From assembly GCA_964016885.1 (NCBI GenBank), contig OZ024750.1, forward strand, positions 25,730,001-25,794,000: a stretch of DNA of 64,000 nucleotides. Direction: 5' to 3'. How positions within the stretch are numbered: position 1 is the stretch's first letter; each line of letters starts with the position of its first letter. A model generated the notes under the pieces. That model saw only the letters and a list, made by a program, of their open reading frames with translations. It did not search any database and was not told the origin of the DNA. A program made the translations under genes and the position numbers. This DNA is from Eledone cirrhosa. Lineage: Eukaryota. Shown here in pieces: positions 1 through 64,000 of the stretch.

Positions 1-2359
1 ACGTATTACAATTAGATTCTCGATAAAAGCAAGGGAAGTAAATCTACGCGTTTCATTCTTATTAGAAATCGTCAGGACTACATATCCAGTGCTTTTATCG
101 AGAATGACGCAGCTAGAGACTTATAGAATACTTAGCTGTGTACAGGAACTGGTTTGAAAGAGCGGTTGCCGGTCCGGCAGAAATTAGAAATTGGAATAAA
201 TGCTCTGAAATAGCGATATATATGTGAATATAGACATAGAATATTCGAAAATATTCTGTATGTTTATAATAAACATTTTGAAGACCTAATCGCTATAGAA
301 TAGAATACGTCACGTATTACAATTAGATTCTCGATAAAAGCAAGGGAAGTAAATCTACGCGTTTCATTCTTATTAGAAATCGTCAGGACTACATATCCAG
401 TGCTTTTATCGAGAATGACGCAGCTAGAGACTTATAGAATACTTAGCTGTGTACAGGAACTGGTTTGAAAGAGCGGTTGCCGGTCCGGCAGAAATTAGAA
501 ATTGGAATAAATGCTCTGAAATAGCGATATATATGTGAATATAGACATAGAATATTCGAAAATATTCTGTATGTTTATAATAAACATTTTGAAGACCTAA
601 TCGCTATAGAATAGAATACGTCACGTATTACAATTAGATTCTCGATAAAAGCAAGGGAAGTAAATCTACGCGTTTCATTCTTATTAGAAATCGTCAGGAC
701 TACATATCCAGTGCTTTTATCGAGAATGACGCAGCTAGAGACTTATAGAATACTTAGCTGTGTACAGGAACTGGTTTGAAAGAGCGGTTGCCGGTCCGGC
801 AGAAATTAGAAATTGGAATAAATGCTCTGAAATAGCGATATATATGTGAATATAGACATAGAATATTCGAAAATATTCTGTATGTTTATAATAAACATTT
901 TGAAGACCTAATCGCTATAGAATAGAATACGTCACGTATTACAATTAGATTCTCGATAAAAGCAAGGGAAGTAAATCTACGCGTTTCATTCTTATTAGAA
1001 ATCGTCAGGACTACATATCCAGTGCTTTTATCGAGAATGACGCAGCTAGAGACTTATAGAATACTTAGCTGTGTACAGGAACTGGTTTGAAAGAGCGGTT
1101 GCCGGTCCGGCAGAAATTAGAAATTGGAATAAATGCTCTGAAATAGCGATATATATGTGAATATAGACATAGAATATTCGAAAATATTCTGTATGTTTAT
1201 AATAAACATTTTGAAGACCTAATCGCTATAGAATAGAATACGTCACGTATTACAATTAGATTCTCGATAAAAGCAAGGGAAGTAAATCTACGCGTTTCAT
1301 TCTTATTAGAAATCGTCAGGACTACATATCCAGTGCTTTTATCGAGAATGACGCAGCTAGAGACTTATAGAATACTTAGCTGTGTACAGGAACTGGTTTG
1401 AAAGAGCGGTTGCCGGTCCGGCAGAAATTAGAAATTGGAATAAATGCTCTGAAATAGCGATATATATGTGAATATAGACATAGAATATTCGAAAATATTC
1501 TGTATGTTTATAATAAACATTTTGAAGACCTAATCGCTATAGAATAGAATACGTCACGTATTACAATTAGATTCTCGATAAAAGCAAGGGAAGTAAATCT
1601 ACGCGTTTCATTCTTATTAGAAATCGTCAGGACTACATATCCAGTGCTTTTATCGAGAATGACGCAGCTAGAGACTTATAGAATACTTAGCTGTGTACAG
1701 GAACTGGTTTGAAAGAGCGGTTGCCGGTCCGGCAGAAATTAGAAATTGGAATAAATGCTCTGAAATAGCGATATATATGTGAATATAGACATAGAATATT
1801 CGAAAATATTCTGTATGTTTATAATAAACATTTTGAAGACCTAATCGCTATAGAATAGAATACGTCACGTATTACAATTAGATTCTCGATAAAAGCAAGG
1901 GAAGTAAATCTACGCGTTTCATTCTTATTAGAAATCGTCAGGACTACATATCCAGTGCTTTTATCGAGAATGACGCAGCTAGAGACTTATAGAATACTTA
2001 GCTGTGTACAGGAACTGGTTTGAAAGAGCGGTTGCCGGTCCGGCAGAAATTAGAAATTGGAATAAATGCTCTGAAATAGCGATATATATGTGAATATAGA
2101 CATAGAATATTCGAAAATATTCTGTATGTTTATAATAAACATTTTGAAGACCTAATCGCTATAGAATAGAATACGTCACGTATTACAATTAGATTCTCGA
2201 TAAAAGCAAGGGAAGTAAATCTACGCGTTTCATTCTTATTAGAAATCGTCAGGACTACATATCCAGTGCTTTTATCGAGAATGACGCAGCTAGAGACTTA
2301 TAGAATACTTAGCTGTGTACAGGAACTGGTTTGAAAGAGCGGTTGCCGGTCCGGCAGAA
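1..2359 (-). repeat. Left arm of 311-bp HHR-bearing tandem array (7.6 units, cut by window edge)
   Basis: ACGTATTACAATTAG recurs at 1, 312, 623, 934, 1245, 1556, 1867 and 2178. No unit differences seen by eye. HHR on minus strand at 38-81 + n*311 (8 copies). Confidence 0.97.
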
Positions 2360-5300
2360 GGTCTTCAAAATGTTTATTATAAACATACAGAATATTTTCG
2401 AATATTCTATGTCTATATTCACATATATATCGCTATTTCAGAGCATTTATTCCAATTTCTAATTTCTGCCGGACCGGCAACCGCTCTTTCAAACCAGTTC
2501 CTGTACACAGCTAAGTATTCTATAAGTCTCTAGCTGCGTCATTCTCGATAAAAGCACTGGATATGTAGTCCTGACGATTTCTAATAAGAATGAAACGCGT
2601 AGATTTACTTCCCTTGCTTTTATCGAGAATCTAATTGTAATACGTGACGTATTCTATTCTATAGCGATTAGGTCTTCAAAATGTTTATTATAAACATACA
2701 GAATATTTTCGAATATTCTATGTCTATATTCACATATATATCGCTATTTCAGAGCATTTATTCCAATTTCTAATTTCTGCCGGACCGGCAACCGCTCTTT
2801 CAAACCAGTTCCTGTACACAGCTAAGTATTCTATAAGTCTCTAGCTGCGTCATTCTCGATAAAAGCACTGGATATGTAGTCCTGACGATTTCTAATAAGA
2901 ATGAAACGCGTAGATTTACTTCCCTTGCTTTTATCGAGAATCTAATTGTAATACGTGACGTATTCTATTCTATAGCGATTAGGTCTTCAAAATGTTTATT
3001 ATAAACATACAGAATATTTTCGAATATTCTATGTCTATATTCACATATATATCGCTATTTCAGAGCATTTATTCCAATTTCTAATTTCTGCCGGACCGGC
3101 AACCGCTCTTTCAAACCAGTTCCTGTACACAGCTAAGTATTCTATAAGTCTCTAGCTGCGTCATTCTCGATAAAAGCACTGGATATGTAGTCCTGACGAT
3201 TTCTAATAAGAATGAAACGCGTAGATTTACTTCCCTTGCTTTTATCGAGAATCTAATTGTAATACGTGACGTATTCTATTCTATAGCGATTAGGTCTTCA
3301 AAATGTTTATTATAAACATACAGAATATTTTCGAATATTCTATGTCTATATTCACATATATATCGCTATTTCAGAGCATTTATTCCAATTTCTAATTTCT
3401 GCCGGACCGGCAACCGCTCTTTCAAACCAGTTCCTGTACACAGCTAAGTATTCTATAAGTCTCTAGCTGCGTCATTCTCGATAAAAGCACTGGATATGTA
3501 GTCCTGACGATTTCTAATAAGAATGAAACGCGTAGATTTACTTCCCTTGCTTTTATCGAGAATCTAATTGTAATACGTGACGTATTCTATTCTATAGCGA
3601 TTAGGTCTTCAAAATGTTTATTATAAACATACAGAATATTTTCGAATATTCTATGTCTATATTCACATATATATCGCTATTTCAGAGCATTTATTCCAAT
3701 TTCTAATTTCTGCCGGACCGGCAACCGCTCTTTCAAACCAGTTCCTGTACACAGCTAAGTATTCTATAAGTCTCTAGCTGCGTCATTCTCGATAAAAGCA
3801 CTGGATATGTAGTCCTGACGATTTCTAATAAGAATGAAACGCGTAGATTTACTTCCCTTGCTTTTATCGAGAATCTAATTGTAATACGTGACGTATTCTA
3901 TTCTATAGCGATTAGGTCTTCAAAATGTTTATTATAAACATACAGAATATTTTCGAATATTCTATGTCTATATTCACATATATATCGCTATTTCAGAGCA
4001 TTTATTCCAATTTCTAATTTCTGCCGGACCGGCAACCGCTCTTTCAAACCAGTTCCTGTACACAGCTAAGTATTCTATAAGTCTCTAGCTGCGTCATTCT
4101 CGATAAAAGCACTGGATATGTAGTCCTGACGATTTCTAATAAGAATGAAACGCGTAGATTTACTTCCCTTGCTTTTATCGAGAATCTAATTGTAATACGT
4201 GACGTATTCTATTCTATAGCGATTAGGTCTTCAAAATGTTTATTATAAACATACAGAATATTTTCGAATATTCTATGTCTATATTCACATATATATCGCT
4301 ATTTCAGAGCATTTATTCCAATTTCTAATTTCTGCCGGACCGGCAACCGCTCTTTCAAACCAGTTCCTGTACACAGCTAAGTATTCTATAAGTCTCTAGC
4401 TGCGTCATTCTCGATAAAAGCACTGGATATGTAGTCCTGACGATTTCTAATAAGAATGAAACGCGTAGATTTACTTCCCTTGCTTTTATCGAGAATCTAA
4501 TTGTAATACGTGACGTATTCTATTCTATAGCGATTAGGTCTTCAAAATGTTTATTATAAACATACAGAATATTTTCGAATATTCTATGTCTATATTCACA
4601 TATATATCGCTATTTCAGAGCATTTATTCCAATTTCTAATTTCTGCCGGACCGGCAACCGCTCTTTCAAACCAGTTCCTGTACACAGCTAAGTATTCTAT
4701 AAGTCTCTAGCTGCGTCATTCTCGATAAAAGCACTGGATATGTAGTCCTGACGATTTCTAATAAGAATGAAACGCGTAGATTTACTTCCCTTGCTTTTAT
4801 CGAGAATCTAATTGTAATACGTGACGTATTCTATTCTATAGCGATTAGGTCTTCAAAATGTTTATTATAAACATACAGAATATTTTCGAATATTCTATGT
4901 CTATATTCACATATATATCGCTATTTCAGAGCATTTATTCCAATTTCTAATTTCTGCCGGACCGGCAACCGCTCTTTCAAACCAGTTCCTGTACACAGCT
5001 AAGTATTCTATAAGTCTCTAGCTGCGTCATTCTCGATAAAAGCACTGGATATGTAGTCCTGACGATTTCTAATAAGAATGAAACGCGTAGATTTACTTCC
5101 CTTGCTTTTATCGAGAATCTAATTGTAATACGTGACGTATTCTATTCTATAGCGATTAGGTCTTCAAAATGTTTATTATAAACATACAGAATATTTTCGA
5201 ATATTCTATGTCTATATTCACATATATATCGCTATTTCAGAGCATTTATTCCAATTTCTAATTTCTGCCGGACCGGCAACCGCTCTTTCAAACCAGTTCC

Positions 5301-5528
5301 TGTACACAGCTAAGTATTCTATAAGTCTCTAGCTGCGTCATTCTCGATAAAAGCACTGGATATGTAGTCCTGACGATTTCTAATAAGAATGAAACGCGTA
5401 GATTTACTTCCCTTGCTTTTATCGAGAATCTAATTGTAATACGTGACGTATTCTATTCTATAGCGATTAGGTCTTCAAAATGTTTATTATAAACATACAG
5501 AATATTTTCGAATATTCTATGTCTATAT
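2360..5528 (+). repeat. Right, inverted arm of the 311-bp array (10.2 units), ending in (TA)n
   Basis: GGTCTTCAAAATG at 2360, 2671, 2982 ... 5159, 5470. It is the reverse complement of the left-arm unit and merges into the TA tract at TGTCTATAT. Confidence 0.97.
2565..2608 (+). ncRNA. Type-I hammerhead ribozyme of the 311-bp unit (representative; repeats every 311 bp to 5364-5407)
   Basis: GTAGTC-CTGACGA-T TTCT AATA AGAA T-GAAA-CGCG-TA-GATTTAC. Core complete, helix III palindromic (CGCG), predicted cut after 2601. Enclosed by a perfect 16-bp inverted repeat at 2541-2556/2615-2630. Confidence 0.82.
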
Positions 5529-5626
5529 ATATATACATATATATACATATATATGTTTATATACATATATATATACATATATATACATATATATATATAT
5601 ATATGTTTATATACATATATATATAA

Positions 5627-5673
<47 letters not shown>

Positions 5674-6071
5674 TATATACATATATATATAAATATATAT
5701 ACATATATATATATATACATATATATATATATGTTTATATACATATATATATACATATATATACATATATATACTTATATATATATATGTTTATATACAC
5801 ATATATATATACATATATATACATATATATATATATATGTTTATATACACATATATATACATATATATACATATATAGATTTATATACATATATATATAC
5901 ATATATATACATATATATATATATATGTTTATATACACATATATATACATATATATACATATATAGATTTATATACATATATATATACATATATATACAT
6001 GTATATATATATACATATATATGTTTATATACATATATATATATATATATACATATATATATACACATATA

Positions 6072-6109
<38 letters not shown>

Positions 6110-6184
6110 CATATATATATACACATATATATATATATATATACATATATACATATATATACATATATATAGATATATATATAC

Positions 6185-6215
<31 letters not shown>

Positions 6216-6243
6216 CATATATATACATATATATATAAATATA
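5529..6243. repeat. Imperfect (TA)n/(TACA) microsatellite
   Basis: Direct reading. Similar tracts at 8311-9127, 10362-11200, 20876-21480, 35725-36378, 36803-37166, 37836-38270, 62163-62344 and others. Confidence 0.95.
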
Positions 6244-6283
6244 TGGTATGCATGGGCGACTGCTGGTTTTCCTTAAACTCGGA

Positions 6284-6451
6284 GGTTAAAAGAGTTCCAT
6301 GTATTTTATTATGCCCATTTCAAAAACAAATATCATCATGGGATGATATTTGCGTTCTCATCAGATATGATATTGCATTCTCCTCCCATGATGATATTTG
6401 TTTTTGAAATGCGCATAATAAAATACATGGAACTCTTTTAACCATCTTTTG
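6284..6451. mobile_element. Fold-back fragment of HHR family 'TGCGCA' (Penelope pLTR-like)
   Basis: GGTTAAAAGAGTTCCATGTATTTT ... AAAATACATGGAACTCTTTTAACC inverted arms. Same sequence family as 39888-40170, 55596-56010 and 62584-63008. HHR core on minus strand at about 6304-6367. Confidence 0.75.
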
Positions 6452-6564
6452 ATTTTATATTATTTATACTCGTCCTATAAACTGTTGAGTGCTACTTATC
6501 TGATATTTGCATTGCTTTATTGTGCTACAATAAAACTCACCTCCTACATATATATATATATACG

Positions 6565-6794
6565 TTCAGGGAAATATGTATATATACGCTATATATATAT
6601 ATATATATATACATTAAGTGCAGGCAAATATGTATATATACGTTATATATATATATATATATATACATTAAGTGCAGGCAAATATGTATATATACGTTAT
6701 ATATATATATATACATTAAGTGCAGGCAAATATGTATATATACGTTATATATATATATATATACATTAAGTGCAGGCAAATATGTATATATACG

Positions 6795-6842
<48 letters not shown>

Positions 6843-6856
6843 GTTAAGTGCAGGCA
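6565..6856. repeat. Minisatellite CATTAAGTGCAGGCAAATATGTATATATACGT + variable (TA)n, about 5 units
   Basis: Direct reading. Confidence 0.9.
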
Positions 6857-7232
6857 CACTATTTACTGTTAAGTACTCATTGGTACATTTTGTTTTTTAA
6901 ACGTTTTATGATTTAGTTTTTATGAGAACTAAACTATACAACATTTTGGATCGGGTTTGTACTAGGACGGGGTCGCACCGATGTACTAGGGCGGGGTCGC
7001 ACCGATGTCCTCTTCCTAGTAAGATAACTACAGAAGTTCGTAACTAAAAAGTAAGTGACTATACTTAGCATTTGTTGAGTTGGGTTAGGGCATTGACAGA
7101 ATACTACACCTCCGTAATCTTGTAGTCGGAAAGAAAAATAATTAGGTGTAGATTAGGGGTAGGTATAACATTCATGGAGTCAAAAGTTTCATTTCCTCCC
7201 GAGGGAGAAAACGGGTTGGGGAGGATCCTCCC

Positions 7233-7364
7233 AAGAAGAAGAAGAAGAAGAAAGAGAAGAAGAAAAAAAAGAAAAAAAAGAAGAAGAAGAAGAAGAAAAA
7301 GAAGAAGAAAAAGAAAAAGAAGAAGGAGAAGACGAAGAAGAAAGAGAAGAAGAAGAAGAAGAAG
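7233..7364. repeat. (GAA)n purine tract
   Basis: Direct reading; explains the poly-Arg and poly-Ser ORFs. Confidence 0.95.
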
Positions 7365-7785
7365 ATCCTAACAAAAAGAGTTAAGAGCAGATGAAAGGAA
7401 CGTAAGAACAGCTGTAAGTTGATGATAAGTTTTCATAGCTGAATCAGTCCAAGAAATTCTGAACGTGGAATCAAAATTTCGAATTGAAGATCTCAAATTA
7501 AATTTAACCTAGACAAAAGATTAGTGAGTAGGATAGAAGACATGTTACAAGTCTCTAATGCTATCTGAGAAGTGACTATACATGATATAGGGTAAGAATA
7601 TCATATGATGTATCGAATGTTAACTGTGGTTGCTCAAAACACACAAAAGGATCATAAGCAAGTTAAGAGAGTTGTATTATCCAACGAAACTAAAGTACCT
7701 GTATATGTCACTGTTATAACTAATTATACTTAACACGTCATATGGACTAAGTGCTCTTACCCTTGGATATTTTCTACCAAACTTG

Positions 7786-7821
<36 letters not shown>

Positions 7822-7894
7822 CAAAGGAATTGTGGTAAAGAACCAGATGGACCATAACGCACCAGAGTACTCAATACTCGGGGTCATACTTTTT

Positions 7895-7928
<34 letters not shown>

Positions 7929-7982
7929 TGAGATTCTACAGGACTAGAACTGTTTCATTCTTTAGAAATCATCAGGAATCTC

Positions 7983-8037
7983 TGAGATTCCTGATGATTT
8001 CTAAAGAATGAAACAGTTCTAGCCCTGTAGAATCTCA
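7983..8037 (+). ncRNA. Type-I hammerhead ribozyme; mirror copy on minus strand at about 7929-7982
   Basis: TGAGATTC-CTGATGA-TTTCTAAAGAAT-GAAA-CAG TTCTAGCC CTG-TA-GAATCTCA: 8-bp helix I, intact core, proper helix III. Region 7926-8042 is a near-perfect palindrome. Confidence 0.88.
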
Positions 8038-8303
8038 TCTATATTAAAACTTTTATACTCTGCTATGTATTGAGTACCTTACTTACTGTGGTTACCTCCG
8101 ATTCAACCCGGATTAACGTATATATATATATATATATATATAGTATTAATTATACTATTTATGGTTATGTAAATACAAAAACCTTTTGCAGTTATATATA
8201 TTTTTATACAAACCCTAAATAGTGGTAGGCAGAAGAATCCAAACCTCGGTTTGGAGGAAACAGTTGTAAGCATAAAAATGTTTTGAACAGTTCTTTGATT
8301 CTT

Positions 8304-8424
<121 letters not shown>

Positions 8425-8425
8425 G

Positions 8426-8572
<147 letters not shown>

Positions 8573-8573
8573 G

Positions 8574-8841
<268 letters not shown>

Positions 8842-8896
8842 AATATATATATATGTATATATGTATATATATAAATGTATATATGTATATATATAT

Positions 8897-8984
<88 letters not shown>

Positions 8985-8996
8985 GTGTATATATAT

Positions 8997-9668
<672 letters not shown>

Positions 9669-9853
9669 ATATATATATATATATATACATTCTATATAAC
9701 TGCTCTGTAGAACAACTGATGTTATTACATTGAGCTATTTATCTTACTGGTAATAAGGTAGTAATAAATTACTGTCTTTCACTGTTTAGGGTTTAAAATA
9801 TATATAACTATAAAAGGTTTTAGTATATACATAACCATAAATAGTATCCTTAA

Positions 9854-9895
<42 letters not shown>

Positions 9896-9995
9896 GATGC
9901 ATAGAATTGTATGTTTATATACATGTTTCATGTGTGTGCCAATGTAATCCTCTAAATATATGTTTATAAAATACAGTTCCCAAAGTTGAATTTGG

Positions 9996-10041
<46 letters not shown>

Positions 10042-10441
10042 GGGGGAGGGAGAGAGAGAGAGAAGGGCGGTAGGGGGAGGGCTTCTAAATAAAAAAAAAA
10101 AGCTATTAAGTTTCTGTCGAAACAACATCTTGCTGCTAAGAGATCGGTGGGTTTAATTATGGTAAAAGTCGAAGAACTGGTTGTGCGGAAGAATCTCCAA
10201 GATGGTATCAAGATAAACGACAGCACCAAAATTGTGTACTCAATGTCTCTCAAACTAATAGACAGCCAATCTTTGCACTTATCACAGGCTTTCAAGTTAC
10301 TGGGTTCTCTAACATCTTATATGTGTACGGCTGTGTTTTGAATACACACAATAACATATCTGTATGTATGTATGTATGTATGTATGTATGTATGTATGTA
10401 TGTATGTATGTATGTATGTATGTATGTATGTATGTATGTAC

Positions 10442-10473
<32 letters not shown>

Positions 10474-11459
10474 GTATATACATATATATATATACATATA
10501 TACATATATATATCATATATATATATATACATATATATATGTATATACATATATATATACATATATATATACATATATATATACATATATATATATATGT
10601 ATATACATATATATATATATGTATATACATATATATATATATGTATATACATATATATATACATACATATATACATATATATATATACATACATATATAC
10701 ATATATATATACATATATATATATGTATATACATATATATATACATATAAACATACATATATATATACATATATATATGAATATACATATATATATACAT
10801 ACATATATACATACATATATACATACATATATACATACATATATACATACATATATATATACATATATATATACATATATATATACATACATATATACAT
10901 ACATATATACATACATATATACATACATATATATACATATACACATACATATATATACATATACATATATATACACATATATATATATATATATATAGAC
11001 ATATACATACATATATATATATATACATGTGTGTGTGTGTATACATATATATTTATATATATATATACACACGTACAAACACGCATTTGCACGCACACAT
11101 ACATGAGCACTTGTATTTATATATATATACATATGCGTGTATATGTTCACACGCACACACACACACACACACACGCACGCACACACACACACACACACAC
11201 ATAAATGAGTTCATCAAGCGACAATAATCTCGTTAGTCGGATGAGATTTTTTTTTATTTCATAGCACTTAAGAGTACTTGGATAACATATTACACACACA
11301 ATATAATCTTGTATATAATATTATATATATAAGCAAAGAGATATTTAATTTGTTGGTTATTCAACAAATTTGATAATATGAAAAGATTCAGGACCCCGAC
11401 GGCTGAGCTCCGGCCGTTTGACAGCTAGCCGTCGTATGAAATCGTGAGAACATCACGAG

Positions 11460-11511
11460 GACTTCCCTGAAGATTTCATACGAATGAAACAGTTCTAGAA
11501 ATGTAGAAGTC
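11460..11511 (+). ncRNA. Degenerate hammerhead related to the 7983 motif
   Basis: GACTTC(C)-CTGAAGA-TTTCATACGAAT-GAAA-CAGTTCTAGAAATG-TA-GAAGTC; one extra C in helix I and a weakened helix III. Confidence 0.65.
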
Positions 11512-11537
11512 ATTTCTACATGTAAAATAAGTATGCC

Positions 11538-11735
<198 letters not shown>

Positions 11736-11933
11736 CATATACACCTCACATACATATGTATATACACACACACACATATACACATATATATACATATACA
11801 CCTCACATAATTATGTATATACACACACACACATATACACATATATATACATATACACCTCACATAATTATGTATATACACACACACATACATATATATA
11901 TTTATATATATATACACTGACACACACTCACAC

Positions 11934-11979
<46 letters not shown>

Positions 11980-12312
11980 TTAGGCACAATTCTGTGAAAA
12001 TGAGTAAAACATTAGTATTCAGAAACAATCTAGTGTTTCCTTAAGAACTTCTTGACTTTCTTTCCAAGTTTATTTTTCCATTTTATTCCTTCTTTACTGT
12101 TTTTTAGTTGTTGGTCTCTGACGTCTTTAGTCACCTTGTCCGGTCACTTAGTACATTCAACTCACTAGAGAATATAATCTGAAGATATTCCACAGGTGTA
12201 CAAAATAAATGGCATTATTGCATACATACCTTCGTATATTTATACACACATAAACACACCTCACATACATATGTATATACACACACACACACATACATAT
12301 ATATATACACAG

Positions 12313-12348
<36 letters not shown>

Positions 12349-12551
12349 ACACACACTCACACGTATATATATATATATTTCGTTTAGCAAGATTCTTTAT
12401 CTGAAAACGTGTGTTGAAACCGATATTGTTATACTTTGGGAGGGTCATGTTGCCAATAAGAAACACACGCACCAGTTGCTTTATAAATTTAGGAATTTAT
12501 AAATTTCCGGTTGGCTGGTTGGTTCCACAACCAGATGGTTGTTTATATATT

Positions 12552-12594
12552 GTCAAAGTTCTTTCGTCACACATTCTGTGACCTCTTCAGTGAC
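12552..12594 (-). ncRNA. Minimal hammerhead ribozyme
   Basis: Minus strand: GTCA-CTGAAGA-G GTCAC AGAATGT GTGAC-GAAA-GAAC-TT-TGAC. Confidence 0.65.
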
Positions 12595-12992
12595 TGGGGA
12601 TTCTTTTCTTTGTTTTTGTGCCTCTCCTTTGTTCTGTCCTACGCCATTTTGTTTCTGTGTGTGTGTTGTGAAAACTGGTTATGTTCCGGAAGCTGCTATA
12701 ATATAGGTGAGGTTGTAAATATTCAGGTACAAAATCGGGTGAAGAAAGGTGAGATGAGGTTGAGTGTAGAAGAGGAAGAAGAAACGTGAGGGAGAAAAAG
12801 AAAAGAATCAGAGATAATGATACATTGGAAATATTTTTTAACACCTATATTTCGGATATACCAACCCTTGTCAAGGGATCTGAAAGGAACCCAATGATAC
12901 TGTATCAAGAAGAGCGAAATGTCGGTTATGTTACAATAATAAAATATTGCCTCTATTTCTGACATTTTCTTTCACATCTCTCTTCTTTTTGT

Positions 12993-13483
12993 CTAGCTGA
13001 ATTACCCGCCCTTTGCCGCGGTTCGCACATCTTTTTTGGTAAGAAAATGATGATTGATTTTAAATCAGTGATATAATTTATGGAGAAAAACGCTGCATTT
13101 CAATATTACTCAATGTAAAATGTAATGCATGAACAATTGGAAAACATTATTTTTTTGTAATATATCAAATCAAAATTACATTATTAAATCTTATTCTTAT
13201 TTTGTTTCTTGTAAATAATTATTTTCAAAATATCAATTCAAAACTTTTGTGAATAGACATCATATCTTGTCATTTACCTATGGTTTAAATTTCATATAAA
13301 TCGAAGGGAAAAAATTTTCAGCGGGAGTTTGTGATTAAATGAAATATACTTATCCAAGTACCCTGGGCAATGTAGTTTCGGAATATATGTGTTTATGGGG
13401 GGGTCTATCTCCGAAACCATAGGAGTTTGTGAACAAAAAAACAAACAAAGAAACAGACAGGAATACAACTTTATATATATAGT
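12993..13483 (-). mobile_element. Probable non-autonomous Helitron
   Basis: Minus strand starts CTATATATATAAAG followed by CTGT/TTGT repeats. It ends in a GC-rich hairpin (CCGCGGCAAAGGGCGGG) 8 nt before a terminal CTAG, the usual layout of small metazoan Helitrons. Confidence 0.55.
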
Positions 13484-14329
13484 TTTATGCGCACACTCAT
13501 ATGCACATATGTACATACATATATACACACATGCGCACACATAAATACATACACATACATAGACACTCATATATATTATAAGCATGGAAATACAAACTTA
13601 CTTACATGCATACGTACGTACAGACATACATAGATAAACGCACACATACACAGACGCATACATACATATATAGACATACACAGACACATGCACACATACA
13701 TACATACATACATACATACATACATACATACATACATACATACTTAGACACACATACACACAGACACACACGTATGCTTTCATCTGTTACTTGTGTGGGA
13801 GATTACTTTACTTCCGGACAATATTCCCCAATCGTTGTGTGAGGATTAGAAAGCTAAAGAAAGAGTTTGTTGGTTTTTAGCTTATTACAGTTGCTGTCAA
13901 ACTTTAAACTGTATAACCCACAAAATTGGTTATTCAACGAGTTGGTGTGGTGGAGGAGAAAAAGTTTTGAAGGGCGACGATAGAGAGATACGTACGAAAC
14001 AAACTAGCAACACACTAGAGGAGAGATTAAATACATCTGCCGACAAACAATATGACAACGATTAAATACTCTAATGAATAATATTCTACAGAAAACAACC
14101 GAGAATTCCCTAGAGTTTGATTTTATTGTCTTCATTCCCCTTTGTTTGCTGAGCGCCATTTTATTTTTATTTTGTTTTCCTTGGTTGTATCTTGGTTGTA
14201 ACTTTCTATTTTTGTGGGCACGCTTCATATTGTTTCAACATGTGTGGCATGTGCACTGAAATGCACAAATCTGCACGCACGTACACACACTGACACACAC
14301 ACTGGCATAGACAGACACAGAGATTTGTA

Positions 14330-15465
14330 CCTATTTAGCTTCAATACGCCCCCCCCTGCCATTCTCCCTTTTTGCTCTTGAGTCAAATAAAGAAATATAC
14401 CTACCTACCTACCTACCTACCTACCTACCTACCTACCTATCAGTGGATTGGCAGTATCGGTAGAGGGTCGGACGACAAGCTTTGACGCATAGAGTTACGA
14501 CCCTTGCCATTCTGAGTTCAAATCCCGCCGAGGTTAACTTTGTCTTTCATCCTTACGGGGTCGATAAAATAAAGTACCAGTAATACACTGGGATAATTGC
14601 TGGCCTTGTACCAAAAGTAGAAACAATTATTATTATTAAAAAATTTATGTAGACTCCCCGCCGTCCCATTTTTGTACGCCCTTGTGGCAAATAAAGAAAT
14701 ATATCTATCTGTCTATCTATCTATCTAAAATTGTTTGCACCCCTTCTCTGTGCTCCTGAGGAGAAGGGTTGCACACTTTTTTCGGGGGTGTGTGCGACCC
14801 CCCAAGGCGCCTCCTCTCTATTGAGGATTTTGTTAAAAATTTTATTTTTTGTTATATCTTATTTTATTTTTATATTTTGTTATTGCCTCCTCCTTATTGA
14901 GGACGCCTTTTTGTGTAAACTCCCCCCTTTGTACTTGTCCCACTTTTGATGCCCTAGTGGCAAATAAAAGAAACTTATCTATCTAAAATTGTTTGTTTTT
15001 ATATTTTTTACACGACTGTATGTAAAATCCCCGGCATGTCTTTGTATTGTCCCCTTTCTTGTTGCGCCCTTGTGGCTAATAAAGAAATCTATCTATCTAT
15101 CTAAAAATTGGGTGAATGTGGCGAAAATGGCCCGAGTATATGGGCCTTCTCTGTATATAAACCTGTAGGTTGGGGAAGACAAAAAGAAGGATGACGGGAA
15201 CACCTACAAAACGTGCTCCTGGTGTTGGAGGTTGTTCTATCTACGGGGTGTAAAACAACCACGCAGTAACGTTCTCCCCTATTGGGGATTTCGATTGTTA
15301 TTTTATTTTATATATAGTTTATTGTTATTTATTAATGTTAAAGTTATATGATTTTTATGTAAAAGCCCCGCCGTCAGATCTTATAATGTCCCATTTTTGC
15401 ACGCCTTTGTGGCAAATAAAGAAAATACTTACCTACCTACCTACCTACCTACCTACCTATCTATC
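14330..15465 (+). mobile_element. Stack of five 3'-terminal fragments of an L1/Tx1-like LINE separated by (CTAC)n/(CTAT)n
   Basis: Recurrent ...CCC(T/C)TGTGGC(A/T)AATAAAGAAA-like terminus near 14395, 14699, 14972, 15087 and 15425, each followed by tetranucleotide repeat. 15108-15175 matches the ORF2 end at 20037-20105. Confidence 0.7.
14442..14636 (+). mobile_element. tRNA-derived SINE family A
   Basis: A-box-like TGGCAGTATCGG, B-box GAGTTCAAATC, central CTTTCATCCTTACGGGGTCGATAAAATAAAGTACCAG, tail AAGTAGAAACA(ATT)n. Confidence 0.9.
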
Positions 15466-15599
15466 TATTTATCCATATATTTCTCGAAACGGGTCCCTGC
15501 AAGTATCAACGATGAGTTTTCTAGTAGTTCGATCAACGGAACAGGCTAAAATTAAAGTAAGTGGCCGAGCATTCCACAGTCATGCGTAGCCTTAACGTA

Positions 15600-15812
15600 A
15601 TTCTCAGATTCCATACTGGACAGGACGTCAGTCCATTGCAGGTTTAAAACTCCAGCTATTGCTGATGCTCATTTTCAGTTAAGTATACTGGAGCAACATG
15701 AAATGAAGTGTTTTACTCAAGAACACAACACACAGCCCAATCCAGGAATCGAACCCACGACGTTATGATCCCAAGTCCAACACACTTACCACTAGGTTAA
15801 ACGCCTCCACTC
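15600..15812 (-). mobile_element. tRNA-derived CORE-like SINE (family B), diverged
   Basis: Minus strand has TAGTGGTAAG...GGTTCGATTCC followed by a TCTTGAGTAAAACACTT motif; homologous to 22757-22968 and 36595-36802. Confidence 0.7.
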
Positions 15813-16249
15813 TATAAGAAGCAACCGTCCTCAGAATGATCTTGCTGGATCCCCAAGCGAGACTAACCGAGCTGTTAATTAAACATTAATATTTTCACAA
15901 CGAGCATTATTCATTTAATAAGGAGAATCATTTTCTAAATGAATACTTCTGGTCAAAGTATGCAAGACAGACAACTATAAATATTTAATGATTAACATTA
16001 ATTATATAGAGAAATGGCGGTGGATTGGCAGTATCGGTAGAGGGTCGGACGCCATGCTTTCCAGCATGTCCGACCTTCTACTGATACTGCCAATCCCCCG
16101 TGGGTATTACACACACACATACACACACACACATATATATATATTGTTATATTTGGGGACGGTCATATTGTTATAATATTGCCATAAATAATAATAAAAC
16201 ACACTCAATATTTGTTTCAACACACGATTTCATATAAAAAATCTTGCAA

Positions 16250-16282
<33 letters not shown>

Positions 16283-16287
<5 letters not shown>

Positions 16288-16400
16288 AAAATGTATGACC
16301 CCGACGGCAGAGCTCAAACCGTTTCGACGGTTATTTCTGGACCCAAAATAGCTGTCGAAACGGCTTGAGCTCTGCCGTCGGGGTCATACATTTTCCTATT
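16283..16400. mobile_element. Fold-back palindrome of HHR family 'CGGC/GCCG' (3' half of hammerhead on both strands)
   Basis: ATAGGAAAATGTATGACCCCGACGGCAGAGCTC...GAGCTCTGCCGTCGGGGTCATACATTTTCCTAT; contains GAAA-CGGC TTGAGCTCT GCCG-TC-GGGG. Confidence 0.75.
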
Positions 16401-16586
16401 ACCCACTCTACTACCCTAAGTATTGAGTACTCTGGTGCGTTATGGTCCATATGGTTCCTTACCACAACTATATATATATATATATGAATATATATATGTA
16501 TGTAAAAGGTAAACAGAAATAACAACACAATCGGTACAGTATATGCAAGGGATATTAGGTTAACGCTTGATATAGCAGGAAGAGGG

Positions 16587-16622
16587 TCTTAACATTTCGG
16601 ATGCTAGTCCTTCATCAGAAGA
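16587..16622 (-). ncRNA. Minimal hammerhead, probably CpG-decayed
   Basis: Minus strand: TCTT-CTGATGA-A GGA CTAGCA TCC-GAAA-TG-TT-AAGA; TG is plausibly from CG, giving palindrome AACGTT. Confidence 0.65.
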
Positions 16623-16998
16623 AAGAACGAGAAATAAGATAGATTGAGGGGACGGGCGGGTTGGAATTGGAAAAAAATGTCTTTAGATAAAAATAACAGG
16701 TCCATTCATGTTGACATCTCTTGCAAAACTGTTGGTGCTGGCGTTTTGTGTATGATTTATCTTTTTAGAAAAGTGGAGCATGAACCTAATACCATTTGTA
16801 ACTTGTACTCCTGCGTTGTTGTTATTTTTTACTTTCCTATATATATATATATATATTAATAAGGTAATGAATTCTTTTACAATGGAATTAGCTCGAAGGA
16901 GGAAAATACCCCTGAGCCGTGTATAAACTAATATATATGATGAAACACATTGCAATATATATACAGATGTGTTGGTATCTGTGTTTCATCATATATAT

Positions 16999-17031
<33 letters not shown>

Positions 17032-17067
17032 GGAAAGTAAAAAATAACACAATACATGTGTATGTAC

Positions 17068-17104
<37 letters not shown>

Positions 17105-17306
17105 ATACATGTGTATGTATGTATATATATCAGTGTGTGCGCATATGTATATATATATATATATATATACACACAATATATGTGTAGGTATTTGTGTATT
17201 TGTGTATGTGTGTATGTGTATGTATGTGTAAATATATACATGTATATATGTGTATGTATGTATGTGTGTGTATGAAGGTATGTATGTATCGATGTGTATG
17301 TATATT

Positions 17307-17337
<31 letters not shown>

Positions 17338-17689
17338 ATGTGTATGTATGTGTAAATATATACATGTATATATGTGTATGTATGTGTATGTATGTGTGTG
17401 TATGAAGGTATGTATGTATCTATGTGTATGTATGTATATTTATATATATATATATATATATGTGTATGTGTGTATGTGTATGTATGTGTAAATATATACA
17501 TGTATATATGTGTATGTATGTGTATGTATGTGTGTGTATGAAGGTATGTATGTATATTTATATATATATATATGTGTGTTTTCCCTAGGCTCCCTAAAAT
17601 TAAGTATTTCTAATGTTAAAACAAAGCTACATATTTGGGTCGAAGGGGTAATGGATACTTCCTTTCCAGTCCCCACTAATTGGTAAGGA

Positions 17690-18455
17690 TGGATTACTGT
17701 TAGTAACTTAGGGCGTTTCTTAGACATTTCAAATCTGGCGGAGCCAATCCCCTCTCCTGATCGGAAGGCAGCCAATTTCTTCGAGAGAAGGAGAGAGAGA
17801 GAGAGAGAGAGAGAAGAAGAAGAAGTAAGAAAGAGATATAGAGAGGAAGAATCACCCCCAGTACTTAACTGGTACTCTATCGACCACAAAAGAATGACCC
17901 CCCACCCACCTACAGGTATGAAACGCACCCAATTTCTTTCAGAGCAGGCAAAAGAAAGTAGGAGAGAAGAAGTAAGAAAGAGATATTGAGTAGAAGAATC
18001 AACCCCAGTACTTAACTGGTACTCTATCGACCACAACAGAATGACCCCCCCCACCCATCTACAGGTATGAAACGCAGCCAATTTCTTTCAGAGCAGAAAG
18101 TGAGAAAGAAGAAGTAAGAAAGAGATATTGAGTAGAAGAATCAACCCCAGTACTTAACTGGTACTCTATTGACCACCACAGAATGACCCCCCACCCATCT
18201 ACAGGTATGAAACGTAGCCAATTTCTTTCAGATCAGGCAAAAGAAAGTGAGAGAGAAGAAGTAAGAAAGAGATATTGAGTAGAAGAATCAACCCCAGTAC
18301 TTAACTGGTACTCTATTTGTCGACCACGAAAGAATGAAAGGCAAAGTTGACCTTAGCGGCCTTTGAACTCACAAAACACAGAGATTCGTCGGAAGGAATG
18401 CCACTAAGCTAAGCATTCTATCCAATATTCTAATGACTGCCAATTCACCGCCAAT
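17690..18455 (-). mobile_element. Older SINE (family A2) with an internal about 120-bp segment amplified 4 times
   Basis: AGAAGAATCAACCCCAGTACTTAACTGGTACTCTAT near 17845, 17992, 18134 and 18280. SINE body at 18325-18455. Relatives with the same 3' extension at 18780-19000 (-), 49910-50165 (+), 51045-51145 (+) and 54318-54752 (+). Confidence 0.7.
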
Positions 18456-19568
18456 TACTCTCAATAATAGGATAAAAGAGAAAGATCCCATAACTCCTTG
18501 TGGAGTCGTAAATGCACCGTTATACGGCGTTCCTGCTGTTTACATCCTGACAAGGTAAATACATAACTCTCTCTCTCTCTCACCCTCTCTCTCTCTCTCA
18601 CCCTCTCTCTCACCACCTCTTTCATACCCACTCCTCTCTCTCCTCCTCCCCCTCTCTCTCTCTCTCTCTCTCTCTCAGCCCCCCCACCCCCTTCTCTCCC
18701 TCTCTGAAATATTCTCACTATTACATGCACTGTCTTTTTAACACTCACATTGTCATTCTTAGACACTCACACATACACCACATAATGTGGAGCTCAACCC
18801 TCTCGAGGTCTGAACACAGCCAATTTTTTTTTTCTATAGAGCAAGAATCGACGCCAGTACTAGACTGGTATCTTTTTTTTTTATCGATCTCGAAAGGATG
18901 AAAGGCAAAGTTGACCACGGCGGGATTTGAACTGAGAGTGCGCAATGGGGTTTGCTACGAATACCGTAAAGCATTCTATCCGACGGTTTAGCGCAGCCTT
19001 CGCACTCGATAATACTAACTTAAATATTATTAAATCTGCAGTGAAGCTACTTTAATATAACATAAGTACGTGAGTCTAAAATTAGCAGTCAACTCTGACA
19101 AACGAAACAATTTATTCAGCAGAAGAGACGTCGTAAGAACAACTACCTTACAAAGAACAGCTAATAACAGCTATTATCTAAGTAAATATATATATATAAA
19201 TGTTTGCTATTCACTGGACTTAAAATGAATTAAGTGCATACAAGAATAACAGAACAAATAAGCACATCAAAGGCTTAAACATTACTTTATAATATTTTTC
19301 TATACAAAGCCCTCTTTCTGAGCGGAAATCAATTGGGAGTACTAGGTCCAACGTTTTGGAAACCAGCTTTGTGCGTGTGCTTGCTTGCGCACACGCATTT
19401 GTTCATGGATGAGTGTATATATGTGTGTGTATATATGAATGTATATATACGAGTGTGTATATTTGTGAGTGTTTATACTCTCACTACGTTTATATATACA
19501 CACACCTATTCTATACTTGCAGAAATACCACCGCCGATCGATCTATCTATCTATCTATCTATATCTAC

Positions 19569-19617
<49 letters not shown>

Positions 19618-19694
19618 CACGTTTTTATTGTATGTAAACTTCCCCCTTTCTATCTGTCCCCTTCTTTTGTGCCCCTGTGGCTAATAAAGAAACA

Positions 19695-19745
<51 letters not shown>

Positions 19746-19794
19746 ATCTAGCTATTTATCTGACCATCTTCCTATCTATCTATCATTCCAATCC

Positions 19795-20340
19795 AGTTGA
19801 CCACCGAGTCCATTGTGATAATCAAACCGCCACCCTCCTTCAAAAACGAAGGAGAGGCGGTTTTCCTTTGTGTGATAGCTATGGCGAAAGAGGTTGTATG
19901 GTGGACGAAGTTAAAAGGGCTGAGGTCAGACACCTTTCTCTCCGGCCAACAACTGATTCTTTTTTTCAAATACCACTTTGGAAGAAGAATCAGGATGGAG
20001 ACAGAGGTGCTGTACCCCAGCAAGTTTTATGAAAGGTGGGTGAATGTGGCAAAGATGGCCCGAGTGGTTGGGCCATCTCTCTATATCAGTGTGTAGGTTG
20101 AGGAAAAAGAAGAAGAGAGGAAAGGGTTACAAACTCTTCGTACTCCTGGAAATGAGGGTTGCACATTTTTTCGGGGGTATGTGTTACCCATATGTAATGT
20201 CTCCCCCTATTGGGGAAAATCGATTAATTTTTAAATTGCATTTGTGATAATATTTTACACGTTTTTATTGTACGTAAACTTCCCCCTTTGTATTTGTCCC
20301 CTTCTTTTGTGCCCCTGTGGCTAATAAAGAAACATATCTA
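19795..20340 (+). mobile_element. 5'-truncated L1/Tx1-like LINE: ORF2 C-terminus plus 3' UTR
   Basis: ...AMAKEVVWWTKLK...FFKYHFGRRIRMETEVL..SKFYERW resembles the K..(I/V)W ... F...W C-terminus of Tx1-type ORF2. 3' UTR ends in AATAAAGAAA; extra 3' end at 19620-19700 and a diverged one near 30260-30545. Confidence 0.65.
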
Positions 20341-20388
20341 ACCTTCCATCCGTCCGCCCACCCATTTATCTGTTTGTCTGTCGGTCTC

Positions 20389-20444
<56 letters not shown>

Positions 20445-20868
20445 CTTCAGTGTGCGTGTGTGTGTTTGTGTGTGCTATATGCATTCTGTATAATTATTCT
20501 TATAAAATGTTTAAATCTGGTGCAGGTCTGAGCCTGATTGTTAACATATATTAGGTTTACAAAGAATACAGCCTGTAGGTCTAATACACACAATTGTCGT
20601 ATTTGAAGCTTGTTCAGCAAAAATTTACCTCCAGACGTGGTGTGTGAGCTCTGATGAGAAAGACGTCAGCTTCCGGCGTTTCTGAGACTACAATATGCTT
20701 CACACTTGCCACTGACGCCATTCCATTCCGCTTATATCACTAATTACTTTGAAAAGGGTATATAATATACTATATACACTACCTATATATATTTTACTTA
20801 AAAATAGAATTGTTGCGCCCAGTAAAATTTCTAAATTTATCTACTAATGATGCCTGTCGGTTCTCCCT

Positions 20869-20924
<56 letters not shown>

Positions 20925-20934
20925 GTACATATAT

Positions 20935-20971
<37 letters not shown>

Positions 20972-21290
20972 CATACATATGAATATATATATATATATAT
21001 ACACATGAATATCTATATACATATATATATAAACATATGAATATATATATATACATATGAATATCTATATACATATATATACATATATATATATACAGAT
21101 ATGAATATCTATATACATATATATACATATATATATATACAGATATGAATATCTATATACATATATATATATATACACACATATGAATATCTATATATAT
21201 ATATATACATATGAATATCTCTATATATATATATATATACATATGAATATCTATATACATATATATATATACATATGAATATCTATATAC

Positions 21291-21321
<31 letters not shown>

Positions 21322-21363
21322 TATATATACATATATATGTATTTATATAGATATACATATGTG

Positions 21364-21394
<31 letters not shown>

Positions 21395-21743
21395 GTATAT
21401 CTATATAAATACATATATTAACATATGCAGTAACACACACACGCACACACACACACACACACATATATATATACACACACTTACATCACACACATGTCTA
21501 CATATGTGTATGTCTGATGTATAGTGAAAGCAGGTTTACATACATGAAGGATATTTTCTTGAAAATCCAACTAACACCTTGTATTACCACATGTATTACC
21601 ACATGTATTACCACATGTATTACCACTTGTATTACCACATGTATATATAAATATGGATAGATATTAGAGGAACAGATGAATTAGCAGGGCGTAGGGGTGA
21701 GGTCACAAATGGAAATAATAGATATAGATGTCTGACTTACCAA

Positions 21744-21799
<56 letters not shown>

Positions 21800-21873
21800 A
21801 TGTTCTCTCTCTCTCTTTCACTCACTGCCTCCGACTCACTCGCTCTTCCCATCTCTTACTATTATATATAAAA

Positions 21874-22060
21874 GGGCGGTCTGTTGGCAGTATCGGTAGA
21901 GAGTCGGACGCCATGCTTTCCAGCATAGTTACGCCCCTTTACGATCTGAGTTCAAATCCCGCCGAGGTTGACTTTGCCTTTCATCCTTACGGGGTCGATC
22001 AAATAAAGTACCAGTAATGCACTGGGTAATTGCTGGCCTTGTGCCTAAAGTAGAAACAAT
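21874..22060 (+). mobile_element. SINE family A, full length
   Basis: Complete head, central domain and tail; TSD ATTATATATAAA at 21861-21872 and 22059-22070. Confidence 0.92.
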
Positions 22061-22099
22061 TATATATAAATGGGAGCCCATGCGCTGGCTGCTCCAGAT

Positions 22100-22589
22100 G
22101 ACACCAGAAGTCTCCACTGCTACAGGTGGCCAACTCTGTGCCGATGGTGGTGAGTAGGGAGGTAGTCGTAGGCCAAAGACACCAGAAGTCTCCACTGCTA
22201 CAGGTGGCCAACTCTGTGCCGATGGTGGTGAATAAGAAGGTGGTCGTAGGCCAAGGACACCAGAAGTCTCCACTGCTACAGGTAGCAAACTCTGTGCCGA
22301 TGGTGGTGAATAGGAAGGTGGTCGTAGGCCAAGGACACCAGAAGTCTCCACTGCTACAGGTAGCAAACTCTGTGCCGATGGTGGTGAGTAGGAAGGTGGT
22401 CGTAGGCCAAGGACACCAGAAGTCTCCACTGCTACAGGTGGCCAACTCTGTGCCGATGGTGGTGAGTAGGAAGGTGGTCGTAGGCCAAGGACACCAGAAG
22501 ACTCCACTGCTACAGGTAGCCAACTCTGTGCCGATGGTGGTGAGTAGGGAGGTGGTCGTAGGCCAACGACACCAGAAGTTTCCACTGGT
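22100..22589. repeat. GC-rich 78-bp minisatellite, about 6.3 units
   Basis: ACACCAGAAG at 22101, 22179, 22257, 22335, 22413, 22491 and about 22569. Confidence 0.95.
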
Positions 22590-22756
22590 AGATTATGTTT
22601 CAAATCTATCGCAAGTCAAATCATTCAATTAGAAATAATTAGTCAAGGATGAGAAAAAATTAATGGGATGTATCTAGAGTTCAGCTATCAAATTTCAATC
22701 GTCCAGTATCTTAGCCAGATCTGTCAACATTTAAAATGTATCACACACTAAGATTT

Positions 22757-22968
22757 GTCGATCGACTTTCGTCAAATCGAACCGAGGAAACAATGTTTCT
22801 GTTAGTCTTTTCAATTGCTAATACTATCGGTCGTAACTCCAAGTAGAAGGAGCAACGCAAAATAAAGTGTCTTGCTCAAGGACATATCGCATCGCCCAGT
22901 CCATGCATCGAACTGACAACCTCACGATTGCGAATCCAGTTCTCTAACCAATCAGCCACACGCCTCAC
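22757..22968 (-). mobile_element. SINE family B (tRNA head + CORE-like)
   Basis: Minus strand: GGCGTGTGGCTGATTGGTTAG...GTTCGATGC...GTCCTTGAGCAAGACACTTT. Confidence 0.8.
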
Positions 22969-23140
22969 TTAAATACACTAAATAAGGTTAATAAAAAAAG
23001 ACTATCCTGACCTCAAACTGGACATATACCCTTAAACTACATTTTATGGAGAACAGGTTATATAGAATTATATCTATATTCTTGTGGAGACTATCCAGAA
23101 ACTCTATGGCACTATTTGTACCAATATATAATCTACTCGT

Positions 23141-23226
<86 letters not shown>

Positions 23227-23754
23227 ATCTTGAAGAAGGTCTTTTAAAAACTTACAAGATTGGAGGTGCAATGTGTAATTAAAGATCGAATAGGCTATGT
23301 AGCCGGTAAACCCTAAAAGGGTTGCAACGCACATCGCTATAGCGTTTCACCAGCCCTTTCCTTCTGTTGTCTGCATCTATTTATGTATTTACGTGTGGAT
23401 GTGTGTGTATGTAACTAAAGCGTAACGTACGTTACTAATGGTCGACTAAACGATTTTATCTTGGTTTTTAACAATTGATGGTGGAAAAGATTTCAAATTG
23501 TGTTAATTGTTTTAACTCGGGCTGAAACTCATAGTGTCTGACACTCTTACCGGCTACATAGCCTGGGAGTCTATATTACCAGGACTGGCTACATAGCCTC
23601 TGCCATTAAAGATCTTCCAGCTATAAACACGATTTTCAGAAATATGAAGATCATTAAAAGATTCAACAATAGAAACAACTGCTATATAACTTTTCTTATT
23701 TTTCACTTCTTTAATCTTATTCTCCTTTTGCCTCCCGTTGTCCTTTTTTTCTCT

Positions 23755-24050
23755 CAGTCTATTCTCCTATTGTTGTTCCTTTTTCTCTGTCTTATTCTCC
23801 TATTGTCGTTCCCTTTTCTCTGCCTTATTTTCCTATTGTCGTTCCATTTTCTCTGCCTTATTTTCCTATTGTCGTTCCCTTTTCTCTGTCTTATTTCCTA
23901 TTGTCCTTCATTTTTTCTGTCTTATTTTCCTATTGTCGTTCCTTTTTCTCTGTCTTATTCTCCCGCTGTCGTTCCTTTTTCTCTGTCTTATTCTCCTATT
24001 GTCGCTCCTTTCTCTCTGTCTTATTCTCCTATTGCTGTTCCGTTGTCTCT
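23755..24050. repeat. Pyrimidine-rich 33-bp minisatellite, about 9 units
   Basis: TTATT(C/T)TCCTATTGTCGTTCCCTTTTCTCTGTC repeated. Confidence 0.9.
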
Positions 24051-24287
24051 ATCTGCCTCTCTCATGTTTTGTTTCTCAATTACAAGGTGTAATAGAAATA
24101 TCTAGTCTGTCACGGCTTACTAACTCTATACGGATTAAATAAATAAACTCTGGGGTCCTAAATAACAAGGATGGGGGATGAACATTTGCTTAAATTCTTA
24201 TAAGCAGTGGTGTAGTATTCGTTCGTAAATATGGGATTTCTTGTAAATATGGGATTTCTTGTAATGTTCTTTTTTGTCATATATAAG

Positions 24288-24497
24288 GATTTCTACTATA
24301 GGCACAAAGCCAGCAAATATAGGGGAGGGGAAAGTCGATCAACTCGACTCCAGTGCGTGACTGGTACTTTATTTTATCGACCCTGTAAGGATGAAAGGCA
24401 AAGTCAACCTCGGCGGGATTTGAACTAAAGGAACGTAACTCTGTGCCACAAAGCATATTGCCCGACGCTCTACCGATACTGCCAATACACTGCCCCT
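24288..24497 (-). mobile_element. SINE family A variant
   Basis: Reverse complement of the family A head, central domain and tail. Partial copies also at 30550-30685, 33497-33550, 37520-37622 and 47505-47600. Confidence 0.85.
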
Positions 24498-24815
24498 TTT
24501 TTATGTAAAATAAAATTATTATTAGATTCTCCAGCTGCTGTATCAATATGAATCACCGGGGATAGATTAGCAAAATTTAATAAGAAGGGCTGGGTGGATG
24601 GATGGGGGAAGGGTGGGGTGGAATAAAAGCGGTGGGGGGTCGGAAAAATGAATAAGTGCCAGTGAGGTGTGGGTGGGTCGGTTATTCAAGACCTGAGAGT
24701 ACACTTTTTCAACGGTTGAAGTATGGAGGATTTTTTTAAATTGGTTTCACGTATTCTGTAACTAAGTTAATTTGAAGTAGGAAAGTAGAGGGATATATGC
24801 ATTGATATTCGAGAC

Positions 24816-24846
<31 letters not shown>

Positions 24847-24882
24847 TGTATGTATGTATGTATGTATGTATGTATGTATGTA

Positions 24883-24925
<43 letters not shown>

Positions 24926-24947
24926 GTGTGTGTGAGTGAGTGTGTGT

Positions 24948-25472
24948 GTCAGGTCGCTCTCGAGTGCTACTGGTAACATGTAACCCAGTACAACCTCTAT
25001 CATGGTCGGGTCGTCGGCGACTAAACCGGCAACCCCACTAAGCTTTCTTGGTGAGGAGGGTGATATTTAGACACCCTGTGAGATGAAATACAAGACCCGG
25101 CAAGGGGCGGAGGAACTTAGCAGAGTCAACGGCCATCCAAATAGTACTTCTTTTTTTTTTTTTACCTAGGAGTGAAAGGCCCCCGGTTGTCACAACACCT
25201 TTCTGGGAGAGGGGAACTCTGAAAAAAAAACCTGCGGCTTCGGAAGCATCCGATGATGTTGACCAGTTCTCCTTTTCGGGTAGTGTTTTCGATGCTCAGA
25301 GAATGGGATTGGTCGGTTGCAAGGCCTCTCCCCACTTAAAAAACCTTCAAAGCACAGGCATTGCTTGTTCAGGATATATTACAGGTTCGTGTGGCTGGCT
25401 GTAGACTAAAAGTGCACCAAACTCTATAATCTGACAAGCGATTGCAGTACTCTTAGCTGAATTTGCAGCCAT
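24948..25472 (+). mobile_element. Diverged relative of the bipartite RTE-derived element
   Basis: Shares the 5' GTCAGGTC...GTGCTACTGGTAACATGT..CCCAGTACAACC...GGCGACTAAAC and GCACAGGCATTGCTT with 25546-26153 but has a different 3' end. Confidence 0.7.
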
Positions 25473-25545
25473 CATGTATGTATGTTACTATGCGTGTGTG
25501 TGTATGTATGTATGTATGTATGTATGTATGTATGTATGTATGTAT

Positions 25546-26153
25546 GTCAGGTCACCAGTTGGTGCTACTGGTAACATGTATCCCAGTACAACCTGTCTCA
25601 TGGTCGGGTCGTTGGCGACTAAACTGGCAACCCCACCAAGGTTTCTTGGTGAGGAGGGTGACTTTGGACATCCTGCAGGACTAAAAACAAAACCTGTCAA
25701 AGGGCAAGGGAGCTCTTAAGAGTCAATAGCCATCCAAAATCACCGGGAGAGATGACCCCTTAGCCTTTGTCAAGGCAGAATTCTAGGAGAAGGAAAACTC
25801 TGATATAACACCTGCAATCCTGATGGTATCCAATGATGTTGACCTGTTCTTCTTTTTGGTAAATATCATCTTGGTTAAGAGAGTGGGACTGGCTTTGTGC
25901 AGTGCCTTTGCTCACTATAAAAGCTTCACAGCACAGGCATTGCTTTATATCTGGAGATCTCTCTGCACTTGTCATCACATGGTACCATGGGCCCTGCACT
26001 ATGTGTCAATAATGGTCACAAGTGTAGTCTTTGTACCAGAGTTTTCAAGTCGCTGGCTGGACTAAAGTCACATTCGTTCAGCGCATCGGTAGGGGTTCTC
26101 CTACATGGATATAAAGTAGTGGCCGTACTCGAAAACGAGTTGGCAGCCACCAT
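25546..26153 (+). mobile_element. About 605-bp non-autonomous RTE-derived element (putative 5' UTR + ORF 3' end), tail (ATGT)n
   Basis: 3' part translates HKCSLCTRVFKSLAGLKSH, resembling the C-terminal C2H2 finger of RTE-type ORFs. Near-identical copies at 34891-35497, 59955-60566 and 59499-59903. Confidence 0.75.
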
Positions 26154-26772
26154 GTATGTATGTATGTATGTATGTATGTTACTGAATGTGTGTGTGTATG
26201 TATGTATGTCACAGCGTGTGTGTGTGTATATATGCATATATGTCACTGTATGTATAGATCTAGTTATGTATACATGGTCGGGAACGTATGTGTGTCCCTC
26301 TATGTATATGTGTGTGTATGCATGTATGTACGTATGTCACTGTGTGTAGATCTAATTTTGATTGAGTATCGATACATAGATCTTTTATAAAATTCAAACT
26401 TCTGCAATGTTTTACATCGTTCTACAATTTCATTAACGATTTGTGATTATAATGTCTTAATTAGTTGTATCTTTTCTAATATTGTAGAGTATAGCTTTTC
26501 AAAACTGTTTCTGAGCCAATTATTTACATAACCCCGTCCCTCAATAATTACAGGTATAAATCTAAAGTTATAGTTCAGATGTTCTATCTATTTTTAATAA
26601 ATGTCCATGTCTAATGGACAAATGATTTAGACAAGTGTGTCCACTGCCTTTTCCTGGTCCCAGTTATTTCTGTCTGGACTTCCATGGTGTATGTCAAGAT
26701 AGCGACTCTACCATTTCAACAAGTGTTAACGGATCTTCACTATGTGCATATGCATGCATGTATGTATGTATG

Positions 26773-27135
26773 CATGTGGAGAAAGCGCATAAAAGGCTGC
26801 TGCAAAACGTTTGAGAAATGTCGTTTAGAATATAAACAACTGAAGCGTCAGCTCCGGAACGGATGTGCTCACAGTCTCGATGAAGTCATCAGTAGTTGGA
26901 CATGCAAGTTCTGTCAGCGTGTACTCCTCTCAAAGGCTGGTTATGTTAATCACCTGAAGTCACTTGAAAGGATAACCACCTGTAACACCACTCAACAAAG
27001 ACCTCTCTTCTGTCACCTGTGTCGTAAACCATGCAGATCTAAAGTTAGCATACGAAGTCATGGACGCAGATGGAATGATAACGAAGAATCAATAAGAGAC
27101 GGCAATCGTCTGGGAAGACGCTGCAATCCTCATGT
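26773..27135 (+). mobile_element. RTE-type LINE 3' remnant with two zinc-finger motifs
   Basis: WRKRIKGCCKTFEKCRLE...WTCKFCQRVLLSKAGYVNHLKS...FCHLCRKPCRSKVSIRSH; flanked by (ATGT)n. Confidence 0.65.
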
Positions 27136-28005
27136 ATGTATGTATGTACGAACGTATGTACGTACGTATGTATGTATGTATGTATGTATGTGTGTATATA
27201 TGTGTGTATATGTATGTATGTGTGTGTCCGTGTTCTATATAATAAACATTTAGATAATCAGATGATTTACGGAATTTCACGTCTGTCAGTTATTTAGCAA
27301 CAGTCACTTCAGATTTCGCTCTTGTTTTGATTTGTGAAGATAGCATTGACTTGAGGCCAGCCAAAATATTTATATATTGTCTGAAGTTGTTTAAAGTGAA
27401 ACTCTGATGACAATACTGATATAAACGTAAGCATACATACATACATACACAACACAGAACAGATATAACGTCACATATACATAATTTGTATACATGTACG
27501 GATGCTTAAGACTATGTATGTATGTGTGGCTCTGTGTGTGTTTGGATGTGGATGTTAGCATAAGTGAGTAAGTAGTAACGGAATTATTTCATTCCAGATA
27601 CAAATTTAGAGTATTATAGGATGTTCCTGTAAATTTATTTGAAGACAACGCCCCCCCCCCCCCCCCCCGGAATGTTTGTATAAGTATACGCATGTTTATG
27701 GCACACGCACCGAAACGACTGTGCTCATGGTTTCCAAATGTCAACTTATTTGTATGTAATATATATTGTGTTATTGTTTATCTTTGTAGTAAATTGACGA
27801 ATGGGAACTTGGAAATTACACACACACACACACACACATATATTCAAAATAGGGGCGCACAGGACAAAGACAATGGAAAAAAAACAACAACAGAAAGACG
27901 GACAGTCCCATCTCGTCAGTCAACTTCTGTATATTTTGAAATTGAATTTCAATATTTTTTATGATATTTCGACGGTGTGCCGAGTTTGGTACCCGCCTCT
28001 GTAAA

Positions 28006-28052
<47 letters not shown>

Positions 28053-28194
28053 TCTACCAACTCATAATATTATAATATTATAATATTATAATATTATAAA
28101 ATTAAATCCAAAAGATTTTTTAACACTACAAGTGAAGTCATTCTTTTCCCTTTTTTTCAAATATACCTAACTGTATCAAGGATCTCACACATTT

Positions 28195-28251
<57 letters not shown>

Positions 28252-28369
28252 GAACAGAGTAAAGTTTAAGCAAAGAATCGCTGCTTTCACTCTTAACGGG
28301 ATCTTCTTATAATAAATATGTTCTTATAATAAATATCTGCTCTACGGGTTTATTTACTCTCTCTCTCTA

Positions 28370-28430
<61 letters not shown>

Positions 28431-28592
28431 TATATATAGTAAAAGAATGAAGAATAACATGGTCGGCTGTACAATAGTGTTTATTTAAAGTATTAACAAT
28501 TGTTGAGTCAAACAACGTCGAACGTTAAAACTATCCTCGATACGGAGTACTCATAATCTCGAGCAGGATTACCTTAAACAATATCTTGTTAT

Positions 28593-28644
<52 letters not shown>

Positions 28645-28835
28645 CCTTATCGAGCACTCTTCGGATTTTAGTCTTCACATTTCTCATATATTATACATAT
28701 ATCACATATATATATATTATAAAATTGAGAGCGGCCAACCGGACTAGAAACTGCTAAATGTTTGGCTGCCCTCTCGTCTCTCGGCCTTTTCAGCCCCATG
28801 GAATATGTTTATTATATTCCTTTGTTAAATTTCGA

Positions 28836-28893
28836 ATACCTGATGATATCACCGGATTCATACTGAACCCGGTCATCGAAATGTTCATAGTAT
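28836..28893 (+). ncRNA. Type-I hammerhead followed by AATAAA
   Basis: ATAC-CTGATGA-TATC ACCGG ATTCA TAC TGAAC CCGGT CATC-GAAA-TGTTCA-TA-GTAT-AATAAA. Confidence 0.75.
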
Positions 28894-29610
28894 AATAAAC
28901 CTTTAAGGAATTAGACCAGTCCAGCCTCCTGTTATTTTATAATAATTAACTCCGTACTCGCACCACCAACAACACAAACGAAGACGGGTGAGTTGCATTA
29001 CGTCGAGTGCTCTCCTTAATATTACATCATGGTTGACTATACGGAATGACCAGTTCTGTCCAGTGGTGAACCAACAAACCTAAATGAATATATATATATA
29101 TATAACAATATTTTGTTCAAGATATTTCGATATAACTTATTATTTAGAAATGTTATTTTCTCCCTTAGATCATCAAGAAATATTAAAATCACTCATCTGT
29201 TATTTCTTCTTTCAGCTTATTCGTTTTTCTTCTCCCTTTTCACATTACCTCAACAGACCGTGAAATATGACTGCTTCCAAGGCAAATACAAACTTGTGTG
29301 GTAATCTGGTCAATTATTGGTGACGTCACGATTTTGCTGTCACGTGGGGTTGCTGGTGCCAATAGAAATATTCTTTATTTTTTGTGCAGAACATTTTGAA
29401 ATTCAATTTTTAGTGCACACAATTTAAATTAATTTTTTTTTCATATTTCGACATAAAAAATCCCAGTTCAATTTTTAAAATTAAAAGTAGGTTTCTAAGA
29501 ATAAGTAATAGCTAAATAAATGAGTCTGGAATACTGTTTGCTTTTCTTAAGACTTTATTTCTGAAGCAATGACAAAAGAAGTTCTCAGCACGTCTGTGTC
29601 ACTTGAGTAA

Positions 29611-29931
29611 CTCGGTTGTACATATTTCACTGAAGACTATCAATTATGATAGTCTGAGCTCTTCAGATGGTATAGCCTAAAATAAACATAGAAAGTTCCT
29701 AAGAAACCTTTAAAATTTGGAAAAATCTAATAATTTCCCCGAAGAAACAACACCACGTATTCGGCCGGCTTTCTGTATCATAAAAACAAAATCTTCTTTC
29801 GGTGAAATTATTAGATTTTTCCAAATTTTCAAAGTTTATTAGGAACTTTTGAATGTTTATTTTAGGCTTTGCCGTCTGAAGAGTTCATGCTATCATAATT
29901 GATAGTCCTCAGTGAAATATGTATAACGGAG
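29611..29931. mobile_element. Diverged about 130-bp inverted repeat carrying an HHR on each arm (plus copy 29872-29929)
   Basis: CCGT-CTGAAGA-GTTCATGCTATC ATAATT GATAGTCCTCAGT-GAAA-TATGTA-TA-ACGG; arms at about 29611-29745 and 29795-29931. Confidence 0.72.
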
Positions 29932-30702
29932 TTTTAAATAAACCTGAATCAACTGAATATGGCCTCCGATTTTTTAAAATTAATATATAATGCTCCGTCT
30001 TGTACTATTTATACAGGTCGTTGAGCAATTCTTTTTATCTGCTTCACAACCGACAGACTATGGTGTGATCCGCACATTCGTGTTTTGTTACTACACTTCC
30101 TTCGTTATATATTTATATAGTATATGTTTGGTTATATTGGAGTTTACGAATATATATCTCCTGGTAAAGATTATAGAAGCTCTATGCTATTCAAACGTAT
30201 ATAGAATAAAATTATGTTGTAAGTCTAACTTGGTTATTGTCTCTCAATTTATTATTATTAGTATGCGCCTGTAGATTGGAGGTTGAAAACTGGGAGAGGG
30301 CACTTTCCCTGGTGGTCAGGGTCACCGTGGCTTTTTTAATGGGCTTTCTCCACGAGTGACCCTCGGAAGTCTCCCCCACTCATTAGGAAATTTTCCGTTG
30401 TTTCCTTTTTTTTGTTATTTCCTTTGTTATTGTTTTTTTTTCTTTACACGCAGAAAGGCCCATTTGTACCGTTCTGTACCGTCCCGTCCTGTACTGTCCT
30501 TAATGTTATACTTTATGTCAACCCTTGTGGTTAACAAAGAAAGCATTATACGCCCCTTTATAGTCTGAGTTCAAATTCCGCCGAGGTTTACTTTGCTTTT
30601 CATCCTTACGGGGTCGATAAAATAAAGTACCAGTAATGTACTGAGATAATAGCTGGTCTTGTGCCAAAAGTAGAAACAATTATTATACACACACACACAT
30701 GC

Positions 30703-30766
<64 letters not shown>

Positions 30767-30771
<5 letters not shown>

Positions 30772-30945
30772 TAAAATAACAGATTAAAGTTTAAGCAGAA
30801 GATCCCGTTAAGGGTGAAAGCAGCGATTCTTTGCTTAAACTTTAATCTGTTATTTTAATAAATATTTGCTCTACGGTTCTTATATATTTGATATATATTT
30901 ATCCTTATCGAGCCCTCTTTGGATTTTAGTCTTCAAATTTATTAT
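30767..30945 (+). mobile_element. Fold-back element with variant hammerhead core CAGAAGA
   Basis: TTTATTAAAATAACAGATTAAAGTTTAAGC arms enclosing CAGAAGA-TCCC GTTAA GGGT-GAAA-GCA..TGC-TT-AAAC. Family fragments at 28250-28350, 32160-32230, 33340-33497 and 57575-57670. Confidence 0.6.
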
Positions 30946-30948
30946 TAT

Positions 30949-30991
<43 letters not shown>

Positions 30992-31724
30992 AATAGGTTG
31001 TATTGTTAGAAAACCAAACCTCGAATAAAGAAGGTTTGGATATTTCCCTCCATCTATTGATTACAACATGGCTGTATTTGTTGGTAGACAAACCCTGAAA
31101 CAATAGCTCTTATTATCCCGGGGCTCCTCCTTCCTATCCCCACCCGACATACTGTACCCAGAGTATCGTGGTCAGTGCATAATTTTGTGTAACATCAAGG
31201 ACTGGGTGGAGAAGAGTGGTGATAAAAATAATAATATAGATTATATATGTTTGCCCCTTAATCCTACTAGGGTGAACGTAAACGGGTGGGAAGGTCTTTT
31301 GACGTATTACTTTCCCAGTTCCCATATCTATTTGGCCATTGCACTTGCCATGCTTTCCTTCCTTTCTTTGTTTCTTTATTTCTTTCTTTTTTTCTTTCTC
31401 TCTTTCTTTCTTTCTTTCTTTCTTACTCCCATATATATGTTTGTGTATGTGTATATATATATATATATGCGTGTGCGTGTGTATGTATGTATGTATGTAT
31501 GTATGTATGTATGTATGTATACATACACACACAAACATACACGCACACACACACACACGCACACACACGCACACGCACATATATATATATATATACATAT
31601 GTGTGCATTCAATAGCGATATTTCAAGTACAGTAGAGAAATGCACGTACATCATATATATTTGTAGATACATAATGATAGCACAAGAGAGGAACACAATA
31701 TAAAGTGGGAAAGAGAGAGAGAGT

Positions 31725-31755
<31 letters not shown>

Positions 31756-31920
31756 AGAGAGAGAGAGAGAGAGAGGGAGATTATATAAAATTTATACAGA
31801 TATAACTTGAGATAGAGAAGTGGAGAGTGTGTGTTTCTGTATGTACATATATATATAATGCAAAAATAGATTTGTGGAATTACCAACAAATTAAATATCT
31901 TTGTTTATAATGCATACATA

Positions 31921-31964
<44 letters not shown>

Positions 31965-32124
31965 ATGTGTATTTATATATATATGTATATATACATACAT
32001 ACCCCCCACCATATATATATATATATATATGTTTATTTTTGTGTATGTGTATTTATATATATATGTATATATACATATATATATGAAAATTAGGATTGTA
32101 TATATATACATATATATTTGTATG

Positions 32125-32159
<35 letters not shown>

Positions 32160-32236
32160 TTATTAAAATAACAGATTAAAGTTTAAGCCTTATCGAGCCC
32201 TCTTTGTATTTTAGTCTTCACATTTTTTATTATTAC

Positions 32237-32267
<31 letters not shown>

Positions 32268-32309
32268 GAATGTATATATAGTGTATTTGGCAATACACTG
32301 TATGCTTAA

Positions 32310-32584
32310 TTAAAAGCATTTTGAAGACCTTACGCTATTGTTTTAAAGTAGTGACTATGTCACTTACTTCTTTTTTAAACTAACAAAGGGAGATAAGCCG
32401 ATAGATCTCTGTTTCATATTGTTGGTATTCGTCAGAGCTTAGCACTCCGTTTTGCCTGTTGAAAATTATAAATGTTGGATTCTTATAGAATTCCAGTAAT
32501 AATCAGGAGCACTAATTCTAATTTTCAATTTTTGCTGGACCGGCAACCGCTCTGTATAATCAGTTCAACCCGGAATAACTTAAG

Positions 32585-32586
<2 letters not shown>
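32310..32586 (-). mobile_element. Diverged single-copy relative of the 311-bp unit, with own HHR and internal inversion
   Basis: Shares CATTTTGAAGACCT, CGCTAT, CTTATAGAAT and (opposite orientation) GGACCGGCAACCGCTCT with the array. Minus HHR at about 32395-32440: AAGCT-CTGACGA-...-GAAA-CAG AGAT CTA-TC-GGCTT. Confidence 0.7.
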
Positions 32587-32637
<51 letters not shown>

Positions 32638-33574
32638 AATATAAATTAGCGAGAATCGTTTTCAGCTCAGGAATTAACGAAAATCAACGTCCGATATGTG
32701 TGGCAAGCGCTCGATGAATCATATGAATCAGAGCTACAACATACGTTAAGGGCCAAACACACTGAGATGATGGTTAAACATATCATCCGCACAGCCAAAA
32801 CAAAACGACCAAGTAATTCGGGTCAAACAATAAAAATATATGTGTTGATACTTTCCCGGACCCTGGACTGATGGTAAAATCCAGTATTGGTTTCTGCGAC
32901 TCCAAATCAGGTACTGTCCGCCTACATAAAGAATGTTGGGTTTCTGGTGAGATGATGAACAAGGAAGTCGTGTTATCAACGGGTTTTGCTCCAAGATGCT
33001 ATAGATAGTGTGGCTATTACTGACCCCTCGTGGGATTCAGCAAGGGAGGTAACACCTCTATTAAGCGAATGATTCAGTTGTGTATTATTGCGAGAATGCA
33101 AAATATCACAAATCGAATAAAGCTCTCGACAGAATAGTTAAATATAACAGAGCTATTCAACAGTCAATATAAGTAACTGAAAAAATCAATAAAAAAATCA
33201 ATAAAATTAACTGCTCAATAGCTAGACTCTGGAGATTAATACAAATATAAATTAGCGAAAATCGCTTTTAGCTCAGGAATATATATCAAAATAACAGATA
33301 TAAATATATATAACAGATATAAATATATAAATATATATCAAAATAACAGATTAAAGTGTAAGCAAAGAATCGCTGCTTTCAACCTTAACCGGGTCTTCTG
33401 AAACTGTTATTTTAATAAATATTTGCTCTACGGTTCTTATATATTTGATATATACATTTATCCTTATCGAGCCGTCTTTGAATATTAGTCTCCACATTGC
33501 ACTGGGTAATTGCTGGCCTTGTGCCTATAGTAGAAACAATTATTATTATTATTACTATATATATATATAAATAT

Positions 33575-34192
33575 ATACAATATTAAATAAATGGAAACTA
33601 TATTTATAAAACCATATTTATTTCATTATATATATTTCAGGGATATCATATTAACAATATGCTATGCCTTCCTCAGACAAAATACAATATAAACAGTTTT
33701 ATAGATAAATAGATTCGACATACCGTAACATAAAACTGTTTATATTGTATTTTGTCTGAGGAAGGCATAGCATATTGTTAATATGATATCCCTGAAATAT
33801 ATATAATGAAATAAATATGGTTTTATAAATATAGTTTCCATTTATTTAATATTGTAAATATACTCCAAATATTTGTCGAGTGCTTTTATATCAGTTATAA
33901 ATATTTACTAGTTGTAACCCAACAATTTAAATATAACTTTCCATATAAATATATATATATATATGCAAAAGTTCTATTTAAAGTTGTTGGGATACAACAA
34001 GTAAATATTTTTATAACTGATATAAAGCACTCGACAAAGTAATGGTTGTATTTTAAAGGGTACGTCAAACCTATTTGTAAAACTGTTATATATTGTATTT
34101 TGTCTGATGAAGGCATACCATAATTTAATGTGGTATCCCTGAAATATGTATAATGAAATAAATATGGTTTTATAAATATAGTTTCCATTTAT
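33575..34192 (+). mobile_element. pLTR-like element: inverted copy + about 350-bp partial tandem, three HHRs (family 'TATATA')
   Basis: 33575-33703 is inverted against 33730-33857, and 33730-33845 recurs at about 34078-34192. Cores CTGAGGA and CTGATGA ... GAAA-TATATA/TATGTA-TA-ATGAAAT. Confidence 0.8.
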
Positions 34193-34199
34193 TAATATC

Positions 34200-34263
<64 letters not shown>

Positions 34264-34272
34264 GTATATATG

Positions 34273-34563
<291 letters not shown>

Positions 34564-34574
34564 TGTATATATAT

Positions 34575-34890
<316 letters not shown>

Positions 34891-35497
34891 GTCAGGTCAC
34901 CAGTTGGTGCTACTGATAACATGTATTCCAGTACAACCTGTCCCATGGTCGGGTCGTTGGCGACTAAACTGGCAACCCCACCAAGTTTTCTTGGTGAGGA
35001 GGGTGAATTTGGACATCCTGGAGGACTAAAAACAAAACCTGTCAAAGGGCAAAGGAGCTCTTAAGAGTCATTGGCCATCCAAAACCACCGGGAGAGATGA
35101 CCCCTTAGCCTTTGTCAAGGCAGAATTCTAGGAGAAGGAAAACTCTGATATAACACCTGCAACCCTGATGGTATCCAATGATGTTGACTTGTTCTTCTTT
35201 TTGGTAAATATGATCTTGGTTAAGAGAGTGGGACTGGCTTTGTGCAGTGCCTTTGCTCACTATAAAAGCTTCACGACACAGGCATTGCTTTATATCTGGA
35301 GATCTCCCTTTACTTGTCGTCACATGGTACCATGGGTCCAGCACTATGTGTCAATAATTGACACAAGTGTAGTGTTTGTACCAGAGTGTTCAAGTCAATG
35401 CTGGACTAAAAAGTCACACTCGTAGGGGTTCGGTAGTGGTTCTCCTACATGGATATAAAGTAGTGGCCGTACTCGAAAACGAGTTGGCAGCTACCAT
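34891..35497 (+). mobile_element. Bipartite RTE-derived element, full copy
   Basis: Colinear with 25546-26153 from end to end. Confidence 0.85.
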
Positions 35498-35498
35498 A

Positions 35499-35550
<52 letters not shown>

Positions 35551-35815
35551 GATTTTTTTAAAGTCCTCATGACTCCGCCCAGGCGACTGTTGTTATCTTG
35601 AAAGTAATACTTCCTATCGTTTGTCACTGAGTCATTCATCCAGATAGAATATGGCCAATAAAAAGGTTTACATAAAGTGTGGTGTTGTAAAAATATGCAG
35701 TTACATAATAGCGACGGCGGACGATGTATAATATATATATTATATATATATATAATATATATATATTGTATATACATATATTTTGTATATATATATATAT
35801 ATTGTATATAGGCAT

Positions 35816-35875
<60 letters not shown>

Positions 35876-35891
35876 ATATATATATATATAT

Positions 35892-35927
<36 letters not shown>

Positions 35928-36232
35928 ATATATATATATATATTGTATATATATACAATATATATTGTGTATATATATATATATACACAGACATACACAA
36001 TAATATATATATATATATACAATATATATTGTATATATATACAATATATTGTATATATATATATATATATAGATATAATATATATATACAATATATTGTA
36101 TATATATACAATAAATATTGTGTATATATATACATAAATATATATATATATATACACATACATACACTCTAATATATATATACACAATATATATTGTATA
36201 TATATACAATATATTGTATATATATACAATAT

Positions 36233-36280
<48 letters not shown>

Positions 36281-36522
36281 ATATATATACAATATATTGT
36301 ATATATATACAATATATATTGTGTATATATATTAGTGTTAGTGTGTATGTCGGTGTATATATATATATATATATATACAGTTTCAAAAGGTGGATACAAA
36401 TAAATATATAAAATAGGAGGTTATAACCAAATAACGTGTGAAAATTAATTTCACTAAAAAAATACGCTCAGGCGCTTTAAGGCTATAAAGTGACGATCAT
36501 ATATATATTAATATATAATATA

Positions 36523-36576
<54 letters not shown>

Positions 36577-36594
36577 CATATTCTAGTCGATCGA

Positions 36595-36802
36595 CTTTCG
36601 TCAAATCGGACCGAGGAAACCATGTTTCCGTTGGTCTTTCCAATTGCTAATACTATCTATCGGTCGCAACTCCAGGTAGAAGGAGCAACGTGAAATAAAG
36701 TGTCTTGCTCAAGGACATAACGCATCGCCTGGTTCAGGAATCGAACTCACAACCTCACGATTGTGAATCCAATACTCTAACCACTCAGCCACACGCCTTC
36801 AC
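36595..36802 (-). mobile_element. SINE family B (tRNA head + CORE-like)
   Basis: Minus strand: GTGAAGGCGTGTGGCTGAGTGGTTAG (A box)...GAGTTCGATTCC (B box)...GTCCTTGAGCAAGACACTTT. Confidence 0.85.
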
Positions 36803-36813
36803 TATATATATAC

Positions 36814-36857
<44 letters not shown>

Positions 36858-36935
36858 CTGTGTATTGAGTACTTATATATATATATATATGTGTGTGTGT
36901 ATTTGTACACAAAAACACAAACATACACACTAATT

Positions 36936-36970
<35 letters not shown>

Positions 36971-36981
36971 ATATATACATA

Positions 36982-37050
<69 letters not shown>

Positions 37051-37059
37051 TATATATAC

Positions 37060-37169
<110 letters not shown>

Positions 37170-37204
37170 TAGTGTGTATGTTTGGGTTTTTGTGTGTGTA
37201 TTTG

Positions 37205-37246
<42 letters not shown>

Positions 37247-37635
37247 CATATATATATATAAGTACTCAATACACAGAGGTATGTGAGGCTGTGAAAGCGA
37301 GAGTGTTGACGTTTGCAATACCATTGATAATTATACAATCACCAACCGTACTCAATAACATTCCTTTGAGGTGGTGTTATGTGTCATAAAGACACAATGT
37401 TATTTAATCGAATCCCGATCTGTTGGCGAGCAATAAATTCTATATTTTGTCGTCACTTGTGTGTAGTCAGCCATTCAGCACTGACTACTATACGTTAAAG
37501 CTGCTGTTTATTACTTAATAATTGCTTCTATTTTTGGCACAAGGCCACCAAAACCTCCAGTGCATTACTGGTAGTTTATTTTATCGACTCCGTAAGGATG
37601 AAAGGCAAAGTTAACCTCGGCTGGTAGTTGTAGTA

Positions 37636-37835
37636 NNNNNNNNNNNNNNNNNNNNNNNNNNNNNNNNNNNNNNNNNNNNNNNNNNNNNNNNNNNNNNNNN
37701 NNNNNNNNNNNNNNNNNNNNNNNNNNNNNNNNNNNNNNNNNNNNNNNNNNNNNNNNNNNNNNNNNNNNNNNNNNNNNNNNNNNNNNNNNNNNNNNNNNNN
37801 NNNNNNNNNNNNNNNNNNNNNNNNNNNNNNNNNNN
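37636..37835. other. Assembly gap (200 N)
   Basis: Direct reading. Confidence 1.
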
Positions 37836-37927
37836 TATATAATATATATACATAGTATGTATATATATATATATACATACATATATATACATATATACAT
37901 ACATGCTAAGAGCTATGTATGTATATA

Positions 37928-37985
<58 letters not shown>

Positions 37986-38044
37986 CATATATATACATAT
38001 ATATATACATACATATATATATATATATATATACATATATATAC

Positions 38045-38079
<35 letters not shown>

Positions 38080-38090
38080 CATATATATAC

Positions 38091-38123
<33 letters not shown>

Positions 38124-38134
38124 CATATATATAC

Positions 38135-38185
<51 letters not shown>

Positions 38186-38190
38186 TATAC

Positions 38191-38269
<79 letters not shown>

Positions 38270-38859
38270 CATAGCTCTTAGCATGTAGAGCTAAATAGGA
38301 TCTTTATTCTATCATTCTCTTGTTACACACACACATATATATGTATGCCTACTCTCTCTCTCTTTCTCTCTCTCTATATGTATATATATACATATATACA
38401 TATGCATACAACATTCATATGCATTTATATATACAAACACGTGCGCGCGCATACACACAATGATATATGCATGTGTGCAGTAAGATAGTGAAGAAAAGGA
38501 GTGATAGAGAAAGACAGGAAGTGAGAGAGGATCAGTCAGAGTGTATAACTGGTAAGAGAGACCAGAGAGAACTATTCACGACTGGAAGAGGAACTGTTAA
38601 ATCATATTTGGAAATGTATCTTATTCTCCATTGCAACGCATCTTATTACCAGATAAGAAATCGTGATCAACGCGTCTCTGCCTTATCTACCTTTTCTTCT
38701 GGGATGCTCTGACTCACTCTTGAGAGTAGAGGTGGGGTAGAGGTTATAATTTTGTCTTCGACAAGTGTTAAGTCACGAATTTAGCAATGTGTTTAAATTT
38801 AAAGGTCATTTGTGTTAAGAAACCACTTGTTAAATGAAATAGCATTATTTTATGATGAT

Positions 38860-39050
38860 GGGCGGTGGATTGGCAGTATCGGTAGAGGGTTGGACGCCAT
38901 GCTTTGATGCATAGAGTTACGGCCCTTGCCATTCTGAGTTCAAATCCCGCCTAGGTTAACTTTGCCTTTCATCCTTACGGGGTCGATAAAATAAAGTACC
39001 AGTAATGCACTGAGTATTTTGCTGGCCTTGTGCCAAAAGTAGAAACAATT
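38860..39050 (+). mobile_element. SINE family A, full length
   Basis: TSD ATTATTTTATGATGAT at 38844-38859 and 39048-39063. Confidence 0.92.
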
Positions 39051-39103
39051 ATTTTATGATGATTGTTCTGGATTAACGAAACCTGATTAAGAAATTTTAT
39101 ATG

Positions 39104-39220
<117 letters not shown>

Positions 39221-39437
39221 AATGTATGTATGTATACGTACATACATATATGTATACAGACGTACAGTAGTATGTATATATATACATACATGCACACATA
39301 TATATATATATGCACGTATCGGTTTACCGAACATTTATTATAATGCTCGGTTTTTTTGCAAACAAACAAACAGCCCGAATTACGCCGTACAGTGTTTAGG
39401 CAACCACGTCACCTTTTTGTTCAATACTGACACAGGA

Positions 39438-39480
39438 ACGATGTACTAGTTTCAAGCTTATTAGCTATCGTCAGCATCGT
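39438..39480 (-). ncRNA. Minimal type-I hammerhead inside a doubly inverted element (39222-39841)
   Basis: Minus strand: ACGATG-CTGACGA-T AGCT AATA AGCT T-GAAA-CTAG-TA-CATCGT; perfect 6-bp helix I and palindromic helix III. Confidence 0.88.
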
Positions 39481-39837
39481 ATACCTTCCTGTCAGATGGT
39501 TGAACGTCTGAAAGTATATACTTTCCTTTTGGATATTATCGGCTTAGCAGCCTAATTTGCATATCGAGTGAGTTTAGTCGGCCGGGCGCACCGAAAACGA
39601 TAAATGGAATAGAATGAAACGAAATTTCATTTCTCACTCTTAGTACGGCACTTATTTATAATAAATGTTCGGTAAACCGATACGTGCATATATATATATA
39701 TATGTGTGCATGTATCTATATATATACATACTACTGTACGTCTGTATACATATATGTATGTACGTATACATACATACTTACATTTAAGTAAGTGCCGTAC
39801 TAAGAGTGAGAAATGAAATTTCGTTTCAGCCTATTCC

Positions 39838-39887
<50 letters not shown>

Positions 39888-39890
<3 letters not shown>

Positions 39891-40170
39891 GGAGGTGAGT
39901 TTTATTGTAGTACAATAAAGCAATGCAGATATCGGATAAGAAGCACTCTACAGTTTGTAGGACTGGAGTATATATAATATATAAGAACAAAAGATGATAT
40001 GTTGATTTAAAACTGCACTATCCACAAGTGTTTTTTAACCTTCATATCATGTCTTCCTATTTTATCTGATGAAAACACAAATATTATTGCATGATGATAT
40101 TTGTTTTTGAAATGCTCATAATAAAATACATGGAACTCTTTTAACCATCTTTTGTTCTTATATATTATAT
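39888..40170 (+). mobile_element. Family 'TGCGCA' element with inversion; HHR at 40060-40126
   Basis: TTTTAT-CTGATGA-AAACACAAATATT...GATATTTGTTTTT-GAAA-TGCTCA-TA-ATAAAA. Confidence 0.8.
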
Positions 40171-40331
40171 ATATCCTATATGATGTTGACCTCAATATTT
40201 AATTACGAATATTCACTATTTAAGACAAAGAAAGAAGCAAACAAATAAAAAATATCTTGGGTGTTTGATAGAGAACTTCTCTCTAAAATTGACATTGTGG
40301 TACTTATTACCTGGCACTATTACCCTGTAAT

Positions 40332-42345
40332 AAGTCAAGACTGTGGTACTTATTAACAGCTAGGGTAACAGTGTATGTTAACAAGTCAAGACTGTGGTAC
40401 TTATTATCAGCTAGGGTAACAGTGTATGTTAACAAGTCAAGACTGTGGTACTTATTATCAGCTAGGGTAACAGTGTATGTTAACAAGTCAAGACTGTGGT
40501 ACTTATTAACAACTAGGGTAACAGTGTATGTTAACAAGTCAAGACTGTGGTACTTATTAACAACTAGGGTAACAGTGTATGTTAACAAGTCAAGACTGTG
40601 GTACTTATTAACAACTAGGGTAACAGTGTATGTTAACAAGTCAAGACTGTGGTACTTATTAACAACTAGGGTAACAGTGTATGTTAACAAGTCAAGACTG
40701 TGGTACTTATTAACAACTAGGGTAACAGTGTATGTTAACAAGTTAAGACTGTGGTACTTATTAACAACTAGGGTAACAGTGTATGTTAACAAGTCAAGAC
40801 TGTGGTACTTATTAACAACTAGGGTAACAGTGTATGTTAACAAGTCAAGACTGTGGTACTTATTAACAACTAGGGTAACAGTGTATGTTAACAAGTCAAG
40901 ACTGTGGTACTTATTAACAACTAGGGTAACAGTGTATGTTAACAAGTTAAGACTGTGGTACTTATTAACAACTAGGGTAACAGTGTATGTTAACAAGTCA
41001 AGACTGTGGTACTTATTAACAACTAGGGTAACAGTGTATGTTAACAAGTCAAGACTGTGGTACTTATTAACAACTAGGGTAACAGTGTATGTTAACAAGT
41101 CAAGACTGTGGTACTTATACAGCTGTATGTTAACAAGTCAAGACTGTGGTACTTATTAACAACTAGGGTAACAGTGTATGTTAACAAGTCAAGACTGTGG
41201 TACTTATTAACAGCTAGGGTAACAGTGTATGTTTAACAAGTCAAGACTGTGGTTACTTATTAACAACTAGGGTAACAGTGTATGTTAACAAGTCAAGACT
41301 GTGGTACTTATTAACAACTAGGGTAACAGTGTAATGTTAACAAGTCAAGACTGTGGTACTTATTAACAACTAGGGTAACAGTGTATGTTAACAAGTCAAG
41401 ACTGTGGTACTTATTAACAGCTAGGGTAACAGTGTATGTTAACAAGTCAAGACTGTGGTACTTATTAACAACTAGGGTAACAGTGTATGTTAACAAGTCC
41501 AAGGACTGTGGTACTTATTAACAACTAGGGTAACAGTGTATGTTAAACAAGTCAAGACTGTGGTACTTATTAACAACTAGGGTAACAGTGTATGTTAACA
41601 AGTCAAGACTGTGGTACTTATTAACAGCTAGGGTAACAGTGTATGTTAACAAGTCAAGGACTGTTGGTACTTATTAACAACTAGGGTAACAGTGTATGTT
41701 AACAAGTCAAGACTGTGGTTACTTATTAACAGCTAGGGTAACAGTGTATGTTAACAAGTCAAGACTGTGGTACTTATTAACAACTAGGGTAACAGTGTAT
41801 GTTAACAAGTCAAGACTGTGGTACTTATTAACAGCTAGGGTAACAGTGTATGTTAACAAGTCAAGACTGTGGTACTTATTAACAGCTAGGGTAACAGTGT
41901 ATGTTTAACAAGTCAAGACTGTGGTAACTTATTAACAACTAGGGTAACAGTGTATGTTAACAAGTTAAGACTGTGGTACTTATTAACAACTAGGGTAACA
42001 GTGTATGTTAACAAGTCAAGACTGTGGTACTTATTAACAGCTAGGGTAACAGTGTATGTTAAACAAGTCAAGACTGTGGTACTTATTAACAGCTAGGGTA
42101 ACAGTGTATGTTAACAAGTCAAGACTGTGGTACTTATTAACAGCTAGGGTAACAGTGTATGTTAACAAGTCAAGACTGTGGTACTTATTAACAGCTAGGG
42201 TAACAGTGTATGTTAACAAGTCAAGACTGTGGTACTTATTAACAACTAGGGTAACAGTGTATGTTAACAAGTCAAGACTGTGGTACTTATTAACAACTAG
42301 GGTAACAGTGTATGTTAACAAGTCAAGGCTGTGGTACTTATTATC
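40332..42345. repeat. 51-bp minisatellite, about 39 units
   Basis: AAGTCAAGACTGTGGTACTTATTAACA(A/G)CTAGGGTAACAGTGTATGTTAAC. Scattered 1-nt insertions after about 41100 look like read errors. Confidence 0.97.
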
Positions 42346-42902
42346 AAACACTATAATGCACTGGGTAATTGCTGGCCTTGTGCCAAAAGTAGAAACAATT
42401 ATTACCCTGTAATTAGACAAGTTCGCAAAGAAAAGGATAGGAAAGGCCAGTTTTCTAGATCGGGCTAAGGAATCTGTTTCTATTAGTCTTTTTATTGCTG
42501 ATAAATACATGTTGGTCATAGCTCATGAACTTGAAAAATAGACACAAAAAAATCACATGTATATTCACAAAGGGTAAAACTTTCTGTATAACATATAAAT
42601 ACAGTAAACCACTACATATATCTTGGTAGTGTAAATTAGTTGTAATGCTCAACAGAATGTGTATTAGACCGTGCCAAAAAAAAAGCATATGTATGACAGC
42701 ACATACCTACATATGTAATATATTGTATGAAGGTCACTTTTCTGGTTTATAATGCTTTCAACTGCAAACGGCATGATATATTGAAAACATCGAGAACAAT
42801 TTGTTTTGTTCTACATGATGCAAAAACTATTTATTTGTTTGAAATGTCACTGGCCTGGAGATTGTAAAGAGAAAATGTAGCTACAATCAAATTTTCTTTT
42901 TA

Positions 42903-43370
42903 TTCGTGCCAACCCTTACCTATGGTCATGAATCTTGGGTAATGACCGAAAGAATACGATCGCGAATACAAGCGGCCGAAATGAGGTTCATTTGAAGGAT
43001 ATTTGGAGTAACGTTACTCAATAGAGTGCGTAGCTCAGAGATCAGAGAGTCACTCAAGGTAGAGCCACTATTTCTCCAAATTGAGAGATCACAGCTCCAA
43101 TGCTATTGGCAGTCTGGACATGTAGTTAGAATGTCTCAGGAAAGAATCGCGGGACAGATTTTACGGGCGGGCAAAACCAACTAGCAGGAGACTCAAGGGT
43201 ACACCGCGAACGAGATGGTTGGATAACATCCATGAGCTTGGCTGGTCTCGCTAGGGGATCCAACCGGATCAGTTGGAGACGGTTGCTTCTGACAGGACCC
43301 GGTGGAAGGTGTGTTTGAGAACTCTGCCACCACGACCCTCTCAGGAATAAGTGGGCGAAGAAGAAGAGGA
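42903..43370 (+). mobile_element. RTE-clade (Rex3/Expander-like) LINE 3' remnant with (GAA)n tail
   Basis: FVPTLTYGHESWVMTERIRSRIQAAEMRFI*RIFGVTLLNRVRSSEIRESLKVEPLFLQIERSQLQ...GHVVRM...RTRWLDNIHEL...DRTRWKVCLRTLPPRP, with a stop and frameshifts. Confidence 0.85.
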
Positions 43371-44419
43371 ATGAATACTGTGGCAACGTATAATTCGTTA
43401 GAGTTCAAACAGTGAAAACTAACAATCCTATCCTATCTTCTCCTACCCTCGGTCGTCCAGTGGGACGCCCCTACATTAACAAGGCTGACACCTTACTTTG
43501 ACTTCGAATACAAAACTAAAGCAAAATATATTTAGAAACAGTAGCAATAATTGAGGCTAAAACCGGGTGAGGGAAACACTGTACTTATGATGTGTTACGA
43601 ATATGTTAAATGTACCCAGACAAATAGAAAACGTGTGGACTGATGACCTGGATGTTTAACGTTTCATATCCCATCAATTAGATTTTCTGAATTTATTCTT
43701 ATTTTATAATTTAATAGAATTACAGACAATAAATCAATTCACAGTTGTATAAATAACATTCCAAATAGTGATGGAAATGTGAAAGAAAAAGAAAATAGAG
43801 TAAAAATGTATTAAAAAATCTTAACTTTCTATTACTTATTTATCTTAGCTCAAAATACGTATCAATGGTTAATAAATTCACTATTGTATAGAACAGACTT
43901 ACTATATAGTTATAGCATTTCATTAGTGTATGTTGTCAGAATTTAAACTCTCCTACGGACCTTGATAAGACAAAAACAACATCTCATCTAGTGCATCTAG
44001 TAACGTAGTAAGATTAACTAAATTTTATTGAAGTAAACCTCATTATGTATATGTTTTATGAAGTTTTTTTTTGTCTTATGCTACGTAATATATGTATTCC
44101 AGAAAGAAAACATAGTTTGTTGTTGTCATTGTAACAGATTTCTCTGATAACTGATCAAATAAATCACTAAGACAATCAGTTAAATATTTATTCATACCAA
44201 TCAGAATACGACAAAATTTATCGACTTTAATTTCACATCTTATTCTATAAAGCTTTTAAGAATTATTTTATCGATGAAATTTTATAAGATATTGTCAGTA
44301 TTTGATCTCAGTACTGTAATAATTTGAAATTACAATTTTAGAATATACATAGGCCTAATGCATATTTGATTTATCAGAGCCCCCCCCCCCAAAAAAAAAC
44401 AACAAAAAACAAAAAAACG

Positions 44420-44795
44420 TTGGGCAGGTTTTACGGGCAAAACCAACCGACAGGAGACCCTGGGGTAGACCCCAAGCACAATAACATCCATGAGCTGGCT
44501 GGTCTCGCCTGTGAACCCAGCCGGATTAATTGTAGACATTTGCTTTTGACAGCACCCGCCGAAAGAAGTGTTTGAGGACTCTGGCCTCTTGACCATTCCA
44601 GGAATAAGTGGGAAAAACCAACCGGCTGGAAACCCAGGTGTAGATGGTTGGATAACATCTGAGCTCGGCTGGTCTCGCTTGGGAATCCGGCTAGATTCAT
44701 TGGAGACGGTTGCTTTTGACAGGCTCGGCTAGAAGGATTACTTGAGGCCTCTGGTCCCACGACTCCCCAGAAATAAGTGGGCGAAGAAGACAAAG
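44420..44795 (+). mobile_element. Two adjacent 3' fragments of the same RTE family
   Basis: ATAACATCCATGAGCT..GCTGGTCTCGC and CAGGAATAAGTGGG match 43150-43360. Confidence 0.75.
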
Positions 44796-44803
44796 AATTT
44801 AGA

Positions 44804-44985
44804 TAATTGTTTCTACTTTTGGCACAAGGCCAGCAATTACCCAGTACATGACTGGTACTTTATTTTATCGACCCCGTAAGGATGAAAGGCAAAGTTAACC
44901 TCGGCGGGATTTGAACTCAGAATGTCAAGGGCCGTAACTCTATGCGTCAAAGCATGGCGTCCGACTCTCTACTGATACTGCCAAT
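44804..44985 (-). mobile_element. SINE family A
   Basis: Reverse complement of the family A consensus. Confidence 0.9.
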
Positions 44986-47047
44986 GATAATGTTTGAAAA
45001 TCTTGGCAGTCTTCCTGTCTTCTTTGCATGAACAATTCATCTTTGTTGCAGATGTTTTCTTCATATTCATGATAGGGCGGAACCATTTTACATCAGGTTT
45101 CAACAAAGGAAGACGAGATAAAAAAGCGATTTGCTTGAAAGAATATTTTGATATTATTCAAAAGAGTTTTATAAATTGTGTAGAAAACCACGTGCAGTGC
45201 TTCAATGGGTCAGGTTCCAGTTGAGACTTTAAGCAACTTATTTTAGTTACTGGTTTAATTAATTGAAATTATTTAAAAATTACATGTAAATTAAAATGTA
45301 ACACTTGCTTCTTTTTAAAATTATTTTATCAATTCTAAAAAGTGCGAATTAGTAACTAGTCGTTTTTTCTTTCTTTTTTGAAGCACAACATTCCCTTTTC
45401 AAAATAGATATACTTCATTTAAACGCCATAAAACACACCTGCTCACATATTATATATTAATCTCACTAACACGCACATGCATACACACATATATACATGC
45501 ACACACAGGCACACACACACAGACACATATACACATTGTCACACAAGCGCACATATATTTATATATACTCAAACACATGTAAATTCACATGTGTCTAACT
45601 GAATATGGGTACATATTGCAAACATTTCAGGATGTTTGACATGAATACAGAAATATCAATTACACACACACAATTAGTCTTAATATAAGGCATATGCTTC
45701 CACACAGGCTGTTATATGCCCTTTTTTGTAAAAGGTGGGCGTGTGAAAAAAAAGCAAACACCTTTGAAAACGGCTACTTATATATACATACATCTGATAG
45801 TGAAAATTGTGACAGAGTGAAAACAATGCATGAAAAAGTAGATTGTTTGAATATTTACTTTAATTTATGGTAAGCCTCAGTTAGTTTTCTGCACATACAA
45901 TACATTCATAGTTGCTTTCCTTCTTTTCGTGTCACCTGATGCTTTAAGAAGAAGAAAAAAACAAAAATCGTCACAACAGACAACGACAGGCAAAAGCACA
46001 TCAACAGTGACAGCTATAACAACAAATAGAACGAACACGACGACGACAACGACAACAACAACTATATCAGCAATAAATGCACCACATACAATAATATTTG
46101 TAAGACCAACATTCTTATCTATAGCTAAAGCATGTAAAAACAAAAAGATATATAACCCATGAGAATAAGAGAGTTTAAACCCGAAACAACAGCAAAGACT
46201 GCATGAAGATCAAGACTTTTACAGTAGCAGCTGCAATAAAAAGTATCAGAAACATTAACAACAGCACATACCAAATACAAAAGAATGACAGCACCAAAGA
46301 TAATAATGCTTCTTCCTACATTTTACTATTCACAATCAAATGTCATTTCTAAACACTTCCTCTCATATTTTCTCTCTACTATTAAAAACAAAAGAGAACA
46401 TTTTTAGAACGAACTAATTGTGAATTAACCAGAGCAAATAGAAAAAGAATATAATGTAAATATAATTAGAATCTAAATATTAATTATAATTTTGCAAGAT
46501 TGGGTATATTTAGAGCTTGAATTTAGTCGCGGGATATTGATTTCCACTAAAATATGTCCAATGCTTCTTTGGAATATTTGACATTTTCTATAACTTTTGA
46601 GTTTCCGTGTTCGGAGGATTTCATTACATTAGCTCTGTTGTCCTAGTATTGATGAATAGTTCAGAAAATGTACATAGTTTTAACTCTGTAATGTCTACTG
46701 AGACCCAACAAGTTCAAAATTACGATCCTTAATTTGTTAAACACCCAAGTCCACTCGCGATGGAATATATACCTCCAAAATATTTTTGGAGCTAGATTAA
46801 AGATATTTTTTTATATTTAAAATTAATTAAAATTGAAGTGAATAGTTATTTTTTATGTTTGTTAATTTAAAAATCTTTACTGCAGTCGCCATATTATGTA
46901 AAAGAAATCACATTTAAAGGAAGAACTGTGGCGTTCGATTTCAGTATTGCATAATTTTAAGTTTCTATTTTTTTTAATTTTTTAAATTTATTTAAAGAGA
47001 AACTTTCTACTTGAATGTAAAATAAGTCTATTATTTATTAACTGAAG

Positions 47048-47235
47048 GGGCGGTGGATTGGCAGTATCGGTAGAGGGTCGGACGCCATGCTTTCCAGCAT
47101 AGTTACGTCCCTTTACGATCTGAGTTCAAATCCCGCCGAGGTTGACTTTGCCTTTCATCCTTACGGGGTCGATAAAATAAAGTACCAGTAATGCACTGGG
47201 TAATTGCTGGCCTTGTGCCTAAAGTAGAAACAATT
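47048..47235 (+). mobile_element. SINE family A, full length
   Basis: TSD ATTATTTATTAACTGAAG at 47030-47047 and 47233-47250. Confidence 0.93.
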
Positions 47236-47969
47236 ATTTATTAACTGAAGTTTGACAGGAAAATAAATACTTGAAAGTTTGAAATTAGTTATAAGACAAC
47301 AAGTGGCTGCTATAGCGACACTAAAAATATAAATATTTGATGATTGACAATAAATAAAACAATTTCTACAAGGTATTTCAGATTTGTCCAGTTTTGACAG
47401 ACCAATCAATTTTCCATCAATCATCACGGATTCTAATTAATCTTGTAATATGATGTGTTCTACGAATATATAAATGGATTATGATGTGCGTGAGTCGATG
47501 ATGATAACTTTGCCTTTCATCCTTACGGGGTCGGTAAAATAAAGTACCAGTAATGCACTGGGATAATTGCTGGCCTTGTGCCAAAAGCAGAAACAATTAT
47601 CAAAGAACCACTATTAGAAAAAATATGAAACATTAGGTAAATTATAATGCAACTTGCTGCTGTACCCGGCATTGTCAGGGTTTATTATCAACCCAAATAA
47701 ATACAAGCCCAGGAACTGTCTATATTTTTGATATGTATACATAAAATGATAGAAAGAAAATAAGGATAACAAGGATATGTATTTCAGGAATAAGGAGGAA
47801 AAGGTTACCTCAACGGGATTTGAAATGAGTGGGTAGAGAGCCGGAACGAACATCAGAAACCATTTTATCCGACATTAGGCGGCGATTTGGCAGAGTCATT
47901 AGAATGTCGGGTAGAATGCAAAAAATCAAGACATTTCCTCACATTCAAACATATTCATTTCTCTGTTTT

Positions 47970-48237
47970 TACATTTACCCAAACCCTAACACCTTCTCCG
48001 TTTGACATTTACCCTAATCCTAATCTAACCTCTAACTCTAACACCTTTTCTGTTTGACATTTACCCTAATCCTAATCCATACCTCTAACTCTAACCCTTT
48101 CACTGTTTGACATTTACCCTAATCCTAATCTAACCTCTAACTCTAACACCTTTTCTGTTTGACATTTACCCTAATCCTAATCCATACCTCTAACTCTAAC
48201 CCTTTCACTGTTTGACATTTACCCTAATCCTAATCCT
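47970..48237. repeat. About 52-bp minisatellite with CCCTAA/TCCTAA/CTCTAA hexamers, about 5 units
   Basis: TGTTTGACATTTACCCTAATCCTAATC... with two alternating unit variants. Confidence 0.9.
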
Positions 48238-48297
48238 TCATTGGCTTTGACTGTTTATTGGGACATCACATTTTATTATTTTCCTCTACGGTCTAGA

Positions 48298-48473
48298 GGG
48301 CGGTGGATTGGCAGTATCGGTAGAGGGTCAGACGTATAGAGTTACGGCCTTGCCATTCTGAGTTCAAATCCCGCCAAGGTTAACTTTGCCTTTCATCCTT
48401 ACGGGGTCGATAAAATAAAGTACCAGTAATACACTGGGTATTTGCTGGCCTTGTGCCAAAAGTAGAAACAATT
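48298..48473 (+). mobile_element. SINE family A with internal deletion
   Basis: TSD ATTATTTTCCTCTACGGTCT at 48275-48294 and 48471-48490. Confidence 0.92.
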
Positions 48474-49352
48474 ATTTTCCTCTACGGTCTTTTCCCATGC
48501 CTGTCTTTCCTACAATCATTTCAGTGTAAAACTTCACCAGTTCTTTCTTTTTAAAGAATGTCTTTGTAATGTTTTCTCACCCTTCGCCCTTATGGCAAAT
48601 AAAAAATTCATTATTATTTATATTTAATGACAGAATAAATACTTGTTAATTCTCTTACTGAAACAATGCAACTTTGTTTATAAAATCTTTTTTTTTTTTT
48701 TTTTAATTTTTGGTTACAAAATAAGAATATAAAAAAAACCCCCATCATATACGAATCTAATCCTCTTAAAATGTCTCTTCTCTGTATTCTTTTTCAGCCC
48801 CACCAACCTCCATTTTCTTTCCTGTCTCCCGTCTTCTGTCTTTGGGTATATACGTCTCCTTTTTTTGTCATTGTACTTATCTTCATTATTGTTTTCTTCA
48901 TAGTTTTATTAGTTGTAACAGTAATTGTTATTCGTAGGAATTTTATCTATCTATTTATTTAGTTTTGTATTAGTTTATTGTCAGCGATAAATCTTATAAT
49001 ATGGCAGTAAACAGCTCTTCTGGTTGACGCCATGTTCTCTTCTTTTTAGTCGGTCTTTAATTAGGGTCAAAGGTTGTTCATGGCGTATTTTTTAACGTTC
49101 CCCAAGCTAAAGAAACGTGTTCCGACTGGTCTGTAAGAGAATGGCGACAGTTCTAGTCTACTTTGTAATTGGAGAGGGAAAGAATATTAGCCATAACAAA
49201 ACAAAAGTCTGTGTGTATGTGTATATCTGTGTTATAGTCTGTGTATGCACGAGTGCATATATATATATATATGTACATAGACACACACACACATATATAT
49301 ATATATATATGTAATATATATATAATGTATATAATGCATTATGCGAGTAAAT

Positions 49353-49444
<92 letters not shown>

Positions 49445-51564
49445 CACGTGCGTGCGCGTGCAATTATCCATATGTGTGTGTGTATATATGTATATATTTC
49501 TGATTTTATATATATATCTATGTATACATATAATTATAAAGAGTCGGAATCCCGACGTCTGAGCTCTTGCCATTTCAACAGCTAGTTCCAGCAAGAGTTC
49601 AGCCGTCGGTGTCCCGGCTCTTCATAATATAATCATCATACTCTACTACTCCCAGTATCGAGTACTCGATATATATACCTACATACACACGTTGTATACA
49701 TACACGCTGGCTCTTCAAGTATTTGGTTCAGAATCAGAATCTCTAGTTATCTGGAAGCCTTGGTTCTATTTATGCGTTAATGTTTAAGTATGTACTTCTG
49801 ATTAAATTCCTTAAACTAAATATTCATCTTCATTTACTTGGATGTAGCTAAGAAAAGAAAGGTTTAACTTGTTGTTTCCTGTTTAAATTAAAGCTTAGTA
49901 TTTTATTGTTTCCGAGGTCAACTTCGTCTTTCATCCATTCAAAGTCGATAAAAAAAGTAGCAGTCAAATACTGAGGTTGATTCTTCCTCTTTACATCTTT
50001 CTCATTTCCTTTCTCTCACTCTCTATCGTTCTCTGGAAGAAATCTGCTGTATTCAGACCTGGTGAGGAGATGGGCTCAGCCAGGTTTACATTAAGATAGA
50101 AATACCCTAGAAAAGCCGTATATCAACACGGCGTCCCTAGGACTCCCTCGCGAGTTACGGGACAATGCAAGCATTTTATTCTTTACTTTCTGATTACCTA
50201 ATTCCTTCATAAGTTTTTTCCCCTTAGAAGGTCAATATTCGTGCTAAATCTTTTCATTCGATTTAATTTATATTTAAACACTACTTTTATTTTCTTGAAA
50301 TATTGCTTTCAAGTGTTTATTTTGATGCGAGGTATTTTTAATCTCTTAAAATATTAAACAGCTTGAAATACTATCTATCTTACAATTGTTCAGAGTAACT
50401 TACCGTGTTATTTATTTCACTAGCTCAACGAATACGTCTCATAAATTACCTGTTTACAATCAGGATAGCAAACAAGGTTATACATTTATTTTGTCAGATC
50501 ATATTTAGAGATACAGACACTTTCATCAAAATTAACCGACGAAGGGTATATTAAAAAGTTGTTTTGTCAAAAATGAAAACAGAAAGCCCAAACGTAACAA
50601 ACAAACAAACAAAACATACGGCACACAAAAATAAAAGTATGAAGACCAATAACAGAAAATAGGACAAGTACATAATCAAGAGACTTTCCTTATTGACCTA
50701 AATATTTTGCATATTATAGAAGAAACAGAAGCCATGTTAGCAAAAGTACCATGTTATCTATACAGATATTGCATAGTAAATATTTCATGAAAAAAATCTG
50801 TACATTAGAAGATGGATTTGAAAAATATTTTACAGAAGGATTTTGAGAGAAGATTGTAAAATAAACTCTATAAAACGAAAAATAACAATTGTAGACAAAG
50901 TTGTATATATATTACTACATTAATATATGTTAATTGCAGTCACAGCTATATTTCTACATTATCAATTGGAGGCTAAGTTGTATTATCTATATATTACATT
51001 AACAACTGTATTATCTATATATTACATAAACAACTGAAGCCCGAGATGTCTGGAGAGGAGATGGGCTCAACCAGGTTTAAAATGCTCAATAAACATCATA
51101 TATCATTACAGTTCCCCTACGATTCCACCTGGAGTTACGGGTTACAAACAAAGAGACTGAGGTGTTTCATCTATATACTATAATAACATAATGTACAACT
51201 GGAACCTGAGTTGTATCTATATTACTATAACTGCATCTATGACACATAAAATTCTGTGTACTTGTTATAGCTTAATTACTATAAGTTAATGCTTTGTCTT
51301 GTCTCTTACTACACTGGACAGCGCTTTGGCTTGTGTCAGACATTATGACCCCGGGTGGACCAGCAGTACCGTTGGTAGGGATCAAAACTGCCAAAGTCTA
51401 TCTCAACGGCCTATGACCATGGAGTTCTGTGTCTTTCGTTTGTATTTTTATTTAAAAAAATGATTTTTTTAAGGTTTCCCCTTAAAAGAAAATTGTTTTT
51501 CGTTTTGCCTTTTTTTTTCGGTCGTTGTCTTAATCTCTCTTTGTTAATTTCCCCACGTTTAACA

Positions 51565-51870
51565 TCACTATAGTTATATCTGTATTACTACAGATGTATT
51601 TATATTGCTACAGATATATCTATATTACTACAGATGTATCTATATCACTACAGATGTATATATATCACTACAGATATATCTATATTACTACAGATGTATC
51701 TATATCACTACAGATGTATATATATATATCACGACAGATGTATATATAACACGACAGTTGTATCTATATTACTATAGATGTATATATCTATATTACTATA
51801 GTTATATCTATATATCTATAGATGTATATATCTATATTACTATAGTTATATCTATATATCTATAGATGTA
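51565..51870. repeat. About 20-bp degenerate minisatellite TATATTACTACAGATGTATC
   Basis: Direct reading. Confidence 0.85.
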
Positions 51871-51884
51871 CTACATATTAATAT

Positions 51885-52071
51885 AATTGTTTCTACTTTA
51901 GGCACAAGGCAAGCAATTACCCAGTGCATTACTGGTACTTTATTTTATAGACCCCGTAAGGATGAAAGGCAAAGTCAACCTCGGCGGGATTTGAACTCAG
52001 ATCGTAAAGGGACGTAACTATGCTGGAAAGCATGGCGTCCGACCCTCTACCGATACTGCCAATCCACCGCC
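51885..52071 (-). mobile_element. SINE family A, full length
   Basis: TSD ACTACATATTAATATAAT at 51870-51887 and 52072-52089. Confidence 0.93.
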
Positions 52072-54133
52072 ACTACATATTAATATAATGATGCAATATT
52101 AATGTTAACGGCGGGGGATAGGATCCCACTCTAATATTATAATGTTAAAACTCCCCCTATACCGAGACTGTAAAGTAGTTTTCATTCTCAGTTAAAGCTA
52201 TTTTATTTCACTTCGTGTAAAAGAGTGAAACGTTTTCTTGCTTCCATTGAAGACAACAATGTCATCATTCATGAAGTTTACTGTTCCAAGTTAAGAGGGC
52301 AATAAATTAAGAATCAATAAACAAAGAAAGGGGCCAGACTATCCAGAAGTAGGTTATTTATTTGACTGTAGCTTACACATGATATTAACTTCTACGTTAC
52401 ATTACAAATTAGTAACAGAAAACGTTTGCTAGATAACATATACAAGATTTAACGATATATCGTCTGTTTATTATTCTCGGGGAATTATTTGAGAATTCTC
52501 TGACTGGCAGTTTGTAGAAGAACATCAGCAATAAAATTATATTCGTCAAGTAAAATAGCGTAAACAGTTGTAAATATTTTTATTTGGAAATAATCTCATC
52601 ATACAAACGTCATATGTTTCTGTTCGTTACTCAACAAAATCTTAACCGTATTTACTACATTTGAAATTTTATTGAAAACATTATTTTGAAGTGAAGATTG
52701 AATCAACAAAAAAAATCTTGCCACACTCTTTTAATCGTATTTCTGTCCGTTTGTTTATTCACATGTAACGTATATGTAGCGACAGACTTCATAACATTTT
52801 AACTAGACATTATAAAATGATAAGTGAATAGGTCTTTAAAATATCGCCATAACGAGATTTTATGAACAAAACATTACAGTTATTTGTTAGCTAAATTATA
52901 TTAAAGAAAATCATTATCATTTTATATATTTTTCTGTAACTTTATCGGAGAAGATAATAAATAATGAACTTGAGAAGTTTCAATAATTTAGCAGATATAT
53001 GAGTAGAGGCAGGATTCTTATGAGTTAAATGATTGCGAGGGCAAGACGCCAGCCTGTCGCAATTATTTGTACTTTGTTTTTACATCTGATCTCCGTGTGT
53101 AATGTTTAAGAACTACATTTAATTTTTTTTACAACATATTAAACTCATAAACTTTCATAATGAGAAGTTGTATACATATTTATAAATTTGTTGAACATTT
53201 ATTTATTAAAACTGGTTTTCTGTATAACAAATATATTCCCGCAGTAAGCATTATATAATCTGGATGTAAGTTGAATTGAAATTTGATAATACTTACTCAG
53301 AAACAAAGATTGTGACAGATCAAAGCAGTCTAAAATTTCTAGTTAGGGATATGTAAACTAGTTTAATAGGTTAAACACGGTAGCACAGTGCATACTATGT
53401 CAACCCACATACTCAACTACTTATCATCGTTACAATACACTGTCTTTTCTTTTAAAAAGGGAATGTAGCCCCGAAATTTCAAGAAATACACGGTAAAAGA
53501 GTAAACTGTTCTTTTGTTTTTTTTGTCTTACTCTAGTTTTCCTTCTTGTTTGGAGTCCAGGACTGCTATGCCATATATACCAGGAATACCCGAATGTATG
53601 AAAAACATTACAAATTGGGCAATTTGCATTGTGCTAATTACTTGACGTTGATTAATGATTTTGATAAATTAGTTCATGTTGATTACTGACACGTGGATGT
53701 GATTAAAGATAAAAATGATAGTTATATAATCTATTTCTACGATATAATTACGTAAATGTTCAGCATATGTATATGTACAAACAACACAGGATTAAATTAT
53801 GTGTAACATTGGAGAAATAACTAATTACACGGACAAATGTAAAGTTAGAATCCAGGAATTTAGGATTGAAAAGCTAACTTGTAACTGTAGTAACATAGCG
53901 GAGATAGGAAATGAATTATGTGTATGTTCATGCACCTAAATTTTAACGATTTATAGACAATTATACAGGTTGAGCATACAGTATTTCCCTGATCATAAAA
54001 TACCATATCTCGGATACTATTTGAGATTTTACTATTTTATTGTTTTAATTTATAAATTTCAAGTTTAAAGTTTTCCTGAACATGTTTGACATTTTCTCTT
54101 CTACAACAAGTAGTTGTAATATTCAGTAACAAA

Positions 54134-54267
54134 ATGGCGTCTATGAAACAAAAAGCTAAGTGTGTTTTGTGGTTTCACGAAACTTTAGGAGAGAATACGG
54201 ACAAAGTTCACCAGATGTTTAAAGCATCAAGAGCTGGTATGACAAGTTTAAAGAGACTGGCGGCGTT
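54134..54267 (+). pseudogene. Tc1/mariner-type transposase N-terminal HTH remnant (DUF4817-like)
   Basis: MASMKQKAKCVLWFHET followed, in another frame, by SPDV*SIKSWYDKFKETG; match to this domain recalled from memory. Confidence 0.6.
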
Positions 54268-54503
54268 GGTGACCTCAAAAGGGAAAGCCTTTATGCTCTC
54301 CCTGTATATAAATATATGGTAGTGAATTGGTAGAGTCGTTAGAACGTCGGATAGAATGCTTTGTGGTATTAGTTTCGGCTTTCTACTCTCTGAGTTCAAA
54401 TCCTGCTGAGGTCAACTTTGCCTTTCATCCAATCGAGGTCGATAAACAAGTATCAGTCTAGTACTGGGGGTCTATTTTTTCTCTATATCTCTTTCTCACT
54501 TCC

Positions 54504-54607
<104 letters not shown>

Positions 54608-54961
54608 ATCCTTCAAGTGAAGAAATCAGCTGTATTCAGACTTGGAGATTCTGTATTCAGACTTGATGAGGTTCACCAAGTCTTTAAAAATGCCCTAGAA
54701 ACGCCGTATGTCAATGCGGCGCCACTACGCCTCCCCCAGCCGTTACGGGACCATACATGTATATATAAATATATATACAAACATACGTGGTATGTTATAA
54801 TGTTGGATTATTTGAAATTACCGTGTTAGGAAATTTGGTTACGATCGTCTCTAATATATGTTATATATAACGCCAAAAGTATATATCTTTTGTGTGATAA
54901 ACTCCATAGAAATATTCCACCTTTCCATATACACACTTGCTCGTTATTGATTTGCTGCTGC

Positions 54962-54979
54962 AGCTACTTCTACTACTAT

Positions 54980-55011
<32 letters not shown>

Positions 55012-55012
55012 T

Positions 55013-55081
<69 letters not shown>

Positions 55082-55155
55082 CGCCACTACTGCTACTACT
55101 ATGATTACAAATGCTGTGACAAATACTATGACTACAAATACCTCAACTACTACTA

Positions 55156-55188
<33 letters not shown>
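54962..55188. repeat. (TAC)n microsatellite
   Basis: Direct reading. Confidence 0.95.
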
Positions 55189-55595
55189 GAAAAAACAAAT
55201 TGTCTGGAACAATTTTCCTGTGGTAATTGCAGTCCTAATATTTAGTAATGGCAGAATTCTGCTGTCCAAACATGTCAGCTGTTAATACAATGGAAACGGA
55301 GTTTGTTAGACTTGTTTACTCTTCAAATTATCATTTAAAAATATACAAGTGTATCTCTAGAGGAGATCATTTGTACTAAACGATGACTGAGGAAATTGTT
55401 AGTATACACACACACACACACACATAGAGATACATACATGCATATACATACGCCTTCCCACTCTCACAGAATCACATACACTCGCATATATGTAGGTAGC
55501 TGTATATCTATATACATAGATATAGATAGATAAACACACACACTCACACACACACACACACACATTATATATATATATTTATATATAGATATAAT

Positions 55596-56010
55596 GTAGG
55601 AGGTGAGTTTTATTGTAGTACAATAAAGCAATGCAGATATCGGATAAGAAGCACTCTACAGTTTGTAGGACTGGAGTATACATAATATATAAGAACAAAA
55701 GATGGTTAAAAGAGTTCCATGTATTTTATTACGCGCATTTCAAAAACAAATATCATCATGCAATAATATTTGTGTTTTCATCAGATAAAACAGGAGGACA
55801 TGATATGAAGGTTAAAAAACACTTGTGGATAGTGCAGTTTTAAATCAACATATAACTGCACTATCCACAAGTGTTTTTTAACCTTCATATCATGTCCTCC
55901 TGTTTTATCTGATGAAAACACAAATATTATTGCATGATGATATTTGTTTTTGAAATGCGCATAATAAAATACATGGAACTCTTTTAACCATCTTTTGTTC
56001 TTATATATTA
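55596..56010. mobile_element. Family 'TGCGCA' fold-back with two intact HHRs (minus about 55724-55790, plus 55903-55969)
   Basis: TTTTAT-CTGATGA-long helix II-GAAA-TGCGCA-TA-ATAAAA; arms nearly identical. Confidence 0.88.
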
Positions 56011-56164
56011 TATATAGATATAGATATACACACATAGGAAAAGAGTCAGGACCTCGACGGCTGAGCTTCGGTTGTTTCGACAGCTATCTCAAACAAAACA
56101 GGCAGCACGATGTAGTTGTTCAGTGCGTTCAGAGAGCTCAGCCATCGGGGTCCTGACTCTTTTC

Positions 56165-56191
<27 letters not shown>

Positions 56192-56197
<6 letters not shown>

Positions 56198-56620
56198 ATT
56201 AAATAAATGGAAAACTATATTTATAAAACCATATTTATTTCATTATATATATTTCGGGGATATCATATTAACAATATGCTATGCCTTCATCAGACAAAAT
56301 ACAATATAAACAGTTTTATAGATAAATATATTCGACATATTAGACTGCTAGAGTAAACCTCTTCAAATGAAGTTGATGTTTATTACGGTATGTCGAATAT
56401 ATTTATCTATAAAACTGTTTATATTGTATTTTGTCTGATGAAGGCATAGCATATTGTTAATATGATATCCCCGAAATATATATAATGAAATAAATATGGT
56501 TTTATAAATATAGTTTTCCATTTATTTAATATTGTAAATATACTCCAAATATTTGTCGAGTGCTTTTATATCAGTTATAAATATTTACTAGTTGTAACCC
56601 AACAATTTTAAATATAACTT

Positions 56621-56621
<1 letters not shown>
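56192..56621. mobile_element. Family 'TATATA' fold-back with two HHRs (plus 56428-56491, minus about 56236-56299)
   Basis: ATTTTGT-CTGATGA-AGGCATAG CATATT GTT AATATG ATATCCCC-GAAA-TATATA-TA-ATGAAAT; arms at about 56192-56339 and 56389-56536. Confidence 0.82.
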
Positions 56622-56682
<61 letters not shown>

Positions 56683-56866
56683 GTGACTCTTTTTCTATTA
56701 CCCACTTTACTACCCATAGTATCGAGTACTCTGGTGCGTTATGGTCCACTTGGTTCCTTACCACACTTCCTTCGTTATATATATATACATATATACATAT
56801 GTATATATATATATACATATATATATACAGATGTGAGAAAAACCACAGACCCTCCATCTCAACTCA

Positions 56867-56904
56867 CCTTTTGAAAAGCAGAAGAACTGCGAAACCGGTA
56901 AAGG
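56867..56904 (+). ncRNA. Minimal hammerhead with U3-A8 core variant
   Basis: CCTT-TTGAAAA-GCAG AAGAA CTGC-GAAA-CCGG-TA-AAGG. Confidence 0.72.
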
Positions 56905-57092
56905 AACCAAATAAATATATATATTTTTAAAAAAAATAAGACTCCAGTTGCATTTTCGATTTCATCTCTTTTTCTTTATAGTTTCACTCGTGTAGGACAC
57001 CTCGGTTATTTTTCATTTTGTAAAAAAAACCCTCACTTTCTATTCTTTCTCACGTCGTGTAGACGCGTTCTTGAGACTAGTAAAATAAGGTA

Positions 57093-57180
57093 TCCTCTTG
57101 ATAAGTCGGCAGACCTCGCAAGGACTCTATATCTTTGATATATTGTTTTTGTTTATGCCACGAAACTACGTAGTCGAGGA
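57093..57180 (+). ncRNA. Second hammerhead with U3-A8 core variant
   Basis: TCCTC-TTGATAA-GT(C)GGCA...TGCCAC-GAAA-CTACGTAG-TC-GAGGA. Confidence 0.72.
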
Positions 57181-57463
57181 ATTTAGGAGCAGTTTAGGTG
57201 TGATACATTTTATTACTAATTATATCTAAATGTTTCTTCTCCCTTCATAATGTATTTTTAACTCTGATACTGGTTCAGTCTAGTTCAACTGAATTGGTCT
57301 GTCCCAGTCATTCATTGAGCAACATCGGTGAAGTTGGCACCCTTAACTCACAGTTGGGTGCGGATGCATTCATGTATATATGTGTGTGTCCGCATGTATC
57401 TGTGTGTTTCTAAATATATTATTATATATATATATATATATATAGAGTAGTAGAGTGGGTAAT

Positions 57464-57574
57464 AGGAAAATGTTCAACGCCGACGGCAGAGCTCAAGCCG
57501 TTTCGACGGCTATTTCTGGCAGAAATAGTCGTCGAAACGGCTTGAGCTCTGCCGTCGGGGTTGAACATTTTCCT
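57464..57574. mobile_element. Family 'CGGC/GCCG' fold-back palindrome
   Basis: AGGAAAATGTTCAACGCCGACGGCAG...CTGCCGTCGGGGTTGAACATTTTCCT; diverged relatives at 49538-49622 and 56034-56168. Confidence 0.78.
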
Positions 57575-57734
57575 TTTAATAAATATTTGCTCTACGGTTC
57601 TTATATATTTGATATATATTTATCCTTATCGAGCCCTCTTTGGATTTTAGTCTTCAAATTTATTATTATTACTATATATATATGTATATATATATATGTG
57701 TGTGTGTGTGAGAGAGACAGAGATATAGAGGGTT

Positions 57735-57827
<93 letters not shown>

Positions 57828-58169
57828 TTTACCATTGAATATATAGACAAGGAACTTATGTTGTATGTTCAGTAATACAGAATATATTTCTGTGGTGTGA
57901 AGTGTCAAACTCTAATAACTATAAATACCTAAAGCATCATTTGAGAAATTTTCACTTCCGATGCATTGTTATAGAAGCAGTTGCAAAGCAGGTGTGTTTA
58001 CCTGGAACAGGGAAATTATCTTAGGCGTTACTCAGGTGTATTTCACGAAATTCTCACGCTTTCTTATTCATTTTCTTCTCCTTTTTACCTGACTTTAGGC
58101 ACAGTTCTCGGTTAATTTGGACTGAAACAAACCTTACCTGTTTTACTTTCCTTTGAATTTATCATCTTC

Positions 58170-58439
58170 TGTTGTTGCTGCTGTTGTTGCTGTTGTTGTT
58201 GATGTTGTTACTGTTGTTGTTGTTGTTGTTACTGTTGTTGCTGTTACTATTGTTGCTGCTGTTAAAGCTGTTGTTGTTGATGTTGTTACTGTTGTTGTTG
58301 TTGTTACTGTTGTTGCTGTTACTATTGTTGCTGTTGTTGTTGTTGTTGTTGCTGTTGCTGTTGTTGCTGTTGTTGTTGTTGTTGATGTTGTTGCTGTTAC
58401 TATTGTTGCTGTTGCTGTTGTAGTTATTGTTGTAGTTGG

Positions 58440-58476
<37 letters not shown>

Positions 58477-58558
58477 ATTGTTGTTGCTGTTGTTGTAGTT
58501 ATTGTTGTAGCTGTTGTTGCTGTTGTTGTAGTTATTGTTGTAGTTGATACTGCTGTTT

Positions 58559-58599
<41 letters not shown>

Positions 58600-58750
58600 C
58601 CTGTTGTAGTTGATGTTGTTGTTGTTGTTGTTTGTGTTGCTGGTGTTGTTGCAGTTGTTGTTGGTGCAGTTGTAGTTGTTGTTGTGGCTGCTGTTGTTGC
58701 TGTTGTTGTTGTTGTTGTTGTAGCAGTTATTGTTGTTACTGTTGTTGTCT
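58170..58750. repeat. Degenerate (GTT)n trinucleotide tract
   Basis: Direct reading; reads as poly-Thr on the minus strand. Confidence 0.9.
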
Positions 58751-58879
58751 TACTTCTGATGCTAGTCATGCTGATGAGGTCATTATTTGGGTCACAAATC
58801 ACAAGAGTAAAACTGTAAATATTAACTGTCTCAGGGGTACGATGACTTCAAGCTTATTTCCAGAGTTTATACACACATG

Positions 58880-58995
<116 letters not shown>

Positions 58996-59432
58996 TACAC
59001 ACACACACACGCACACACACACACTCACACACACTCTCACACATTCACACACACACTCACACACACATGCACACACATACACACACAGACTCACACACAT
59101 TCACACACGCACTCACACACACATGCACACATACACACACATATCTGCACACACATGCATACACACTCACATACATACACATGCACACACACATATATGT
59201 GTATACTTGAATGTATATATGTATATACATGAGTATGTGTGTATATATATACGAGGTGTGTCAAAAACGTTCAAGTGCTGATGTCACAAAAGATTTATTT
59301 CAAACCCAAACTTCACACTAAGAGTATATATATACACATGAGTGTGTAGACAAACATATATACCCACACACACACACGCCCGCACGCACACACACACACA
59401 CACACGCACGCCCGCGCACGCCCGCGCACGCC

Positions 59433-59498
<66 letters not shown>

Positions 59499-60566
59499 TG
59501 GTGGCTGCCAACTCGTTTTCGAGTACGGCCACTACTTTATATCCATGTAGGAGAACTCCTACCGATGCGCTGAACGAGTGTGACTTTTTAGTCCAGCCAG
59601 CGACTTGAAAACTCTGGTACCAACACTACACTTGTGACAATCATTGACACATAGTGCTGGGCCCATGTGACGACAAGTGTAGAGAGATCTCCAGATATAA
59701 AGCAATGCCTGTGCCATGAAGCTTTTATAGTGAGCAAAGGCACTGCACAAAGCCAGTCCCACTCTCTTAACCAAGATGATATTTACCAAAAAGAAGAACA
59801 AGTCAACATCATTGGATACCATCAGGGTTGCAGGTGTTATATCAGAGTTTTCCTTCTCCTAGAATTCTGCCTTGACAAAGGCTAAGGGGTCATCTCTCCC
59901 GGAATACATACATACAAACATGCATACATATATACAAACATGCATGCGTACATACATGGTGGCTGCCAACTCGTTTTCGAGTACGGCCACTACTTTATAT
60001 CCATGTAAGAGAACCCCTACCGATACGCTGAATGAGTGTGACGTTTTAGTCCAGCCAGCGACTTGAAAACTCTGGTACAAACACTACACTTGTGACAATT
60101 ATTAACACATAGTGCTGGGCTCATGTTACCATATGACGACAAGTGTAGAGAGATCTCCAGATATAAAGCAATGCCTGCGCCGTGAAGCTTTTATAGTGAG
60201 CAAAGGCACTGCACAAAGCCAGTCCCACTCTCTTAACCAAGATGATATTTACCAAAAAGAAGAAAAAGTCAACATCATTGGATACCATCAGGGTTGCAGG
60301 TGTTATATCAGAGTTTTCCTTCTCCTAGAATTCTGCCTTGACAAAAGCTAAGGGGTCATCTCTCCTGGTGATTTTGGATGGCCATTGACTCTTAAGAGCT
60401 CCTTTGGCCTTTGACAGGTTTTTTTTGTTGTCCTGCAGGATGTCCAAAGTCACCCTCCTCACCAAGAAACCTTGGTGGGGTTGCCAGTTTAGTCGCCAAC
60501 GACCCGACGATGAGAGAGGTTGTACTGGGATACATGTTACCAGTAGCACCAACTGGTGACCTGACA
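59499..60566 (-). mobile_element. Two tandem copies of the bipartite RTE-derived element (59955-60566 full; 59499-59903 5'-truncated)
   Basis: Reverse complement of 25546-26153; copies separated by the (ATGT)n-like tail. Confidence 0.87.
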
Positions 60567-60841
60567 TAAATATATATATATATATATACATATATATTAG
60601 TCTTTTACTAATTTCAATCATTAGGATGTGGCCATACTGGGACACCGACTTTATTTACTCGATCAACCTCAGTAATAACTTTTTCTTTCAAATGTAGAAC
60701 CTATTGCGTGTGTATATATATCACAAAGCGCGTGGTGAAATACCAGGTGGACAATAACCCACCATATTACTCGATACCTGGGATAGTAGAGTAGGTAATA
60801 TGAAAAGTTTCAGGCTCGTTTCGACAGCTAGATCCGAACTG

Positions 60842-61700
60842 TTTAGAGAGGGAAGATCAACCACCAGTCACATCCTGATGCTGAGGAGGATATTAGAGCG
60901 AGCTAGAGCAAAGTGCCTTCCTGCTGTCATGGTTTTCATTGACTTTAGGAAGGCCTTTGATTCTGTGGACCGTCACTGCTTGATGAAGATCTTACAGGCT
61001 TATGGAATCCCCAAGAAGATGGTGGACCTGATATCACTGCTCTACTCCAACACCAAAGCCCAAATCATTACACCTGATGGGATGACGGAGATACTGGCTG
61101 GAGTGCTCCAGGGAGGTACATTGGCTCCCTACCTTTTTATCATCGCAGTGGACATGCGCCTTGCGCTGGAGAAACTCCAGGACTCTGGCTAGAATTGGTT
61201 GAGGACTTCCTGTATCTGGGAGTAAAGATTGGAAACGCAGAGGATGATGTAGTTGAGAGGAAGAGCAAAGCCTGGGTGGCGTGTCACAGTTTGAGATCGG
61301 TGTGGAAGTCGGACCTGAAGATCCATCTCTTCGTATGTGCTGCTGTACGGGTATGAGACTTGGACACTGACCAAGAAACTCACTCAGATGGTGGATGGGT
61401 GCTACACGAGAATTGTGAGGATGGCTCTGAACATTAATTAGTATACACTGAGGTTGAAGAACTCAGAGCTGTACGGGAGCCTCCCAAAATTCAGCTCGAA
61501 AGTAGCACAGAGGAGACTGAGGTGAGCTGGACATGCTCAACGACATCCAGAGTTGACACTGCACTCAGTGCTCCTGTGGGAGCCCCTGCACGGACACACT
61601 AGAAAAGGGAGACCAAGGTTAACGTATGTTGATACCTAAGGACTGATACCGGTCTCTTTGTGACGCAGAACATGACAGCGATGATGAGGGACTTGTCCAT
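60842..61700 (+). pseudogene. RTE-clade LINE reverse transcriptase remnant
   Basis: FREGRSTTSHI...FIDFRKAFDSV...GVLQGGTLAPYLF; the YADD region is missing. Then EDFLYLG, VLLYGYETWTLTK, DGCYTR, RRLR*AGH and GRPRLTYVD, with stops and frameshifts. Confidence 0.92.
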
Positions 61701-61763
61701 GGATATCGGGAATTTTACCCTATATATATATTTAATGTGGTCTACCCCTGGTAGTAGGGTCCA

Positions 61764-61887
61764 TTGTTTCCGAGGAAGACGGACTGATCGAACCTATATA
61801 TGAAGTCTGATAGTATACAGTTATATAACTGCTATAGATCAGACAATATGTCAATATGATCAACCCTCCGAAACGATCGTAAAACAA
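61764..61887 (+). ncRNA. Hammerhead with CCGAGGA core and about 93-nt helix II
   Basis: TTGTTT-CCGAGGA-[GGA..TGATC..GTCTGAT..CAGTTA TA TAACTG..ATCAGAC..GATCA..TCC]-GAAA-CGATCG-TA-AAACAA. Confidence 0.65.
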
Positions 61888-61951
61888 CGATATGAATAGG
61901 TGAAATAACTCGACTTTGTTGTTATTATTTTCATTGTTACATTGTTAAATT

Positions 61952-62140
61952 AATTGTTTCTACTTTTGGCACAAGGCCATCAATTACCCAGTACATTACT
62001 GGTACTTTATTTTATCGACCCCGTAAGGATGAAAGGCAAAGTTAACCTCGGCGGGATTTGAACTCAGACTGTAAAGGGAGGACATAACTATGCTGGAAAG
62101 CATGGCGTCCGACCCTCTACCGATACTGCCAATCCACACC
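61952..62140 (-). mobile_element. SINE family A, full length
   Basis: TSD TACATTGTTAAATTAAT at 61938-61954 and 62142-62158. Confidence 0.92.
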
Positions 62141-62155
62141 GTACATTGTTAAATT

Positions 62156-62349
<194 letters not shown>

Positions 62350-62583
62350 GTTAAAAATGTACATCCACATATGTATACTGAAACACTAGTATGCATATGA
62401 ATACACACACGTATACATATGTAGATGTACCAAGTTTTTCACTGGTCACTTTACTGTGAGTGTCCAGCTATTCTGTATGTAAACACACAGACAAACCGGT
62501 TATTAGAGTCATACTGGTTTTTGAGGAAACACCTTTCCTCTATTCTCCAGAAAGCCAAACAAGGACAAGGATATATATATATA

Positions 62584-63003
62584 TGTAGGAGGTGAGTTTT
62601 ATTGTAGCAACAATAAAGCAATGCAAATATCGGATAAGTAGCACTCTACAGTTTGTAGGACTGGAGTATAAATATATAAGATCAAAAGATGGTTAAAAGA
62701 GTTCCAAGTATTTTATTATGCGCATTTCAAAAACAAGTATCATCATGGGATGATATCTGCGTTCTCATCAGATAAAATAAGGAGACATGATATGAAGCTT
62801 AAAAAACACTTGTGAATAGTGAAGTTTTAAATTAACATATCAGATATGTTAATTTAAAACTTCAATATTCACAAGTGTTTTTTAAGCTTCATATCATGTA
62901 TCCCTATTTTATCTGATGAAAACGCAGATATCATCCCATGATGATACTTGTTTTTGAAATGCGCATAATAAAATACTTGGAACTCTTTTAACCATCTTTT
63001 GAT

Positions 63004-63008
<5 letters not shown>
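62584..63008. mobile_element. Family 'TGCGCA' fold-back with two HHRs (minus about 62711-62777, plus 62907-62973)
   Basis: Same architecture as 55596-56010; flanked by (TA)n. Confidence 0.87.
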
Positions 63009-63041
<33 letters not shown>

Positions 63042-63103
63042 TATAGGCATTTATACAAATACGTCATTCTCTCTGTTGATATAAAAGCTTATAAATGCAT
63101 AAT

Positions 63104-63181
<78 letters not shown>

Positions 63182-63375
63182 GTGTGTATATATATATATA
63201 TATATACATACTTAAAGGTAGAGTTAGTGTTGGTAGGTGTGTGAGGCAAGGCGTGTCGTTTCTAAAGCTGGTCAGTCGAGTATTTTTACCAAACAATCTG
63301 TCATTAGTTCTGTCACGGCGGTTATTATATATAGATGGTATCATGTGGTGATATCAGCGGTTATTGTTACAGTGT

Positions 63376-63975
63376 TGGTGATGGTGGTGGTGGTGGTGGT
63401 AGTGGTGGTGGTGGTGGTGATGGTGGTGGTAGAGTGGTGATGGTGGTGGTGTTGGTAATGGTGGTGGTGGTGGTGGTGGTAGAGTGGTGATGGTGGTGGT
63501 GGTGGTAGAGTGGTGGTGCTGGTGGTGGTGGTGGTGGTGGTGGTAGTGGTGGTGGTGGTGGTAGAGTGGTGATGGTGGTGGTGGTGGTAGTGGTGGTGGT
63601 GCTGGTGGTGGTGGTGGTGGTGGTGGTAGTGGTGGTGGTGGTGGTAGAGTGGTGATGGTGGTGGTAGAGTGGTGATGGTGGTGGTGTTGGTAGTGGTGGT
63701 GGTGGTGGTGGTGGTAGAGTGGTGATGGTGGTGGTGGTGGTAGTGGTGGTGGTGCTGGTGGTGGTGGTGGTGGTAGAGTGGTGATGGTGGTGGTAGAGTG
63801 GTGATGGTGGTGGTGTTGGTAGTGGTGGTGGTGGTGGTGGTGGTGGTGGTGGTGGTTGTGGTGGTGGTGGTAGAGTGGTGATGGTGGTGGTGATTGTATT
63901 GTTGCTGGTAGTGGTAGAGGTGGTGGTGGTGGGTGGTGGTGATGTCAGTGGCTACCACAGTGGTGGTGATGGTGG
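63376..63975. repeat. Degenerate (GGT)n tract with AGAGTGGTGAT interruptions
   Basis: Direct reading. Confidence 0.93.
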
Positions 63976-64000
63976 CGTAAGAGGGAATAAGTTTCTAGTA

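What the first reader, a model, noticed from the sequence alone, without database searches (positions are those of the whole stretch)
1..5528. Ribozyme satellite: at least 18 hammerheads in an identical 311-bp tandem array (candidate cephalopod retrozyme)
Seen: what looks like plain satellite has one complete HHR core per unit (CUGACGA / GAAA-CGCG-UA) closed by a 16-bp perfect inverted repeat. Each unit has further hairpins (AGAATATT-TTCG-AATATTCT at 2389-2408; TGCCGG-A-CCGGCA at 2467-2479) and no ORF. Known: tandem type-I HHR repeats of a few hundred bp (non-LTR retrozymes, newt and schistosome satellites, Penelope pLTRs) self-cleave into monomers that can circularise, and palindromic helix III allows dimeric HHRs between adjacent units. 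Inference: a transcript would be cut into 311-nt monomers or circles, and the identical multimer may come from recent rolling-circle reverse transcription by a Penelope-like RT. Caveat: the first helix II pair is U-U rather than G-C.
Basis: partly seen in the sequence, partly recalled or inferred. Interest (0 to 1): 0.9.

Follow-up and report, generated by a model that had tools for sequence, protein, structure and literature searches.

The report
Back-to-back ribozyme arrays from RNA circles
A 311-base non-coding repeat with a hammerhead-ribozyme motif sits at an estimated 1,600 places in this animal genome, in most sampled cases as two multi-copy arms set back to back inside a TA microsatellite, the pattern predicted if a Penelope-type retrotransposon enzyme copies a small RNA, likely a circle, from both sides of its target cut.

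Summary
The 311-bp unit and 18 hammerhead cores are real, but this is not one tandem array. It is a palindrome: a 19-unit minus arm and a 10-unit plus arm joined 5'-to-5' at 2359, both ending in (TA)n. This is the family's rule. Of 116 loci, 105 are two-armed. Their outer ends fall at two fixed sites about 35 nt apart, one per arm, matching the Penelope-like element (PLE) 'inverted copy plus tail'. Inner junctions are scattered and carry microhomology. Each locus usually has one haplotype across both arms (46 of 47 in an independent sample). Fixed variants spare the catalytic core and keep helix pairs (7 of 8, against 2 of 17 for minority variants). A young RT+GIY-YIG PLE family shares both end motifs and the spacing, so it is the likely helper. 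Best reading: a non-LTR retrozyme copied by double target-primed rolling-circle reverse transcription (0.6). An uncut multimeric template is the main rival (0.27): two mosaic loci fit it. No RNA data were available, Rfam misses the motif, and 'cephalopod' was not shown. Earlier AI notes of this scan report similar PLE-type insertions on other DNA.

The parts
1..2359 (-). Arm B: last 7.6 of 18.99 units, ribozyme-sense on the minus strand, 8 cores in the window. It continues upstream to G000:C10:25726453, where it ends at phase 171 (End B) in a TA tract. Phase 1 = window 2602.
2359..2359 (.). 5'-to-5' inversion junction with 1-nt microhomology (phase 174 of arm B joined to phase 69 of arm A)
2359..5528 (+). 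Arm A: 10.19 identical units, 10 cores, ending at phase 128 (End A)
2571..2601 (+). Type I hammerhead core, first plus copy (repeats every 311 nt to 5370-5400, and on the minus strand from 2252-2222 to 75-45). CUGACGA; helix II of 4 bp closed by U-U (2578-2591); GAAA; palindromic helix III ACGCGU; predicted cleavage after 2601.
   Evidence: variant pattern
2565..2608 (+). Helix I inner stem, 2565-2570 with 2602-2608, one bulged U (absent in the commoner 310-nt haplotypes)
2541..2630 (+). 16-bp clamp (2541-2556 with 2615-2630) closing the ribozyme; four double changes against the older relative F2
2729..2774 (+). Within each unit: End A zone (phase 128-140, 2729-2741), the 35-nt tail (2733-2767) and End B zone (phase 166-173, 2767-2774); inferred reverse-transcription start sites
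2389..2408 (+). 8-bp hairpin with a UUCG loop, part of a longer stem just 5' of End A
5529..6244 (.). (TA)n-type microsatellite target. The same ATATATAC-type repeat flanks the far end of arm B.

Best explanation
This is one of an estimated 1,600 young insertions of a non-coding 310-311-nt hammerhead-bearing retroelement (a non-LTR retrozyme), built as two multi-unit arms joined back to back in a TA microsatellite and likely made when a Penelope-like RT/endonuclease copies a monomeric RNA circle from both nicks of its target. Shown: the unit, the two-armed anatomy, the fixed outer ends, scattered microhomologous inner junctions, locus-wide haplotypes, and variation that spares the ribozyme. 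Inferred steps: (1) an arm is transcribed as a multimer; (2) neighbouring hammerheads pair through the palindromic helix III and cut it into monomers, which a host ligase would circularise; (3) a GIY-YIG/RT protein, likely of the L118 family, binds the End A-End B region and nicks (TA)n on both strands; (4) one 3'-OH primes at End B and the other at End A, about 35 nt upstream, and each runs round the circle for a random number of turns; (5) the two cDNA ends anneal through a few bases, or are patched, and are filled in; (6) some long arms later grow by DNA-level block duplication.
For: Anatomy. 52 of 56 loci in sample 1 and 53 of 60 in sample 2 are two-armed. Among 40 loci chosen by End B, all 36 far ends in view are End A. 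Among 60 chosen by End A, 48 of 49 far ends in view lie at 166-173 and one at 160; none is End A. In a list not chosen by ends, 11 of 16 loci are divergent, 0 convergent and 5 show one strand. An inverted 5'-truncated copy and a 30-40-bp tail at one end are the published PLE signature (PMC8557442), and the tail lies between two RT start sites in vitro (PMC11167929). Junction overlap averages 2.8 nt (37 of 49 simple junctions) against 0.76 for random pairs, P=3e-8, and 3.1 nt in sample 2 (39 of 53). Neither arm bounds the other: A is longer than B in 27 of 51 and 22 of 49 loci. Single template. Differences per unit are 0.29 within loci and 1.6-1.7 between loci, with 18 haplotypes in 33 loci. 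Arms agree in 46 of 47 loci. Of 34 fixed variant types, 19 are private to one locus, including 247C in every unit of both arms here. All 1,089 passes across the cleavage site lack locus-private indels or added bases. Only 2 of 208 inner ends lie within 10 nt of that site, against about 13 expected. Selection on the ribozyme. No fixed variant falls in 16 core or helix III positions, against 6 minority events. At paired positions 7 of 8 fixed variants keep or make a pair, against 2 of 17 minority variants, Fisher P=5e-4. Position N7 carries three alleles. There are 6 double changes in 16 pairs against relative F2. Helper. The L118 family has RT and GIY-YIG, a 35-nt tail and the same last 7 nt at End B. 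The anchored 49-nt alignment beats 2000 of 2000 shuffles, while four other PLE families do not. It has 690 exact End B junctions, and 12 of 52 listed matches read stop-free across RT and endonuclease.
Against: No transcript, cleavage or circle was observed. Two of 105 loci carry minority variants mirrored in exact register from both outer ends: L247, and L289 with two units of one haplotype and then another on both arms. A pure monomer circle cannot give that without a coordinated template swap, and the L289 junction is unique in the assembly, so no donor locus explains it. L078 is mosaic in one arm only. Long arms L061, L065, L066 and L244 show repeated minority variants, so some length arises at the DNA level. 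In the one PLE tested in vitro, ribozyme cleavage was not needed and uncut RNA was the main template (PMC11167929). Helix II has a predicted pairing probability of only about 0.1 in the circle and helix III does not form in a monomer. Rfam does not detect the motif. Eight of nine Xenopus retrozyme dimers did not cleave in vitro. The helper match was picked after seeing it, and an unanchored local alignment is not significant (42 of 500 shuffles). The minus strand folds at least as well as the plus strand (z -4.8 against -3.5), so folding energy does not identify the RNA strand. The covariation count rests on one divergence between two families.
Confidence: 0.6

Rival explanations
1. Same PLE double priming, but the template is a long uncut multimeric transcript of an existing arm. 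Both RT starts occur in one unit and read inward in register, and locus-wide haplotypes come from short copies later expanded by unequal exchange.
For: Mirrored variants in L247 and L289; repeated minority variants in long arms; uncut RNA was the main substrate of the anole PLE (PMC11167929); exact continuity at the cleavage site also fits; weak predicted helices II and III.
Against: Only 7 of 74 testable minority variants (2 loci) are mirrored. Variants present in several but not all units were noticed in about 7 of 115 loci, while 34 variant types are fixed locus-wide, often across both short arms. If cleavage were dispensable, selection on the core and helices needs another cause. The L1-type expectation (recalled) that arm B stops at End A is not met: 4 of 51, 4.3 expected.
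Confidence: 0.27
2. Cleaved linear monomers, held as nicked circles by helix I and the 16-bp clamp, are copied repeatedly by end-to-end template jumping. Occasional jumps to another monomer make the mosaics.
For: Explains the single haplotype, the selection on the ribozyme and the two-haplotype loci; the clamp has pairing probability 1.0.
Against: No indel or untemplated base in 1,089 passes over the site, and inner ends are depleted there, not enriched (2 of 208).
Confidence: 0.07
3. DNA-only origin: satellite turnover, extrachromosomal DNA circles or fold-back repair, with the hammerhead as a passenger.
For: Block duplications in long arms; palindromes can arise by fold-back (recalled).
Against: Does not explain two fixed ends 35 nt apart shared with a PLE, strict (TA)n targeting, or plus-strand G-U-tolerant variation. 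Fold-back would bound one arm by the other, which is not seen.
Confidence: 0.04
4. The inversion and the identity of units are assembly or chimeric-read artefacts.
For: Identical repeats are prone to collapse; no raw reads across 2359 were examined.
Against: 105 loci have distinct junctions (one repeated phase pair). The same layout occurs in the older, 95-97% identical family F2 and in coding PLEs. Haplotypes differ by locus. End A and End B counts are compatible (1,240 exact End A; 795 forward End B).
Confidence: 0.02

Closest known systems
Non-LTR retrozymes of animals (Cervera & de la Pena 2020, PMC7229834; Li, Clavereau & Pollet 2026, 10.64898/2026.07.22.740005)
   Same: 150-450-bp low-GC tandem units with one type I hammerhead each, no ORF, no LTR/PBS/PPT, proposed PLE helper and proposed multi-unit cDNA from a circle; U-U at the base of helix II as in axolotl HHR_Amex2.
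   Different: Those texts describe head-to-tail arrays; a word search found no 'inverted', 'head-to-head', 'opposite' or 'orientation' in their main text apart from one reference title (supplements unseen). Here insertions are two-armed with fixed ends. The unit is not homologous to a pLTR along its length; it shares only the end motifs with the candidate helper. Circles are not demonstrated here.
EN+ Penelope-like elements of Neptune/Nematis type (Craig et al. 2021, PMC8557442; Frangieh et al. 2024, PMC11167929; Cervera & de la Pena 2014, PMC4209133)
   Same: Inverted 5'-truncated copy at the 5' end, a 30-40-bp tail at one end, microsatellite or AT-rich target, two RT starts bracketing the tail, palindromic dimer-type hammerhead.
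   Different: No ORF; both arms are concatemers of up to about 20 or more units; the ribozyme has a long helix I and clamp rather than the minimal form.
Non-autonomous Chlamys PLEs such as MRC1 (PMC8557442, passage)
   Same: Non-coding PLE dependants giving multicopy head-to-tail insertions, with similarity to the helper at the 3' end.
   Different: That clade lacks canonical hammerheads; two-armed concatemers were not mentioned in the passage read.
L1 twin priming (recalled, not read here)
   Same: Both target nicks prime cDNA, giving a 5'-to-5' inversion with microhomology.
   Different: In L1 the second priming site is variable and the arms are non-overlapping parts of one linear RNA. Here both sites are fixed, both arms repeat the same sequence, and arm B does not stop at End A.

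Membership tests
Type I hammerhead ribozyme | Core CUGANGA / GAAA / UH with helices I-III in type I order | tested here: met
   Sequence; core never altered by a fixed variant in 115 loci
Type I hammerhead ribozyme | G10.1-C11.1 pair closing helix II | tested here: not met
   U-U here, A-U in 15 of 115 loci; U-U precedent that cleaves: axolotl HHR_Amex2
Type I hammerhead ribozyme | Match to an Rfam hammerhead model | tested here: not met
   No hammerhead family at E<=1 or E<=10
Type I hammerhead ribozyme | Helices supported by variation | tested here: met
   7 of 8 fixed against 2 of 17 minority variants keep pairs; 6 of 16 pairs with double changes against F2
Type I hammerhead ribozyme | Self-cleavage | not testable with these tools
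   Needs in vitro transcription
Non-LTR retrozyme | Tandem 150-450-bp units, one hammerhead per unit, GC below 50%, no ORF | tested here: met
Non-LTR retrozyme | Dispersed multi-locus family | tested here: met
   13,916 cores; 1,240 End A and 795 forward End B junctions
Non-LTR retrozyme | Expressed as linear and circular monomer RNA | not testable with these tools
   No run on record as RNA was available
Non-autonomous PLE-mobilised element | Inverted 5'-truncated copy adjoining the 5' end | tested here: met
   105 of 116 loci
Non-autonomous PLE-mobilised element | 30-40-bp tail at one end only | tested here: met
   End A mode 131, End B mode 166; 36 of 36 and 49 of 49 far ends of the other kind
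Non-autonomous PLE-mobilised element | Microsatellite or AT-rich target | tested here: met
   TA runs beyond every outer end in view; one end per locus was selected that way in samples of 40 and 60
Non-autonomous PLE-mobilised element | 3' similarity to an autonomous PLE in the same genome | tested here: inconclusive
   Anchored alignment to the L118 family 0 of 2000 shuffles; local alignment 42 of 500; no extended homology among 50 GIY-YIG loci
Autonomous PLE pLTR | Attached RT + GIY-YIG ORF | tested here: not met
   Arms abut TA tracts directly; PLE fragments lay in the flanks of only 3 of 57 fetched stretches
Neptune/Nematis-type PLE (candidate helper L118) | [quoted passage not shown] | tested here: met
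   Translation, Pfam RVT_1, GIY-YIG hit at this place, motif as described in PMC8557442. No tree was built, so the clade is not fixed.

The most novel reading that the evidence does not exclude
Each locus is a frozen single event in which a dimeric PLE enzyme ran two rolling-circle reverse transcriptions at once on one ribozyme-made RNA circle, from two start sites 35 nt apart. That would make these palindromes direct genomic proof that circular RNA is a retrotransposition template in animals, and would explain the PLE inverted copy and tail in one mechanism. Mosaic loci would record circles being swapped mid-synthesis.
Probability: 0.4. Interest if true: 0.85.

Novelty: new variant of a known kind. 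Interest (0 to 1): 0.68.

Why it matters
How animal retrozymes get back into DNA is proposed but unshown: PMC7229834 and PMC7761336 name PLEs as candidates, and the 2026 preprint argues from co-occurrence and pLTR homology. How PLEs make inverted copies and tails is also stated as open (PMC8557442). This family links the two through its junctions, in about 1,600 young, nearly mutation-free events. It also names a 310-nt template, two start sites, a (TA)n target and a candidate helper with stop-free copies, which are the reagents for a direct in vitro test. The variant pattern is evidence that the hammerhead is needed for spread, which in vitro work on an autonomous PLE did not find.

Tried and rejected
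Rfam scans found only low-scoring miRNA-type hairpin matches. RNA evidence: no RNA holder was listed among 6 runs. Four runs of unrecorded kind were laid as contigs. Three gave a single 340-nt contig that closes on itself, which tandem DNA and a circle would both give. One gave 541 contigs with loose TA ends at phases 140 and 171, but it may be the assembly's own sample. None of this counts for or against expression. Inverted-repeat listing on the rest of the window was swamped by microsatellites. Helper search by BLAST of the unit against 50 GIY-YIG loci found only a nested copy of relative F2. A third-family pattern returned F1/F2 variants and older subfamilies, with no ORF seen attached. 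A-to-I editing as the source of recurrent A>G changes: fixed types are A>G 10 against T>C 7, no clear strand excess, so not claimed. Fold-back synthesis, L1-type linear twin priming and run-off at the cleavage site were tested and not supported. A donor for the mosaic L289 junction was not found. Host taxon: the named homologues of one PLE protein come from bivalve-symbiont assemblies, a hint of mollusc at most; a 3.0-Gb, TA-rich genome fits octopus only by recall. Target-site duplications cannot be read inside TA tracts. The 272-nt insert in L066 was not traced. The supplement of PMC7229834 could not be read and bioRxiv supplements are closed; either could show inverted arrays or cephalopod examples.
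Full report
OBSERVATION. Tandem Repeats Finder splits 1-5528 into two perfect 311-bp arrays, 1-2359 and 2359-5528, and they are reverse complements of one unit. Ten hammerhead cores lie on the plus strand and eight on the minus strand. With the upstream neighbour, the minus arm is 18.99 units and the plus arm 10.19, joined 5'-to-5' through one shared base; both outer ends run into TA microsatellite, and the locus holds 29 cores. Rfam finds no hammerhead. Phases below count from window 2602, the base after the predicted cut.

RIBOZYME. The sequence shows a type I core, a 6-bp bulged helix I extended by a 16-bp clamp, a 4-bp helix II closed by U-U, and a palindromic helix III. In the predicted circle the clamp pairs with probability 1.0, helix I with 0.4-0.7, helix II with about 0.1 and helix III not at all, while two palindromes form a duplex of -9.5 kcal/mol. 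This is the dimer-type design described for metazoan hammerheads (PMC4209133), and a U-U closure occurs in a cleaving axolotl retrozyme (PMC7229834). Natural variation supports function. In 115 loci, 34 substitution types are fixed within a locus; none hits the 16 core and helix III positions, whereas 6 minority events do. At paired positions 7 of 8 fixed types keep or create a pair against 2 of 17 minority types (P=5e-4; two alignment-artefact types at the T-run and two mosaic alleles were left out of the minority count). An older relative of about 330 nt, F2, differs by double changes at 6 of 16 tested pairs; this is one divergence, not six independent lineages.

FAMILY. The genome (3.0 Gb) holds 13,916 exact cores of the U-U type, 1,240 exact End A junctions and 795 forward-strand End B junctions (the reverse count there is inflated by overlapping matches). 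I estimate about 1,600 loci by doubling the forward count. I examined 116: 16 best hits of the unit, the first 40 of 44 listed End B sites on contig 1 and 60 further End A sites. Two arms were seen in 52 of 56 and 53 of 60. The other 11 are eight single arms, two arms running out of the stretch and one gap. Every two-armed locus with both ends in view has one End A (126-140, mode 131) and one End B (166-173, mode 166; one at 160). The script printed one locus (C11) as A/A because of a substitution next to the end; one search shows it ending at 166. In the core list, which was not chosen by ends, 11 of 16 loci are divergent, none convergent. Inner ends are spread around the unit, carry more overlap than random pairs (2.8 against 0.76 nt; BLAST-derived, two 16-nt cases run through hairpins), and 12 of 49 and 14 of 53 have inserts.

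LINK TO PLEs. An inverted truncated copy and a 30-40-bp tail at one end are the PLE signature (PMC8557442), and the anole PLE cuts and extends both strands and starts at two sites that bracket the tail (PMC11167929). Coding PLEs in this genome show the same layout. One family, represented by L118 (G000:C1:83811000-83819500; 1096-codon open frame, RT, CX4CXXC motif, GIY-YIG), has a 35-nt tail and ends in the same 7 nt as End B. Over the 49 nt ending at End B it aligns better than all 2000 shuffles, while four other families do not; the unanchored test gives 42 of 500, and the family was chosen after seeing the match. It is young: 14 of 29 top copies are identical over 256 nt, there are 690 exact ends, and several copies read stop-free across RT and endonuclease. 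I put it at about 0.6 as the helper, and PLE-type insertion in general at about 0.9.

TEMPLATE. Units differ by 0.29 within loci and 1.6-1.7 between loci; 378 of 426 equal their locus's commonest unit. Arms share the commonest unit in 31 of 35 loci in sample 1, where three exceptions are singleton noise in short arms and one is mosaic, and agree in 46 of 47 in sample 2. Private variants fill whole loci, for example 217G and 293T in every unit of both arms of L262. This means a one-unit bottleneck followed by amplification at or near each insertion, as the published rolling-circle model predicts (PMC7229834; PMC4209133). The cut site is crossed 1,089 times without a stray indel and inner ends avoid it (2 of 208), which argues against jumping between linear monomers. 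Against a pure circle: L247 and L289 carry minority variants in exact register from both outer ends (7 of 74 testable variants, 2 of 105 loci), L289's junction is unique, L078 is mosaic in one arm, and four long arms show block-like repeats of minority variants. The mirrored loci do show that both arms read the same template from the same unit. They fit an uncut multimer, or a swap of circles by both enzymes together.

LITERATURE. Read: 10.64898/2026.07.22.740005, parts 1-3 of 5 plus a word search; PMC7229834, parts 2-4 of 6 plus a word search; PMC11167929, parts 1-2 of 4; PMC4209133, parts 1-2 of 4; passages of PMC8557442, PMC7761336, PMC9977147 (nothing used) and PMC6962438 (235 Rfam hammerhead hits in giant squid). 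Searches listed no paper whose title or abstract start describes two-armed retrozyme arrays or a cephalopod retrozyme; the library lacks most subscription papers, Repbase was not searched, and supplements were unseen. L1 twin priming is recalled. Three unchecked notes of this scan describe PLE-type or microsatellite-primed non-coding arrays in other genomes; none exists for this genome or sequence. My reading was recorded before I saw them.

VERDICT. A real, young non-LTR retrozyme family whose insertions carry the full PLE junction signature on two concatemeric arms: a new variant of a known kind. Double-primed rolling-circle copying 0.6, uncut multimer 0.27, nicked monomer 0.07, DNA-only 0.04, artefact 0.02. 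Interest 0.68.

Noticed in passing
window 6245-6547, 55587-56040, 62585-63006, 40000-40200: Copies of another short non-coding family with a hammerhead-like core (long helix II, helix I of about 8 bp). Most show the same layout: short inverted arm, longer arm, TA flanks; the two ends differ by about 100 nt.
   Followed up: partly
window 33571-34310, 56180-56627: A third family of back-to-back CUGANGA...GAAA elements between TA tracts.
   Followed up: partly
window 7927-8150, 11467-11520, 29620-29930, 39444-39474: Further hammerhead-like motifs, two of them in inverted pairs; those at 7991 and 11467 share the U-U-closed helix II start with the 311-nt unit, but no helix I was evident.
   Followed up: partly
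L138-L197: F2 and older subfamilies: roughly 330-nt relatives of the unit with homologous End A and End B and mostly 1-2 units per arm; 3,005 first-look candidates.
   Followed up: partly
L066:1664-1935 (oriented copy; G000:C1 about 45281600): A 272-nt GC-rich foreign insert sits between the two arms, possibly a captured template.
   Followed up: no
L042, L059, L071, L078, L080, L083, L245, L247, L254 and others: A>G at phases 277, 260 and 21, all in helices, recurs on several haplotype backgrounds; recombination between templates or RNA editing could explain it.
   Followed up: partly
L118-L137: At least six PLE families with C-terminal GIY-YIG end in TA tracts; several show tails of about 35-45 nt and minimal hammerhead-like motifs with U-U closure or a U3-A8 core.
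   Followed up: partly
window 40328-42347: Near-perfect 51-bp minisatellite, about 40 copies.
   Followed up: no
window 22100-22587: 78-bp repeat, 6.3 copies, open on the minus strand as a Pro/Ser-rich 26-residue repeat.
   Followed up: no
window 60758-61189 and 26615-27100: Frames that look, by recall, like LINE reverse-transcriptase and C-terminal zinc-finger fragments.
   Followed up: no
window 17818-18316, 47982-48236, 59494-60365: Other tandem repeats of 147, 52-53 and 466 bp; the window also holds 200 N bases.
   Followed up: no

What the first reader, a model, noticed from the sequence alone, without database searches (positions are those of the whole stretch)
56867..57180. Two neighbouring hammerheads both carrying the compensatory U3-A8 catalytic core
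Seen: cores TTGAAAA (56871-56877) and TTGATAA (57098-57104) replace CTGANGA, while helices I and II, GAAA and palindromic helix III (CCGG; CTACGTAG) are intact. The two motifs share no helix sequence. Known: positions 3 and 8 form a tertiary Watson-Crick pair in the active fold, and U3-A8 is an uncommon natural variant. Inference: the same double change in two different motifs about 230 nt apart suggests a functional lineage that CUGANGA searches miss. Cleavage at both sites (after 56900 and 57175) would release an RNA of about 275 nt.
Basis: partly seen in the sequence, partly recalled or inferred. Interest (0 to 1): 0.72.

Follow-up and report, generated by a model that had tools for sequence, protein, structure and literature searches.

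The report
Two unrelated jumping genes, fused hammerheads
The two self-cutting-RNA motifs are real and share a rare but already published core swap, but they belong to two unrelated, very abundant jumping elements that happen to be fused at this one spot, so they are likely not a working pair.

Summary
Both U3-A8 type I hammerheads are present as described. They are not one element. Motif 1 sits in a 215-nt piece of an autonomous Neptune-type Penelope-like element (family A, 6,323 motif hits). Motif 2 sits in a 5'-truncated unit of a 590-593-nt ORF-less retrozyme (family B, 5,509 hits). U3 is fixed in both (non-U3: 17 and 9 hits, none C3-G8). The A-B junction occurs once in the genome, about 1.7 such neighbours are expected by chance, and the two helix III palindromes cannot pair, so the 275-nt RNA is probably an accident. 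U3-A8 in Penelope hammerheads was published in 2014, and this scan has already noted family B elsewhere in this genome. Added here: (1) U3-A8 is shared by several Neptune relatives of A, while a further relative has C3-G8; (2) A copies mostly start about 72 nt upstream of the cut site, below a TATA box, so their templates were uncut; (3) a sister family with 11,400 hits also changed the conserved A13 to C; (4) B arrays share array-wide A-to-G changes, as expected if each was copied from one edited RNA circle. Cleavage itself is untested.

The parts
56828..57042 (+). Family A piece: terminal repeat (pLTR) of an autonomous Neptune-type Penelope-like element, from its commonest 5' end to its long 3' end
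   Evidence: 97-99% matches end at 57042 followed by (TA)n in the other copies shown; longer copies carry ORF1 and an RT + CxxxxCxxC linker + GIY-YIG ORF2
56828..56835 (+). Inferred transcription start of family A (CAGATG); the TATAAAA box 30 nt upstream in full copies is replaced here by a TA tract
   Evidence: 22 of 53 A 5' ends fall at -75..-66 from the cut site; promoter context
56867..56904 (+). Hammerhead 1: minimal type I, U3-A8 core, palindromic helix III, predicted cut after 56900
56980..56980 (+). Short 3' end used by other A copies (80 nt after the cut site)
57042..57043 (+). A-B junction, one shared base, no TA tract between
   Evidence: unique in the genome with up to 1 mismatch; for this A-run variant 105 ends continue with A and 2 do not
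57042..57424 (+). Family B piece: 5'-truncated unit of a 590-593-nt ORF-less tandem element (retrozyme-like), ending at its long 3' end
   Evidence: differs from the family majority at 4 of 383 positions
57093..57180 (+). Hammerhead 2: type I, U3-A8 core, bulged helix II with a 44-nt hairpin insert, 10-nt palindromic helix III, predicted cut after 57175
57255..57255 (+). Short 3' end used by other B copies (80 nt after the cut site)
56776..56827 (.). TA-rich microsatellite, upstream target
57416..57444 (.). TA-rich microsatellite, downstream target (overlaps the B end)

Best explanation
The two U3-A8 hammerheads belong to two separate high-copy mobile elements, a Neptune-type Penelope-like retrotransposon (A) and a non-coding 590-593-nt tandem element (B), that are fused at this one locus, likely by chance of shared insertion into TA repeats, and each motif is predicted to cut only with a copy of its own kind. 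Shown: the two families, their ends, the unique junction and the fixed U3-A8 cores. Inferred for A: transcription starts about 72 nt upstream of the cut site; the single hammerhead near the 5' end mostly stays uncut, and the element's RT-endonuclease primes internally 80 or 142 nt after the cut site and copies back to the RNA start, which gives the 215-nt piece seen here. Inferred for B: tandem transcripts fold as double hammerheads through the 10-bp helix III, are cut to unit length and circularised, and a borrowed Penelope-type enzyme copies the circle into TA tracts. The 275-nt RNA would need two independent cuts at a locus that has lost its own promoter box, and it probably has no role.
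For: Separate homology blocks meeting at 57042. Junction unique; none of the contig pieces listed for four public runs bridges it, and three of the four runs show both native ends as loose ends. Chance expectation 1.7; a B-then-A neighbour pair exists at another locus. Homodimers fold into double hammerheads and the A+B pair does not. A: ORFs and pLTRs 4.66 kb apart; 5' ends 22 of 53 at -75..-66 and 2 of 53 at the cut site; this matches the in vitro finding that uncut RNA is the main substrate of an anole Penelope-like element (PMC11167929). B: 36 units in 20 arrays differ by 1.2 within and 9.7 between arrays; array-wide variants are A>G at 14 sites against T>C at 4 (p = 8e-4), while unit-private variants are A>G in 2 of 19; 24 5' ends are spread round the unit with no excess at the cut site (13 against 17 in a control position); circular fold z = -6.6.
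Against: No cleavage or circle was observed. In a pairwise mutagenesis of a type III hammerhead only the G-C swap rescued positions 3/8, and other double mutants there were of low activity (PMC9901934, passage), so U3-A8 may cut poorly. In local context the B and A monomers do not form helices I and III in the predicted ensemble (pair probabilities 0.0). The junction sits exactly at A's long end with no TA tract, which a template switch would explain as well as two insertions would. Array-wide variants could also come from homogeneous source arrays, and they were polarised only by the family majority. The enzyme that moves B is not identified.
Confidence: 0.8

Rival explanations
1. The chimera was made in one event: the family A enzyme started on a B RNA and switched to an A RNA at its priming site, then copied to the A transcription start. 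The neighbours are then mechanistically linked (A is a helper of B), although the 275-nt RNA still has no function.
For: Junction at A's exact long end without TA; both pieces are young; the short ends of A and B both lie 80 nt after the cut site; another B array is fused to the ORF of a different Penelope-like family at a 5-nt microhomology (L016/L065).
Against: Only one A-B junction. Of 10 non-inverted B 5' junctions read, 4 join non-TA sequence, so loss of the upstream TA tract is common. The other chimera points to a different helper.
Confidence: 0.3
2. One reading: the two hammerheads act together and release a functional RNA of about 275 nt, and they represent one U3-A8 lineage.
For: Same strand, both motifs intact, U3-A8 fixed in both families.
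Against: Unique junction, chance expectation 1.7, no heteroduplex, no sequence homology between A and B, and U3-A8 in at least four unrelated groups of this genome, one with a C3-G8 relative.
Confidence: 0.04
3. The U3-A8 hammerhead of the Neptune lineage is catalytically weak or dead and is kept as a folded or dimerising signal; the swap was a step in the decay of catalysis.
For: A templates mostly uncut; sister family A2 has U3-A8 plus C13 and only three A-U pairs in helix I, yet gives 11,400 hits; relative A3 has lost helix I (one insertion); cleavage is dispensable in vitro (PMC11167929).
Against: All other core bases, the UH triplet and the palindrome are kept in A, A2, L282 and L283 with compensatory helix changes, which suggests selection on the catalytic fold. 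A weak excess of A 5' ends near the cut site (202 against 96) is possible but confounded.
Confidence: 0.35

Closest known systems
Minimal hammerheads of metazoan Penelope-like elements, including the U3-A8 variant of Schistosoma mansoni Cercyon elements (Cervera and de la Pena 2014, PMC4209133; parts 1-2 of 4 read)
   Same: Type I, short helix I, palindromic helix III, location in the pLTR, mostly single truncated copies and inverted pairs, U3-A8 covariation, predicted dimer action.
   Different: Here in a Neptune-type lineage of another animal group, with thousands of near-identical young copies, a 4-bp helix II without the extra base after A9, and a sister family with C13.
Neptune-clade EN+ Penelope-like elements (Craig et al. 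2021, PMC8557442; passages read) and the Poseidon element PAc (Frangieh et al. 2024, PMC11167929; parts 1-2 of 4 read)
   Same: RT with C-terminal GIY-YIG, cysteine linker, pLTRs, inverted truncated copies, optional tail from two priming sites, TA targets.
   Different: U3-A8 core; a separate ORF1 overlapping ORF2; a clear pile-up of 5' ends at a TATA-linked start. Clade assignment rests on the linker motif, not on a tree with reference elements.
Animal non-LTR retrozymes (Cervera and de la Pena 2020, PMC7229834, parts 2-3 of 6 read; Li et al. 2026, 10.64898/2026.07.22.740005, parts 1 and 3 of 5 read)
   Same: ORF-less tandem units with one type I hammerhead each, strongly self-paired circular fold, presumed Penelope helper.
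   Different: Family B unit is 590-593 nt (published 170-400 nt), has a U3-A8 core and a long loop II insert, and its arrays carry array-wide A>G changes; circular RNA not shown here.
Natural core variants of the hammerhead (Perreault et al. 2011, PMC3088659; passages and part 3 of 8 read)
   Same: U3-A8 covariation reported in several natural examples and said to be active in vitro in earlier work.
   Different: The text read names no A13 substitution (it has an insertion, U13a); the figure itself and the supplements were not seen.

Membership tests
Type I hammerhead ribozyme | Three helices around the core in type I order | tested here: met
   helix III only as an intermolecular palindrome for motif 1
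Type I hammerhead ribozyme | Consensus core C3 U4 G5 A6 N7 G8 A9 / G12 A13 A14 / A15.1-U16.1 / H17 | tested here: not met
   U3 and A8 replace C3 and G8 in both motifs; all other positions conform. This is the published U3-A8 variant
Type I hammerhead ribozyme | Watson-Crick pair possible between positions 3 and 8 | tested here: met
   U-A in 43 of 43 full A copies and 51 of 51 full B copies (7 and 3 partial hits dropped); C-G in relatives L249 and L065
Type I hammerhead ribozyme | Self-cleavage after H17 | not testable with these tools
   genomic footprints inconclusive for A, absent for B
Penelope-like element (family A) | RT plus C-terminal GIY-YIG endonuclease | tested here: met
   Pfam RVT_1 and GIY-YIG above cut-off in L073 ORF2; many open frames of 775 aa
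Penelope-like element (family A) | pLTRs with hammerhead, partial tandems, inverted truncated copies, tail | tested here: met
Neptune clade (family A) | Cysteine linker before GIY-YIG and TA targeting | tested here: met
   CxxxxCxxC motif and TA flanks
Neptune clade (family A) | Placement among reference Neptune RTs in a tree | not tested
   no reference sequences were available; the tree holds only this genome's families
Non-LTR retrozyme (family B) | ORF-less tandem unit with one type I hammerhead per unit | tested here: met
Non-LTR retrozyme (family B) | Unit of about 170-400 nt | tested here: not met
   590-595 nt in 35 of 36 units, 607 in one; a size range, not a mechanism, so B works like a retrozyme
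Non-LTR retrozyme (family B) | Expressed as a circular RNA | tested here: inconclusive
   indirect only: array homogeneity, A>G bias, spread 5' ends, stable circular fold

The most novel reading that the evidence does not exclude
In this Neptune lineage the U3-A8 swap opened a path out of the canonical core: sister family A2 fixed a further A13-to-C change and still spread to about 11,400 copies. Either U3-A8-C13 is an undescribed active hammerhead core, or Penelope-like elements keep the hammerhead fold as a non-catalytic signal, which would show in vivo that cleavage is dispensable. Family B, with the same swap, seems to be copied from edited RNA circles, so one genome would hold an active and an inactive use of U3-A8 side by side.
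Probability: 0.35. Interest if true: 0.62.

Novelty: new member of a known kind. Interest (0 to 1): 0.36.

Why it matters
The pair itself matters little: it is a chance fusion of two known kinds of element carrying a published core variant. The families are useful test material for an open question, namely what the hammerhead does for Penelope-like elements. A (U3-A8, A13), A2 (U3-A8, C13) and the L249 family (C3-G8) are a natural series at a homologous position in young, abundant elements. In 100 sampled 10-kb stretches, 13 of 56 descriptor hits had U3-A8 and 8 further A2 copies were missed for lack of GAAA, so consensus searches undercount hammerheads in this genome.

Tried and rejected
Rfam: no hammerhead match in the listed hits for the window (150 of 298 rows shown) or on 56830-57300. 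No RNA holder was listed for the stretch, which says nothing about expression. Laying contigs gave no cover on 56828-56932, so motif 1 could not be compared across organisms. Cleavage footprint in A: 202 5' ends at -2..0 against 96 at +1..+3; rejected as evidence because the TA before the cut site matches the TA target and the two filters are not equivalent. Cleavage footprint in B: an apparent cluster near the cut site did not hold up. The Penelope-like family fused to B in L016/L065 was considered as B's parent; its own 3' end has a different, C3-G8 hammerhead and no B homology, so it is at most a helper. The tree of nine ORF pieces groups A2, L282 and L283 (89%) but separates A from the C3-G8 families with only 55% support, and the U3-A8-like A3 groups with a C3-G8 family (78%); a single origin of U3-A8 is therefore not established. 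An alternative register for the A2 motif using the GAAA in its loop fails the A15.1-U16.1 pair. One search used a pattern one base too long and counted an insertion variant (2 hits); it was not used. Przybilski and Hammann 2007 and Lunse et al. 2017 were not held and are known only from citing text. Searches for an A13C hammerhead or for U3-A8 spellings found nothing beyond PMC4209133 and PMC3088659; the library lacks most subscription papers and no supplements were read, so this is not proof of absence.

Full report
Observation. Both motifs are at the stated coordinates and have complete type I hammerhead anatomy with U3 and A8 in place of C3 and G8. A descriptor of equal strength finds these 2 in the window and none in 60 locally resampled windows. 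Rfam does not report them. The predicted cut sites, after 56900 and 57175, are 275 nt apart.

Two elements, not one. The window lies in a 3.0-Gb assembly; it is an animal genome rich in TA repeats, and the group was not determined. A search with 56840-57300 returned, besides the locus itself, only matches beginning at 57042 or later (40 of 1,591 candidates scored). A search with 56828-57045 returned a second family ending at 57042 (40 of 1,045 scored). In the other copies shown, that family ends at the same base and continues with (TA)n. So the locus is family A from 56828 to its natural 3' end, joined directly to a 5'-truncated family B piece, inside a TA tract. The junction occurs once in the genome with up to one mismatch. 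For the A-run variant of this copy, 105 ends continue with A and 2 do not, one being this locus and the other a TA variant. With 6,323 and 5,509 motif hits, about 1.7 same-strand neighbours within 300 nt are expected by chance, before allowing for the shared TA target; a B-then-A pair 390 nt apart exists on another contig.

Family A. Longer copies carry ORF1 and an overlapping ORF2 with RT, a CxxxxCxxC linker and GIY-YIG, with the hammerhead in both terminal repeats 4.66 kb apart. All 150 scored hits to the endonuclease end were 98-100% identical and many lie in open frames of 775 aa. This is the layout of Neptune-type Penelope-like elements (PMC8557442, passages). Copies use two 3' ends, 80 and 142 nt after the cut site, like the two priming sites shown in vitro for an anole element (PMC11167929). 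Of 53 5' ends taken from 30 position-ordered loci and 100 sampled stretches, 22 lie at -75..-66 from the cut site and 2 at the cut site; inverted arms of one insertion were counted separately, one end was counted twice, and the far-upstream values may be alignment breaks. Full copies have TATAAAA 30 nt above that peak. I infer a polymerase II start there and mostly uncut templates, in line with the in vitro result that hammerhead mutants do not affect insertion. The piece in the window is exactly start-to-long-end.

Family B. It is a 590-593-nt unit without an ORF, in tandems of up to at least five units and in head-to-head inverted pairs, with 3' ends 80 and about 245 nt after the cut site. 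In 36 full units from 20 arrays, pairs differ by 1.2 positions within and 9.7 between arrays. In the 10 arrays with two or more units, 22 of 43 array-wide variants are A>G on the RNA strand against 7 T>C, while only 2 of 19 unit-private variants are A>G; by distinct sites 14 against 4, p = 8e-4 given base composition, and none of the 14 has a 5' G (that ADAR avoids a 5' G is recalled). The 24 sampled 5' ends are spread round the unit and genome-wide there is no excess at the cut site (13 against 17). The unit folds as a stable circle (z = -6.6 against 30 shuffles). Together these fit copying of one edited circular RNA per insertion, which implies unit-length cutting; homogeneous source arrays are the alternative. 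In contigs of organism C a diverged B relative has 11 substitutions and 5 gaps, and the changes listed at its depth all fall in the loop II insert. This scan had already described family B elsewhere in the genome as a Penelope-moved retrozyme.

The core swap. Genome-wide, 17 of 6,323 A hits and 9 of 5,509 B hits lack U3; all 26 keep A8 and none is C3-G8. Of the first 100 listed hits, 100 in A and 99 in B have A8. A8 variants were not counted genome-wide. These rates are those of neutral decay in young families, so they show inheritance from U3-A8 source elements and not activity. Across families the covariation is real: relatives of A at 45-58% amino-acid identity (A2, L282, L283) have U3-A8 with changed helix sequences, whereas the L139/L249 family, with the same upstream promoter motif, has C3-G8 (L282, L283 and L249 are single decayed copies read by eye). 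An older repeat family E has U3 in 17 of 18 aligned rows, two of which are duplicates, and the eighteenth, a 68% relative, has C3-G8. A further family F has U3-A8 at two loci. In 100 evenly spaced 10-kb stretches from eight contigs, the descriptor found 40 C3-G8 (11 from one array), 13 U3-A8 and 3 other cores. U3-A8 is therefore common in this genome and occurs in unrelated families; the tree is too weak to count origins.

Can the two motifs work together? Each homodimer folds into a double hammerhead through its palindrome, fully for B and nearly for A; the A and B palindromes give only -0.9 kcal/mol together against -8.3 and -12.9. B could also form a 3-bp monomeric helix III, within about 1 kcal/mol of its best fold in isolation, but with flanks neither motif forms helices I and III in the predicted ensemble. 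A joint 275-nt product is thus unlikely.

Sister family A2. A pattern for this family gives 11,400 hits; 98 of the first 100 have G-C-A-A in place of G-A-A-A, and only 146 hits genome-wide have another base at position 13, spread over T, A and G. Helix III is the same palindrome as in A, helix II has a compensatory change, and helix I has only three A-U pairs. Contigs of organisms A, B and C cover the motif without a listed difference at that position. G12-A13-A14 is part of the core given as necessary for cleavage (PMC7151607, passage); that A13 changes are strongly deleterious is recalled. I found no report of such a natural variant (supplements and two key papers unseen).

Comparison and verdict. 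U3-A8 was reported in natural hammerheads in 2011 (PMC3088659) and in about 1,300 Penelope-linked motifs of Schistosoma in 2014 (PMC4209133). Activity data conflict: active in vitro according to the 2011 paper's citation, low in a later pairwise scan where only the G-C swap rescued (PMC9901934). The finding is a new member of a known kind and its proposed paired function is not supported. The A, A2 and L249 series and the editing trace in B arrays are the parts worth following up. Interest 0.36.

Noticed in passing
L248-L277, L153, L154, L158, L278 (family A2): Sister Neptune-type family, 11,400 pattern hits, whose hammerhead has U3-A8 plus C at the conserved position 13 and a 3-bp A-U helix I; 11 of 37 5' ends at -80..-65, at a start motif like that of family A.
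   Followed up: partly
window 1-5540: Two inverted arms of a 311-bp tandem, 8 + 10 exact hammerhead copies with a canonical C3-G8 core and a U-U mismatch at the base of helix II; retrozyme-like, related to the 310-bp array in L152.
   Followed up: partly
window 33676(-)/33756(+), 55909(+), 56435(+), 62771(-)/62913(+): Canonical C3-G8 minimal hammerheads of other TA-inserting repeat families, mostly as inverted pairs (56435 read).
   Followed up: no
L068:3200-8400 (G000:C1 near 50.6 Mb): Family B array whose six full units on both arms share a private set of changes, most of them A>G, like a hyper-edited template copied repeatedly.
   Followed up: yes
L016 / L065:1450-3660: 2.1 kb of the ORF of another Penelope-like family fused at a 5-nt microhomology to a B array inside one TA tract; looks like a template switch and names a candidate helper.
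   Followed up: partly
L124, L203-L217, L065 (family E); L104, L275 (family F): Two more U3-A8 hammerhead families; E is older (about 78% between copies), has a long extended helix I, U4C in three copies and a C3-G8 relative.
   Followed up: partly
L070, L280 (family A3): Penelope-like relative with a U3-A8-like core right after its likely start site, a G-U-containing palindrome and no helix I; one insertion seen.
   Followed up: no
window 56985-57001 and 57046-57066: A and B share a short similar stretch around TCGTGTAG near the junction; chance or a shared protein-binding signal.
   Followed up: no
window 56690-56780 and 57445-57580; 56034-56170; 55677-56016; 56186-56542: Further TA-inserting repeats with internal inversions flank the A-B chimera, showing the region is a nest of such insertions.
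   Followed up: no
families A and B generally: The short 3' end lies 80 nt after the predicted cut site in both unrelated families.
   Followed up: no
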